Part shown: positions 1 to 44,537 of the stretch, piece by piece
How the letters are laid out: each line of letters starts with the position of its first letter
Numbering within the stretch: position 1 is the stretch's first letter
Assembly: GCA_018238625.1 (NCBI GenBank)
Contig: JABCSY010000024.1
Coordinates: 1-44,537, forward strand
Source of the DNA: Promethearchaeota archaeon
GTDB lineage: Archaea > Asgardarchaeota > Lokiarchaeia > Sigyniarchaeales > SOKP01
DNA length: 44,537 bases
Direction of reading: 5' to 3'
Notes under the pieces: generated by a model
What the model was told of the DNA's origin: nothing
Seen by the model: only the letters and a program-made list of their open reading frames with translations
The model's database searches: none
Translations under genes and position numbers: made by a program

Positions 1-664
1 TATTCCCAACTGATTTTCTTACGTAAATTGAAGGATCTTTCCTTAAAATTGTTAGAATATCTAAGACAATATCGTTTTTAGAGGGGTCTCTGAGCCATTT
101 GATGTCAGCTCTGGGTCTCAAGCTCTCTGAAACTAGCCTTCGCAGGTTTTCATTATCATTTCTTGTTAATTCTAATAAATATTCAAGGCATTCTTCTGGA
201 ATTTTTTTTAAAGCAGCAAGAATGGCTTCTCCAGTGCTTTCTCTTATCTGCCACTCTTCATAATTTGCCCAACGAGTAATTAAAGGTTTAGCTTTCTCAA
301 ATTCATATGGAAATTGATAAATAGATTCTGCAAAAATATATAACGCAAGATGTTGGGTTTTTACATCATCGATATCCTCTCCGTAATTGAATAAATTTTC
401 CGAGAAAGCCAAAAAATCTTCAGATTCTTTTTTGAATTCCTCTTTCAAGAAGAGAACCATAGCCTTCGATATATATCTTGAGACATACACGGCTCCCTTT
501 CCAATTCTCTCTTTTTCGGGGATAATTCTATACTCATTCTGAAAAAACTCATTTACTTCAGCCAGTATTGGAGAATTATTTGTTTTTAGATCCCAATTTT
601 TAATATTTTTACAAAACTCAAGAGTTCGCTCTTTTATAAGCGTGGCAGAGCTAATTGAAGGCAT
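1..664 (-). CDS. DNA alkylation repair / HEAT-repeat protein (AlkD-like), partial, runs off the window start
   Basis: Hand translation from ATG at 664: MPSISSATLIKERT...RWANYEEWQIRESTGE...DNENLRRLVSESLRPR...LRKDPSIYVRKSVGN. These HEAT-like repeats are typical of the family. It starts 11 nt after the stop of the upstream gene. Confidence 0.75.
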   Translation of the reverse strand, partial: MPSISSATLIKERTLEFCKNIKNWDLKTNNSPILAEVNEFFQNEYRIIPEKERIGKGAVYVSRYISKAMVLFLKEEFKKESEDFLAFSENLFNYGEDIDDVKTQHLALYIFAESIYQFPYEFEKAKPLITRWANYEEWQIRESTGEAILAALKKIPEECLEYLLELTRNDNENLRRLVSESLRPRADIKWLRDPSKNDIVLDILTILRKDPSIYVRKSVGN

Positions 665-675
665 GAGGTCTATTA

Positions 676-2142
676 TTACTTGGTCAATTTTATCTTAATA
701 TATAAGTTAAATGTTCGAGGACCAAATGTTACTAAAATATAAAAATTTTCACGTCCGCCAATTTCCAACCTTCCATCGACTATTGGTAAGGTCAATTGTC
801 GGCTTCCATAAGTGCTCGCCAATTCGTGGTCGAAATGATTAAAATCCGCACGATTTTCGAGCGCTCTTACGGTATGCAGGAATGGGGCGCTGTCTCTGGA
901 AGAGATTTCAGCAAACATGTAATGTAAATCGAGATAATTCCCATATTCGTGTTCATTAATAATTAAACTGGTGGTAGTATGGTAAGATCTAATGAATAAT
1001 TCTCCACTTTTTAAATCTGAATTTTCTTCTAAACTTCTTTTAAAAATCTCCTTTATAATATCAGTTAAAAATAATAATTGAGTTATCGCATAGCTTCTTA
1101 ATTTTAATTTATATTCAATAATCAATTCATTATTGTTTTCAACCCTGTTAATTTGATTGATTTCTTTAATTGGTTTAAATAAATTAGGATCAATTTCACT
1201 TTTAAAATTAGTAAGATTTAATCTGTTTACATTTCTAAAAGCCCATGTTCTTAATATATTCTTTTGAGAAAAATTTAAAACTTCAGTAGCTTCTAAGAAT
1301 CCTCTTTTCATTTGAGCAATTTCCAAGGTTGGAGTTGCGCTTCCTATTGTTATTCTATGCCACGCATTTTGAATAAAACCTTTAAGCGAAAAAATTTGGT
1401 TAAAACAACCAGTTGGTGTCATACCTCCAAAACATCGCGGTTCGATTTCAATCCATAAGCTATTGTATAATTTTAAAAGCTGATAGTACAACATAAAATC
1501 TCCAGAAAAATCTAGCCCACTCAAAATAATTCTGATATTGTCTGAATTATTTGATAAAAACGACTTTATTTTGTCATAGGTAGTGTATTCTGGATGGTTC
1601 TCTTGAAAGTTCATATTTCCAATATCAATTTTAACGAAATAATCTTTTTCTTTGCAATAACTGATTAAGGCGTTTAATTTTTGATTGTTTGGGTTATTAA
1701 TTTCTAATTTGATAAAAGAAGGATAAATAACTACACCGACAACTGGAATTTGATTTTCGATAGTTTTTATCTCTGAAATCACATCATTGCTAAGATCAAA
1801 AGATAATATCGCTTTAAATAAATTTGGCTCTTTTTTTACTACTGAGATTACATCTTCATTAGTAATACCGTAAGATCTTTGTAAATTCATAGCTTGAACT
1901 AATCCATATGTTATATCTGAGCTAATTAATTCTACTTTTTCGTCTTCTAAACTAATTTGTCTGTGATAGAAGTAATGGTGCCCATCCTTACTCTTAAGGT
2001 CTAACAGGTTTTTTAAAGCGTCTGAACGCCCGACATCACTAAAAATTGGCCAAATTAAGGAGTCTATTTGACCGTAGATAAACGCATTTGCGTATCTTGC
2101 TCCAAAAATAGAACTAAAATCCGGTTGGTATAATCTTTCCAT
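676..2142 (-). CDS. Fusion: amidohydrolase-like (TIM barrel) domain plus C-terminal YjbQ/UPF0047 domain
   Basis: C-terminal SYHTTTSLIINE and LPIVDGRLEIGGRENFYILVTFGPR match the YjbQ pattern. N-terminal TNEDV..VVKKEP, GVVIYP and ITIGSATP resemble a degenerate Amidohydro_2 domain. Confidence 0.65.
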   Translation of the reverse strand: MERLYQPDFSSIFGARYANAFIYGQIDSLIWPIFSDVGRSDALKNLLDLKSKDGHHYFYHRQISLEDEKVELISSDITYGLVQAMNLQRSYGITNEDVISVVKKEPNLFKAILSFDLSNDVISEIKTIENQIPVVGVVIYPSFIKLEINNPNNQKLNALISYCKEKDYFVKIDIGNMNFQENHPEYTTYDKIKSFLSNNSDNIRIILSGLDFSGDFMLYYQLLKLYNSLWIEIEPRCFGGMTPTGCFNQIFSLKGFIQNAWHRITIGSATPTLEIAQMKRGFLEATEVLNFSQKNILRTWAFRNVNRLNLTNFKSEIDPNLFKPIKEINQINRVENNNELIIEYKLKLRSYAITQLLFLTDIIKEIFKRSLEENSDLKSGELFIRSYHTTTSLIINEHEYGNYLDLHYMFAEISSRDSAPFLHTVRALENRADFNHFDHELASTYGSRQLTLPIVDGRLEIGGRENFYILVTFGPRTFNLYIKIKLTK

Positions 2143-2264
2143 TTTAAAATCCTTTCTTTAATAGTCGATGTATTATTATTAAATTCTGCAAATATATATT
2201 TTTAAAATAGGAAATCAAATAATAATTATTAGGTTAATTTCACCTAATATTTTACGACTAAACT

Positions 2265-4250
2265 ATGATTGATCTACAACTTGGAAATTATCCAATTATT
2301 ATTAAACCAAATTTAGGAAATCCAATTTTATTGAATTTAAGGGATTACAAAAACCGAGACCAAGTTCCATTTAATAACTTGTCGTTCGAAGCTCTAGTAA
2401 TAGCATCTCCTTCTCATTCAACTAAAAAAGTTTTGGAACACTTCCATTTGAACATCTTTATCCAGCCAATTTTAAAAGATAACGGCGATTTTTCGGAAAG
2501 ACGAGGAGATCTAATTGCTTTACATATGGTTGAAATCGAAAAAATTGAAAAGTTAGATTTTAGAGATCAGCCAGTTTTAGAGGAGTTAAATTGCGTAGTA
2601 TGGGATATTAATAATTGTGTTTTTCAATTTGACGATGTTTTTGGAAAAAGAAGCACGCTTTACAGAGTAAGGTTTCAAATAAAAGACATTAAAATTATTG
2701 AAAATTTGTTAAAAAACTCTGAAAGAGATTGTTTATTGTTTGATATCGTTCATGACATCCCAAACTTGAGCGAAAATAAAGTTAATTACCATAGTATCGC
2801 TATTTACGATAAAGATTGGATAGATTTTAGCTTTATTCACGCCACAGATCTTCATATTGCTAGGAGAAATGACTATATTTTAAATTACCTAAAACAAAAT
2901 GCAAAAGCTAAAGTAAAAAATTGTGGTGGTAACGAAAAAAAAATAGCAAAAGTAAACAAATTTATTCTAACGCGAGATTTTGAACTCAAGGAAGAATTCC
3001 AAGACGATAGAATCGAAGAATTAAGAACGGCAAAATATAATTTTAATTATAATCTGAGAAAATTAATTAATTTTACCAATAATAAGGTTTTAGAAAAGGA
3101 TTTAGATTTTGTTCTAATAACGGGTGATATAATAGATTATCTTGATACCGCGAGAGGAAATTATCATTACAAGAATAATTTTCACGTTTTTATTGATATA
3201 TTACTTGGATTAAATAGGGGTTTAGAAGAACCTCCCTATTTAGGAAAAGATGAGGAGTTCGTTAATAAACAAGAAATTATGGTCCCGATTTTTACCACTA
3301 TTGGAAATCACGACTATCGTAAAAACCACTACGGCATTAAATTTGGCCATGTTCATAAAATATTTGGTATGACCCATTCAGATGTGAAAGGATATAACGA
3401 CATCAAATTTTATAATTACTTTGCTATACTTCAATCTAACGATAAATTTTTAAAAGATTATTTTAGGTATATAAATCCTAATCTTAATTTTAAGCTTAAA
3501 ATTGGAGATCAGTATAATTTCATATTTCTTGACACTGGCCAGGACTCTATAGCTGACGCTCACGACTTAATCAAAGGTGCCCCAAGTACTAAGGGAATTA
3601 AAGAATATCAAGTCGACTTATTACGTGCATACATAAGATTAGCTCATAACGAGAAAGTTATTGTTGTCATGCATACTCCTCCAATTTCTCCCAATCTTAG
3701 TTATCTTAAAAGAAGAAAATATAGAAAAAAATTAAAGATTAAAGGTAGACCGCTAAATTGGTCAGATTTTTACGAAAGTAATTTAAGAAAATATAACGAT
3801 ACTGGAAGGTTAGATACCGTTTTAAACTTAAAATATCAAACAATAATGTATAATTGGGCCACCCTTTTGAGAATTTTTACGGGATCAGATAAGATTATTA
3901 GAAGGAAAGTAGATTTCGTTATGTGTGGCCACACACATACTTTAAAAGAGTATCGGTTAAAAGAAACAAAAGAAACTGATCGAATAAATTTTGGTTTTTG
4001 GTTTTTCCCAATTTATATCGAAATACCTTGTGAAATTTACACTTCCCGGTACCGAGATAAATTTAAAGAGATTAAAGATCCCTTTGATTTAAAGGCTTGG
4101 TTTGACGTAAATAAACCTTTTGTATTTCAAACCCAAGCACTCGGTCCTCTTTCTGCTAAATTTAAATTTAAACCGCCAGGTTTTAGATATTATATTATTA
4201 AAAATAATCAAATGGTTAGAGCTAAAGTCTTTTCATTACATTTAAAGTGA
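2265..4250 (+). CDS. Calcineurin-like metallophosphoesterase with long N-terminal extension
   Basis: Motifs in order: HATDLH, TGDIID, GNHD, MHTPP, CGHTH. Confidence 0.85.
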   Translation: MIDLQLGNYPIIIKPNLGNPILLNLRDYKNRDQVPFNNLSFEALVIASPSHSTKKVLEHFHLNIFIQPILKDNGDFSERRGDLIALHMVEIEKIEKLDFRDQPVLEELNCVVWDINNCVFQFDDVFGKRSTLYRVRFQIKDIKIIENLLKNSERDCLLFDIVHDIPNLSENKVNYHSIAIYDKDWIDFSFIHATDLHIARRNDYILNYLKQNAKAKVKNCGGNEKKIAKVNKFILTRDFELKEEFQDDRIEELRTAKYNFNYNLRKLINFTNNKVLEKDLDFVLITGDIIDYLDTARGNYHYKNNFHVFIDILLGLNRGLEEPPYLGKDEEFVNKQEIMVPIFTTIGNHDYRKNHYGIKFGHVHKIFGMTHSDVKGYNDIKFYNYFAILQSNDKFLKDYFRYINPNLNFKLKIGDQYNFIFLDTGQDSIADAHDLIKGAPSTKGIKEYQVDLLRAYIRLAHNEKVIVVMHTPPISPNLSYLKRRKYRKKLKIKGRPLNWSDFYESNLRKYNDTGRLDTVLNLKYQTIMYNWATLLRIFTGSDKIIRRKVDFVMCGHTHTLKEYRLKETKETDRINFGFWFFPIYIEIPCEIYTSRYRDKFKEIKDPFDLKAWFDVNKPFVFQTQALGPLSAKFKFKPPGFRYYIIKNNQMVRAKVFSLHLK

Positions 4251-4273
4251 AGTGATTTGTTGCCGTTTTTTAA

Positions 4274-5239
4274 TTAACTTTCTATTAGTTCTATTACTTC
4301 TTCATACGATGTATTTGACATAGGTCCAAAAAATTTTACTTTAAGAGCTCCAACAGCGTTTGCAAATAAACCAATTCTTTTTAGATCCCATCCAGTTAAA
4401 TATCCAACAATAAATGCTCCCCCAAACGAGTCACCTGCTCCAGTAGGGTCTATTTCTTTTACGCTAAATCCGGGAACGTTTATTCCATCAACTATCCCCG
4501 AAGAAAATATTTGGCACCCTTCTTTTCCTTTTTTTAAAACAACTAATTTGGGACCCATCTCCAGTAATTTCTTACAGGCTTTTTTCTCTCCTTTCACGCC
4601 AGCTAACATTTCTGCTTCTTCACCACTTGGGAATAAAACGGTTGTCTTTTCTAACACTGGTTTCGATATTTTTATAACTGTTTTTAAATCTAACATTTCT
4701 GGTCTTAAATTTGGATCAAAAGAGATAATAACTTGTGGATTTATTGATTTGGCAATCTCTATTGCTTTATAACACGACTCTCGGGAGCTTTCACTTATAG
4801 AAAGAGAACTACCCATAATGTGAAGAGCTTTAACGTTTGAAAAATATGCTCTTTCAAGATCGTTAGGAAATATTTGTTCTGCGGCACCTGCAGAAAAAAT
4901 GAATTTCCGAGAACCATCTGAATTATATTGATTAAACGCAATTCCAGTGGTTCTGTTTTCAATAACTTTTATTTTAGATACATCAACATTGTCATTTTTT
5001 AATTTCTCAATTATAGTTCCACCAAACTCGTCATTTCCAACGGCGCCTATAAACCCCGTTGACAAATTAAATGGTACTGACATCCGAGCTGCAGAATCTA
5101 TGAAAATTGCTGGGGCTCCACTTGGAAATGGCCCCTTATAAGAAGCCCCAGTTATCCCATGAGGCGTATCAACTTCCGTACGCATTATCTCGACTAATAG
5201 CTCTCCCAAACAAATGATGTTAGGACTCATTTTTATCAA
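4274..5239 (-). CDS. PfkB/ribokinase-family sugar kinase
   Basis: SGAPAI, GAVGNDEFG, SFDPNLR, and the DPTGAGDSFGGAF signature. Confidence 0.92.
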   Translation of the reverse strand: MIKMSPNIICLGELLVEIMRTEVDTPHGITGASYKGPFPSGAPAIFIDSAARMSVPFNLSTGFIGAVGNDEFGGTIIEKLKNDNVDVSKIKVIENRTTGIAFNQYNSDGSRKFIFSAGAAEQIFPNDLERAYFSNVKALHIMGSSLSISESSRESCYKAIEIAKSINPQVIISFDPNLRPEMLDLKTVIKISKPVLEKTTVLFPSGEEAEMLAGVKGEKKACKKLLEMGPKLVVLKKGKEGCQIFSSGIVDGINVPGFSVKEIDPTGAGDSFGGAFIVGYLTGWDLKRIGLFANAVGALKVKFFGPMSNTSYEEVIELIES

Positions 5240-5391
5240 TTTCTATTTATACCATTAAAATACGTTAATTTAACAGAGTAAGTAATAAAATTTAATATTT
5301 TAGAAGCTATAACTTATTTTTTACATTGACTTATTTTTGTAGAATCAGATTCTTTGCGGAGTAAGAATAAAGATATAATTCCTATTAAATA

Positions 5392-7143
5392 TTATACAAT
5401 TCTAAAAAAAATATCCACAAAAAAGATAATGAGAGGACACATTATTAAGCAGTATAACGCCATGCTACTTTTATAAAATTTTGATATATACATAACTAAC
5501 TGTCTAATATAAAAAGTAATTACTCCAAATAAAATAAAAAACCCAATGTGGGAAACTATGCCTCCAAGTAATGGGGATGGTGAAATTGGAACGAATCCAA
5601 CGAAGATTAGCAAAGAAACTAATCTTATTATCATTAAAAAGTAAATGTGTTTAGGATTAAATTCTCTTAAAAATAGATAATCCATAACTCCTGAACCCAA
5701 TCCCATTACTATATAAAAAAACATTGATGTGTTCAAGATGGGAATAATCGATTTGATCATAATAGTAGCATTTAGATTGTAGATAATTAAAAACATAACC
5801 ATCGGTATTGATATCGCTAAGATTGTGTACAAAAATAACGGAGCATCGTGTTTAATCCAATTTTTCCATTCATCCTTCCAATTTGAATGTAATTCGCTTG
5901 GTATAAAAAGGAGAATGATGAGAATAATTAAAGGATAGAGCCCAAAATAACCGTACATTAAGGAAACGTTAAAATTTAAACATAAAATCCCTGTAAGAAG
6001 AGCTGTAAGAAGGTAAGCACTGGAGCGATATACAATCATTTTTTTGTATTTTTTACTTGCGGTTAATTCGTCAAATGGCGACTTCTCTCTCGGTAATCTT
6101 TCCCAAAAAGGCTGAATTTTAAATAGGATCGCTTGAATACTTATTCCTATAAACAATAAAAGTGAAGCAATAATAATTGTGTTTTCTGAAATATTACTAT
6201 CGGGGTAGGCAAAAGGATATAAACTTATATTGGCAATTTCGGAATCTAGATTAGAAATGTCAATTGAAGAATTGAAAAAATAATGTTCAAACCAAGCCAG
6301 CGAAAATGTTAAAGAAGCATGGTCGTATTCATTATCAATATGGCTTAACCCGGGTCTTAATTTTAATTCAATATCAGTTCTATTTTCCCCGTTCAAAAGC
6401 GAGTAAAAACCGATACTCGACTCAGGAGATATTAAAGTATCGCTTGTTCCGTGAATAAGCAATAAATTTTCTGTGTTTGTTTCGTTCGCAATATCGTAAG
6501 CATCTTGAATTTCTTCTAATCTTGTTACGGTAGGAGTAGTACCGATTAGGTTCTGGAATGGAAAGGTACTTAAGAATAAGTCAAGAGACGCTAATGGATG
6601 ATATAACACAGAAGCATAAATTCTATCGTCTATTGCTTGAAGAATGGCGCCAATTCCACCTCCATAAGAGAACGCAAATAAAGCAACGTGAGAAATGTTT
6701 GGAAAAGAGTAATTATTCTCAACATAGTCAAGAATTTCTACCATGTCGTATGGTTCCTTTCCCAAAAACCCACTTGGTCCTGTAGATTCTCCGTGACCCC
6801 TTTGTTCAACTGAAAAAACGACAAAACCTCTTTTAACAAGCTGATATGCTTTATATAGGTTATCTTCTTTTCGAGAATTTATGCCATTTAACATCAAAAC
6901 CATTGGCACGGAATTATTATCGACATTATAGAGATTATCATCGATATACATCACGCTTTTTATTGAGGCGCCATCTCGCATTTCTACAGAAAACTTTTCG
7001 TATAGAATATTTTCATCTCGAAAAAAATCTATTCTGTCAACACCTAAAGAAACAGCTGCGATAATAGAAACTACTGATAAAATAATCCCAAAAATGATAA
7101 GTAAAATTGATATCTGTTTTAGTAATTTTCTGCTTATCTGCAT
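5392..7143 (-). CDS. Membrane-bound alpha/beta hydrolase (N-terminal TM, hydrolase domain, multi-TM C-terminus)
   Basis: EQRGHGES, nucleophile elbow AFSYGG, LLIHGTSD, GLSH; hydrophobic C-terminal half. Confidence 0.8.
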   Translation of the reverse strand: MQISRKLLKQISILLIIFGIILSVVSIIAAVSLGVDRIDFFRDENILYEKFSVEMRDGASIKSVMYIDDNLYNVDNNSVPMVLMLNGINSRKEDNLYKAYQLVKRGFVVFSVEQRGHGESTGPSGFLGKEPYDMVEILDYVENNYSFPNISHVALFAFSYGGGIGAILQAIDDRIYASVLYHPLASLDLFLSTFPFQNLIGTTPTVTRLEEIQDAYDIANETNTENLLLIHGTSDTLISPESSIGFYSLLNGENRTDIELKLRPGLSHIDNEYDHASLTFSLAWFEHYFFNSSIDISNLDSEIANISLYPFAYPDSNISENTIIIASLLLFIGISIQAILFKIQPFWERLPREKSPFDELTASKKYKKMIVYRSSAYLLTALLTGILCLNFNVSLMYGYFGLYPLIILIILLFIPSELHSNWKDEWKNWIKHDAPLFLYTILAISIPMVMFLIIYNLNATIMIKSIIPILNTSMFFYIVMGLGSGVMDYLFLREFNPKHIYFLMIIRLVSLLIFVGFVPISPSPLLGGIVSHIGFFILFGVITFYIRQLVMYISKFYKSSMALYCLIMCPLIIFFVDIFFRIV

Positions 7144-7264
7144 CTAAATTACTAATTTTCTCTAATTAATATAATTGTAGCTTTTATTTTATTTAAAACA
7201 AGCTTTTATAACAGTATAAACCTTATTTAATTAACAATTCACTCTATTTACAAAGGCTCAATTT

Positions 7265-7519
7265 ATGGAATCAAAGTGCGATATGTGCGAAAAACCAGCC
7301 GTTGCTACTTGTTCAAAGTGCGGAATTCCACTTTGTAGCGAACATATCGAACACGGTGTTTCGTTAAGAACCAACGCCCCAACAATAGATTGCCCTAGTT
7401 GTCAAGTAAAGATGAGTAGAAAGGTTAAAAAGAAATCATATGTTTTGGCTATTGTTTTTGTAGTTATTACAGTTATTGTCATTCTTTACTTCAACAACAT
7501 ATTCGGATTTTTTGCATAA
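7265..7519 (+). CDS. Small zinc-finger protein with C-terminal TM anchor
   Basis: CDMC..CSKC...LCSEH...CPSC, then a basic patch and a terminal hydrophobic helix. Confidence 0.75.
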   Translation: MESKCDMCEKPAVATCSKCGIPLCSEHIEHGVSLRTNAPTIDCPSCQVKMSRKVKKKSYVLAIVFVVITVIVILYFNNIFGFFA

Positions 7520-7605
7520 AATGTAAATCCTTTTTGAAAAGATTATTTCGTATTTAAACATTCAAATATTGAATTTCTTTAGATTAATTTTAAATATAAA
7601 AAAAA

Positions 7606-7637
7606 CTTAATTGATAATCCCCACTCTCTCGACAAAA
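7606..7637. repeat. IS terminal inverted repeat
   Basis: CTTAATTGATAAtcccCACTCtCtCGACAAAA. Confidence 0.85.
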
Positions 7638-7641
7638 TCAT

Positions 7642-9291
7642 TTAGGTGCCCCCTACTTGTCGTAGATGATCCTCAAAAAGTGCGATGTTTCCCGTGTCAA
7701 CTTCCCTGATCTTCCAAGTACGCCTGATAGTTGCATACTGTGCCACGAATTTCCTCCTATGGGATTCTATAAGCGGTGTTTCGCTCGCTAATAGCACCTC
7801 GCTGACGTTCTTCTTAGAATAATCTATGTCTAATAGCTGAGAATATAGTCCTCCGTGCTCGAGAAAGATTCTTGATATATTTTCACGCCCCAAAAGTGCT
7901 TTAAAATGATGCTTACTACGATGGAATAATTGTTCCTTGGCATTGTTAGTAAACTCCAGCTCGTCATCATCGTAAGCCACGAATAACCCTTCGCTGTATG
8001 AATTAACTAGTCGTATCCACTGCTGCCACACTTCTTCACAAGATAAATTGTAGGAAGGTTGCTGCCATTTTATATTACGAGGGTCATTCTCTATTTCTCG
8101 CCTCTTCAAACGACTCTGAAGCATATATACCCATTTATCAATTAACTTCTTGATATGCGTTGATCTATTTTTTCTCTTTCTAAAGATTTCTTGAACTTGC
8201 ACGAGATCTGGAATCAAGGACATGATTTCGTCACTTAGTTGTTGTGTTTCTAAGAGTAAGTTAGTTAACGCCCCGATCACTGACTTAAGCGATCGGGAAA
8301 CCCTTGGGCTGAGAGAAAAGGCTTGGAAAGGCTTTAGTCTTTCAAGAACATGCTTTAGATTAGCGTGACACTCAACTCCAGGAAATGTTTTAAATCGATC
8401 CCCGCGTGTGGAAATGGCACATTTTAACTCCTCACTAACAGGTAAGAAGAGCTTATATAAATCGTTTGAATCTGCTAACTTGCTATTGATAACTATGGAA
8501 AACTGCCGAACCGCCTTTTTAAGCGTTGTTTTGAGGTGAGAATCCTTTGAAGCAATGGGCTCAATGACATGGTTGAGGAAATGATACTGACAATAGACAT
8601 GAGGGATTTCTGGCTTGAATGTTTTAACAGCATTCACGATATTTCGTTGTTTATCAGATATGACGGCTACTATTGGTACGCTAAAAAGGGTTTCTATCTC
8701 CTTAAAATTGTCCACTAGCCTGAATGCTGGGGCGGAATCCAAATTTCTCGCTAAGAGCACATGTCCTGTAAGGCGGTCTGAAAATACCCAGAGAGAAGGC
8801 TCATTCTTGACGGGTTGGGCACCATCAAGCGATAGGACAATTCTTCCGTTTGATTTCACCTCATTAAGGACTTTTTCATCCATATATTGCTTACCTGCCA
8901 TCTCAAAATATTCGCAGATGTGCTTGACAGTCCCTCTCGAGATTGAGACGGTCCAATCGTCCCACATAAGCTCTACGATAAGCGAGTAATTAAGATGGTG
9001 CTTAAAATGGTGTTGTATTACTTTAGCCCATACATCCAGAGCAAATCGCTTGCGCTGAATAACAGATGGGCAAACGGCAGGAAAAGCTTCGTGCATTTCG
9101 CAATCACGATTAGTACAACTATAATAATTTGTAATCACCCATAGAGACCCCTTTAAAGTCTCAACTTTACGCCCTCCGTTATTAAATTCGTGTTGGAGCC
9201 TTGAAGAGCAAAGTGGACAAGTAAAACCTTCGGTAGAATCCCAATATGTATATCTCGTGGCCGCGTGAATGTCGTTAGGTTTTGCGGGCAT
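7642..9291 (-). CDS. DDE transposase
   Basis: N-terminal CPLC...C....C..H zinc finger, HTH (VSISRGTV), LSLDG, ISDKQ, CQYH, TNNAKE. Confidence 0.9.
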   Translation of the reverse strand: MPAKPNDIHAATRYTYWDSTEGFTCPLCSSRLQHEFNNGGRKVETLKGSLWVITNYYSCTNRDCEMHEAFPAVCPSVIQRKRFALDVWAKVIQHHFKHHLNYSLIVELMWDDWTVSISRGTVKHICEYFEMAGKQYMDEKVLNEVKSNGRIVLSLDGAQPVKNEPSLWVFSDRLTGHVLLARNLDSAPAFRLVDNFKEIETLFSVPIVAVISDKQRNIVNAVKTFKPEIPHVYCQYHFLNHVIEPIASKDSHLKTTLKKAVRQFSIVINSKLADSNDLYKLFLPVSEELKCAISTRGDRFKTFPGVECHANLKHVLERLKPFQAFSLSPRVSRSLKSVIGALTNLLLETQQLSDEIMSLIPDLVQVQEIFRKRKNRSTHIKKLIDKWVYMLQSRLKRREIENDPRNIKWQQPSYNLSCEEVWQQWIRLVNSYSEGLFVAYDDDELEFTNNAKEQLFHRSKHHFKALLGRENISRIFLEHGGLYSQLLDIDYSKKNVSEVLLASETPLIESHRRKFVAQYATIRRTWKIREVDTGNIALFEDHLRQVGGT

Positions 9292-9352
9292 TAAGTATAA
9301 TAAGTTAAATACGAAGATAAATGTTACTATTTTAAGTTCCGCCCGAGATCGT

Positions 9353-9384
9353 TTTTGTCGGGTGAGTGTAATTTATCAATTAAG
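9353..9384. repeat. IS terminal inverted repeat
   Basis: Reverse complement reads CTTAATTGATAAattaCACTCaCcCGACAAAA. Confidence 0.85.
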
Positions 9385-9532
9385 AAAAAAAAGATATATA
9401 GAATGGAGGAATGTTGGTTTAGGTGTGGTCATTCGAGAAGCCATTTATCTAAACTTATTCTTCCTTTTTCTATACATTTAATTAAGACAATTTTTTTCCT
9501 TTTATTTGTTATAGTACTTGCCCTTGACCTTT

Positions 9533-10177
9533 TTAGTGGAAAAAGACGAATTCTACAGGCCACATTCCGGGATAAAATGGGTGTCCCTCTGGTTTGGTGA
9601 GCCCAACTTGGACCACTTTTACCTTCGCAGTGGCTCCAGGAGCGAAACCCTGTTCAATTGCTGCATCGTCATCTATAAATACCCCAGTACCACTCGCCGT
9701 TATATGCGAAAATGGACCTTCGCCAGCACCTAAAAACCATACTTCAAAAAGAGATGGTACAGGACCACCAAATTCTCCCTCAACAATTACGGTTGCTGTG
9801 AAAGTATAATCCATTTCTCCTATAAATATCATTCTTTCTTGAGACCAATAAGCAACCAACATCATTGCACCTTTTACGTGCAAATTGATTTTATACAAAA
9901 TTCGTCCGTCTTTCAAGTCTCTCTCGAGTACAGAACCATGATGTTCACAATTCGTGATGTTTTCTGTGCCTGGAGGAGTTACCCAAAACCCATGAGGGAA
10001 AACGATTAAATCAGATACGGGATCCGCCCATGCTGCTACACCTGTGAGATCGTTAGTGTCAGTAAAGTCCGAAATTGGTCTAACGTTTGCTTTTCCTACT
10101 ACTGCTGGCATAAAGCTTAACATGCAAATTCCCAAAGTCGCTACTAGAATTATTTTTGTTTTTTTCATTTTCTTCAT
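9533..10177 (-). CDS. Hypothetical secreted beta-rich protein
   Basis: Signal-peptide-like MKKMKKTKIILVATLGICMLSFMPAVVG suggests a start at 10177 or 10168 rather than 10231. Confidence 0.7.
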   Translation of the reverse strand: MKKMKKTKIILVATLGICMLSFMPAVVGKANVRPISDFTDTNDLTGVAAWADPVSDLIVFPHGFWVTPPGTENITNCEHHGSVLERDLKDGRILYKINLHVKGAMMLVAYWSQERMIFIGEMDYTFTATVIVEGEFGGPVPSLFEVWFLGAGEGPFSHITASGTGVFIDDDAAIEQGFAPGATAKVKVVQVGLTKPEGHPFYPGMWPVEFVFFH

Positions 10178-10487
10178 ACCTTTATTTTTGTTTTTTTCAA
10201 ATTCAATTTTTCCGTTTTCGAAAATAATCATTTTTTTGGATCAAAGATAGGTGTTAATTAAGATAGGTGGAATAGTTTTTCAATTAGGACTGCCCATCCT
10301 AAATCGTTGATCGGAAATGATCAAATTAAAAAAGAGATAACATACTATTTAACATTTTTGTCAAAAAATTAATCTTCTCCATTAACACAAGATACGTCCG
10401 TCTATTGTTTTTTCCTTTATTCACCAAACTTTTTTTTAAGATATCATTCCTTAATATAATAAAGATTTACCAAAAATAGGTGCTAAA

Positions 10488-10727
10488 ATGAAATCAAGGA
10501 AAAAAATTGAGCTAATTAATGAAATTTTAGATAGGTATGACGAGGGTACATGCTTCTACTGCGGACAAATTCTAAATGGTGATTTGGAGGCTGATGATTT
10601 TGACGATGGCTATTCTGCCGATTGGTGTCCTGACTGTTGTAAAAATATTGATCCCGATGATAATTGGGAGGAAGTATGCTTAGATGCAATTGATAAAGTT
10701 ATTCACGATAGCCCCTTTAAGCCTTAA
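10488..10727 (+). CDS. Small acidic zinc-ribbon protein
   Basis: CFYC...CPDC, Asp-rich; AGGTG Shine-Dalgarno-like sequence upstream. Confidence 0.7.
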   Translation: MKSRKKIELINEILDRYDEGTCFYCGQILNGDLEADDFDDGYSADWCPDCCKNIDPDDNWEEVCLDAIDKVIHDSPFKP

Positions 10728-10761
10728 ACCTTCAAACGAAATATCAAAATAATTAATCTTT

Positions 10762-11190
10762 TTAACCTTTATTTCCCGTCTCAGTTTCACATATACAATG
10801 ACTTGAACTTAAGATCTCTTCACCGCAAGGGCACTTTTTGGGATGCCCATACTTCTTACAAATTTTATTTATAGTTTCACACGAGAAAAGTAGATTCAGC
10901 TTTTCGCTTTCTCTATGTGCAAGTTCTGGTTTTACACCTAATTCGTAATGTAATAGCGTTTCTACGAGTCTTGCGTGCCTAAATAATTCTTTTGCTAAAT
11001 CACTCCCCTTAGATGTTAACTTGACTTCATGATAAGCTTCGTAATTCACATAACCTTTATTTTTTAGTCTTTTAATACAACTACCTAAAGTTGAGTGAGC
11101 GATTAGCATTTTTTTTGAAAGATAACTAATTTTTATGGGTTCTTCTAAACGATATATAAGCTTTATTACTTTATAATCCAAATCCATCAT
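10762..11190 (-). CDS. DtxR/MntR-family metal-dependent transcriptional regulator
   Basis: wHTH, VKLTSKG, RLVETLL, YGHPKKCPCG; last gene of the metal ABC operon. Confidence 0.88.
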   Translation of the reverse strand: MMDLDYKVIKLIYRLEEPIKISYLSKKMLIAHSTLGSCIKRLKNKGYVNYEAYHEVKLTSKGSDLAKELFRHARLVETLLHYELGVKPELAHRESEKLNLLFSCETINKICKKYGHPKKCPCGEEILSSSHCICETETGNKG

Positions 11191-11218
11191 GATTATTAGT
11201 TTAAAATCTTCATTTTTA

Positions 11219-11935
11219 TTAATGATTTATAAATATTTCATCTATTATTTCCTTTACCCTTTTATCATTTGGACTGCCATCAAATACAATACTACCATCC
11301 AATAACAATAGCCTTGAACAATATGGAGTTAGTAAATCTAAATGATGGTTTATAACTATAATAGTAATATTGAATTTTTCATTTAATTCAGTAAGTAATT
11401 CCATTAACTCTTTCACCATTAAAAAATCCAAAGCGCTAGTTGGTTCATCTAAAAGTATAACTTTAGGTTCAGAAACTAAGGCTCGTGCTACCATAACTTT
11501 TTGCAATTCTCCCCCAGATAAATGCCCAATTGGTCGATTCTTAAATTTTCCCATGTGAACATCGTGTAAAGCTTTCTCAGCTTGCTTTTTATCTTCAATT
11601 CTTAAAGGTTTTAAAAATCCAATTTTCCCATATAATCCCATCTCAACAACCTCTAAAACTGAAGCAGGAAAAGTTTTTCTAGCTTTTGGATTTTGAGGTA
11701 CATAACCAATATTTACTCTTTCTTTTTTTAAATTATATGAGTTAAATAATTTCACTGTACCTTTAATTGGCTTTTTCAAACCTAATATTGTACTTAATAA
11801 AGAAGTTTTACCTGAACCATTTGGACCAAAAATTCCGATATATTCACCTTGATAAATGTCTAAATTAATATTATTAAGTGCAATGGTATTTTGATATCCT
11901 ACTTTAATATCTCTTAAACTAATAATTGGATCCAT
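11219..11935 (-). CDS. znuC: Zn/Mn ABC transporter ATP-binding subunit
   Basis: GPNGSGKT, IGYVPQ, LSGGELQ, LLDEPT. Real start is probably ATG 11935 (MDPIISL), overlapping the upstream stop as TAATG. Confidence 0.85.
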   Translation of the reverse strand: MDPIISLRDIKVGYQNTIALNNINLDIYQGEYIGIFGPNGSGKTSLLSTILGLKKPIKGTVKLFNSYNLKKERVNIGYVPQNPKARKTFPASVLEVVEMGLYGKIGFLKPLRIEDKKQAEKALHDVHMGKFKNRPIGHLSGGELQKVMVARALVSEPKVILLDEPTSALDFLMVKELMELLTELNEKFNITIIVINHHLDLLTPYCSRLLLLDGSIVFDGSPNDKRVKEIIDEIFINH

Positions 11936-12993
11936 TATCTTCTCCTCCTTAAAATTATTCCTATAACAAAAATAATTGCTACAGAAATTCCTATTATTAA
12001 AATGATTAACCATAAGTCTAAAATTGGGGGCGGATCTAGCGGATGTGCTAATGCCCATATATCATATTCGATCATCTGGGTATAATTCTCGATAGTAACA
12101 TCATTACCATCCCATTTAACATCTACATTTAATAAGGGTGTTAATATTGCAATTTTAGAATTAGTTTCTCTTGCGATTTCATATATGTTTTCAGTTTCAC
12201 GTTGGGGATTAGTAACAATTAAATGGCAATTCTGCTGTTTCATAATGGTTATTGTATTAGCCATATCTTTAGCAGAGGGTTCTTGGCCCTCTCCTTTCTC
12301 GATAGTCGCTATTCTCGAAATGTTAAGCAAAGACTCCTGAAACAAATAAAAGAAGGAGGGATGATTCACAACTAATTTTGTTCCTTGAAAAATACTCTTA
12401 ACAGTATCTATTTCAACTAATAATAAATCTAAAGTATTTATATAAGTTTCTGTATTATTAGAAAAAATCCACTTATTAGACTGAAGTGGTTCATTATCCC
12501 AAAGAGTGTTATTAATTTTATTAGTAAAATTTATAATGTTATTAGGATCCATCCATACATGAGGATTTGTAAATCCTAATAACGGATCTATCTTGAGCAT
12601 TAATGGATCTACTAATTTAACTACAAGAGAATCTTCCCATCTTGATCTCCACCAAGGTTCTAAATCGGCTATTCCCAATCGGAAGATAATATCTGCATTT
12701 TCCAACGCTGATACCTCACTGCTAGTTGGTTCATATGAATGGGGATCTTCTGCTCCACTTACAATCACAACAACATCTTGTCCAAGTATTTTTGTTACAA
12801 TATCTTGAATTATTGTAATAGATGTAACTATATTTAAAGTTGTAGTAGATGGTTTAATCGTAGAATTAATTTGAGGATTTTCATAATCGGTTTCAATTGG
12901 AATATTTTCAGCAAAAAATATTCCTGTAACCAGATAAACTATCGAGAAAAGAGTAAATAATCGATATTTTGAGTGAATTTTTATGCGGCCCAT
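11935..12993 (-). CDS. znuA: Zn/Mn ABC transporter substrate-binding protein with C-terminal TM anchor
   Basis: DPHSYEPT, NPHVWMDP, HPSFFY, EPSAKD; C-terminal TM followed by RRRR. Confidence 0.85.
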   Translation of the reverse strand: MGRIKIHSKYRLFTLFSIVYLVTGIFFAENIPIETDYENPQINSTIKPSTTTLNIVTSITIIQDIVTKILGQDVVVIVSGAEDPHSYEPTSSEVSALENADIIFRLGIADLEPWWRSRWEDSLVVKLVDPLMLKIDPLLGFTNPHVWMDPNNIINFTNKINNTLWDNEPLQSNKWIFSNNTETYINTLDLLLVEIDTVKSIFQGTKLVVNHPSFFYLFQESLLNISRIATIEKGEGQEPSAKDMANTITIMKQQNCHLIVTNPQRETENIYEIARETNSKIAILTPLLNVDVKWDGNDVTIENYTQMIEYDIWALAHPLDPPPILDLWLIILIIGISVAIIFVIGIILRRRR

Positions 12994-12999
12994 TTAGTT

Positions 13000-13031
13000 T
13001 TACGATTATTCGTAATTACGATTGATCGTAA
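13000..13031. promoter_or_regulatory. Two abutting 16-bp palindromic operators TTACGA-N4-TCGTAA
   Basis: TTACGATTATTCGTAA (13000-13015) and TTACGATTGATCGTAA (13016-13031), 6 nt upstream of the znuA ATG in the divergent znuA/znuB spacer. Confidence 0.75.
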
Positions 13032-13138
13032 ATAAGATTCAATATTATTTAAATGTTCTCATGGCATAAAATTATAAGGAATGGGTTTAAAATAAAATTA
13101 GAAAACATAAAAACTGATTTTTTTAAAAATGATAAAAA

Positions 13139-14086
13139 ATGATTTATCAAAATTTTTTTGAAGCCTTAATGGAATTTTCATTTTTACAACGGGCGTTAAT
13201 AACATCAATATTAGTGGGAGTTATTTGTGGATTAGTGGGAGTTTTTATAATTTTAAGACAACTCGTATTTATGGGAGCGGGAATTGCACATGCTTCTTTT
13301 GCAGGTGGTGCTCTTGGGATCCTTATTGGAGTTAACCCCTTCTTAACTATTTTTATGTTTGGTGCAGGTTCTGCACTTGCAATTGGATTTATTAACGAAA
13401 AGGGTTATGTAGAAGATAATAACGTTGCTGTAGGGATAATATTTTCGTTTACTATGGCTTTGGCAGTATTGTTTATTAGTTTAATACAAACTTATAATGC
13501 TGGTGTAAATGCTATTTTATTCGGAAATGTTCTTGTAGTTACAACAGAAGACCTTGTGCTATTAGTTTTATTTAGTATATTTATTCTTGGAATTATATAT
13601 TTCATGAAAAAAGAATTATTTTTTATGACTTTTGATGAAGAAATGGCAAGTGCTACAGGGCTACCCATCAGATTTTTGTCTTATTTGTTTTTAATATTAA
13701 TTTCACTAGCTATTGTAGTCTCTTTAAAAGCAATAGGTGCGATTTTAGTTTTTGCCATGATAGTTACTCCTGCTGCAGCAGCTTATCAGTGGAGTTACAG
13801 AATAAATAGAATAATATTACTATCAATGTTATTTGGAGCTTTCTCCTCATTTTTAGGATTATTCTTCTCATATGAATTAGATTTGCCTTCAGGTGCTACT
13901 ATTACTATAACAGTAAGTATAGTTTTTGTGATTTCAATGATATTTTCTCCAAAACGTCGCGCTGGTAAAGCTGTTGGCTCTAAACACATAGATATTTGTG
14001 AAACATGTAAAAAAGCCGAAATTAAAGGGGAATGTGCTCTATGCAATCTTGAAGATGAAGTTGAAACCCATAATCATAAACACTAA
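13139..14086 (+). CDS. znuB: Zn/Mn ABC transporter permease with Cys/His-rich tail
   Basis: FLQRAL, GIAHASFAG, LFGNVL, TFDEEMA, VTPAAAA, DLPSGATI. Confidence 0.88.
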   Translation: MIYQNFFEALMEFSFLQRALITSILVGVICGLVGVFIILRQLVFMGAGIAHASFAGGALGILIGVNPFLTIFMFGAGSALAIGFINEKGYVEDNNVAVGIIFSFTMALAVLFISLIQTYNAGVNAILFGNVLVVTTEDLVLLVLFSIFILGIIYFMKKELFFMTFDEEMASATGLPIRFLSYLFLILISLAIVVSLKAIGAILVFAMIVTPAAAAYQWSYRINRIILLSMLFGAFSSFLGLFFSYELDLPSGATITITVSIVFVISMIFSPKRRAGKAVGSKHIDICETCKKAEIKGECALCNLEDEVETHNHKH

Positions 14087-14157
14087 GAATTTAAACTACC
14101 AATAATAAGATATGTGCTCTTTTCATTGATATTATTAAGAATTATTGAGGTTAATTA

Positions 14158-15594
14158 ATTATTCGCAAACCACTTCCATTAATTTGTACTGATTGTGAAA
14201 AGGAATATAATCTTGACTCGATAGAGTACAGATGTCCAGATTGTAATGGTTTACTTTGGGTTAAATCAAATATTAGTAACTTCAAGAACTCTTTTCTTAA
14301 AATTAAACAAATTCATAATTTTTGGGATTTTTATTTCGCCTTACCTGAGATTGATAAAAAATTTCTTGTAACTTTGGGAGAGGGTGGAACGTCATGTAAA
14401 GATTCTGAAAGAATTGGGCGGGTTTTAGGTTTGAAAAACTTGAGTTTTAAAAATGAGACACAAAATCCTTATACAAACTCATTTAAAGATCGCGTTGGTG
14501 CATTATTAATATCTCATGCTCGAAGTTGGGATTACAAAAAGGTTGTTTGTGCCTCAAATGGAAACCAAGGCGCTTCTATTGCCGCTTATGCTTCACTTGA
14601 AGGATTGAAATGTGTTAACATAATTCCGAAAGAAATTGACATTGGTAAGCGAGCTCAAATAATCACCTATAATTCTGAATTAATTATAAAGGGGGAAACT
14701 GTTGATGATACTTTGAAATATTCGTTAGAACCACAATATAACTTATATTACCAAAGTACTCCTGAATACAATCCCCTAACAATAGAAGCTCAAAAGACAA
14801 TATCGTTTGAAATATATCAACAAAAAGGAGTTCCGGATTGGGTTATCGTCCCAATGGGGAGCGGTGAATTATTAGTAAGTATATGGAAAGGGTTTTCTGA
14901 ACTCAAAGAAGCAGATATTATTAATAAATTTCCAAAATTAATTGGAGTCCAGTCCCAAGCTTCCGCACCAATTGTCGATAACTTTTATGAAAAGAGCCAA
15001 AATAAAAAGGGAAATAATGAAAAAATAAATTCTTTAGCTTTAGGAGTTTTAGTTAGGGACCCAATATTTAAAAATTTAGCGCTAAAATGTATCAAAAAAA
15101 GCAAAGGAACAGCTATTGCCATTCCTGAGAATATAATCTTAAGTTCAATTGATGAATTAATTAGAAATGAGGGAATTCTTGCAGAACCTGCATCAGCTTT
15201 AACTTTATCAGCAGTTTATACCTTAGAACGACAAGGGATTTTTAATAATGATGATAAGATCATCTGCCTTATAACAGGTAGCGGATTAAAAGCACCATAT
15301 GTACTCGAAGCAATTTCATCAAGAACTAAAACTGCGGGAACAGGAAAGATATTGAGCACTAAATTGAAAATTCTGTCTCAAATTTCTTTATCTAAAAAAA
15401 ATGGAATAGATGGAACTAAAATAAGAGAAATTATCGGCTCTATAAAACGTGCCGCAGTTTATCAGCATTTGAAGGAATTAGAATCAAAAAATTTAATATT
15501 TAGAAAAAAAGAAGGGAAAATTGTGTTATATTTTATCACTGATAATGGTAGAAAGGTATTAGAAGCCTTAGATATACTAATTACTTTACTTTAA
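14158..15594 (+). CDS. thrC: Threonine synthase-like PLP enzyme with N-terminal zinc ribbon and C-terminal winged HTH
   Basis: VTLGEGGT, NPYTNSFKDR (PLP lysine), ASNGNQG, VPMGSG, LITGSGLK. The frame stays open upstream of 14374 through CTDC...CPDC to a stop at 14152-14154; start inferred at an ATT codon. Confidence 0.75.
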   Translation: MIRKPLPLICTDCEKEYNLDSIEYRCPDCNGLLWVKSNISNFKNSFLKIKQIHNFWDFYFALPEIDKKFLVTLGEGGTSCKDSERIGRVLGLKNLSFKNETQNPYTNSFKDRVGALLISHARSWDYKKVVCASNGNQGASIAAYASLEGLKCVNIIPKEIDIGKRAQIITYNSELIIKGETVDDTLKYSLEPQYNLYYQSTPEYNPLTIEAQKTISFEIYQQKGVPDWVIVPMGSGELLVSIWKGFSELKEADIINKFPKLIGVQSQASAPIVDNFYEKSQNKKGNNEKINSLALGVLVRDPIFKNLALKCIKKSKGTAIAIPENIILSSIDELIRNEGILAEPASALTLSAVYTLERQGIFNNDDKIICLITGSGLKAPYVLEAISSRTKTAGTGKILSTKLKILSQISLSKKNGIDGTKIREIIGSIKRAAVYQHLKELESKNLIFRKKEGKIVLYFITDNGRKVLEALDILITLL

Positions 15595-16220
15595 GTATCT
15601 TCAAGAGAAATTTCCGGTGAATTAAATTGAAGAAATACTTTATCAAATACTTGGGGTAAACTATCTACAATATTTTTTCTGGCAACAAAAGCAAAAATTA
15701 ACGCTGATGAAACTCCTAACCCAAATTGAATTGTCCCATTAAAGAAAAACTCAAATAACGCACTAGGAAAGCCGTATAATACTATTTCAACTATTAAATA
15801 ACCGAAAACCATTACTAAACCTCCAAAAATTACCGCTAAAAAATCTCTATAATTAAGTTTTAAGTGATGTTTTTTTGGATTGGCAATAAATCCTACAATA
15901 AATCCTTCTAACCCCTTTATAATTAAAGTCGGTATTGCGTATATGGGCGCTATGAATAAATCTGCCAGTGCTGAGCCAAATCCTCCCGCAATACCTCCTA
16001 TTATGGGTCCAAATAAAAGCCCAGAGATCATTACTCCAATATCCCCAAGATTAATGTACCCTTGAGTCGCAGGGATTGTTATGGGCACAATAAATGTTAA
16101 GACACATGTTAAAGCTGCAAATATCCCAATTATTGATACGATTAAAGCATTTGTTGGTAATATATAACCGTAAAAAGTCCTATTTTTTGAAAATTGTTTA
16201 TTCTCTGGCATTATTAACAC
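15591..16220 (-). CDS. ECF transporter S component
   Basis: PATQGYINLGD, LLFGPIIG, GSALADL, TLIIKGLEG. Confidence 0.85.
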   Translation of the reverse strand: MLIMPENKQFSKNRTFYGYILPTNALIVSIIGIFAALTCVLTFIVPITIPATQGYINLGDIGVMISGLLFGPIIGGIAGGFGSALADLFIAPIYAIPTLIIKGLEGFIVGFIANPKKHHLKLNYRDFLAVIFGGLVMVFGYLIVEIVLYGFPSALFEFFFNGTIQFGLGVSSALIFAFVARKNIVDSLPQVFDKVFLQFNSPEISLEDT

Positions 16221-16450
16221 GACTTATGATTTTTTAAATAATTTAGTATGGTTTCAACTTATATATGAATTTCATCTTTTATAAAATTAATTATCCAAAG
16301 AGAATACCTCTAAGAATTTCTTAATAAAAAGAAAACAAAATGACATTAGGAAATATATAAATTAAACAACTTCTATTATTTTTTAGATAAATTCCCAACA
16401 ACAGATTAAAATTAGTAAGGTTTTTTTTACACGAAGAGGTATTATGGTCT

Positions 16451-17995
16451 ATGGGTTTTTCCAACGATAATAAGGATGGAATGGAAATTGACAATCTATT
16501 CGAAATGGTCATCAATTTATACAATGCTTTAATGAAAACATTCCCAGATTTAGTCGTGATTCTAGATTTAGAAGGAAACATCATAAATATTTCACGAAAC
16601 ATTCAAAATTTTTATCCTACAAAAAGCATAGAAGATTTCATTGGAAAAAACATTATAGAGCTCGTAGTATCAGAAGACCGAGAGCCATTTAAAGAAGATC
16701 TTGAAAAAGCTATAAATCAAGGATTTTTAAAAATGGTAGAATATAACTTCTCTGGAGAGAAGGATTCGAGATTTATAGGAGAACTAAGTTTAAGTTTAAT
16801 TAAAAACAAAAAAAACGAACCAAATTTCTTTATTGGGATAATACGAGATATTACGAATCAAAAATGTACAGAGAGCGAACTAAGAGAAAACAAACAAATG
16901 TTCCAGTTAGTAATTGATAATATTCCACAACTAATTTCTTGGAAGGACAAAAACTCTAACTATTTGGGTTGCAATAGTAATTTTGCTAGAGTTGCAGGTC
17001 TTAATACTCCCGATGAGATAATAAATAAAACTGATTACGAATTACCTTGGAAAGTTTCGGAAACAGAGTCATTTTTTGAAATCGATCAATTAGTCATGGA
17101 CACTAACAAGTCAGAAATTCACATAATCTTGCCTCAACTTCAAGCAGATGGGAAAGGAGCTTGGCTTGATGCTAATAAGATTCCTTTACATGACTTAAAT
17201 AAAAAAGTTGTTGGATTGCTAAGCACTTACGAAGATATCTCAGAGAGAATTAAAACAGAAAAGATTCTTAAAAAATCAGAAAAGAAATATAAGGACGCGT
17301 ATAATAGAGCAGAATTTTATAAAGACGTGTTTGCTCACGACGTAAGCAACATCTTACAAGGGATACTCTCTTCAATCGAGTTGTGTAAATTATATTTAAA
17401 AAATGCTCAAACGCAATTAAGTTTAGAAAGTCTGTATGACATAATTGAAGATCAGGTAAATCGTGGAGCAAAACTCGTTTCAAATATTAGAAAAATATCT
17501 TCGGTTAGTGATCATGAGAGCACAATTACTCCGATTAACATTTGTAGCTTGATTGATATCTCTTTAGAAAATGTTCGTAAGATGCTTCCAAAAAAACAAA
17601 TTGTTTGGCAATACAATTCAGAATACGATGAAATTTATGGTAAAGCAAATAGTCTCTTACAAGATGTCTTCGAAAATATCTTACATAATGCGGTGAAACA
17701 CAATAGAAATGCTATAATTGAAATCCAAATATATGTTTTAAAAGAAGTTCAAGATAAAATTAATTATATCAGATTAGAATTCATAGACAACGGATTAGGA
17801 ATAGCAGATGCTCAGAAACACACTATTTTTCAAAGGGGGACTTTAGAGACCAGTAGTTTTAATAGGTTAGGTTTAGGCTTGTCATTAGTAAAAAAATTGG
17901 TTGAAACTTATCAAGGAAAGATATGGGTCGAAGATAAAGTTAAAGGGGATCATAAAAAAGGTAGTAAATTTATTATTATGATTAAAGAATGGTAA
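16451..17995 (+). CDS. Soluble PAS-PAS histidine kinase
   Basis: Two PAS/PAC domains, H-box FAHDVSN, N-box ENILHNAVKH, DNGLG, GLGL; no TM segments. Confidence 0.92.
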   Translation: MGFSNDNKDGMEIDNLFEMVINLYNALMKTFPDLVVILDLEGNIINISRNIQNFYPTKSIEDFIGKNIIELVVSEDREPFKEDLEKAINQGFLKMVEYNFSGEKDSRFIGELSLSLIKNKKNEPNFFIGIIRDITNQKCTESELRENKQMFQLVIDNIPQLISWKDKNSNYLGCNSNFARVAGLNTPDEIINKTDYELPWKVSETESFFEIDQLVMDTNKSEIHIILPQLQADGKGAWLDANKIPLHDLNKKVVGLLSTYEDISERIKTEKILKKSEKKYKDAYNRAEFYKDVFAHDVSNILQGILSSIELCKLYLKNAQTQLSLESLYDIIEDQVNRGAKLVSNIRKISSVSDHESTITPINICSLIDISLENVRKMLPKKQIVWQYNSEYDEIYGKANSLLQDVFENILHNAVKHNRNAIIEIQIYVLKEVQDKINYIRLEFIDNGLGIADAQKHTIFQRGTLETSSFNRLGLGLSLVKKLVETYQGKIWVEDKVKGDHKKGSKFIIMIKEW

Positions 17996-18189
17996 TTTTT
18001 TCGAATTGTTTTAGAAATATGCACTGTATCATCGATTTAAAAGAATATCACCTCTCTATGATTTATACTGTTTAAGTAGAAAATATGTTGTAGAATTAAA
18101 CCGTAATAAAAAAAAATAATTCAAGAAGATTTAAATTAGAAGTCTTTTTTCGATCTAGCTAATAAATACTTTCTTAAAATTTGATTAAG

Positions 18190-18975
18190 ATGTATGATAT
18201 TTTATTCTGGATTTTTGTAGCTCTTTTAATGTTATTTCTCAGTACTTTATTCACTGTGGGTATTTTTTTATTGGTTAAGGGAATCCAAAGGAAAATTGTA
18301 GAGCTTTTATGTTTAGGGACAAGTTTTACAGTAATACCGATTGGATTTGTTGGTAATTTTATTTTGAATATTCAATCAGGATATCTCTTCCAAGAGATTT
18401 TTGTTAATATCGGTTTTATTCTAGCAGTTATTTTTACTAATTTAACATTTCATAAAAATCGTAAATCTCCTGCTAAACTAATACTTTTTGTAGTAATAGC
18501 GTTAGCTATTATTCAGCAAATTTTTTATGGAATGATGGCTATTGAGCGAACTCCTCTTCTTTATTATTTACAAGCCGTTTTTGATCTTCCCTATGTTTTT
18601 TTAGTTTTTAATTGGCTGGCATGGTCATCTTATTCAGCATATAAAATTATTAAAAACCAAGATATTGAACCATGGATAAAAGTTAGATATAGGTTAATCT
18701 CTATCCTCTCATTTATTATGAGTTTTCACAGCCTACCTGAATTTTTTCAACCATATAATACGCCATGGGGGTCTCCAAGTAATATAATAAGCCTAGCTGT
18801 TTTTGGTACAACTGCTATAATATCAGTAATTTTTGCATTTGGGTTTAGTTTAGCCTGGATGATGCCAAATTGGTTAAAAAAGTATCTAAATAGAAATTAT
18901 CAAACAGAAAAGGATAGTGAATTTACCGAAGAAGAACTAATGAATTTGGTAAGAAAACAACTAACTGAAAGTTAA
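18190..18975 (+). CDS. Hypothetical seven-TM membrane protein
   Basis: Seven hydrophobic segments, then PNWLKKYL and an acidic tail; ATG 18190 preferred over TTG 18181. Confidence 0.75.
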   Translation: MYDILFWIFVALLMLFLSTLFTVGIFLLVKGIQRKIVELLCLGTSFTVIPIGFVGNFILNIQSGYLFQEIFVNIGFILAVIFTNLTFHKNRKSPAKLILFVVIALAIIQQIFYGMMAIERTPLLYYLQAVFDLPYVFLVFNWLAWSSYSAYKIIKNQDIEPWIKVRYRLISILSFIMSFHSLPEFFQPYNTPWGSPSNIISLAVFGTTAIISVIFAFGFSLAWMMPNWLKKYLNRNYQTEKDSEFTEEELMNLVRKQLTES

Positions 18976-18979
18976 AATA

Positions 18980-19255
18980 ATGGAAATAATTAAACTCTTA
19001 GGAAACAAATTAGCGGAAAAAATCAATGTAAGTTCCCCCGCAGGTAGAGGTTTAATTAAATTAGCAATTAATGACGAGTTGGGGCCTTTTAAACCCCTAA
19101 ATCAACTTGAATTTGTTGATTTCAAGAATACCATAAAAAATTCATTGAAGATGAGATTAGAGAAACTAGATATAAATTCTACGAGTGAAATAATTGATTT
19201 ACTACTGGAGAAACTTACTAAAAATCAATCATTAATTACAATTGGAACTGTATAA
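18980..19255 (+). CDS. Small soluble helical hypothetical protein, cotranscribed with the 7TM gene
   Basis: 91-aa ORF starting 4 nt after the 7TM stop. Confidence 0.75.
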   Translation: MEIIKLLGNKLAEKINVSSPAGRGLIKLAINDELGPFKPLNQLEFVDFKNTIKNSLKMRLEKLDINSTSEIIDLLLEKLTKNQSLITIGTV

Positions 19256-19361
19256 AAGGAACAATCTTTTTATTTTCAAATTATGATAAGGTTTTTTTGA
19301 TTAGGGCAAGAAGAAAATATGATTGAAAAATCTTAATATTTGTTAAGAATACATTATAATT

Positions 19362-21956
19362 ATGTTCATTTGTCTTGATAACTTAATTCGAACTGAATTA
19401 AATCACGAAGAAGTTTTACTAATTCCGGAACCACGTTATTTCAAGTTAATAAATCATCAATTATTAAAATTCAGTGAAAAATCATCAATTATATCTAATT
19501 TACCCAGAAAAGATTCCTTTATTATCGATCATTTTCAAAAACAATTAGAAATTTTTGGATTTGAAAGAGAATTAGAAATTAAATATGTCCAAGAAAATCT
19601 AAAGCTCCCTCAAAGTGAATCAACTATAGAGATTTGTAAAAAATCTTTTCCTAAATTAGATTTTGATGATTTTTTGCAAAATAAAAATAAAATTGAACAG
19701 GGATATATTCTAATTTCAAACGAGTCAAAAATATACATAGAAGCGGAATCTTCGCAAGGAATATTCTATGGGATTCAAACTTTGATTCAACTGATAAATT
19801 CGACTCCTACCAAGAAATTGATAAGTCAAGTAGCTATAATTGATTACCCCCTATTAAGTATTAGAGGCGTGTCGGATGATATTTCGAGAGGTCAAGCAGC
19901 AACGGTAAAAAATCTCAAGAAGTTTATCAAAGTGTTAAGTCATTTTAAAATAAATCATTACTACTTAGTTTACATGCAAGATATGTTCAAATTTGAAAAA
20001 TATCCAGATATTGGCAAAGGCAGAGGGGCTTACACCAAAGAAGAAATAAAAGATTTATTCGCTTATGCGAAACAGCATTTTGTAGAATTAATCCCGATTT
20101 TTCAAACGATTGGGCACTGGGAAAATATACTTCACAACGAAAAATATTGGCAATATGGGGAATTTCCAGGCTCAAATAGTTTGAACATCGCAAACGACAA
20201 AATCTATAAAATTTTAGATGGTATGATAGGGGATTTAAGTGAAGCGTTCAAATCTGAATACTTCCATATAGGAGCAGATGAAAGTTGGGATGTAGGGAAA
20301 GGAGCATCGAAAGAATATGTAGACAAGATAGGAATCGGTAATGCGTACTTAAAACATTACAAAAAGATTTACGAGATCGTTAAAAGTCATGGATATAAAA
20401 AGATCATTATATACCACGATATCCTTTACAAGTATCGAGAAGTTTTAGAGGGTTTACCTAAGGATATGATTGTAATGTATTGGAAATACAATACTAAAGA
20501 AAACCATCCAATTTTAAAAAAAATAAAAGAATTTAGATTACCCATAATTGTTAGTCCTTCTATTATAGATTACAATCGATTGTTTCCATCGTTCACCCGC
20601 TCTAAAAAAAACATATCAAACTTGATTAGAAACGGTTATGAAAACGGAGCGATAGGAGAAATAACTTCGAGTTGGGGAGATTATTCAAATAAGGAAATTA
20701 GAGAAAATAGAATTTACGGCTTTATTTACTCTTCACAAGTTGGTTGGAGTCCTTCAAAAAATGTAAATCCAATAAAATTTTGGAAAGGCCTTTTACTACA
20801 TTTTTATGGAATTAACGATCCTAGGTTATTTAAAGTTATAAGAACCTTAAGAGCTGTTGAAGATAAAAAGCGTTTACATACAAGACCTACTTTTTATTAT
20901 AATCACTTTTTCAGCCACCCATATAACAAGAAAAGTTCGTTATATAGAAAAAATCTAAAAACCTCTAAATTTGATTCTTTAATCAAAAATATGGACGAAA
21001 TTATTGTCATATGCAAAGATTTAGAGAAAATAGTACTAATTAATAAGGAAAACATTAGAGTTTTAGCCTTTATTGCAAAGCATATAAAATTTTACTGCAA
21101 TAAGAGAATTAACTCTAAAAAATTAGTTGATTTACGGTCTAAAAGAGTAAAAGACGAATATTTATTAATAATAATAAAAGAAATTGAGGCTTTAAAAAGG
21201 GAGTTAAACGAACTCCTAAAGGAATACGAAACCTTATGGTTGAACATTGCAAAAGAAGATGGTTTTGAATCAATAAAGAAGAAATATTTGTGGTTACTGA
21301 AATTTTACGACGGAAAAATCGAAGAAACTCGAAACAGAAGCAAATGGCGGAACCCAAGTATTCCTAGCGAATTAATTTACCTTAACGCAAAGAAAAAGCA
21401 CCAAATTAACACTACTTACTTTAAAAAAACGATTGAGATCGACGGTGAGATTGAAAGTGCTTACTTACAAGTAATTGGAGGGACTTTCGCAAAAATTAGC
21501 CTAAATAATAATCATATCGGCCATGTAATAACCAGACATTCGTTAAATTATGTGGTTTTAGAAAATAATATTCAAATATTCGATATTAAAAAGTATCTAG
21601 AACCTGGTGAAAATCTAATATTTATCGAAAATAAGGATTGTAGCGGAGGAGTTGGTCCAATTAACGTTTATGGCGAAGTTAAACTGAAATCATGTCAAAA
21701 AGATCTAATTAAATCTGACAATACGTGGTTAGGGGCAAGAAATCACGATGGTCCATGGAAAATTGTTAAAAGTTTTGGTAGCCCACCTAAAGTTACTGGA
21801 GGATTATGTTATCCCGATTTTGAGCGTAACATTCATTCGTTAGAAAGCGATATGATGACCGTTTTTAACGCTTTAATTGGTCGGGTTCCAAAAAAGTTAT
21901 ATTGGGTTTTAAAAATAGTTATAAAATTGTTTCACCGTTACGACATTCTAGAATAA
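19362..21956 (+). CDS. GH20 beta-N-acetylhexosaminidase with C-terminal beta-sandwich domain
   Basis: [20 protein letters not shown]...RG, catalytic HIGADE; no signal peptide. Confidence 0.88.
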
Positions 21957-21994
21957 ATATTAAAATAAAAAAATAAAAAAAAATTGCTCAATTA

Positions 21995-23287
21995 TCAATT
22001 ATTTTCTCTTATTACGATCGATTCAGGATTGTAAAGCATTTCTTGAATTTTAAGCCTATCTCCTGCGTCCGCCCTTCCTTTCGAAAGAATTGTAATTGTC
22101 AACCATTCAAAAGATCCCTTGAACTCTACTTTTTCCCACAGCTTTACTATTATGTACCAAAAGAGCACGACAATAGCAAGCAGTAGCAGAAGTTGGTAAC
22201 CGTTTAGCATTCCATCTAAAGCACCCCACCCGGTTACGGCATCGAAAATCAACACAGGGAAGATAGTAACCCATTGAAAACTCCAAATTGTCAATAACAA
22301 CATGTTGAATCGTCTAAAGAAGATGGTTTTCTTTCCAAATTTTTCTGCTTTTCCCCTATAATCTACTAATTGAAGTATTAAAGTGCCAATGGCAATCTCT
22401 CCAGCCGCTACAAAACTAAACAAGAATAAACTATCGCCTTCTAAATCAAAACCAAGTAATAACCCTGAAACAATCGCAGTTATGAGAAGGAACAAAGCGC
22501 TCAAATAAGACCATTTTAAAAAATTCTTTGTTATTCTTCCCTCGCCTATATAAGAGCCCGCAATCAAACCAAAAAGGGAAAGCGAGAAAAAAGGGACAAG
22601 AGGAGTGAACCTATTTATAAACGGCACAATTATGATATAGGTTAAATTAGTCCATAAATCGCGATTAATCCAATTGTTCCAAGGACTCCTGAAATCTACC
22701 ATGTAAGCATTCCCTAATTCAGTTACTAAGGGGCGTAAAAGCAAAACGATAATTAAAAGAGTAAGAGAAAGGATTAGAATCTTCTTAGTAGACCATCCTT
22801 TATACAAACAATAAGCGTAAATTCCACTGATAATTATCGTGGCAATACCTATGGTTTGCAAAACATTGATTCGAAATAAGTGATTTCCCAGACTCAACCA
22901 AATATCGCTTTCACCTAAGATTACATCCAATAGCAAGCCATTGAGCAAGGCTTCTGATATAAAGCCAAAAACCCAAATTATTAAGCCCCTTATCGCTTGA
23001 TTTTTAAATACTTTTAGGGCTGCCAGTTTTTTATCCATTACCTCGATATTCTTGTTCCATTGTCTTCTAGTTGAAATTGTATTGCCAATTGCAGACATTA
23101 AGATAAAAAGACCATCGAAATACCCTAAGTAAAGCAGAACTACGCCTAAAAGCAATAACAATATGTGCGCATCTCCAGCTATGATCTTGTCAACCTCTTC
23201 AGAAAACGCAACATTTAGCACATGGAAGCAAACTACTCCCAAAATACCAACGCCTTTAATAAAGTCGAAACTTATATATCGTTTCAT
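21995..23287 (-). CDS. Multi-TM protein, HGSNAT/DUF1624-like acyltransferase fold
   Basis: RYISFDFIKG......CFH, FILMSA, NVLQTIG, GSFEW. Confidence 0.6.
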   Translation of the reverse strand: MKRYISFDFIKGVGILGVVCFHVLNVAFSEEVDKIIAGDAHILLLLLGVVLLYLGYFDGLFILMSAIGNTISTRRQWNKNIEVMDKKLAALKVFKNQAIRGLIIWVFGFISEALLNGLLLDVILGESDIWLSLGNHLFRINVLQTIGIATIIISGIYAYCLYKGWSTKKILILSLTLLIIVLLLRPLVTELGNAYMVDFRSPWNNWINRDLWTNLTYIIIVPFINRFTPLVPFFSLSLFGLIAGSYIGEGRITKNFLKWSYLSALFLLITAIVSGLLLGFDLEGDSLFLFSFVAAGEIAIGTLILQLVDYRGKAEKFGKKTIFFRRFNMLLLTIWSFQWVTIFPVLIFDAVTGWGALDGMLNGYQLLLLLAIVVLFWYIIVKLWEKVEFKGSFEWLTITILSKGRADAGDRLKIQEMLYNPESIVIRENN

Positions 23288-23462
23288 TTTCCATCAATTT
23301 TTTGTGAAATTTAATTAGATAAAAGTTAAATAACACTTTGTTGTTAAAATATATAAAAATAAGTCATTTTTAACAAATAATATAAATTCTTAGCTCAAGT
23401 TAGGAGAAGATCAATTTCATCAAATATTAACACCGATTAAGATCTTCTTCTAATGATTTCAA

Positions 23463-24560
23463 TTAAATATCTCCCCTTATTTTTCTCTCGGTAATATCTT
23501 GAGCAATAACTTGGATTAAAATCTCATTATGCAATCGGATTAAAGTAGCTGTGTAAGAAACCCATATTAATTTTCCTTCCTTATTATAACCTTGAATTTC
23601 GCTTTGTTCTACATCTTGTCCTTTAATTAATTGTTCGTATACATTATGAAGAATGGATACGGTACTTGAAGGTAAAGTCATAAGTTGTAGAAAGTTTTTG
23701 CCAACCAAATCTTCTTTTTTGTACTTAAACAACTTATAAGTAGCGTAATTACAATCTATTATAGTACCTCCAAAATTTGAGATTATTATTGCGTTTGGGG
23801 AAGTTTGGAATAAGTGCCGAAACTTTTTATCCGAATCTTTTAAAGTTAATATTTTTTCACGATACTTAATTTCGAAATCCTTTTCTAGGTCTTCATATCT
23901 TGATATATATTCTTTTATTTTTTCATCGAATTTTTTTTGTTCTTCTATTTCTCTAACAACTGTAATAAACCTAAAATTTCCGTTCTCCTTAAAAACGCCC
24001 CCTTTTGCCGAGACTGAGATGTAATGTCCACCTTTATGGCGGGTTCTGTATTCTGCTGAAAAAAGCTCCCCCTTATTTATTGCTTCCTCGAGATTTTTAA
24101 TAATTTTGGGTAAATCTTCTGGATGGAAAAAGTTAAACACATTTAAACCTATCAATTCTTCAGGTTGATAACCAAATAATTTAAAAGTTTGAGGACTACA
24201 ATAAATAATTGTACCATCTGAACCTATTTCCACAATTACATCCAATATATTGTTAACAAGATAACGATATTGTTCCAATATATTCTTGTTATCTACTCTT
24301 TTACGTTTATCTCTATCCAAACTAGCTAATTCTGATTCAGAAGCGCTAAGATCGTCTAATTTTTGTGTTTTCTCGTAAAATTCTTTAATTTCGTTCTGTT
24401 CTACAGTAATTAATGTATGATTTGTGTGGACTCTTTCAAACGATTTTATTTGAATTTGATTAGTCGGATCGTTCGGATTAATGATTATATATTTCTTACA
24501 TCTAACACAAGCTCTAACTCTAATTTCCTTCTCAACCCATTGTTGTTGATTAAAATGCAA
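23463..24560 (-). CDS. PAS-PAS protein with N-terminal CxxC...HxxH module and no output domain
   Basis: FGYQPEELIG, FHPED, QDITERK; start codon uncertain. Confidence 0.8.
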   Translation of the reverse strand: MHFNQQQWVEKEIRVRACVRCKKYIIINPNDPTNQIQIKSFERVHTNHTLITVEQNEIKEFYEKTQKLDDLSASESELASLDRDKRKRVDNKNILEQYRYLVNNILDVIVEIGSDGTIIYCSPQTFKLFGYQPEELIGLNVFNFFHPEDLPKIIKNLEEAINKGELFSAEYRTRHKGGHYISVSAKGGVFKENGNFRFITVVREIEEQKKFDEKIKEYISRYEDLEKDFEIKYREKILTLKDSDKKFRHLFQTSPNAIIISNFGGTIIDCNYATYKLFKYKKEDLVGKNFLQLMTLPSSTVSILHNVYEQLIKGQDVEQSEIQGYNKEGKLIWVSYTATLIRLHNEILIQVIAQDITERKIRGDI

Positions 24561-24638
24561 AAATGATCTTAAACTTATACCATTATTATAAAAGATAATA
24601 AAATTATTAAACTTTATCTGTAACCTTATTTTTTTTGA

Positions 24639-24723
24639 CTTTTACCACCTACATAAGGTTTTGACGCACATGCCGACTAAATCTGCCGCAACAACACATT
24701 TTCCTTAAGCTTCGTTGTAAAAG
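24639..24723. ncRNA. Candidate structured RNA (long imperfect hairpin)
   Basis: Nested complementary blocks CTTTTAC/GTAAAAG, TAAGG/CCTTA and TGC/GCA in a GC-richer patch of an AT-rich spacer. Confidence 0.35.
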
Positions 24724-24800
24724 GGAGGAAAAAAATAAACTCAATTTTGAAATAATTAGTTTTAAAGCTCTTATGAACGAAAATATTGAAAGAAAAAAAA

Positions 24801-25454
24801 TTATTTGAATTTCTTTAAAAATTCCGGTTTAATTTTTGTGACTCTTTTTACGATTTTTGCTTTAAGTTCTAATGTGGTTTTAGAAGTGCCTTCGGGAGGG
24901 ATCGAAAGTTTAAACTTGTAATTAGGTTCTTCAATTTCAGAGGGTTCTGGCTCGGATCCAATGAAAGTAACTTCTTTAGTTTGCTTGAAATCCAATACTA
25001 ATTCAATAGGATAGTTCAGTTTATTTTCTATATTAATTTTTCGCGATATTAAATCAAAGCTTGTTCTAACTTCAATATGTTCTTTGGGTTGAATAGCGTC
25101 TTCAAAGGTTATTTTTGGCTCTCCCTCTTCAATCTGTACGATATCATCGTTAATAATAACGTCGTCATCAATTAATTCTTCGGAGATTATTTTGTTACCT
25201 ATGCTTTCGGCGGTATTGAGAAATAAGAAGGGTAAATTATTCTTATAAAGCGTCATGGGGGAATTTGTTGGAAGATCAACGTTTTCTCCTTCTTTTACTA
25301 AGATATATTTAATAATGGCTTCCCAAGTTAACTTATTTGACGAAACTGAAATTGCAGTGTATTGAACCTCAATTTTTCGATCGATGTTAAATTTACATTT
25401 AGACTTAAACCATTTTAATTTTATTTTTTTCCTTGTTGGAACGGTCGCTTTCAT
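24801..25454 (-). CDS. DUF4139-like C-terminal beta-sandwich protein
   Basis: SRKINIENKLNYPIELVL...FKLSIPPEG resembles the DUF4139 C-terminus. Confidence 0.55.
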   Translation of the reverse strand: MKATVPTRKKIKLKWFKSKCKFNIDRKIEVQYTAISVSSNKLTWEAIIKYILVKEGENVDLPTNSPMTLYKNNLPFLFLNTAESIGNKIISEELIDDDVIINDDIVQIEEGEPKITFEDAIQPKEHIEVRTSFDLISRKINIENKLNYPIELVLDFKQTKEVTFIGSEPEPSEIEEPNYKFKLSIPPEGTSKTTLELKAKIVKRVTKIKPEFLKKFK

Positions 25455-25467
25455 TTTGTCAATCCCC

Positions 25468-26205
25468 TCATAATAATTGTTTAAACCTCTGAGTTCTTTT
25501 CATAGGACCCTTTTGAATGTTTTTTAAGCTATTCAGCTCACCCAACATCTCTTGTCTCAGCCCTACGGCCGGTATATTTGTTTGGTAATCAACAATATTG
25601 GAGGGTGGTTGAGGTAATTCAAATATTGCAAATCCAAGTTCGACATTCTCGTAGGTAAAACCTGTTTGATTGTCCACCACGATAAAGCCTTCGATTTCCG
25701 CGGTCTTTCCGTCCTCGTTAATGTTAACTTGAAGTGTTGTGTTCCACCTAATTCTTACATCGGACAAGAAATAAATGATTTTTACAATAATTTCACCATC
25801 TTTAGTGGAATTTATTATAAAATTGAACGTTCCTTTCATATCGAAATATGTTCTGTAAGAAGAAGCTTCGCAGATATTCAAAACATTCTCCCTTAATTCT
25901 CGGGTAAAATCTATGGCGTATGAAATGATACTATTAGCTGCGGATTTTTCCCTACCTATTAGCTGCTCAGCATTCTTAAAATCGGGTAACGATATTATTG
26001 TTTGCTGTAAAGTGATTAATTCTTTATCCTCTGGAGTTAGATGCTCCAATTTAATATCGGCAGAGTTTGGATCAAAACTGGCAGGAACATTTTGGATTTG
26101 AAATTCGTTTATTCCTTGTTGAACGGGTAATTTCATTTCCCTTTCGACGATTCCGCCGCCACCGTTAAAGATTACAATGCTCTTTACTTTTGGGTCTATT
26201 AACAT
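25468..26205 (-). CDS. DUF4140/DUF4139-like N-terminal protein
   Basis: VKSIVIFNGGGGIVER, NVPASFDPNS, W.......AEIEGFIVVDNQTGFTYENVEL. Confidence 0.65.
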   Translation of the reverse strand: MLIDPKVKSIVIFNGGGGIVEREMKLPVQQGINEFQIQNVPASFDPNSADIKLEHLTPEDKELITLQQTIISLPDFKNAEQLIGREKSAANSIISYAIDFTRELRENVLNICEASSYRTYFDMKGTFNFIINSTKDGEIIVKIIYFLSDVRIRWNTTLQVNINEDGKTAEIEGFIVVDNQTGFTYENVELGFAIFELPQPPSNIVDYQTNIPAVGLRQEMLGELNSLKNIQKGPMKRTQRFKQLL

Positions 26206-26356
26206 TTTAGATTCATATCAATTTTTTAATATTATGAAATAAGAATCTTTTGTTATTTAAATTTATCAGATTGAATTATGAATCACTAAATGGCTAAAGC
26301 GCAAAATGCTATATAAATTAGAAAAAAGTAAAGAAATTGATTTAATAAAAATTTAA

Positions 26357-27316
26357 TTAAAAATTCGAGTAAATCATAAATTTGTTAGCACTCCCTAAAG
26401 AGTAGATTTCGAACTTGCTACCGCGCTTTGTCTCGCAAAACATTTGGATCATCGGAAAAAGATAGATTTGCGTGGTAATTTTTGCTTCCTTATCTTTTGA
26501 GTAGCTTTTGTAGTCGCTTCCTGCTGAATTAATCGTTTTCTTAATATTCTTGTTCCAATAACCTAAAGAAGCTTCCGCTTTCGACTCTAGATCTTTAAAA
26601 TCGTTAAAGTTAATACCCTCAACTTCTTCTATAATTTGGTGAAGATCTCGCTCAATTTCTTTTTCGTATTTTGTTTGTGCGCTGCTATGGAGTACTGGAA
26701 TTCCAGTAACGACAGTTTTAAAAGGGACTGGCAAAATTTGATATTTAAACAAGCTCTTATGGCCTTCACAATCACTACATTTTATTTTTCTCGTACCTGT
26801 ACCAAAACAAACGCCACATGGATAAGAAAACGGTTTAGTCTCCTTTTTCTGTTCTTCACCAGTTAACACAGTCAATTTTTCTTCGATTTTTCCCGTTCCT
26901 TTACATGTCTTACATTTTTCTTCCACATAGCCTTTACCACTACATTTTTTACAAGAAACTGCTTGAATTGTTTCGTATGTAGGTACTTTTTCATCGCCTT
27001 TCCAATTTTCTTTATTGAGCTTACCTTCACCCTTAAAAGAGTAAAATGTTTCTCTCACAACTCTTGGGGCAAGAACACTTTTTTCTTCCGCACCTTCGGG
27101 TAAAGTACCAACAGTTTTTTTAATCGCAAAATAAATTGCGGCTTCTTTTTGGGTATCTTTAACGTATTCCGCTGCACTTACAGCGTCTAACGAAAAAACA
27201 GCACCTTTAGTGCCAAATTGTTTTTCCATCCTTTTCTTATCTTGTCTTACGGCACGCTGCTTCCACTTCTCAAAAATTTCATCCAAATTTGGTGTTTTTA
27301 TTCTTATTTCGGGCAA
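26357..27316 (-). CDS. DnaJ-type zinc-finger protein without J domain (SSUH2-like)
   Basis: Four CxxCxG repeats (CKKCSGKG, CKTCKGTG, CGVCFGTG, CSDCEG); no HPD motif. Confidence 0.7.
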   Translation of the reverse strand: MPEIRIKTPNLDEIFEKWKQRAVRQDKKRMEKQFGTKGAVFSLDAVSAAEYVKDTQKEAAIYFAIKKTVGTLPEGAEEKSVLAPRVVRETFYSFKGEGKLNKENWKGDEKVPTYETIQAVSCKKCSGKGYVEEKCKTCKGTGKIEEKLTVLTGEEQKKETKPFSYPCGVCFGTGTRKIKCSDCEGHKSLFKYQILPVPFKTVVTGIPVLHSSAQTKYEKEIERDLHQIIEEVEGINFNDFKDLESKAEASLGYWNKNIKKTINSAGSDYKSYSKDKEAKITTQIYLFPMIQMFCETKRGSKFEIYSLGSANKFMIYSNF

Positions 27317-27440
27317 AATTATATCACATTAATTTTTTAATACTTGGATTTATTTATTTTATAACTTTAGAATTATAAAAATATAAAATAGAATAATTTA
27401 TAATTTTATTAAAACTAGATTAAAATTAAAATTTAAAAAA

Positions 27441-27602
27441 ATGTCAGCTGAAGAACGACAGAGTGTAGAGTACTTCTTACAATGGATTCAACAAGGGGGC
27501 CTTAAAGATTGGGTACAACACTACATTGACCAAGGAGATGAGGCCAAGTTAAGGCAAATAAAAGAGATTTACGATAAAATTAAAGCTGTTTTTGGATTTT
27601 AG
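27441..27602 (+). CDS. 53-aa hypothetical protein absent from the ORF track
   Basis: MSAEERQSVEYFLQWIQQGGLKDWVQHYIDQGDEAKLRQIKEIYDKIKAVFGF*; coding-like composition between AT-rich spacers. Confidence 0.7.
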   Translation: MSAEERQSVEYFLQWIQQGGLKDWVQHYIDQGDEAKLRQIKEIYDKIKAVFGF

Positions 27603-27634
27603 AATTTTGTTTTTATTATTTTCGTTTAAATTGA

Positions 27635-30313
27635 ATGGTTTTTCTTTTGGCTACTCCTTCTAAAGATTACTTCATTGTTTTCGACAGGAATTATCAACAT
27701 AAACATGAACTATATTTCAACATAAACTTCTTTTATCTGAAATCGTATAAGAAAAAAAAGCAAATCTTTTCTTACATCAATAAACCATTCTTTAGAGGGT
27801 TAGTACTTTTTGGGTTAGACTTTAAAGGCAAAGTGCGGCCTGTAAATTTTTTCAAGATTCAAGAAAATGACCACTTAGAGCCAGTAAATCCGCGACTCCT
27901 TAAAAAATTTTTAATTGACGAAAAAAATAAATTTATTGGTTTTTCAAGTCAAACTGATCCAGAAGAATTCCAGCTGATAAAACAAATGCTTGAAAATTTT
28001 CAGTTCGACGAAAATAATATTGTCTACCTAACATTTTGCAAATCTTGTTTAGAGGTCAAAAAATTCACCATTTTAAGCGAAAAAACCAAGGTAAAATCGT
28101 TAAAAAATCAATTTATTTGCTCTAATTGTGCTTTAGATATTGTTCTAAAACAAGTACAAGTTGCGGGCCTTATCTCTTCTAATAAAATCAATCTTAAACT
28201 TAAGAATTTTTTTAATCATTTAATTTTAAAATTTAGGGATACTAATAGAGTACTAAACTCTTTTAAAGTGGATTTTAATCCCGTTAAAAACAAGGACTTA
28301 ACATTGTATGATGTCGAAAGAAATCCTCCAATTAGCAAAAAATACATCAATTATTCGATTGATAATCTTAAAATTCACAAAGATTTTAAAGCTTTATTAA
28401 AAGCGCTTAATATTTTGACTTTATTACCGATACAAGTAATTTCAATTGAAAGGGGCTTGATAGAAGAATACAGTAATCAATTGGTTATGGCACCCACGTC
28501 TGCAGGTAAAACTTTAGTTGGCGAACTAGCAGGGATTACAAGAGTGTTGAGTGAAAAGCGTAAAATGCTTTATTTAGTACCAATAGTAGCTCTAGCTAAT
28601 GTTAGAACAGAAGAGTTTAAGAGTAAATATAAGAAACTTAGCTTAAAAATTATTAAGAAAGTAGGAGAATCTATTCTTGAAAAAAATGAACCGAACGATT
28701 TAAGCAGACTGAGATCCGCTGATGTGATTATCGGTACATATGAAGCTATTGATTACATTTTAAGAAGTGGTAATAAAGATAAATTAGGAACAATAGGAAC
28801 TATAATTATCGACGAGATTCAGACTTTAAGCGATCAAGAACGGGGGTTCATTTTGGATGGTTTAATAGCTAGGTTAAAATCAATCTCTAAAGACGTACAA
28901 TTTTTGTATTTAAGCGCAACAATAGGTGCGCCAGAAGCTTTAGCGAAAAAGTTGGGTTGCATTTTGATTAATTACAATAATAGACCTGTTCCTATTGAAC
29001 GCCATTTAATATTATGTCTCAACGAATCAATAAAGCTCAGAAATATTACAAAATTAGTGCGAGCAGCATACTCTGAGTCATCTACATATGGGTTTAAAGG
29101 ACAATCTATAATATTCACAAATTCAAGAAAAAAATGCGAATCACTTGCTAATTACCTCCAAAATAAAGGATTAAAAGTGATGTCATATCACTCTGGGCTT
29201 ACACATGAAGAGCGTAAAGTAATTGAATTTAAGTTTCAAAAGCAACATATTTCAGCGGTTGTCGCAACAGCAGCTTTAGCGGCGGGAGTAGATTTTCCAG
29301 CAAAACAGGTGATTTTTGAATCGTTAATTATGGGGATCAAATTATTAACTGTTGCCGAATTTGAGCAAATGTTAGGAAGGGCTGGAAGGTTAAAAAAGCA
29401 TGATGTTGGATTGGCATATTTACTTGTAGAACCGGGAAAAATATGTTCTCATGAAACTAAAATAACCGAAGAAAATATTGCTATTAATTTATTAAATGGA
29501 AAAATAAAAGACTTTGAATTACAGCTTGATGAGGATAGATTCTTAACGGAACTATTAGCATTCATCTCAACATATAATGAGGGAGTCGAGAAAGAGAAAA
29601 TATATAAATTCTATAACTTTTTAATTAATTCTGATTACGAATTAGAAGAATTTTTAAAAAAATTATCAAAACTTAAACTTATCCAAATAGAAAATAATTC
29701 TCTATATAAACCCACTTTTTTAGGTCAAGCTGTTGCTAAATCTTTTTTAACCGTTGAAATAAGCCTGGAAATTATCAATAGCTTAAAAAAGAAAGAGAAA
29801 AAGATTATTGATATTGTTCTTGAATTAAAAGCATTAAGAAATGTTTATCTCACTAAAAAAGTCGTCGCTGATTTATCAAAACATAGACCAGCAAAATATT
29901 CCTCAAATAATTTCTTCAGTTCAAGCAATTTATCGCTGATGGACGCTAATTATGTGAAGAAAAGAAAAACATTCTCCCAAGAATTTATAGAATATATTGT
30001 CAAATGGACAAGAGAAATTTTCAACTGCGATTGTGAGGACAGCCCTTACTGTGAATGTGGAAGGTTGAACTTAGAGAGAATCATCTTGAATTTAAGAATT
30101 AAGGACAACCTCTCAATTGAAGAGCTTAGTTATTACTTAGAAGAAGAATACAACATTCTAGTATTTAAAGGAGATCTTATTAACTATCTGGAAAGTTTAA
30201 TATATTCGTTTGAAAGCATACTTAATATTTCAAAAGGGTTGCCCAAGCTGGATTCGGATTATAAGAAGGAGCTTTTAGAGATCCCCGAAATAATAGAAAG
30301 AATTAAGAATTGA
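27635..30313 (+). CDS. Archaeal superfamily II (Ski2-like, COG1202-type) DEAD/DEAH helicase
   Basis: PTSAGKT, DEIQ, LSAT, YHSGL, AAGVDFPA, QMLGRAGR, C-terminal CDCEDSPYCECG. Confidence 0.9.
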   Translation: MVFLLATPSKDYFIVFDRNYQHKHELYFNINFFYLKSYKKKKQIFSYINKPFFRGLVLFGLDFKGKVRPVNFFKIQENDHLEPVNPRLLKKFLIDEKNKFIGFSSQTDPEEFQLIKQMLENFQFDENNIVYLTFCKSCLEVKKFTILSEKTKVKSLKNQFICSNCALDIVLKQVQVAGLISSNKINLKLKNFFNHLILKFRDTNRVLNSFKVDFNPVKNKDLTLYDVERNPPISKKYINYSIDNLKIHKDFKALLKALNILTLLPIQVISIERGLIEEYSNQLVMAPTSAGKTLVGELAGITRVLSEKRKMLYLVPIVALANVRTEEFKSKYKKLSLKIIKKVGESILEKNEPNDLSRLRSADVIIGTYEAIDYILRSGNKDKLGTIGTIIIDEIQTLSDQERGFILDGLIARLKSISKDVQFLYLSATIGAPEALAKKLGCILINYNNRPVPIERHLILCLNESIKLRNITKLVRAAYSESSTYGFKGQSIIFTNSRKKCESLANYLQNKGLKVMSYHSGLTHEERKVIEFKFQKQHISAVVATAALAAGVDFPAKQVIFESLIMGIKLLTVAEFEQMLGRAGRLKKHDVGLAYLLVEPGKICSHETKITEENIAINLLNGKIKDFELQLDEDRFLTELLAFISTYNEGVEKEKIYKFYNFLINSDYELEEFLKKLSKLKLIQIENNSLYKPTFLGQAVAKSFLTVEISLEIINSLKKKEKKIIDIVLELKALRNVYLTKKVVADLSKHRPAKYSSNNFFSSSNLSLMDANYVKKRKTFSQEFIEYIVKWTREIFNCDCEDSPYCECGRLNLERIILNLRIKDNLSIEELSYYLEEEYNILVFKGDLINYLESLIYSFESILNISKGLPKLDSDYKKELLEIPEIIERIKN

Positions 30314-30321
30314 AGAAAATT

Positions 30322-30402
30322 CAATCCTAATACTTTTGTACCATCGAAGATTGGAATTCAAACTCGCTTTCCAACAAGTTCACCTCCACAAAATTCGCAG
30401 AT
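30322..30402 (-). pseudogene. Possible remnant of a small zinc-finger (YgiT/MqsA-like) gene
   Basis: ICEFCGGELVGKRV*IPIFDGTKVLGL, with no start and an internal TGA. Confidence 0.3.
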
Positions 30403-30562
30403 TTATACGTATTAAATTATTAAGGTTAAAACTAATGACAGATTAGAGAATAAGAAGAATTATTTCATTAAATAGTGAAAATAAGAAAAAAAACATCAAT
30501 CGAAATTAGAGTAAAACCTTAAATAATAACAATATAAAATAGAAATATCAATTTATAAAAAA

Positions 30563-31240
30563 ATGATTAATATGTCAAAAAAAACTTTAAAATCTGTTTC
30601 TATAGCCTTAGCAGTTATTGGAATTATTTTAATTGCATCTGGTCCAGTTGTGGGTATTGTTAGTGAAAAGATAACTTTATTGGATGAGAAGGGAAAAAGA
30701 GTACATGATGATAGTATGACTTTTATGAATTCAACTTATGCATTGAGCTTTACACTGGAGAAAAACCAAAAAATTGATGTTGAAATGTCTGTAGGTTTAG
30801 AAAACATAACCGTTCACATAATTTTTGTGGAAAAATCAGAATATTTAAATGATCTTGAAGTTAATGGAGCTCCTAATGCCGGAGATGGTTTACAAATGTT
30901 ATATGCTAGTTATGATGATTTTGTTATTGGAGAACCTATTGTTAGACATACTTCTACTCAGCGAACTTTAGTGATGGGTTCTTACTACTATATGGAATTT
31001 ATGGGAGGTTATACAGGAAGTGTTTTATATAGCATTCCTAATGATTATGTGATATTAATATGGGGTGTTAATTCGTGGGGATCAAATTCAACTTTAGGAG
31101 AACATGCGTATTTTGATATAAAAGTGATAATAGATGGTCCAGGTCAGGAAGCTGGAATACTTTTTTATCTTATTGGAGGAGGAGTAATTTGTGTAGCTAT
31201 TGTTATCGCATTAATATATTCAAAAAAACAGAGGACATAA
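30563..31240 (+). CDS. Hypothetical membrane protein (N- and C-terminal TM, beta-rich ectodomain)
   Basis: Hydrophobic termini and a basic tail SKKQRT. Confidence 0.75.
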   Translation: MINMSKKTLKSVSIALAVIGIILIASGPVVGIVSEKITLLDEKGKRVHDDSMTFMNSTYALSFTLEKNQKIDVEMSVGLENITVHIIFVEKSEYLNDLEVNGAPNAGDGLQMLYASYDDFVIGEPIVRHTSTQRTLVMGSYYYMEFMGGYTGSVLYSIPNDYVILIWGVNSWGSNSTLGEHAYFDIKVIIDGPGQEAGILFYLIGGGVICVAIVIALIYSKKQRT

Positions 31241-31243
31241 AAG

Positions 31244-31690
31244 GTGATTAAAAAAATGGAAGAAAATAGAGCAAAAAAATGTTTAATTTTTGGAATTATT
31301 GTTGCGGTTGCAGCAGGCACCATAATGATGATCAGTACCTCTATGGCAATTAATGCAAATAATTGGAAAACCTATGCAGATGAAGAGAATCAGATGAATT
31401 ATTGGTTAGGAAATTATGGATATCAAGAATATCAATTAAAAGAACAAGATATAATATTAACAAATCTTTGGATGAAACAACAAGGATTGGTTATTGGAAA
31501 TGCTGCTAGAGTTGTTGTCAATATTGGATTAATTTTATTGTTTATTGGATTTATTGGATATGCTACAAATGATCGCATAGATGAAAAAACAAAAAGAACA
31601 CACTTAACTATTGCTGCTATTGTATTATTTGTTATGATGCTTACTACCTTTTATACTCAAATTGGCATAATAGCAACGACAGGGCCATAA
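31244..31690 (+). CDS. Hypothetical three-TM protein
   Basis: Three hydrophobic segments; 3 nt after the previous stop. ATG 31256 is an alternative start. Confidence 0.75.
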   Translation: MIKKMEENRAKKCLIFGIIVAVAAGTIMMISTSMAINANNWKTYADEENQMNYWLGNYGYQEYQLKEQDIILTNLWMKQQGLVIGNAARVVVNIGLILLFIGFIGYATNDRIDEKTKRTHLTIAAIVLFVMMLTTFYTQIGIIATTGP

Positions 31691-31904
31691 GTAAATTTTA
31701 TATTCTAATTTTTTGTATTTTTTTTTTTATTCTTAATAAATCATGTAAAAAACCATTTTAAAATAATTAACTAAGAAATAAAATAACATTTTTAGTAATT
31801 AGTTGATTAATAAAAATAAAATAATTGAAATATTATACGATAATTAATTACTTGAATAAAACGAAGATAAAAGTAAAGAATTAATAAAACAAACTTCTAA
31901 TTAT

Positions 31905-32852
31905 ATGATTTATACTATTTTTCTTTATCAGAGCCACACCGGTTTACTGATATACGATAAGAGTTTTCAAGAGATAAATGCTGGAAAAATGGAAATGTTT
32001 AGTTCATTTTTTTTAACTATAAAATCTTTTGTTTCTCAACTAGTTCTTAACGGTTCACAAGAATTAAAAAACATCGAGCTAGGCGAATATACGGTTTTAG
32101 TTACTTCGCTCTCTAAGATTAAAGTTGATATGGTTATTATCGCTGATAAAGAGGATGCTAAAGCTATAAACAAATTAATACCTAAATTAATTAAAGTACT
32201 TCAGAAGCACGAGCAACAGTTTCTTTCTTGGGAGGGGAATAGCGGAGAGTTTAAAATATTGGATCACCCACTTACTGAATTAATATTAGCAAATGTAAAA
32301 GATGTGAAGAAAACATTGCTTGAAAGCCCTGAGCAGATGCTTAAATCAATATGGGCACATAAAAAGAAATTAACGGAAGAAAAGTTTGAAAATCTAGTTC
32401 AGGAAAGAGATCTCTTGATCTATAAGATAGAAAACACCGTTAATATTCCAAGTAAACTATCGACAGCTCAAACGGTTGTAGAGCTCTCAGAAGAGCTACG
32501 AGATGAGAGCACGTTTTTGAAATACCAAGGTGAGGTAAGCAGATTTAAAAATGAATTGAAAGATGCAAAGTTCAAATTGAATTATTATTTAAACAACATC
32601 AAAACATCTGTAAACGAAGCTGTTGATAATTTGGGTGGAAAACCAATTCATTTGGGAGATTTTAAAAATTCTTATCTAAATTTATACTCTTTTAGCACAA
32701 AATTAAAACTAGTAAAGGAAAATGGTTGGGAAATTTACCGTGAATTAGCAAGCAAGCTCATTGATAAAGACTCTTTGTCTGATCACGAACTCTCTGAAAT
32801 CATTCAAACTTTATTAAATATGAGTATCAAAGTTGAGGATTATTTAAATTAA
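31905..32852 (+). CDS. Longin-like domain protein with helical C-terminus
   Basis: MIYTIFLY..TGLLIYDKSF...MFSSFFLTIKSF...ELKNIELGEY matches the Asgard longin-like pattern. Confidence 0.65.
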   Translation: MIYTIFLYQSHTGLLIYDKSFQEINAGKMEMFSSFFLTIKSFVSQLVLNGSQELKNIELGEYTVLVTSLSKIKVDMVIIADKEDAKAINKLIPKLIKVLQKHEQQFLSWEGNSGEFKILDHPLTELILANVKDVKKTLLESPEQMLKSIWAHKKKLTEEKFENLVQERDLLIYKIENTVNIPSKLSTAQTVVELSEELRDESTFLKYQGEVSRFKNELKDAKFKLNYYLNNIKTSVNEAVDNLGGKPIHLGDFKNSYLNLYSFSTKLKLVKENGWEIYRELASKLIDKDSLSDHELSEIIQTLLNMSIKVEDYLN

Positions 32853-32878
32853 AAATTTTCATGAAGAAAACTTAGCAC

Positions 32879-34081
32879 TTACTTTATGTGTAATTCTATA
32901 ATATCATTTTCTTTTAGTTCGTAATCTAATCCAACTTTCTTCTTTAATTGTCGAGCGTCTTTACGAATGACTATCGCGTAATCGAAAGATTCAAAAAATT
33001 TATGGTGTATTTTTATGGCTACATCTCTTATGGTTGGGATAGGATCAGTAGCATCCAAAATTAATGGTTTTTCAGCTACGACGCTTTTATTCATTGTATA
33101 AACCTTTATTTTTTTTAAATGGTTTAAGATCACTTCCCCAAAATTATTGGGAATCTCTTTCTTATTTGCGGACGTCCCAATTATTAGGGGAAATTTATCT
33201 GAATACGACTCTTCTAATTTGTGAAAGGTATTTTCTGTTAGCGATAGGTCTCCTTTTGTTCCCAGGATAATTGCTTTTTTATAAACTACGGAAGAATTTA
33301 AAGTATCGACAATGTGGTCGAGAGTAATCTTCCCAAAAACTCTTACAATAGCATTTCGTATGCCTCCTGCGTGGGTTATTTCTCTGATTCTTTCGGTCAA
33401 TTCTTCAATGTTGTCGTTTTCTTTAGATTCATTTGTTAGATAGAATACTTGAATCTTATTAGATCCCGATTTTTCAATCGTAATTGGAGGTGGGGGGACA
33501 TTGATTCGTATATAGGATTTGTTCAACTCACTTAAAAGCAAATCCATTTGTACCTTATAATCTCGAGATAAATCAACGCAAAAGCACAGTAAATCGGCCG
33601 CTCTTAATTGCGAGATGATCTCTTTGCCATTTCCTATTCCAATTGAAGCGCCTTCCATAATCGAAGGCATATCAACAATTTGATAGCGAATTTTATCGTA
33701 TTCGTATATACCTATCTCCGGGATAGCCGTGAATTTGCCAATCTTTTCTTTAGCAGCCCCCGTCAATAAATTTAATAGAGAAGTTTTTCCTACACCAGGA
33801 GTGTGATAATCGCTTATTAATATTACTTGAAGACCTTCCTTTTTAATCGAAAAAGGACTAACCATTTTACTGATGGATTTGACTCGTGCCTTTTCCGAAT
33901 CTTGTTCTCTCCTAAGTTTTGCAAGGCGAGATTTATTCAAAGCCACAATCTTTTCCGTAGCTTTGTGTTTAGGAACTAGAGACAGAAATTCTTCAAGACG
34001 TTTTATTTTCTCGTCTATTGAAGAAGCATCTAGATACTTATTGTATGCTGCTTGAGCTTCAGCTCCTATATTTGAACTCAT
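32879..34081 (-). CDS. DRG/OBG-family GTPase with TGS domain, divergent G-motifs
   Basis: PKHKATE...RLAKLR, PGVGKT, DMPSIMEGA, TKGD, TSA, IKIHH, KVGLDYEL. Confidence 0.88.
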   Translation of the reverse strand: MSSNIGAEAQAAYNKYLDASSIDEKIKRLEEFLSLVPKHKATEKIVALNKSRLAKLRREQDSEKARVKSISKMVSPFSIKKEGLQVILISDYHTPGVGKTSLLNLLTGAAKEKIGKFTAIPEIGIYEYDKIRYQIVDMPSIMEGASIGIGNGKEIISQLRAADLLCFCVDLSRDYKVQMDLLLSELNKSYIRINVPPPPITIEKSGSNKIQVFYLTNESKENDNIEELTERIREITHAGGIRNAIVRVFGKITLDHIVDTLNSSVVYKKAIILGTKGDLSLTENTFHKLEESYSDKFPLIIGTSANKKEIPNNFGEVILNHLKKIKVYTMNKSVVAEKPLILDATDPIPTIRDVAIKIHHKFFESFDYAIVIRKDARQLKKKVGLDYELKENDIIELHIK

Positions 34082-34166
34082 AATTTTAATCCTCGAATGA
34101 ACTCAAATCGTAATAATATTATAGAAGTTATTGTTAAATTTAAAGATTAAATAACAGTTGAAACTT

Positions 34167-34622
34167 TTAAAAGATAGACCTAAAACGATCTTCGGTTTTT
34201 AACTTAAGATCTCCAATAATACCATCAATTCGACTTTCAAATTTCTTGAAGTATTTTTCTTTTTTGGAAAAAATATCATGAAAAGAATATCTATTAAGAA
34301 AATGCGAATTAATTTCTTCTAGATGTTTTTTAACGATCTCTGAGTCCGTTTCTTTTTCGGTAATAGCAAAAGAAATCAATGGTTGCTTATTTGATTCATC
34401 ATTGGGTAATGAAATTAATTCACAATAACAAACTAGTTTAAACGAGGCTAAAGAAATAACATTAATGTCATCCCCAAAGACTTCTGTTGTAAAACTTTCA
34501 AGAGCAGATAGAAATCCCGCTCTCAATTCTGGGTCTAACCCCACTCCAGTATCTGAATCGTAATATCTTATGTTTAGGATATTACGTATGCCTAAATTGA
34601 TACCAAGTTCTAAAATAGCCAT
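34167..34622 (-). CDS. Stand-alone longin-like domain protein
   Basis: LDPELRAGFLSALESFTTEVFGDDINVISLASFKL; HFLNRY...FKKFESRID. Confidence 0.65.
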   Translation of the reverse strand: MAILELGINLGIRNILNIRYYDSDTGVGLDPELRAGFLSALESFTTEVFGDDINVISLASFKLVCYCELISLPNDESNKQPLISFAITEKETDSEIVKKHLEEINSHFLNRYSFHDIFSKKEKYFKKFESRIDGIIGDLKLKTEDRFRSIF

Positions 34623-34748
34623 ATTTTTAAAGATTTCTTAATTTTAAAGTTTAGGACAAAATTTAATTCTAAGCTTATTAGGTCGTAGATATATTAATAA
34701 TTTAACTTAAATTTTTTGATTCAGTTTCTAAAAGATTTTTTCGTTTAT

Positions 34749-36092
34749 CACTTTCGCAAAAGAAAACACATCCCCTTAGGGTTGTGATGAATTTTGCCTT
34801 AATCATTAAAAATTATACCTCTCTTTCTTTAAATACGAAATAATCCGTGCTTAATTAATGCAACTCGTTCGACAAGTTCAATTCAAACATTCGAAATTAT
34901 TGGACGAAATTACTTTTCTTTCAAAAAACTTGTTTAACGTCGCCACCTATACAGTTCGACAACGATTCTTCATGGATCGTCATTGGATTAGATATAACGA
35001 GTTATGGAAATTGCTAAAAACTCACGAATCGTATAGAAAACTACAAGAATCGTGCGGATCTCATCCGCCACAGCAAGTCCTTAAACAAGTAGATCGAAAC
35101 TTTAAGAGCTTTTTTAAAGCGATTAAAATGTGGAAAAAAGAACCGTTTAAATTTCAAGGAATGCCAAGGCTCCCACGTTACAAGCGTAAGAACGGTCGTA
35201 ATTTAGTCTATTTCACATCTTTACAATGTAGGTTGAAGGACAGTTTTGTTTTACTCACGAGAAAGATGGAAAGGTTAGGCTTTCCGAGAATTAAAACGGA
35301 TCTCGAAAGCGTGAAAGGAGTTCGCATCGTTCCTTTCGGGGATCGATATAACATCGAATTGATCTACGACTACGAGCCACGAGACTTGTACTTGAACGAG
35401 GATAACGTGTTAGGGATCGATTTAGGACTTAACAACATCGTAACTGCGTCAGATAACGTTGGAAACAACCCACTGATTATCAAAGGCGGTGTCGTGAAGT
35501 CGATCAATCAATTCTATAACAAGCAATTAGCCAAATACAAATCGTTCAGCAAGATTTGTAACGACGCCGAATTAACTAAGCGCATCTTGAAGCTTCATCG
35601 AAAGCGAAACAATAAAATTAGAGATTTTTTCCACAAAACTTCGAGAAAAGTAATCAATTACTGCATTTCTAACGATATAGGAACGATAGTCATCGGGTAT
35701 AACGAGGGTTGGAAGCAAAAGATCGCGATAGGGAAGAAAAACAATCAAAACTTCGTGTCAATACCTTTTCTAAAACTTGTTCGACAAATCGAATACAAAT
35801 CCGAGATGGTCGGAATTAAAGTAGTGAGAATCACCGAAGAATATACTTCGCAAACTTGCTCTTCGTGCGGAGTCGTTCGCAAGTCAAACCGCAAGTATCG
35901 CGGTCTATATGCGTGTAATGAGTGCGGGTTAGTATTAAATGCCGATGTGAACGCTTCAAGAAACATGATACAGAAAGGAGTCCCTGAGTCCAAGTGGTTA
36001 GGGGATAGAGGATGTTTGAACCATCCATTAGTGTTAAAAGTTTAACGCCTCTTAACCTACGAATCCAAGCCCTTTAGGGCGTGGTAGTTCAA
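34749..36092 (+). mobile_element. IS200/IS605-family tnpB-only (IS1341-type) element, 1344 bp
   Basis: Left hairpin CACATCCCCTTAGGGTTGTG (34767-34786) lies 18 nt after TTTAT. Right end GAAT-CCAAGCCCTTTAGGGCGTGG-TAGT-TCAA has the IS608-type GAAT guide and TCAA cleavage site. No tnpA, no TSD. Confidence 0.9.
34858..36045 (+). CDS. tnpB: RNA-guided endonuclease TnpB
   Basis: GIDLGL, IVIGYNEGWKQ, EEYTSQTCSSC...CNEC, NADVNAS. Confidence 0.95.
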   Translation: MQLVRQVQFKHSKLLDEITFLSKNLFNVATYTVRQRFFMDRHWIRYNELWKLLKTHESYRKLQESCGSHPPQQVLKQVDRNFKSFFKAIKMWKKEPFKFQGMPRLPRYKRKNGRNLVYFTSLQCRLKDSFVLLTRKMERLGFPRIKTDLESVKGVRIVPFGDRYNIELIYDYEPRDLYLNEDNVLGIDLGLNNIVTASDNVGNNPLIIKGGVVKSINQFYNKQLAKYKSFSKICNDAELTKRILKLHRKRNNKIRDFFHKTSRKVINYCISNDIGTIVIGYNEGWKQKIAIGKKNNQNFVSIPFLKLVRQIEYKSEMVGIKVVRITEEYTSQTCSSCGVVRKSNRKYRGLYACNECGLVLNADVNASRNMIQKGVPESKWLGDRGCLNHPLVLKV

Positions 36093-36112
36093 AACTGCTT
36101 TTTATACGCGTT
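35930..36112 (+). ncRNA. Predicted TnpB omega/reRNA; 5' end approximate, guide from 36093
   Basis: Stacked hairpins GGATG/CATCC, GTGTTAAA/TTTAACGC and GCCC-TTTA-GGGC overlap the tnpB 3' end and the right end. Confidence 0.6.
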
Positions 36113-36940
36113 AAACGTGTTTTGAAGCAAAAAACTAACAGTCATAGGGCCTACGCCTCCGGGGTTTGGAGTAATCCACGAACACTTTTCAAAAACGCCT
36201 TCAAAATCTACATCTCCAGATAACTTTCCATTTTCTCTCGAAATCCCTACATCGATAATTACTACGCCTTCTTTTACCTTTTCTTTAGTAATGAACTTTG
36301 ATTTTCCTATGGCAACAATTAAAATATCAGCTTTTTTAGTATACTCCCCTAAATTTTTTGTATACGAGTGACAGATTGTAACGGTAGCGTTTCTTTTTAA
36401 TAACATGAAGATTAAAGGTTTGCCAACTAAGTTAGAACGATTAATAATAACAACATGCTTACCCTGCATTTCTACGTTGTAATGTTCCAGAAGCGTAATA
36501 ATGCCTTTAGGAGTACAAGGTACAAAATCTTCGTTGTAATCGAACAATTTACCCCGATTTATAGGATGCAACCCGTCTACATCTTTTATCGGATCGATTT
36601 GCTCAATAAATTCAGAAGTGTAGAGTCGCAAATCTCTTGGCAATGGTAATTGTAGAAGTATTCCATGAACAGATTTGTCTTTATTTAGCTTCTCAATTTC
36701 ATCTAACAATTTACTTTTAGTTATATTTTTATCTAAATCGACCAATATAGACCCTATTCCAATTTCAGAGCATGTCTTCCTTTTAATGTTAATATACAAT
36801 TTTGAGGCGGGGTCGTCTCCAACTAAAACAGCAGCTAATCTAGGGTGGATTCCACTCGTTTTAATATAAGAAGTTATCTTATCTCTTAGTTCTAAATTTA
36901 ATTTTTGCGCTAGTTCTTTCCCATTTAATATTTTTCCCAT
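36089..36940 (-). CDS. folD: Bifunctional methylenetetrahydrofolate dehydrogenase/cyclohydrolase
   Basis: HGILLQLPLP, KDVDGLHP, PCTPKG, RSNLVGKP, TPNPGGVGPMT. Confidence 0.97.
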   Translation of the reverse strand: MGKILNGKELAQKLNLELRDKITSYIKTSGIHPRLAAVLVGDDPASKLYINIKRKTCSEIGIGSILVDLDKNITKSKLLDEIEKLNKDKSVHGILLQLPLPRDLRLYTSEFIEQIDPIKDVDGLHPINRGKLFDYNEDFVPCTPKGIITLLEHYNVEMQGKHVVIINRSNLVGKPLIFMLLKRNATVTICHSYTKNLGEYTKKADILIVAIGKSKFITKEKVKEGVVIIDVGISRENGKLSGDVDFEGVFEKCSWITPNPGGVGPMTVSFLLQNTFNAYKKQF

Positions 36941-37046
36941 AATAATCTTGATGAATAAAATTTGTTTAAATGCACTATAAGTTAAAGTAGGTTTTCAATG
37001 AAATAAATAGATATTATTATTTACTTATTAAAAATTTTAAAAATGT

Positions 37047-38147
37047 TTAAATCCTTCTTTTACGCCAAATTAAATAAATAGCGGCTATGATAATTCCAGA
37101 AATTGACGTAACTATAATTAACATAAAAAAGTTAAACTCAACCATGAAAATATCTTCGTTTAAAAGATCTAAGGAATTAAAACCTTTAAGTATTTCAAAG
37201 GTATAGTAAGAAGCGCTAATGGAAGAGAGCCTCTGATCATTTTCTTCGCTATGATCGCTAAAACCGCCGTCTTGAAAGTTCTGATGGTTTAGAACCCAAT
37301 TTACAGTTGCTTCTTTATTCAATTCGTTACTATTTATTATCCTAATTCCTTCAACGCAAAAATAGGTGCTGCTTAATAAGGAATTTTGGGCAAATACATC
37401 AGGTAAATATCCACCGTAATTTTCGAGATTATCATGATCGTTTACGTAAAACGATTTCAAATAATTCAATGTGCTAGTTTGATTTGTTAAATCACTAATT
37501 TCTCCTAATTCTTTAACTAAATAAATGGCGTAATAAGTAGTGAGCAAGGTAGATGATAAAGATTGGTTTCCTCCATAGCCACCATCAGTATTGTTGCACG
37601 ATAACACCCAATTTTTATGAAGTGTTTGATTCTCAACTGGTTCGTCGATTAAAGTAAATATGTTATACATATAGAAAGTCGAGATCAGATTTGCACTAGT
37701 AGATGTGTTAGTAGGACTAAATCCACCCGTACTTTGAACCGTCTCATTTATGTATACATAAATCTTATCGTGCAAATTTGAATCTAATTGAGTTCCAAGG
37801 GAATCTAGCGTACTTAAAAGATAAAATAAGTCATATATATCAATTACTTCTTCGTTAAACATAGAAGTAATTTCATCTTCCAAGTATACTTCTAAAGTTG
37901 GAATATCTACTTCTTTAATCGCTTGTAAAAAACCTTCAATTTTATATGCGCCGTAAAAGTCTATAATTTCTATAGCGTTAGCAGTATCTTGTGATGATGT
38001 GCCAAAACTCTCGTTGCCATTATGGTTTTCGTAAAGAAAATCGATTAAATGAAGCTGTCGGGTTTTTGCTGATGCTATGGGAGCAATACCCAACAACAAG
38101 GTTATTATTAGCGCTAAAAACGTTAAACTACGAAGTTTGTATTTCAA
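37047..38147 (-). CDS. Prenyltransferase/squalene-oxidase-repeat protein, exported and membrane anchored
   Basis: Repeats QSTGGF, CNNTDGGYG, ENYGGY, QNFQDGGFS, each followed by an S/TxY helix; signal peptide; C-terminal TM plus RKRR. Confidence 0.8.
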   Translation of the reverse strand: MKYKLRSLTFLALIITLLLGIAPIASAKTRQLHLIDFLYENHNGNESFGTSSQDTANAIEIIDFYGAYKIEGFLQAIKEVDIPTLEVYLEDEITSMFNEEVIDIYDLFYLLSTLDSLGTQLDSNLHDKIYVYINETVQSTGGFSPTNTSTSANLISTFYMYNIFTLIDEPVENQTLHKNWVLSCNNTDGGYGGNQSLSSTLLTTYYAIYLVKELGEISDLTNQTSTLNYLKSFYVNDHDNLENYGGYLPDVFAQNSLLSSTYFCVEGIRIINSNELNKEATVNWVLNHQNFQDGGFSDHSEENDQRLSSISASYYTFEILKGFNSLDLLNEDIFMVEFNFFMLIIVTSISGIIIAAIYLIWRKRRI

Positions 38148-38571
38148 TTAAAAAAAAACCCCAATCTGGTTTTAACTAATAAATTTTAATTTTTTAAAAT
38201 TAAAAATTAATGATATTTTTAAAAATTAACGATATTTTGAGTTTTTAGTTAGATTATTCAATAAATTCATTTAAAAAACAAAAAATATAATTCGGCGAGT
38301 TAAATTTATTTTTAAAAGATAGGAATTTCAAGCTAAAAAATCGAATACCATGTTTTATCGGATGTTAAATGCGTGAGCTACTAATCCGACTCGTTAAGGT
38401 TTAATACGATAGATTAAAAAAAAATTAAAATTTAAAAAATAAATTAAAGAAAAAAATTTTATTATTAGTAGTAGTTAGTAATAGTTCCCTTCCAACTTTG
38501 CTAGGTATTTTTCGATTTCTCAGAGCTTTGCAAAAATCAGAAAGTTTTTCGGAATTGAAGGAGTTAATTTA

Positions 38572-39633
38572 TTGGATAATTTAAGGAAAGGGCGTTTCTT
38601 TTCTCCGGAAACTATGGAGGCAATAATGTCGACAGTTCAGCAAAAACTCCAAGAAGATTTCGGCTATCTTTATTTACTTTCGAACGATATTTTGCAAGAC
38701 GGTTTAATGACCGATTACGAATATCAACTTCTTGACTTGTACTCTAACTTTCTTTCTAAAGCAGGTAGCTACGCAAATCAGCGAGGTTTAAACCTCTTCG
38801 CACCAGACGAGAGTACCATTTTGAATCAATACGATTCAGAAAAGTGGGAAGACGAAAGGGTCAAGGGGTATGGCATTGTTTTCCATCTTTGCCAATTCTT
38901 GGGGTTTGACCCGTTATTCTTTGAGCCTTTAGATAAGGGAATCTTTAAAAACCGTGGGTGGTTACGGCATCATTTTCGGGATTGGATTTATAGAAAGACC
39001 TCCAGCAGAGTCAGCGATACTTTGCTTACCGATAATAAGAAACACAGCGCTTACGAGCAATATAATGAGGGTTTTATCGTTGCACTCATGAACGGATTAA
39101 TCGAAGCCATCCAATTAAAGAAGGACGAGATTACTCCGACAGACTTGAAAAATTCGCTCGAAAAACACATGGAAAAATACTTGAGCGACCAAGGAGGCAC
39201 GACCCCAGAAGGAAATAGCGTCGGAGAGCTCGTGAACAAAGTCTTTGGTATCTGGAAGGGAAACGGGGACGCTGATTTCAAGGACCATTTGGATAAATTG
39301 AACGAGATAAGAGCAAAATATTTATCAAAGAAAACTGGTCGATTTGAGTATTCTATATTCTTAGAAGGTGAATACGACATGGACTCGAAGAGCCGATTCG
39401 TGAAGAACGCGAGGGACTTCCACACTCTCTTGAGAAACGATCAGGTTAGCGGGTCCGCCAGAGATTTGTACATCACTCAACTCGATTTCGATTACATGCA
39501 GCGAATATTTCCGGCAGCCGGCAGCACGCAGTCACGCATCACGGACTTTATCTTTATATTTAGCACCGTGCCTTCGAGAAACATCAATGTCGAGTGGGTT
39601 AATTACTTAGAAAAGCAAGTCTGGAAGATTTAA
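38572..39633 (+). CDS. Hypothetical protein, probably 5'-truncated, with an HNH-like motif
   Basis: Frame open from 38485 without an ATG until well inside; RHHF...SRVSDTLLTDNKKH; GC-richer than the host genes. Confidence 0.55.
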   Translation: MDNLRKGRFFSPETMEAIMSTVQQKLQEDFGYLYLLSNDILQDGLMTDYEYQLLDLYSNFLSKAGSYANQRGLNLFAPDESTILNQYDSEKWEDERVKGYGIVFHLCQFLGFDPLFFEPLDKGIFKNRGWLRHHFRDWIYRKTSSRVSDTLLTDNKKHSAYEQYNEGFIVALMNGLIEAIQLKKDEITPTDLKNSLEKHMEKYLSDQGGTTPEGNSVGELVNKVFGIWKGNGDADFKDHLDKLNEIRAKYLSKKTGRFEYSIFLEGEYDMDSKSRFVKNARDFHTLLRNDQVSGSARDLYITQLDFDYMQRIFPAAGSTQSRITDFIFIFSTVPSRNINVEWVNYLEKQVWKI

Positions 39634-39751
39634 ATAGCGAATTAATTAATTTATTTTTCATTTTTTTTAATTTCTTTACTTATCAAAAATATTTAAACCA
39701 AAATTAGCGCGGTTGTTTAATTTAAATAGAAACATTTACTTGGTAAATACG

Positions 39752-40153
39752 ATGAAAAGAAAAAAAACGATTTCCGTTCGGCACCCGCAGTTGGAAAGGT
39801 TTCGGAACGCCCTAAGGGAAGTAATTTTTAGAGTTAAGCTCGTTGAGCTAAGGGAGATAAGAAAAGATGGGAAAGATTTGGAGCCTACAGAAAGCAATGC
39901 GGACCTGAAGCAGATGAAGGTTTTATCCGACAAGCGCAGCAAGCTTGAGAGGGCTTGGAATAAGTCTCTTTGCGTGTGTTCCTTGTGCGGCTCTCGGACC
40001 AGCAACATGACGTTCAATCCGTTTATGGAGGAGTGGTTTTGCGTTGACTGTTACGAAAAGAATCAGGGGTTTTACAAGGCCAAGGCGAGAAAAGGGCAGA
40101 TCTGGAACTCCGAAAATTACGTTCGCACGCCCTCTACCAAGTGGTGGCCTTAG
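39752..40153 (+). CDS. Basic coiled-coil protein with C4 zinc finger
   Basis: CVCSLC...WFCVDC; ATG 39752 preferred over TTG 39713. Confidence 0.7.
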   Translation: MKRKKTISVRHPQLERFRNALREVIFRVKLVELREIRKDGKDLEPTESNADLKQMKVLSDKRSKLERAWNKSLCVCSLCGSRTSNMTFNPFMEEWFCVDCYEKNQGFYKAKARKGQIWNSENYVRTPSTKWWP

Positions 40154-40209
40154 TAGGCATCTGACGCGTTCTGGATTGTACGATTTAATGTAATTGGCGC
40201 GAGACTCCG

Positions 40210-40371
40210 ATGATGGTCCAGTTGTAACACCTACTTTTCAATAATATCCAAGAGATTATTATTCTTAATGAAAAGGGCATTCCTATATTTTGTCATAACT
40301 TTAGCGGTAGTTCAAAAGAGGATAATAATTATCAGATAATTAGTAGCTATTTCGAGCGGGTTTTTGATTAA
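40210..40371 (+). pseudogene. Fragment of a longin-like gene
   Basis: MMVQL*HLLFNNIQEIIILNEKGIPIFCHNFSGSSKEDNNYQIISSYFERVFD*. Confidence 0.55.
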
Positions 40372-40391
40372 TCAGAGAGTTAGATTTAATT

Positions 40392-41912
40392 TTAGAAGAT
40401 TTCGCTAATATCCTTGTACAATAAGTCGCTGTTTGCTTGAAATTCCTCGCGCGTAACAAACAAACTCTGGAACGATGGTAAGCTTCCTAATATACTAGCG
40501 CCATTGAATATGGCAAATTGGAGATTATCAGGAACGAAAAATCTTGTCACTTCATCAGATGAGTTGTAAAAACCAGAAAATTCTCTAGCAGGAGCCGCTT
40601 GTTTAATAATATCATGAGGTATCTCTGGTATATCGGTTGATTGAAAACTTTCACCACAATAAGGGCAGAATACAGAGTCATTATCTGAAATTGTTTTTTT
40701 ACACTTAGAACAAATTGTTTTTCCATCCACAACCTCTGTCTTCTTCTTTATGGGAAAGCCACCAATAGAAAGCTCTGGCAAAACTATTCTCCCCCCACAA
40801 GATGGACAGAATTCCTTACCATCAGATAGATCTACTAATACACCACAATTTGGACAATTATCTTTTTTTTTTCGTGTTTTTCCCTTTAATTCCATTTTTT
40901 TAGTTTTAGAAGGTTGAACAATTTTAGGTTTAGGAATTTTTCCTAACTTGGGGATTAATTGGCCTAATTCCAATCTTAACCTTTCTTCAAATCCAGAATA
41001 TGAGAGATTACCACCTGCAATCATAATATGGGAGAGAAGGTCGCTCCAAAAATATTTGTCTATCCCTTGTAGAGCGTTAATTACTGCTTGTGGAATGTTT
41101 AATATGTTAAAACCTAGTAAACTGGGTTGAAATAATACCTCGGGAGCTTCATGGAAAATATAGTTAGGAATTTCAATACTAGAACCATCTGGCATGGCAA
41201 AACTAAAACTCTCGTTTAATTTAGGAGGATTTTTGGGATTTAAAACGAAGTAACAGTTTTTTTCTTTAATTTCTTTAATTATCTCGTCAACAGCACTGGA
41301 CTCAATATTAATACCCTCCCTCATTAATAAATTTTTTAAATGTTGATTCACATCGGTGCCAGCTAAAGTCAATTTTTGAACTGATTGATCAACAATCTGC
41401 CCACCTATAATCGGAGTGATCCACGTAATCCCATCACCGCTCTCAATTACCAACCCCGTCGTTAAGCCTACGCTAAATAATGCCAAAACTGGTGTTGGAA
41501 CCATTATTAAGCTTTTTACTCTATGAGTTTCGTATAAAACACGAGCAATATATTCTTTAGTTTCTCGCTGGAGAAATGGTGGTTCGGTATATAACACGGG
41601 GTAATTAGAAAGATTTTCAATCCTTAAAAGGGAATAGAAGATGTAATTTAAAATCTCGTAATAATCGTCCCAATCCATGATCGCCCCCCTTTCGATAGGG
41701 TGCTTTATTTTAAGGACACCGCGCATCTTAACAACATCATTACCTATATAGATGTTCCTACCGCTTACATCGACCATAACAGCTTTATATTTTTCAGTAC
41801 CCGTGATTGTGGGAAAAACATACCTAGGACTGGGCTCTCCCGCAAATCCTATTTTAGTATAGGCTGAACCAATGTCAACTATAATCGGAGTTCCGGGTAA
41901 TGGTATTGCCAT
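40392..41912 (-). CDS. Actin-related protein with double zinc-ribbon insertion
   Basis: IVDIGSAYTKIGFAG, HPIERG, TEPP, ESGDG, EIKEK, PEVLFQPS, AGGN...GFEERL, GASILGSL. Confidence 0.95.
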   Translation of the reverse strand: MAIPLPGTPIIVDIGSAYTKIGFAGEPSPRYVFPTITGTEKYKAVMVDVSGRNIYIGNDVVKMRGVLKIKHPIERGAIMDWDDYYEILNYIFYSLLRIENLSNYPVLYTEPPFLQRETKEYIARVLYETHRVKSLIMVPTPVLALFSVGLTTGLVIESGDGITWITPIIGGQIVDQSVQKLTLAGTDVNQHLKNLLMREGINIESSAVDEIIKEIKEKNCYFVLNPKNPPKLNESFSFAMPDGSSIEIPNYIFHEAPEVLFQPSLLGFNILNIPQAVINALQGIDKYFWSDLLSHIMIAGGNLSYSGFEERLRLELGQLIPKLGKIPKPKIVQPSKTKKMELKGKTRKKKDNCPNCGVLVDLSDGKEFCPSCGGRIVLPELSIGGFPIKKKTEVVDGKTICSKCKKTISDNDSVFCPYCGESFQSTDIPEIPHDIIKQAAPAREFSGFYNSSDEVTRFFVPDNLQFAIFNGASILGSLPSFQSLFVTREEFQANSDLLYKDISEIF

Positions 41913-42091
41913 GCTTGATCAGTTATATTTTTTAAGAGCTTATGTGCTTTTATATAAATTTCCAAATTTAAATATTGGTATAATAATATTATAAAATGAT
42001 TTTCTTTAATTAAATAATTTTTCCAAATGAGGAAGTATTAATTAGAATATCTTACTAGATGATCTTCTATTCTTTTAGATATTTAGGTTTA

Positions 42092-42514
42092 TTAATCGAT
42101 TTTTAAAGATTTTTCCAGTTTCTTTTCGATCCCTTCTAATTCAATTAAAAGATTTTTGTATGTCTTCAATAAATATAAGCCCCAATCGCTTAATTTCACC
42201 CAACCTCCTCCTCCAAGACCTCCTTTTTTTGTTTCTACTGGAGATATTCCGGTTCTAGCTTTTATTTTATTTAAAATATTCCACGCATATTTGTAAGAGT
42301 AGCCGCATTCTTTTGCAGCCTGAGTTAAAGATATAGGACCTTTAGCATCGGGTTTATCGATGTTTTCAAGAAGATTAGCCCAACCAGATCCTAAAATATT
42401 TTTACGGTCATCATTCTGAAATTCTAGCCAAAATTTAATTCCAAAACCTATTTTAGCTTTTAATTTTTCGATATCGGGTTTATCTTCTTGTAGTTTATCG
42501 GATTGTTTTTCCAT
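42092..42514 (-). CDS. ModE N-terminal-like winged-helix regulator
   Basis: ILGSG...LLENI, SLTQAAKECGYSYKYAW, VETKKGGLGGGG..LS..G. Confidence 0.85.
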   Translation of the reverse strand: MEKQSDKLQEDKPDIEKLKAKIGFGIKFWLEFQNDDRKNILGSGWANLLENIDKPDAKGPISLTQAAKECGYSYKYAWNILNKIKARTGISPVETKKGGLGGGGWVKLSDWGLYLLKTYKNLLIELEGIEKKLEKSLKID

Positions 42515-42632
42515 ATTATCTAATTGATTTTCTTAATTTTAATTATTTTTTATAACGACTAATAAGGCTAAAGAGAAAAACATTAAAGGAAAGTCATTTT
42601 TTTTTTTGTAAATATAAATTTGTTGACTAAGT

Positions 42633-43385
42633 ATGGTTTTTTCTGGAGTAAGTAGTTCTGTAAAAATGGGTAAAATAGTAATAGAAAACTTGTATTATTT
42701 TTCCGAAAATCCTATGTTGGATTGCAATCAGTTTATAATTGTCGATAAAGAAAACGATGAATTAGCGCTTTTTGACGCAGGAAATGGTCTTTCTTTAAAA
42801 GGGTTAATTGAAGGGATGAGTAAACTAGGTTTGAATTATGAACAAATTACCAGAGTCTATCTTACTCACGAACATGTAGATCATGTGCTTGGCATATATC
42901 CATTGATTAAGTTATTAAGTAATAGTCCTCCTGAGTTGTTTGCTTATGGCGAAACGGCGAAGATATTGAGGAAGGGGGACGAATCAAAAATCTTTCCGGG
43001 GAATCTCGGGATCAGTCCAGGAATGTTTGGATTAGAAATTATACCTTTAAAAGTTAACGATTTGAAAGTAGAAGAAACGATTAGTATAGGTTCAGAATTT
43101 ATTTTTAAAATTTATTACACACCAGGTCATTCTCTCGGATCAATCTGTTACTATGAGAGTAGCAAAAAAATTCTAATTCCCGGAGATTTAGTATTTGCGG
43201 GGGGCAGTTTTGGAAGGTACGATTTCCCTGGAGGCTCTTTAAACGCTCTAATTGAATCAATTAAGTTTGTAAACAATTTAGACGTAAAATATTTGCTTCC
43301 AGGCCATATGAACATAAGTGATAATGGTAATCAGCAAATTGAATCTTCTTATAGAATGGTCCAATCAATAGGAAATTATTTTTAA
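42633..43385 (+). CDS. Metallo-beta-lactamase-fold hydrolase (glyoxalase II-like)
   Basis: FDAG, THEHVDH, TPGHS, GD, GRYDFPGG, LPGH; ATG 42666 is an alternative start. Confidence 0.9.
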   Translation: MVFSGVSSSVKMGKIVIENLYYFSENPMLDCNQFIIVDKENDELALFDAGNGLSLKGLIEGMSKLGLNYEQITRVYLTHEHVDHVLGIYPLIKLLSNSPPELFAYGETAKILRKGDESKIFPGNLGISPGMFGLEIIPLKVNDLKVEETISIGSEFIFKIYYTPGHSLGSICYYESSKKILIPGDLVFAGGSFGRYDFPGGSLNALIESIKFVNNLDVKYLLPGHMNISDNGNQQIESSYRMVQSIGNYF

Positions 43386-43554
43386 ATTTTAATGCTTTTA
43401 TCCTAGGGCTTCGTTCTGTTAGGGATTTATGAATTCTAATCAAATATACTATTTGATATATGAGAAGATTTTTTAGCCAAAAATTCTATATTGAAGTTAA
43501 TCACTTAATTTAAAATAAAATAAAAAAAAGAATTAAGTAAAATTTGTGATTAAA

Positions 43555-44214
43555 ATGTCTGAAAAAAAAGAATATGCGGTATCCGAAATTTTTCTACGTT
43601 CTTACCCAAAGATCATATTTTTCTGGCCCTTAGCGCTTGTTTCGTTGGTTATGTGGTTGTTACAGATGATTGTTCCAACACCCGTCGCATGGTACGGAAA
43701 CTTCTGGCTCGCTGTATTTGCTATAAACATGTTTATCGTTGCTTTCGATTTTGGTAGCACGAAATTTTTTGTTTTAGTTCTTCTTGGCGTTGTTGTGATT
43801 TTACTGGTAATTTTTCTAGTACCTGACCTATTTGCGGGTGCTTCAGCGATCCCCTTTAATCCCGGGTTAACAGCGAATTTCTACTTGGCAACTGCGTTAA
43901 TAATGGTAATTATTTTAGGTCTTGTCGTTCTTGGTTCAAGGTTTGATTACTGGAAGATTGAGAGAAACGAGATTTACCATAAAGCGGGTATATTCAGCTC
44001 TGCTGAAAGATTACCTACAAAAAGTCTAAGAATTAAGAAAGAAATCCCAGATGTGTTTGAATTTTTTATATTACGTGCAGGTTCTATTACACTAATGCCT
44101 GGACACGGTGATGTCATCAATTTACCTACAGTACTAAACATCAACAAGAAGCAGCATCAGATAGACTATTTATTGAGCCACGTCAGCATAGAACCAGACG
44201 AATTGGATGGGTAA
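43555..44214 (+). CDS. Four-TM protein with soluble C-terminal (bPH-like) domain
   Basis: Four hydrophobic segments, then YWKIERNEIYHKAGIF...AGSITL. Confidence 0.65.
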   Translation: MSEKKEYAVSEIFLRSYPKIIFFWPLALVSLVMWLLQMIVPTPVAWYGNFWLAVFAINMFIVAFDFGSTKFFVLVLLGVVVILLVIFLVPDLFAGASAIPFNPGLTANFYLATALIMVIILGLVVLGSRFDYWKIERNEIYHKAGIFSSAERLPTKSLRIKKEIPDVFEFFILRAGSITLMPGHGDVINLPTVLNINKKQHQIDYLLSHVSIEPDELDG

Positions 44215-44305
44215 TTTCTCTTAATATCAAATTAGATAAAAACTTTTTATTTTTTTTTTATTTATCATTAGATTTAAGAATTAAATTATATTTTTAGTAG
44301 TACTT

Positions 44306-44537
44306 ATGTCTCATCCTCCAATTTTATTACTTGATTTTGATGGCGTTTGTATCACTCAAAAAGCTTTAGAATACGCCGCTTTGATTCATCTGAGGAAAAG
44401 TTTCTATAAGTGGCAAAATACTGAGTCTTTAAGGCTTATAGATATTGCGAGGCTTTTTGAGGAAGCGGATTCGCAAAATAAAATTAGGGCTTTGATTAAG
44501 GTATATGGAGTATACAAAAGATTTATACCGAGTAGAT
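44306..44537 (+). CDS. HAD-superfamily hydrolase, partial at window end
   Basis: MSHPPILLLDFDGV: HAD motif I (DxDG); frame open to the window end. Confidence 0.7.
   Translation, partial: MSHPPILLLDFDGVCITQKALEYAALIHLRKSFYKWQNTESLRLIDIARLFEEADSQNKIRALIKVYGVYKRFIPSR

Follow-up and report, generated by a model that had tools for sequence, protein, structure and literature searches.

A tnpB-only IS200/IS605 element at the folD stop codon of an Asgard archaeon and probable replacement of host stop codons by its terminus

IS200/IS605 elements of the ISGst and ISDra2 type combine TnpB with an ωRNA and insert 3' of a 5-base TAM (Meers et al. 2023, PMC10055086). An archaeal IS200/IS605 TnpB, SisTnpB1 of Sulfolobus islandicus, has the TAM TTTAA and cuts DNA (bioRxiv 10.1101/2023.03.06.531077), and IStrons, which are of the IS605/IS607 type, lower the cost to the interrupted gene by RNA self-splicing (bioRxiv 10.1101/2023.11.20.567912). 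The main text of PMC10055086 does not contain the term 'stop codon', and a literature search of main article texts yielded no description of stop-codon replacement by IS200/IS605 ends.

In the window (the whole stretch of 44,537 nucleotides that was analysed), positions 34749-36092 are occupied by an IS200/IS605 element (1,344 bp, tnpB-only), which lies immediately 3' of a TTTAT pentanucleotide and ends in GTTCAA; the right flank begins with AACTGC at 36093. The tnpB gene and the neighbouring folD gene are convergent. The features of the locus are as follows.

34744-34748, forward strand: TTTAT, the TAM or target pentanucleotide; flank sequence outside the element, found in 30 of the 32 left junctions, single in empty orthologous sites
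34749-34857, forward strand: left end (LE), as read by inspection; kept in copies
34767-34786, forward strand: imperfect LE hairpin, drawn by eye (8-base arms, 4-base loop, one T-T mismatch)
34828-34835, forward strand: TATA-box-like TTTAAATA, about 27 bases 5' of the tnpB ATG, as read by inspection
34858-36045, forward strand: tnpB, an intact ORF of 395 aa with the Pfam domains OrfB_IS605 and Cas12f1-like_TNB
35980-36092, forward strand: predicted ωRNA-like scaffold of five helices spanning the terminal part of tnpB and the right end, from RNAalifold covariation
36061-36090, forward strand: right-end hairpin (helix 5) with 12 pairs, of which 5 show compensatory change
36087-36092, forward strand: right terminus GTTCAA, a transposon-encoded motif
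36093-36112, forward strand: predicted 20-nt guide or target, complementary to the last folD mRNA codons and placed by the IS200/IS605 rule (PMC10055086)
36089-36940, reverse strand: folD, encoding a bifunctional methylene-THF dehydrogenase/cyclohydrolase of 283 aa with the Pfam domains THF_DHG_CYH and THF_DHG_CYH_C

A preliminary description of this DNA had recognized a tnpB element of the IS200/IS605 kind, and the domain content of TnpB agrees with this assignment. The protein matches PF01385 (OrfB_IS605; 74 bits, cut-off 30.5) and PF07282 (Cas12f1-like_TNB; 78 bits, cut-off 26.3), and its sequence matches in the PDB are Cas12f and TnpB chains (E values from 1.5e-20 to 1.5e-8). The motifs GIDLG (D188), GYNEG (E283), and NADVNA (D363) and two CxxC motifs (CSSC and CNEC) fall in blocks aligned with a solved homologue. 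From these motifs, D188, E283, and D363 are the putative RuvC catalytic D-E-D residues. The dN/dS values of tnpB among the three copies in the window's genome (0.09-0.13) indicate that TnpB is under selection. A TATA-box-like motif similar to that of the window element is found in two other copies (L051 and L140), and TTTAAATA is presumably an archaeal promoter of a leaderless mRNA, judging from what is generally known of archaeal promoters.

A DNA search identified two more full copies in the window's own genome, with 93 and 83% identity, and in both the match to the query starts exactly at 34744 and stops exactly at 36092. These boundaries are shared by the two copies and recur at some 50 junctions from related genomes and from metagenomes. 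In the genus set, TTTAT occurs at 22 of 23 readable left junctions (two of them with a 1-base register shift), the sole exception being TTCAT in a tnpB-less remnant; the base preceding TTTAT is without conservation among the left junctions. All 20 right ends detected by BLAST in this set carry GTTCAA and have unrelated flanks. Because the two full copies share exact ends and both TTTAT and GTTCAA recur with unrelated flanks, the boundaries cannot be ascribed to chance, and the right boundary at 36092 stands as originally placed. At a histone-deacetylase site, the empty sequence of genome G051 consists exactly of the left flank, TTTAT, and the right flank of the filled site in G016. Together with the junction counts and the single TTTAT of empty sites, this exact join supports the earlier identification of TTTAT as the TAM. 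The contigs carrying the same element family are titled Promethearchaeota.

The two ends of the element are unlike each other, the left one starting with CAC and the right one finishing with GTTCAA, and there are no inverted terminal repeats. Insertion 3' of a short conserved target without target duplication follows the rule of the IS200/IS605 family, and subterminal imperfect hairpins are found at both ends (that of the LE from reading of the sequence only). The absence of inverted terminal repeats and of target duplication, the 5-base TAM, the conserved right-end terminal motif, the subterminal hairpins, and the scarless donor joint are all common to this element and to ISGst and ISDra2, as are a guide RNA scaffold, here a predicted one, extending from the last part of tnpB into the right flank, and the existence of tnpB-only and gene-less (PATE) derivatives that need TnpA in trans (PMC10055086).

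RNAalifold analysis of 30 copies gave a right-end RNA with 33 pairs, 11 of them with compensatory change; 96.7% of the cells are paired, and the covariation score was reached by none of 500 shuffles. The scaffold stretch is retained in tnpB-less derivatives. An Rfam search of 34600-36300 assigned the right-end RNA to no family and gave a single hit, a chance microRNA match (E = 0.16). A conserved structured RNA overlaps the end of tnpB and stops at the right boundary, and its probable role is that of an ωRNA. If they behave like their counterparts in ISDra2 and ISGst, TnpB and this RNA would cut the joint of TTTAT and AACTGC left by excision; use of the guide and cleavage by TnpB are suggested by this analogy. 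The predicted guide occurs once in the genome, both as a 16-mer and as a 20-mer, and is preceded there by GTTCAA, not by the TAM.

No tnpA is present inside the element, in which only 109 bases separate the TAM from tnpB. Mobilization would require TnpA in trans, and the genome encodes one elsewhere: the single match to Y1 (HUH) TnpA (PF01797, 128 bits) lies on contig C142, in an element that ends in ...GGTAGTTCAA and thus has nearly the same right end as the window element. This TnpA may mobilize the window element. The TAM of the C142 element, placed by register only, resembles TTTAC, not TTTAT. This resemblance and the lack of tnpA in the window element were counted against the explanation of the locus that is preferred below.

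The folD gene (Pfam scores of 228.6 and 124.4 bits) ends with AAG CAG TTT TGA (KKQF-TGA). Its TGA stop at 36089-36091 lies within the element and corresponds to TCA of the terminus on the opposite strand, and the last codon (36092-36094) straddles the junction between the element and the flank. In the three closest relatives, FolD (91-93% amino acid identity) ends with KKQL and a TAA stop, which is covered by TTTAT on the opposite strand. The stop has accordingly been exchanged from TAA to TGA with a change of only the last residue from L to F, as had been proposed from the window sequence.

The most convincing explanation, which we consider very probable, is the insertion of an IS200/IS605 element 3' of TTTAT over the TAA of folD, with the terminus supplying TGA. 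A non-autonomous, tnpB-only element (IS1341 type) would have entered by single-strand 'peel and paste' directly 3' of a TTTAT that covered the folD stop on the opposite strand. On the gene strand, the target would read A-TAA and the element end T-TGA in the same register, so that the length of folD would be kept, the last codon would change from TTA to TTT, and TGA would become the stop. The exchange would be a passive consequence of the T-Y-A start common to the target (TTTAT) and the terminus (TTCAA); it would thus follow from the known insertion rule of the family, and such insertions would survive because their cost is low.

The same geometry places the predicted guide antisense to the 3' end of the folD mRNA, as the preliminary description had pointed out. 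This complementarity to the last folD codons and the convergent orientation of the two genes are what could be expected if TnpB and its ωRNA had been domesticated to regulate folD, through antisense action of the guide on the mRNA 3' end or as an RNA-guided roadblock. However, the element belongs to a set of many mobile copies whose flanks are unrelated, its nuclease motifs are intact, the insertion is absent from five relatives, and the geometry follows from the insertion rule, all of which makes a regulatory function highly improbable.

The exact empty allele that had been predicted for folD, a 14-mer, is not borne out: it was absent from all 42 genus genomes and from the contigs of four runs, which contain only the long form. 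Because contigs drop rare variants, its absence from the run contigs is weak counter-evidence. A pattern search for the left flank and the right flank separated by a gap of 0-30 bases had hits in 4 of the 42 genus genomes; the gap was 25 in each of them and never 0. All folD empty sites seen (in five relatives and in contigs of two runs) are longer by 25 bases between the left flank known from the window and folD and contain a second TTTAT, the two TTTAT sequences lying 25 bases apart. The core of the prediction, the join of TTTAT and AACTGC at the folD stop, is present in G016 and G050. The right breakpoint is supported by contigs of run X14, which contain the relatives' sequence with its final TTTAT directly before 36093. 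In G000, another stretch of about 21 bases, situated more to the left, is absent. The left junction is covered by a 538-base contig of run X11, which spans 34300-34760 with one difference; this run may be the source sample of the window. The synteny of the flanks in relatives, where the 151-aa ORF to the left of the element likewise adjoins folD, led us to reject an assembly chimera.

Because of the 25 additional bases and the second TTTAT in the empty sites, at least one further deletion has to be assumed. It could be supposed that the initial insertion took place at the distal TTTAT, 25 bases past the folD stop, with no effect on folD, and that a later 25-base deletion on the right side of the element produced the exchange secondarily. 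The two TTTAT sequences found in every folD empty site seen, the agreement of the window's left flank with what lies to the left of the distal TTTAT, and the other nearby indel in G000 are in line with such a course of events, but the deletion must have stopped exactly at the border of the proximal TTTAT and AACTGC, where there is just 2-base microhomology, whereas a left-side deletion between the two TTTAT repeats has 5-base microhomology. Furthermore, the same geometry is seen at six other insertions, five of them with empty orthologues ending in TAA, so that direct insertion on stops is common in this element family, and at the histone-deacetylase site, where both flanks are readable, the join is exact. 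Insertion at the distal site is therefore quite unlikely, and the proximal TTTAT was presumably the one used in the direct insertion over the stop codon.

Tabulation of the insertions relative to stop codons, as proposed in the preliminary description, revealed that the exchange recurs. It was found in 7 of 53 unique insertions, all at Pfam-supported genes, and was verified in six of the seven by empty orthologues ending in TAA; the remaining one (L142), at an MBL-fold gene with no orthologue among 42 genomes at E 1e-50, is without an empty-site control. The genes affected include folD and an isoleucyl-tRNA-synthetase-like gene, and the other 46 copies are located elsewhere than at exchanged stops. 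The count of 53 excludes L121, which occupies the same site as L072, and four junctions belonging to a GC-rich sister family. A copy on C156 with a 68-aa opposite-strand ORF ending at TGA was not counted because this ORF has no Pfam match above the cut-off, and 8 of 38 metagenome pattern matches were dropped as chance matches without the hairpin.

The preliminary description had also put forward the idea that the exchange of stops is a safe-harbour strategy. The excess of such insertions is modest and depends on the null, and selection of the register finds no support. Stop exchanges amount to 7 of 53 insertions, compared with 4.25% of the tolerated TTTAT sites in G000 (P = 0.007; 6 of 52 and P = 0.022 without the discovery case), and to 7 of 13 insertions located within 100 bases of the end of a convergent gene, compared with 21% expected (P = 0.0095; 6 of 12 and P = 0.025 without the discovery case). 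The enrichment is thus about 2.5-3 times the site availability (P about 0.01-0.025) under nulls that derive from one genome with ORF-based gene calls and in tests picked after seeing the data. Under a stricter null that counts only one in two intergenic TTTAT sites as tolerated (p = 8-10%), there is no significant excess (P = 0.13-0.42). The enrichment and the presence of folD and the isoleucyl-tRNA-synthetase-like gene among the genes hit would fit a TAM/terminus register that evolved as a safe-harbour device, with the family being selected for, or preferring, the stops of convergent genes, including essential ones. This is rather unlikely, and so is the related notion that landing on stops serves to make imprecise loss costly. 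Near gene ends, by far the commonest place of the motif is ATAAA at the stop (446 sites versus about 30 per neighbouring position), so numerous stop hits should arise even if nothing favoured them; the junctions show no flank preference other than TTTAT itself, most copies lie elsewhere, and the synonymous outcomes (three of six versus 29% expected from 132 of 449 sites) are, with six cases, indistinguishable from chance. We read the exchange as passive, arising from the T-Y-A register common to target and end together with purifying selection, rather than as a demonstrated strategy. It is doubtful that the T-Y-A register of IS608-like elements has been kept by selection, with the stops of convergent genes, essential ones among them, used as near-neutral landing sites in a device that evolved for the persistence of TnpB elements. 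If it has, stop-codon insertions in compact archaeal genomes would be more than chance survivors, and the host gene would suffer whenever the element was lost imprecisely.

The empty-site controls document that an IS200/IS605 end can take over the role of the host's stop codon, leaving the encoded protein unchanged or with at most one residue different (one substitution or one added residue). The cases at folD and at the aminoacyl-tRNA synthetase gene illustrate how elements can occupy essential genes in gene-dense genomes through a mechanism that is itself already known, and a host stop codon residing inside a mobile element constitutes a trap for annotation.

IS608 of Helicobacter pylori has the target TTAC and the right end TCAA and carries tnpA, which the window element lacks. 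In both elements, the target and the right terminus start with T-Y-A and place a stop in the same register of the opposite strand, so the same exchange should be possible for IS608. Unlike ISGst and ISDra2, the window element resides in an Asgard archaeon and has the TAM TTTAT; it offers a testable TnpB system that is specified in full, with this TAM and with a predicted scaffold and guide of about 115 and 20 bases, respectively. SisTnpB1 shares with it an AT-rich 5-base TAM and the prediction of the TAM and the ωRNA from end alignments, but it differs in one TAM base and belongs to another archaeal phylum, and cleavage has been demonstrated for SisTnpB1 (bioRxiv 10.1101/2023.03.06.531077). 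IStrons likewise lower the cost to the interrupted host gene (bioRxiv 10.1101/2023.11.20.567912), whereas the window element keeps the gene whole at the DNA level through its end sequence, with no extra activity.

The tnpB-only IS200/IS605 insertion occupies 34749–36092, and the features within it and beside it are as follows.

34167–34622, minus strand: ORF of 151 aa with no Pfam match, a conserved downstream neighbour of folD in close relatives
34858–36045, plus strand: tnpB, an intact ORF of 395 aa (OrfB_IS605, 74 bits; Cas12f1-like TNB, 78 bits)
35980–36092, plus strand: putative ωRNA scaffold (last about 113 bases), highly conserved across 33 aligned copies
36089–36940, minus strand: folD, with both THF dehydrogenase/cyclohydrolase domains (Pfam), ending AAG CAG TTT TGA

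TnpB matched solved Cas12f and TnpB chains in sequence searches (E values of 1.5e-20 to 1.5e-8) and contains the motifs GIDLG (D188), GYNEG (E283), and NADVNA (D363) as well as two CxxC pairs, which, given their position within blocks aligned to the solved chains, probably represent the RuvC triad and zinc ribbon, respectively. Searching the 4.29-Mb genome that contains the window (201 contigs) at the DNA level identified two further full copies on contigs C175 (93% identity) and C156 (83%), and the dN/dS values of 0.09–0.13 between the three tnpB copies indicate that TnpB is under purifying selection. Three more intact tnpB genes in this genome (contigs C135, C38, and C141; 48–51% identical) belong to a second subfamily.

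The copies on C175 and C156 align with the query from exactly 34744 through exactly 36092, and element matches were found in 14 of the 42 genomes of the genus, the window's own included. After exclusion of one of 24 left-end rows (L076, which begins within the element), TTTAT immediately precedes the left end in 22 of the 23 readable rows of the genus set, in two of them via a 1-base register shift; the sole exception is TTCAT, at a tnpB-less remnant. The right terminus is GTTCAA in all 20 right ends of this set, and their flanks are all different. Nine additional left ends, read by eye from metagenome and genome contigs (one row duplicating another copy's flank was left out), comprise eight TTTAT and one TTTTT, giving TTTAT at 30 of 32 left junctions in total, with a variable preceding base. 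The copy in genome G016 has the left flank ...AACGG-TTTAT and, on its right, the 3' end of a 364-aa histone-deacetylase-family gene, and the orthologous site in genome G051 consists of left flank, TTTAT, and right flank exactly, with no base gained or lost. TTTAT is part of the target and not of the element. The boundaries and the TAM proposed in the preliminary description are thus upheld by the junctions, the constant terminus, and the scarless empty site. Insertion on the 3' side of a short motif, leaving neither a scar nor a target duplication, is a defining IS200/IS605 trait according to the available text of Meers et al. (PMC10055086). A GC-rich sister family (L100, L109, L110, L151, and L155) has the same right-end core and likewise terminates in GTTCAA; because two of its contigs carry the title Acidiferrales bacterium, related ends occur in bacteria as well as in Asgard archaea.

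The folD TGA (36089–36091) lies within the element, as does the first base of the final codon, and fusion of TTTAT (34744–34748) to 36093 would read ...CAG TTA TAA, exactly as had been calculated for the restored gene. FolD is present in 39 of the 41 genomes searched (the window's own counted), and this restored ending is the actual one in the closest FolDs (G016, G020, and G008; 91–93% amino acid identity), which end KKQL* with the stop TAA. In the window's plus-strand orientation, G016 reads ...TTTAT-AACTGC... at the folD stop. The empty allele that had been predicted, in which the two flanks of the window are joined via TTTAT, was correct in its right breakpoint and TAM but was not seen in its exact form; the relatives have 25 extra bases between the stop-overlapping TTTAT and the counterpart of the window's left flank, which itself terminates in a second TTTAT. 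A pattern search for the left and right flanks separated by 0–30 free bases gave hits in 4 of the 42 genus genomes, always with a gap of 25, and a gap of 0 was found in none of the 42; the folD site of G008 is the same long form with one base changed. Contigs of four sequencing runs (X11–X14) showed two joints relative to the window, from about 34715 to 36093/36096, and loose ends in X14 contigs carry the relatives' sequence through ...TTTAT immediately before 36093. The exact predicted allele was absent from the contigs of these four runs, although contigs drop rare variants. A 538-base contig of X11 spans 34300–34760 with one difference and represents the filled allele; X11 is possibly the source sample.

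The simplest history would be an insertion at the TTTAT overlapping the folD stop and, either earlier or later, a deletion of the interval between the two TTTAT repeats. An alternative order, in which the element entered at the distal TTTAT and 25 bases on its right side were then deleted, is improbable, since that deletion would have to end exactly at the border between the proximal TTTAT and AACTGC and would involve less microhomology than one between the two TTTAT repeats. The window's genome is missing another stretch of about 21 bases, farther to the left; its two missing stretches (about 21 and 25 bases) are both arms of an 11-base inverted repeat, which in the relatives brackets the counterpart of window 34700–34748 (loci L021–L023), and are two separate indels. 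An assembly chimera at the folD join was rejected because the 151-aa ORF that lies here on the left of the insertion also adjoins folD in the relatives. The insertion is missing from five readable relatives and thus arose after the species split from them.

In both the target TTTAT and the terminus TTCAA, T-Y-A precedes the last base, and therefore the opposite strand reads TAA and TGA, respectively, both in one frame as counted from the cut. The corresponding sequences of IS608, TTAC and TCAA, would behave alike. Given this shared register, the stop swap is a corollary of the known likeness between the cleavage sites at the two ends in this IS200/IS605 branch, and we read it as passively produced by the way these elements insert.

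Of the 20 genus-set copies for which a right flank was available, 4 show a long ORF on the opposite strand ending at the right-end TGA. The sample was enlarged using a pattern of conserved right-end positions, which yielded 38 stretches in metagenome contigs (8 hairpin-less chance matches were excluded) and 31 in genome contigs titled Promethearchaeota, Promethearchaeum, or uncultured archaeon, plus two Acidiferrales bacterium contigs. The 81 junction records contained 58 unique right flanks, and 53 were analysed, leaving out four GC-rich sister-family junctions and L121, which shares its site with L072.

Host genes at stop swaps and their C-terminal change
FolD (genus set): L to F
Deacetylase-family gene, 364 aa (genus set): Q to H
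Mem_trans transporter, 310 aa (genus set): V kept
C-terminal part of a class-I aminoacyl-tRNA synthetase with an isoleucyl-type anticodon-binding domain (Pfam; genus set): one Y added, with the motif shifted one codon onward, over a double TAA TAA
Amidohydro_3, 538 aa (Pfam; enlarged sample): E to D
PPIC-type PPIase, 123 aa (Pfam; enlarged sample): G kept
MBL-fold, 213 aa (Pfam; enlarged sample): no orthologue among the 42 genomes

Tabulated against stop codons, 7 of the 53 unique insertions are stop swaps, and six of the seven genes have TAA at the swap position in empty orthologues. The proposal that the insertion at folD is near silent is borne out, L to F being the only change in FolD, and such swaps recur. 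The C156 copy, where a 68-aa ORF shows the swap geometry but lacks Pfam support, was not counted. In three other copies, a long opposite-strand ORF enters the element in a different frame (right junctions L084/L112, L164, and L135; ORFs of 265, 420, and 106 aa, respectively), and the insertions are therefore not all harmless. These host proteins would acquire an element-encoded tail or be truncated. In four copies (L075, L066, L051, and L055), a divergent, opposite-strand ORF starts 52–55 bases to the left of the element's left end; insertion near promoters seems to be tolerated, and the similar spacing may be due to chance.

Site availability was estimated from the window's own genome (GC 32%), in which 3,523 ORFs of at least 100 aa were called. 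It contains 41,993 TTTAT sites, with the insertion point outside coding sequence in 11,654; the exact swap geometry occurs at 449 sites and the one-codon-later class at 65, together 4.25% of tolerated TTTAT sites. ATAAA over the stop codon is by far the commonest motif position near gene ends (446 sites versus about 30 per neighbouring position). The following nulls are based on a single genome with crude gene calls, and they were selected after the data were seen.

Observed stop swaps against two nulls
All tolerated TTTAT sites: expected 4.25%; observed 7/53 (P = 0.007); without the discovery case 6/52 (P = 0.022)
Insertions ≤100 bases past the end of a convergent gene: expected 21%; observed 7/13 (P = 0.0095); without the discovery case 6/12 (P = 0.025)

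If only about half of intergenic sites are tolerated (p = 8–10%), significance is lost (P = 0.13–0.42). Synonymous outcomes (3/6, one inferred, versus 29% expected from 132/449 sites) are, with six cases, indistinguishable from chance. Stop swaps recur and form a genuine class of low-cost sites, and a 2.5–3-fold excess over availability is possible; purifying selection against other insertions would also yield that excess. The suggestion that stop swapping is a strategy of the element is unproven.

The scaffold at 35980–36092 is retained in tnpB-less derivatives, in which the upstream sequence is unrelated (L104 and L128) or deleted (L121). These PATE/MITE-like derivatives of about 390 bp (L104, L128, L121, and one on contig C96 of the window's genome, L004:1224–1619) retain both the left end and the RNA scaffold of roughly 125 bases at the right end; L121 arose by deletion, and the same site in another genome (L072) holds a full element. 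RNAalifold predicted five helices from 30 copies, with 33 pairs, 11 of which show compensatory changes; 96.7% of cells are paired versus 30–54% in slid controls, and none of 500 shuffles reached the covariation score. Because alignment and structure were drawn from the same, related copies, the covariation supports the predicted structure but is not proof of it. No Rfam family matched the right-end RNA. The last helix is also the right-end DNA hairpin that would be needed by TnpA. By the family rule, the predicted guide would be the 16–20 bases after 36092; its 16- and 20-mers occur once in the genome, preceded there by GTTCAA and not by the TAM, and its complementarity to the folD mRNA 3' end follows from geometry alone.

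The element lacks tnpA. The only Y1 transposase of the genome (128 bits) is encoded on contig C142, adjoining a tnpB 21% identical to that of the window.

C142:1850–3700 (L018): autonomous IS605-type element with tnpA (140 aa) and tnpB (397 aa)

This is the only autonomous IS605-type element in the genome. Its right end, ...GGTAGTTCAA, follows a similar hairpin and has a terminus near-identical to that of the tnpB-only family, and its left hairpin is likewise similar. Its TAM, read from the register of this single copy, would be TTTAC.

No paper on stop-codon replacement by IS200/IS605 ends was found, and supplements may contain insertion-site tables; 'stop codon' occurs 0 times in the available main text of Meers et al. 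(PMC10055086). IStrons mitigate host cost through splicing, according to the available part of a preprint (bioRxiv 10.1101/2023.11.20.567912), and another, likewise available in part, characterises an archaeal TnpB with the TAM TTTAA (bioRxiv 10.1101/2023.03.06.531077). The element is a tnpB-only IS200/IS605 of an already known kind, like ISGst and ISDra2, which carry TnpB and an ωRNA according to the available text of Meers et al. (PMC10055086), the ωRNA of the window being a predicted one.

What the first reader, a model, noticed from the sequence alone, without database searches (positions are those of the whole stretch)
40392..41912. Actin-related protein with a ~130-aa basic, double-zinc-ribbon insert
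Seen: a complete actin fold (~376 aa without the insert). Between ERLRLELGQL (actin ~311-320) and FFVPDNLQFAIFNG (actin ~329-342) lie a Lys-rich linker and two ribbons (CPNC/CPSC, CSKC/CPYC). The D-loop (KAVMVDV) and hydrophobic plug (PSLLGF) are retained. Known: eukaryotic ARPs are specialised by loop insertions, but I know none with zinc ribbons. Inference: a specialised Asgard ARP that couples an actin surface to nucleic acid, membrane or protein partners, perhaps as a capper or nucleator.
Basis: partly seen in the sequence, partly recalled or inferred. Interest (0 to 1): 0.8.

Follow-up and report, generated by a model that had tools for sequence, protein, structure and literature searches.

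The report
Zinc-ribbon actin-related protein of Lokiarchaeia
A conserved archaeal relative of actin carries one or two small zinc-binding modules on a flexible arm, a design I found described for no other actin-related protein, and it probably caps, anchors or links the cell's actin filaments rather than building them.

Summary
ORF 40392..41912 (-) encodes a 506-aa protein with a complete actin fold (Pfam Actin E 1e-72; AF2 pLDDT 80.5; Foldseek TM 0.91 to actin). A 130-aa insert lies between actin K326 and I327 and holds two C4 zinc ribbons. It is not a chimera: 119 of the 120 listed database homologues share the architecture, and 145 of 153 species genomes of the same order encode an orthologue. 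None was found in 7 other genomes of the class; the insert found none in 239 genomes of other Asgard classes. All 8 Cys are kept in 82 of 83 aligned members. The first ribbon is universal; some lineages lack the second. The phosphate- and adenosine-binding residues are invariant, but catalytic Q137 and H161 are replaced in 83 of 83 (T/S, W) and H73 is R, as in nuclear Arp8. The D-loop and pointed face stay lokiactin-like, while the subdomain-3 barbed-face loops are remodelled. The basic charge is lineage-specific. Best reading (about 0.35): an ATP-binding, hydrolysis-poor ARP that docks on lokiactin and offers flexible zinc ribbons as a partner-binding arm, acting as a cap or anchor. No binding test could be run. 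I found no paper describing this architecture. It is a new variant of a known kind.

The parts
40392..41912 (-). Whole CDS of the zinc-ribbon ARP (506 aa + stop)
40938..41912 (-). Actin core, N-terminal part (residues 1-325; subdomains 1, 2, 4 and most of 3)
   Evidence: (pLDDT mostly >88)
41757..41789 (-). D-loop equivalent (residues 42-52, YKAVMVDVSGR); 91-100% conserved in the family at most positions and lokiactin-like
40548..40937 (-). 130-aa insert (residues 326-455) between actin K326 and I327
40857..40937 (-). Linker 1 (326-352), Lys-rich here (+9), disordered in the model (pLDDT <50 at 332-346); preceded by invariant L323-G324 and P327
40797..40856 (-). Zinc ribbon 1 (C353, C356, C369, C372); the four Cys invariant in 83 of 83
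40713..40796 (-). Inter-ribbon spacer (373-400), flexible (pLDDT <50 at 379-389)
40656..40712 (-). Zinc ribbon 2 (C401, C404, C416, C419); present in 82 of 83 aligned members; absent in the family-f4 orthologue fetched (L045) and in one f3 genus
40548..40655 (-). Acidic tail of the insert (420-455, net -5) with the nearly invariant A442-x-E444-F445 motif (40578-40589); 445-448 is a short strand in the model
40395..40547 (-). Actin core, C-terminal part (residues 456-506; strand RFFVP, helices of subdomains 3 and 1)
42092..42514 (-). Conserved upstream neighbour: 140-aa ModE-N-like winged-helix protein (TIGR00637 E 1.8e-12, below its cut-off; no Pfam hit)
37047..38147 (-). Conserved downstream neighbour (directly adjacent in relatives): 366-aa prenyltransferase alpha-alpha-toroid protein with a hydrophobic N-terminus

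Best explanation
The gene encodes an order-specific actin-related protein that still binds nucleotide but has lost the residues actin uses to hydrolyse ATP, so it is a static building block, not a treadmilling one. Its pointed-end face (D-loop, subdomains 2 and 4) is kept lokiactin-like, so it can dock on the barbed face of a lokiactin subunit. Its own barbed-end corner of subdomain 3 is remodelled and sprouts a flexible arm with one or two independent C4 zinc ribbons. I read it as an adaptor that ends or anchors a lokiactin filament (or holds a lokiactin monomer) and uses the ribbons to hold a protein partner, as the zinc ribbon of haloarchaeal CdpC holds FtsZ1. Shown: fold, insert position, conservation, residue replacements, distribution. 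Inferred: nucleotide state, docking on lokiactin, capping, and the nature of the ribbon partner.
For: Fold and insert site. The family is real and under selection: 119 of 120 listed homologues carry Actin plus a zinc-ribbon family; 8 Cys in 82 of 83 members, with invariant L323, G324, P327 (I326 nearly so) and nearly invariant A442/E444/F445 at the two bases of the insert. Nucleotide scaffold kept in 83 of 83 (D11, G13, K18, G156, G158, K213, E214, G301, G302), but Q137 is T/S/A (0 of 83 Q), H161 is W/T/F/Y (0 of 83 H), H73 is R in 83 of 83, and D154 is E in 81 of 83. Passages of PMC3510490 call Q137 critical for filament-activated hydrolysis and H161 catalytically active. They report Q137E, H161S and H73R in Arp8, which binds ATP tightly with low ATPase. 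Pointed-face consensus is identical to lokiactin at 17 of 30 positions (57%), against 146 of 371 (39%) overall, 18 of 47 (38%) on the barbed face and 10 of 29 (34%) lateral. Within-family conservation is highest on the pointed face (0.86 against 0.79 overall). The sister-type ARP of the same genome has only 10 of 30 there. Actin 283-294 and the W-loop are rewritten. The ribbons fold as two separate beads on a floppy linker (pTM 0.32, ribbons pLDDT 72-81, linker about 50). It evolves much faster than lokiactin (stem 0.68, long internal branches), as ARPs in complexes do. Precedent for an archaeal zinc ribbon binding a cytoskeletal polymer: CdpC C-terminal C4 ribbon binds FtsZ1, and Cys mutants lose binding (passages of bioRxiv 10.64898/2026.07.16.738847).
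Against: No interaction was tested: the complex job with lokiactin was not folded. The interface residue sets are recalled from the F-actin literature, not taken from a tool. 17 of 30 against a 39% background is only a modest excess. The hydrophobic cleft of the barbed face is well conserved (L140, S141, F143, S144, G146, T148, I345, L346, L349, F352 at 92-100%), so the barbed face may still accept a D-loop, which would mean polymerisation, or a profilin or gelsolin. Actin K326 and K328 are surface-exposed in F-actin (recalled), so an insert between 326 and 327 might point outward and be compatible with a filament. Gene neighbours give no cytoskeletal link.
Confidence: 0.35

Rival explanations
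1. It is a polymerising or co-polymerising actin paralogue: it enters lokiactin filaments (or forms its own) and the insert projects from the filament surface, decorating it with zinc ribbons that bundle filaments or tie them to other structures.
For: D-loop, hydrophobic plug region and barbed-face hydrophobic cleft are all conserved in the family. The insert lies next to actin K326/K328, which are solvent-exposed on F-actin (recalled). The linkers are long and disordered, so the ribbons could reach away from the contact.
Against: Q137 and H161 are lost in 83 of 83. Actin 283-294 and the 322-325 loop, which I recall as longitudinal contacts, are rewritten or interrupted. Lateral-contact positions are only 34% lokiactin-like. 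Evolution is fast compared with lokiactin. In the one cultured relative studied, the three ARPs were transcribed severalfold less than lokiactin (passages of PMC9834061; which of the three is the orthologue was not determined).
Confidence: 0.22
2. It is a non-cytoskeletal ARP, like nuclear Arp4/Arp8: a nucleotide-locked actin fold inside a DNA- or RNA-associated complex, with the zinc ribbons and basic stretches binding nucleic acid.
For: The same active-site drift as Arp8 (H73R, Q137 and H161 replaced). Zinc ribbons are common nucleic-acid binders (general knowledge). Linker charge is +9 in this protein. A ModE-N-like winged-helix gene sits upstream on the same strand in 7 of 7 compared loci of family f1 and in 2 of 4 of family f3.
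Against: Net charge of linker and insert is not conserved (insert positive in 48 of 83; distant members -2 to -24). The D-loop is conserved and lokiactin-like, unlike Arp8, whose D-loop carries a covering insertion. There is no helicase or remodeller in the neighbourhood. A CBS-domain-looking gene (my reading of its sequence; no family search) or 179 bp separates the winged-helix gene from the ARP, so co-transcription is not evident.
Confidence: 0.17
3. It is a membrane-cytoskeleton tether: the ribbons pair with the double-zinc-ribbon tails of membrane proteins (or bind lipid through the basic linker) and so fix an actin-fold protein at the membrane.
For: The closest relatives of the insert in the same genome are cytoplasmic tails of membrane proteins. 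One is a C-terminal Lys-rich linker plus double ribbon after a TM helix (L050, E 4.6e-5). The other is an N-terminal double ribbon on a protein that I read as a CPBP-type intramembrane protease from its sequence (no family search) (L051, E 1.5e-3). CdpC is a dual-ribbon membrane anchor for FtsZ1.
Against: The similarity to those tails is weak and is what any CPxCG ribbon gives. No amphipathic helix or TM segment is seen in the insert. The charge is not conserved. Ribbon-ribbon pairing is a guess.
Confidence: 0.14

Closest known systems
Lokiactin (the conserved Asgard actin; PDB 9wc4 'HC1 actin' is the best solved match, E 8e-73)
   Same: Same fold and length of core; same phosphate-1, phosphate-2 and adenosine motifs; similar D-loop.
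   Different: Lokiactin keeps Q137, H161 and H73, has no insert, occurs in all classes searched and evolves slowly. This protein is a separate clade (100/100), found in one order only, with consensus identity of 39% to lokiactin.
Eukaryotic nuclear ARPs Arp8 and Arp4 (INO80)
   Same: Actin fold specialised by loop insertions. Arp8 has H73R and replaced Q137/H161, with tight ATP binding and little hydrolysis. Arp8 insertion V sits at the outer barbed end of subdomain 3, and a long flexible insertion is thought to mediate protein contacts (passages of PMC3510490).
   Different: No orthology is shown. Their large insertions cover the D-loop/pointed end and the plug, whereas here the D-loop is intact and the large insert is at 326/327. 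None of the passages read mentions zinc ribbons. Those proteins work on chromatin.
Arp1/centractin (some JGI records name family members 'centractin')
   Same: PDB scores to Arp1 equal those to actin (about 2e-67).
   Different: In the tree the Arp1 clade (identified through P0176, 599 bits to Arp1) lies inside the eukaryote-like group, away from this family. The 'centractin' label is a similarity artefact.
CdpC of Haloferax volcanii (dual zinc-ribbon membrane anchor of FtsZ1)
   Same: C4 zinc ribbons joined by disordered linkers, used to bind a cytoskeletal polymer; the authors report remote multi-ribbon relatives in Lokiarchaeia (passages).
   Different: CdpC has no actin fold and binds a tubulin homologue. 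Homology of the ribbons to CdpC was not tested, because I had no CdpC sequence from a tool.
Pfam DZR (PF12773) proteins, e.g. CdrL of Halobacteria and the membrane-protein tails L050/L051 of this genome
   Same: Two CxxC...CxxC ribbons in tandem, above the Pfam cut-off.
   Different: There the module is terminal. Here it is inserted in a surface loop of an actin fold, and the two ribbons are predicted to be independent beads.

Membership tests
Actin family (Pfam PF00022) | Profile match above the curated cut-off | tested here: met
   245.3 bits against cut-off 27
Actin family (Pfam PF00022) | Four-subdomain actin fold | tested here: met
   AF2 pLDDT 80.5, core mostly >88; Foldseek TM 0.91-0.92 normalised to actin chains
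Actin family (Pfam PF00022) | Phosphate-1, phosphate-2 and adenosine nucleotide-binding residues | tested here: met
   D11, G13, K18, G156, G158, K213, E214, G301, G302 in 83 of 83
Conventional actin / lokiactin | Catalytic Q137 and H161, sensor H73 | tested here: not met
   0 of 83 Q, 0 of 83 H, R in 83 of 83; own lokiactin keeps Q, H, H
Conventional actin / lokiactin | Membership of the lokiactin clade and presence across Asgard classes | tested here: not met
   Separate clade 100/100; orthologues only in one order
Eukaryotic ARP classes (Arp1-Arp10) | Orthology to a named class | tested here: inconclusive
   Not in the Arp1 clade or the actin clade. Arp2-Arp10 were not identifiably sampled, because naming of database hits was unavailable.
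Double zinc ribbon (Pfam PF12773) | Profile match above cut-off and two CxxC-N(12-13)-CxxC units | tested here: met
   32.1 bits against 27.3; 8 Cys in 82 of 83
Double zinc ribbon (Pfam PF12773) | Zinc actually bound | not testable with these tools
   Needs metal analysis of purified protein
CdpC-like multi-ribbon cytoskeleton anchors | Sequence homology to CdpC; membrane-binding amphipathic helix | not tested
   No CdpC sequence was available from a tool. No long helix is predicted in the insert. I claim a resemblance in working principle only.
Filament barbed-end cappers (functional class) | Binds barbed ends and blocks elongation | not testable with these tools
   The complex job was not folded; needs TIRF or pyrene assays

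The most novel reading that the evidence does not exclude
Lokiarchaeales invented, independently of eukaryotes, an ARP that organises actin filaments. A nucleotide-locked actin fold sits at the barbed end of lokiactin filaments and plugs them, through zinc ribbons, into membrane proteins with matching double-ribbon tails or into the FtsZ/division machinery. This would be the first prokaryotic ARP-based filament anchor, and a candidate for how the protrusions of these archaea are built and positioned.
Probability: 0.2. Interest if true: 0.85.

Novelty: new variant of a known kind. Interest (0 to 1): 0.62.

Why it matters
[quoted passage not shown] How their actin cytoskeleton is regulated is an open question: profilins and gelsolins have been studied, but the archaeal ARPs have not. 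This family is present in nearly every genome of one order (145 of 153 species genomes), among them closed genomes, so it could be tested if any member of the order is in culture. It shows that specialising actin by loop insertion, the principle behind all eukaryotic ARPs, also operated in archaea, with a module (zinc ribbon) that I know from no eukaryotic ARP (recalled). It is a concrete handle (antibody, pull-down, in vitro assay with lokiactin) on how filaments are ended, anchored or linked in these cells.

Tried and rejected
Assembly chimera: rejected. The same architecture is found in 119 of 120 listed homologues and in 145 of 153 genomes of the order.

'Basic insert' as the conserved feature: rejected.

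Eukaryotic Arp1 orthology (JGI 'centractin' labels): rejected by the tree.

Compact double-ribbon domain: not supported. The insert folded alone gave pTM 0.32 with two separate ribbons. Its Foldseek search of PDB gave 0 matches at E <= 0.001, only generic single ribbons (Nop10, RanBP2 ZnF, RadD) at E > 0.3, so it gave no functional lead.

Gene-neighbourhood inference: the conserved set is ModE-like wHTH, ARP, prenyltransferase-toroid protein with a signal-like N-terminus, then FolD. It suggests no cytoskeletal partner. I treat it as inherited synteny.

Natural knock-outs: the 7 of 134 family-f1 genomes without the gene include G147 (100% complete) and G233 (92%). Both also lack the two neighbours. 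G233 also lacks FolD. In G147 the flanking 527-aa gene is cut at residue 277, probably at a contig end, and the other flank is missing. So these look like assembly gaps, not losses, and no co-loss argument can be made.

Expression: the look-up of sequencing runs listed RNA runs holding only 5-11% of the sampled words.

Complex with lokiactin: no verdict, as the job was not folded.

Source labels 'Thorarchaeota', 'Heimdallarchaeota', 'Hodarchaeota' and 'Hermodarchaeota' on 63-74% identical proteins conflict with the genome search, which finds the family in one order only. I take them as loose MAG labels but could not check this.

Literature searches found no description: 'Asgard' + 'actin-related protein' + 'zinc ribbon' gave 0 papers; 'lokiactin' + 'insertion' + 'zinc' gave 2 unrelated; 'Asgard' + 'actin' + 'Zn-ribbon' gave 7, 5 listed, of which I read passages of one (unrelated) and judged the others by title and abstract; 'double zinc ribbon' + 'actin' gave 19, none on this; 'actin' + 'zinc ribbon' + 'Lokiarchae' gave 6, none on this. 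The actin trees and tables of PMC9834061 and the asCOG tables of 10.1101/2020.10.19.343400 may list this family without my seeing it.
Full report
OBSERVATION. The window (31-36% G+C around the gene) holds one uninterrupted ORF at 40392..41912 on the minus strand, 506 aa, starting with ATG. Pfam gives Actin at E 1.1e-72 (245 bits, cut-off 27) in two pieces. Between them it gives DZR (32.1 bits, cut-off 27.3) and Zn_ribbon_3 (37 bits, cut-off 27). phmmer against all PDB chains gives 162 hits. The best is 9wc4 'HC1 actin' (8e-73), followed by actins and Arp1 at about 1e-67, and every match is split into residues 6-322 and 457-495. An alignment with an actin of known numbering, the genome's own lokiactin and 83 family members places LIPKLGK on actin 320-326 and TRFFVPDNLQ on actin 327-336. 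The insert is therefore residues 326-455, 130 aa, between actin K326 and I327, and the core is 376 aa. AlphaFold2 with an 83-sequence alignment gives mean pLDDT 80.5 and pTM 0.72. The core is mostly above 88, the two ribbons are at 63-76, and residues 332-346, 379-389 and 426-444 are below 50. Foldseek puts the model on actin chains with TM 0.91-0.92 normalised to the target.

IS IT REAL AND CONSERVED. The word-indexed search of 5.8 billion proteins returned 334 hits. Of the best 120 listed, 119 combine PF00022 with a zinc-ribbon family, nearly all at 498-512 aa and 61-94% identity. The exhaustive search of 50%-identity representatives shows more distant members (P0122-P0129, 40-59% identity) with ribbons at the same site. 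In the 83-sequence alignment the four Cys of ribbon 1 are invariant, and 82 of 83 members have all eight Cys. L323, G324 and P327 before the insert are invariant. A442, E444 and F445 after it are kept in at least 90%. The ESM Atlas holds two clusters (79 and 65 members) of Actin plus DZR, all archaeal and labelled Promethearchaeota. NCBIfam has no model for the family, which explains source names such as 'zinc ribbon domain-containing protein'.

DISTRIBUTION. I searched 400 species-representative genomes of the phylum.
- With the whole protein, matches that reach into the ribbons (E <= 1e-85) occur in 127 of 134 other genomes of the window's family f1, in f2 1 of 1, in f3 10 of 14 and in f4 4 of 4. 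All of these belong to the same order.
- A query of residues 316-506 adds three f3 genomes with partial genes (G133, G134, G144), giving f3 13 of 14. The total is 145 of 153 genomes of the order.
- The three other families of the class gave 0 of 7.
- In other classes the whole protein found only generic actin matches (best 6e-78, ending at residue 326; only three candidates per genome were scored).
- The insert alone (316-456, E <= 1e-12) found 0 of 265 genomes outside f1. That query also misses the diverged f2-f4 orthologues, so it is a weak test for distant forms.
- The seven f1 genomes without a match are the same in all three searches. For the two most complete ones the locus seems unassembled rather than lost.
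- Ribbon number varies. The f4 orthologue that I fetched and read (L045), the distant member P0127 and one f3 genus (L043) have only ribbon 1; the other f3 genomes have two.

PHYLOGENY. The window's genome has six actin-family genes: three lokiactin-like (424-441 bits), one 371-aa ARP that I call ARPb (297 bits), this gene (223 bits) and one divergent ARP (166 bits).

I built a careful IQ-TREE tree (LG+C20+F+G4 PMSF, 52 rows, 374 columns).
- Rows: 12 family members, 6 ARPb orthologues, 9 lokiactins from six families, and 25 of the 52 single-domain representatives used in the quick tree.
- Left out: the long-branched sixth paralogue and locus L086.
- Result: the zinc-ribbon family is monophyletic (100/100, stem 0.68) and ARPb is monophyletic (100/100, stem 0.95).
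- Both lie outside a weakly supported group (88/87) of lokiactins plus eukaryote-like sequences.
- One eukaryote-like clade is Arp1, since P0176 scores 599 bits to Arp1 chains.
- The quick FastTree had joined the family to ARPb at support 90; the careful tree leaves that open.

ARPb too is confined to the same order. The tree has no outgroup, and Arp2-Arp10 could not be recognised because hit naming was switched off. I therefore claim only that the family is a distinct, fast-evolving archaeal ARP lineage, not a member of the lokiactin, actin or Arp1 clades.

ACTIVE SITE. In all 83 members D11, G13, K18, G156, G158, K213, E214, G301 and G302 are kept. Q137 is T (63), S (19) or A (1). H161 is W (78), T, F or Y. 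H73 is R (83). D154 is E (81). G15 is A (76). The genome's lokiactin keeps Q137, H161 and H73. Passages of the Arp8 structure paper (PMC3510490) state the following:
- Q137 is critical for filament-activated hydrolysis and H161 is catalytically active.
- Arp8 has E, S and R at these three places, binds ATP tightly and has only low basal ATPase.
- Arp4 does not hydrolyse ATP.
By analogy (inference) this protein binds nucleotide as a structural cofactor.

SURFACES. I used F-actin contact sets recalled from the literature, not from a tool, and compared family consensus with lokiactin consensus.
- Pointed face (40-50, 61-65, 200-206, 241-247): 17 of 30 identical.
- Barbed face: 18 of 47.
- Lateral contacts: 10 of 29.
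- All positions: 146 of 371.
The D-loop reads YKSVMVDVSAR against lokiactin YTSIMTDVETR and is 91-100% conserved at most positions. ARPb has 10 of 30 on the pointed face. On the barbed face the hydrophobic cleft is conserved, but 283-294 (QGIDKYYWSDLL against SKCDVDLRRDLY) and the W-loop (Y166I, E167N, Y169Q) are changed, and the 322-326 loop carries the insert. This pattern fits a subunit that docks with its pointed face on a lokiactin barbed end and does not offer a normal barbed end itself. The excess is modest, and the conserved cleft also leaves the co-polymer reading open.

THE INSERT. Linker 1 has net charge +9 here. Across the family it is positive in 73 of 83 (median +3), and it is -10 to -2 in the distant members. 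The whole insert is positive in only 48 of 83, and the tail is acidic in 72 of 83. Folded alone with 19 orthologous segments, the insert gives two separately confident ribbons (pLDDT 72-81), a floppy spacer and pTM 0.32, with no significant PDB match. In the full model, short strands at 327-329 and 445-448 flank the insert next to the invariant motifs. I could not inspect contacts. The nearest relatives of the ribbons in the same genome are cytoplasmic tails of two membrane proteins. A 2026 preprint shows that the C4 ribbon of haloarchaeal CdpC binds FtsZ1 directly, that a second ribbon domain associates with the membrane, and that remote multi-ribbon relatives exist in Lokiarchaeia (passages). 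This makes protein binding a reasonable default for archaeal ribbons on disordered linkers.

CONTEXT. In 12 loci from families f1, f3 and f4, the ARP is directly followed on the same strand by a prenyltransferase alpha-alpha-toroid protein with a hydrophobic N-terminus in 10. FolD lies further on in most. A ModE-N-like winged-helix gene lies upstream in 7 of 7 f1 loci and 2 of 4 f3 loci, sometimes with a gene between that looks like a CBS-domain protein from its sequence (my reading; no family search). In this window two genes without relatives in those loci (38572-39633, 39713-40153, plus strand) separate the ARP from the toroid gene, and a TnpB/OrfB gene sits at 34858-36045. None of this points to a partner.

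LITERATURE. Passages of PMC9834061 say that a cultured Lokiarchaeum encodes lokiactin plus three homologues that cluster with ARPs, all transcribed at lower levels than lokiactin; zinc is not mentioned. Passages of PMC8850707 speak of five 'asgardactin' clades and do not mention inserts. PMC13716822, 10.1101/2025.02.26.640444 and 10.1101/2020.10.19.343400 do not mention the architecture in the passages found. Five term searches found no description. Supplements were closed.

VERDICT. The family is real, conserved and order-specific. The architecture, an actin fold with one or two C4 zinc ribbons in the 326/327 loop, appears undescribed in the literature I could search. The most likely mechanism is a hydrolysis-poor ARP adaptor that docks on lokiactin and holds a partner with its ribbons, probably at filament barbed ends (0.35). 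The rivals are a decorated co-polymer (0.22), a nucleic-acid-associated ARP (0.17) and a membrane tether (0.14). It is a new variant of a known kind; interest 0.62.

Noticed in passing
window 34858-36045 (+): IS605-type OrfB/TnpB gene (Pfam OrfB_IS605 and Cas12f1-like TNB), with no counterpart at this position in the 12 related loci compared. It looks like a recent insertion into a conserved gene row.
   Followed up: partly
window 38572-39633 (+) and 39713-40153 (+): Two genes (353 aa with no Pfam hit; 146 aa with a CxxC...CxxC motif and weak DUF4428/Sir1 hits) lie between the ARP and its usual downstream neighbour. Neither has a homologue in the 12 related loci, so this is a lineage-specific insertion of unknown nature.
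   Followed up: partly
L002:156-1445 (-) and L003:179-1420 (-), own genome contigs C16 and C47: Two of the three lokiactin-like paralogues are each followed on the same strand by a paralogous 413-429-aa protein with a central TrmB-type winged helix (E 1e-10). Together with the ModE-like gene next to the zinc-ribbon ARP, actin paralogues in this genome tend to sit beside winged-helix proteins.
   Followed up: partly
L004/L057 (own genome contig C76:25640-26752, -): A second order-restricted ARP ('ARPb', 371 aa) also lacks Q137 (D) and H161 (R) and has a diverged D-loop. It is strongly matched only in families f1 and f3 among 120 genomes sampled.
   Followed up: partly
window 37047-38147 (-): A prenyltransferase alpha-alpha-toroid protein (PF00432, 62.5 bits) with an N-terminal hydrophobic, signal-like segment lies next to the ARP in 10 of 12 compared loci. 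It is probably extracytoplasmic; its function is unknown.
   Followed up: partly
proteins P0031, P0040, P0042, P0070, P0071, P0078 and others: Source labels place 63-74% identical family members in 'Hodarchaeota', 'Hermodarchaeota', 'Heimdallarchaeota' and 'Thorarchaeota', whereas the genome search finds the family in one order only. These are probably loose MAG labels.
   Followed up: no
G399:C97:835-1704 (-), family f33: An actin-like match (39% identity to ARPb over residues 75-365) lies inside a 582-aa open frame in another Asgard class. It is possibly another fused or extended ARP.
   Followed up: no
L042, L043, L044 (family f3 orthologues), after the ribbons: Family f3 inserts carry an extra conserved basic motif (around K-L-D/S-R-K-E-K-K-L-L/I-K-K-T) followed by an acidic S-E-Y-G stretch. 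Family f1 lacks it.
   Followed up: no
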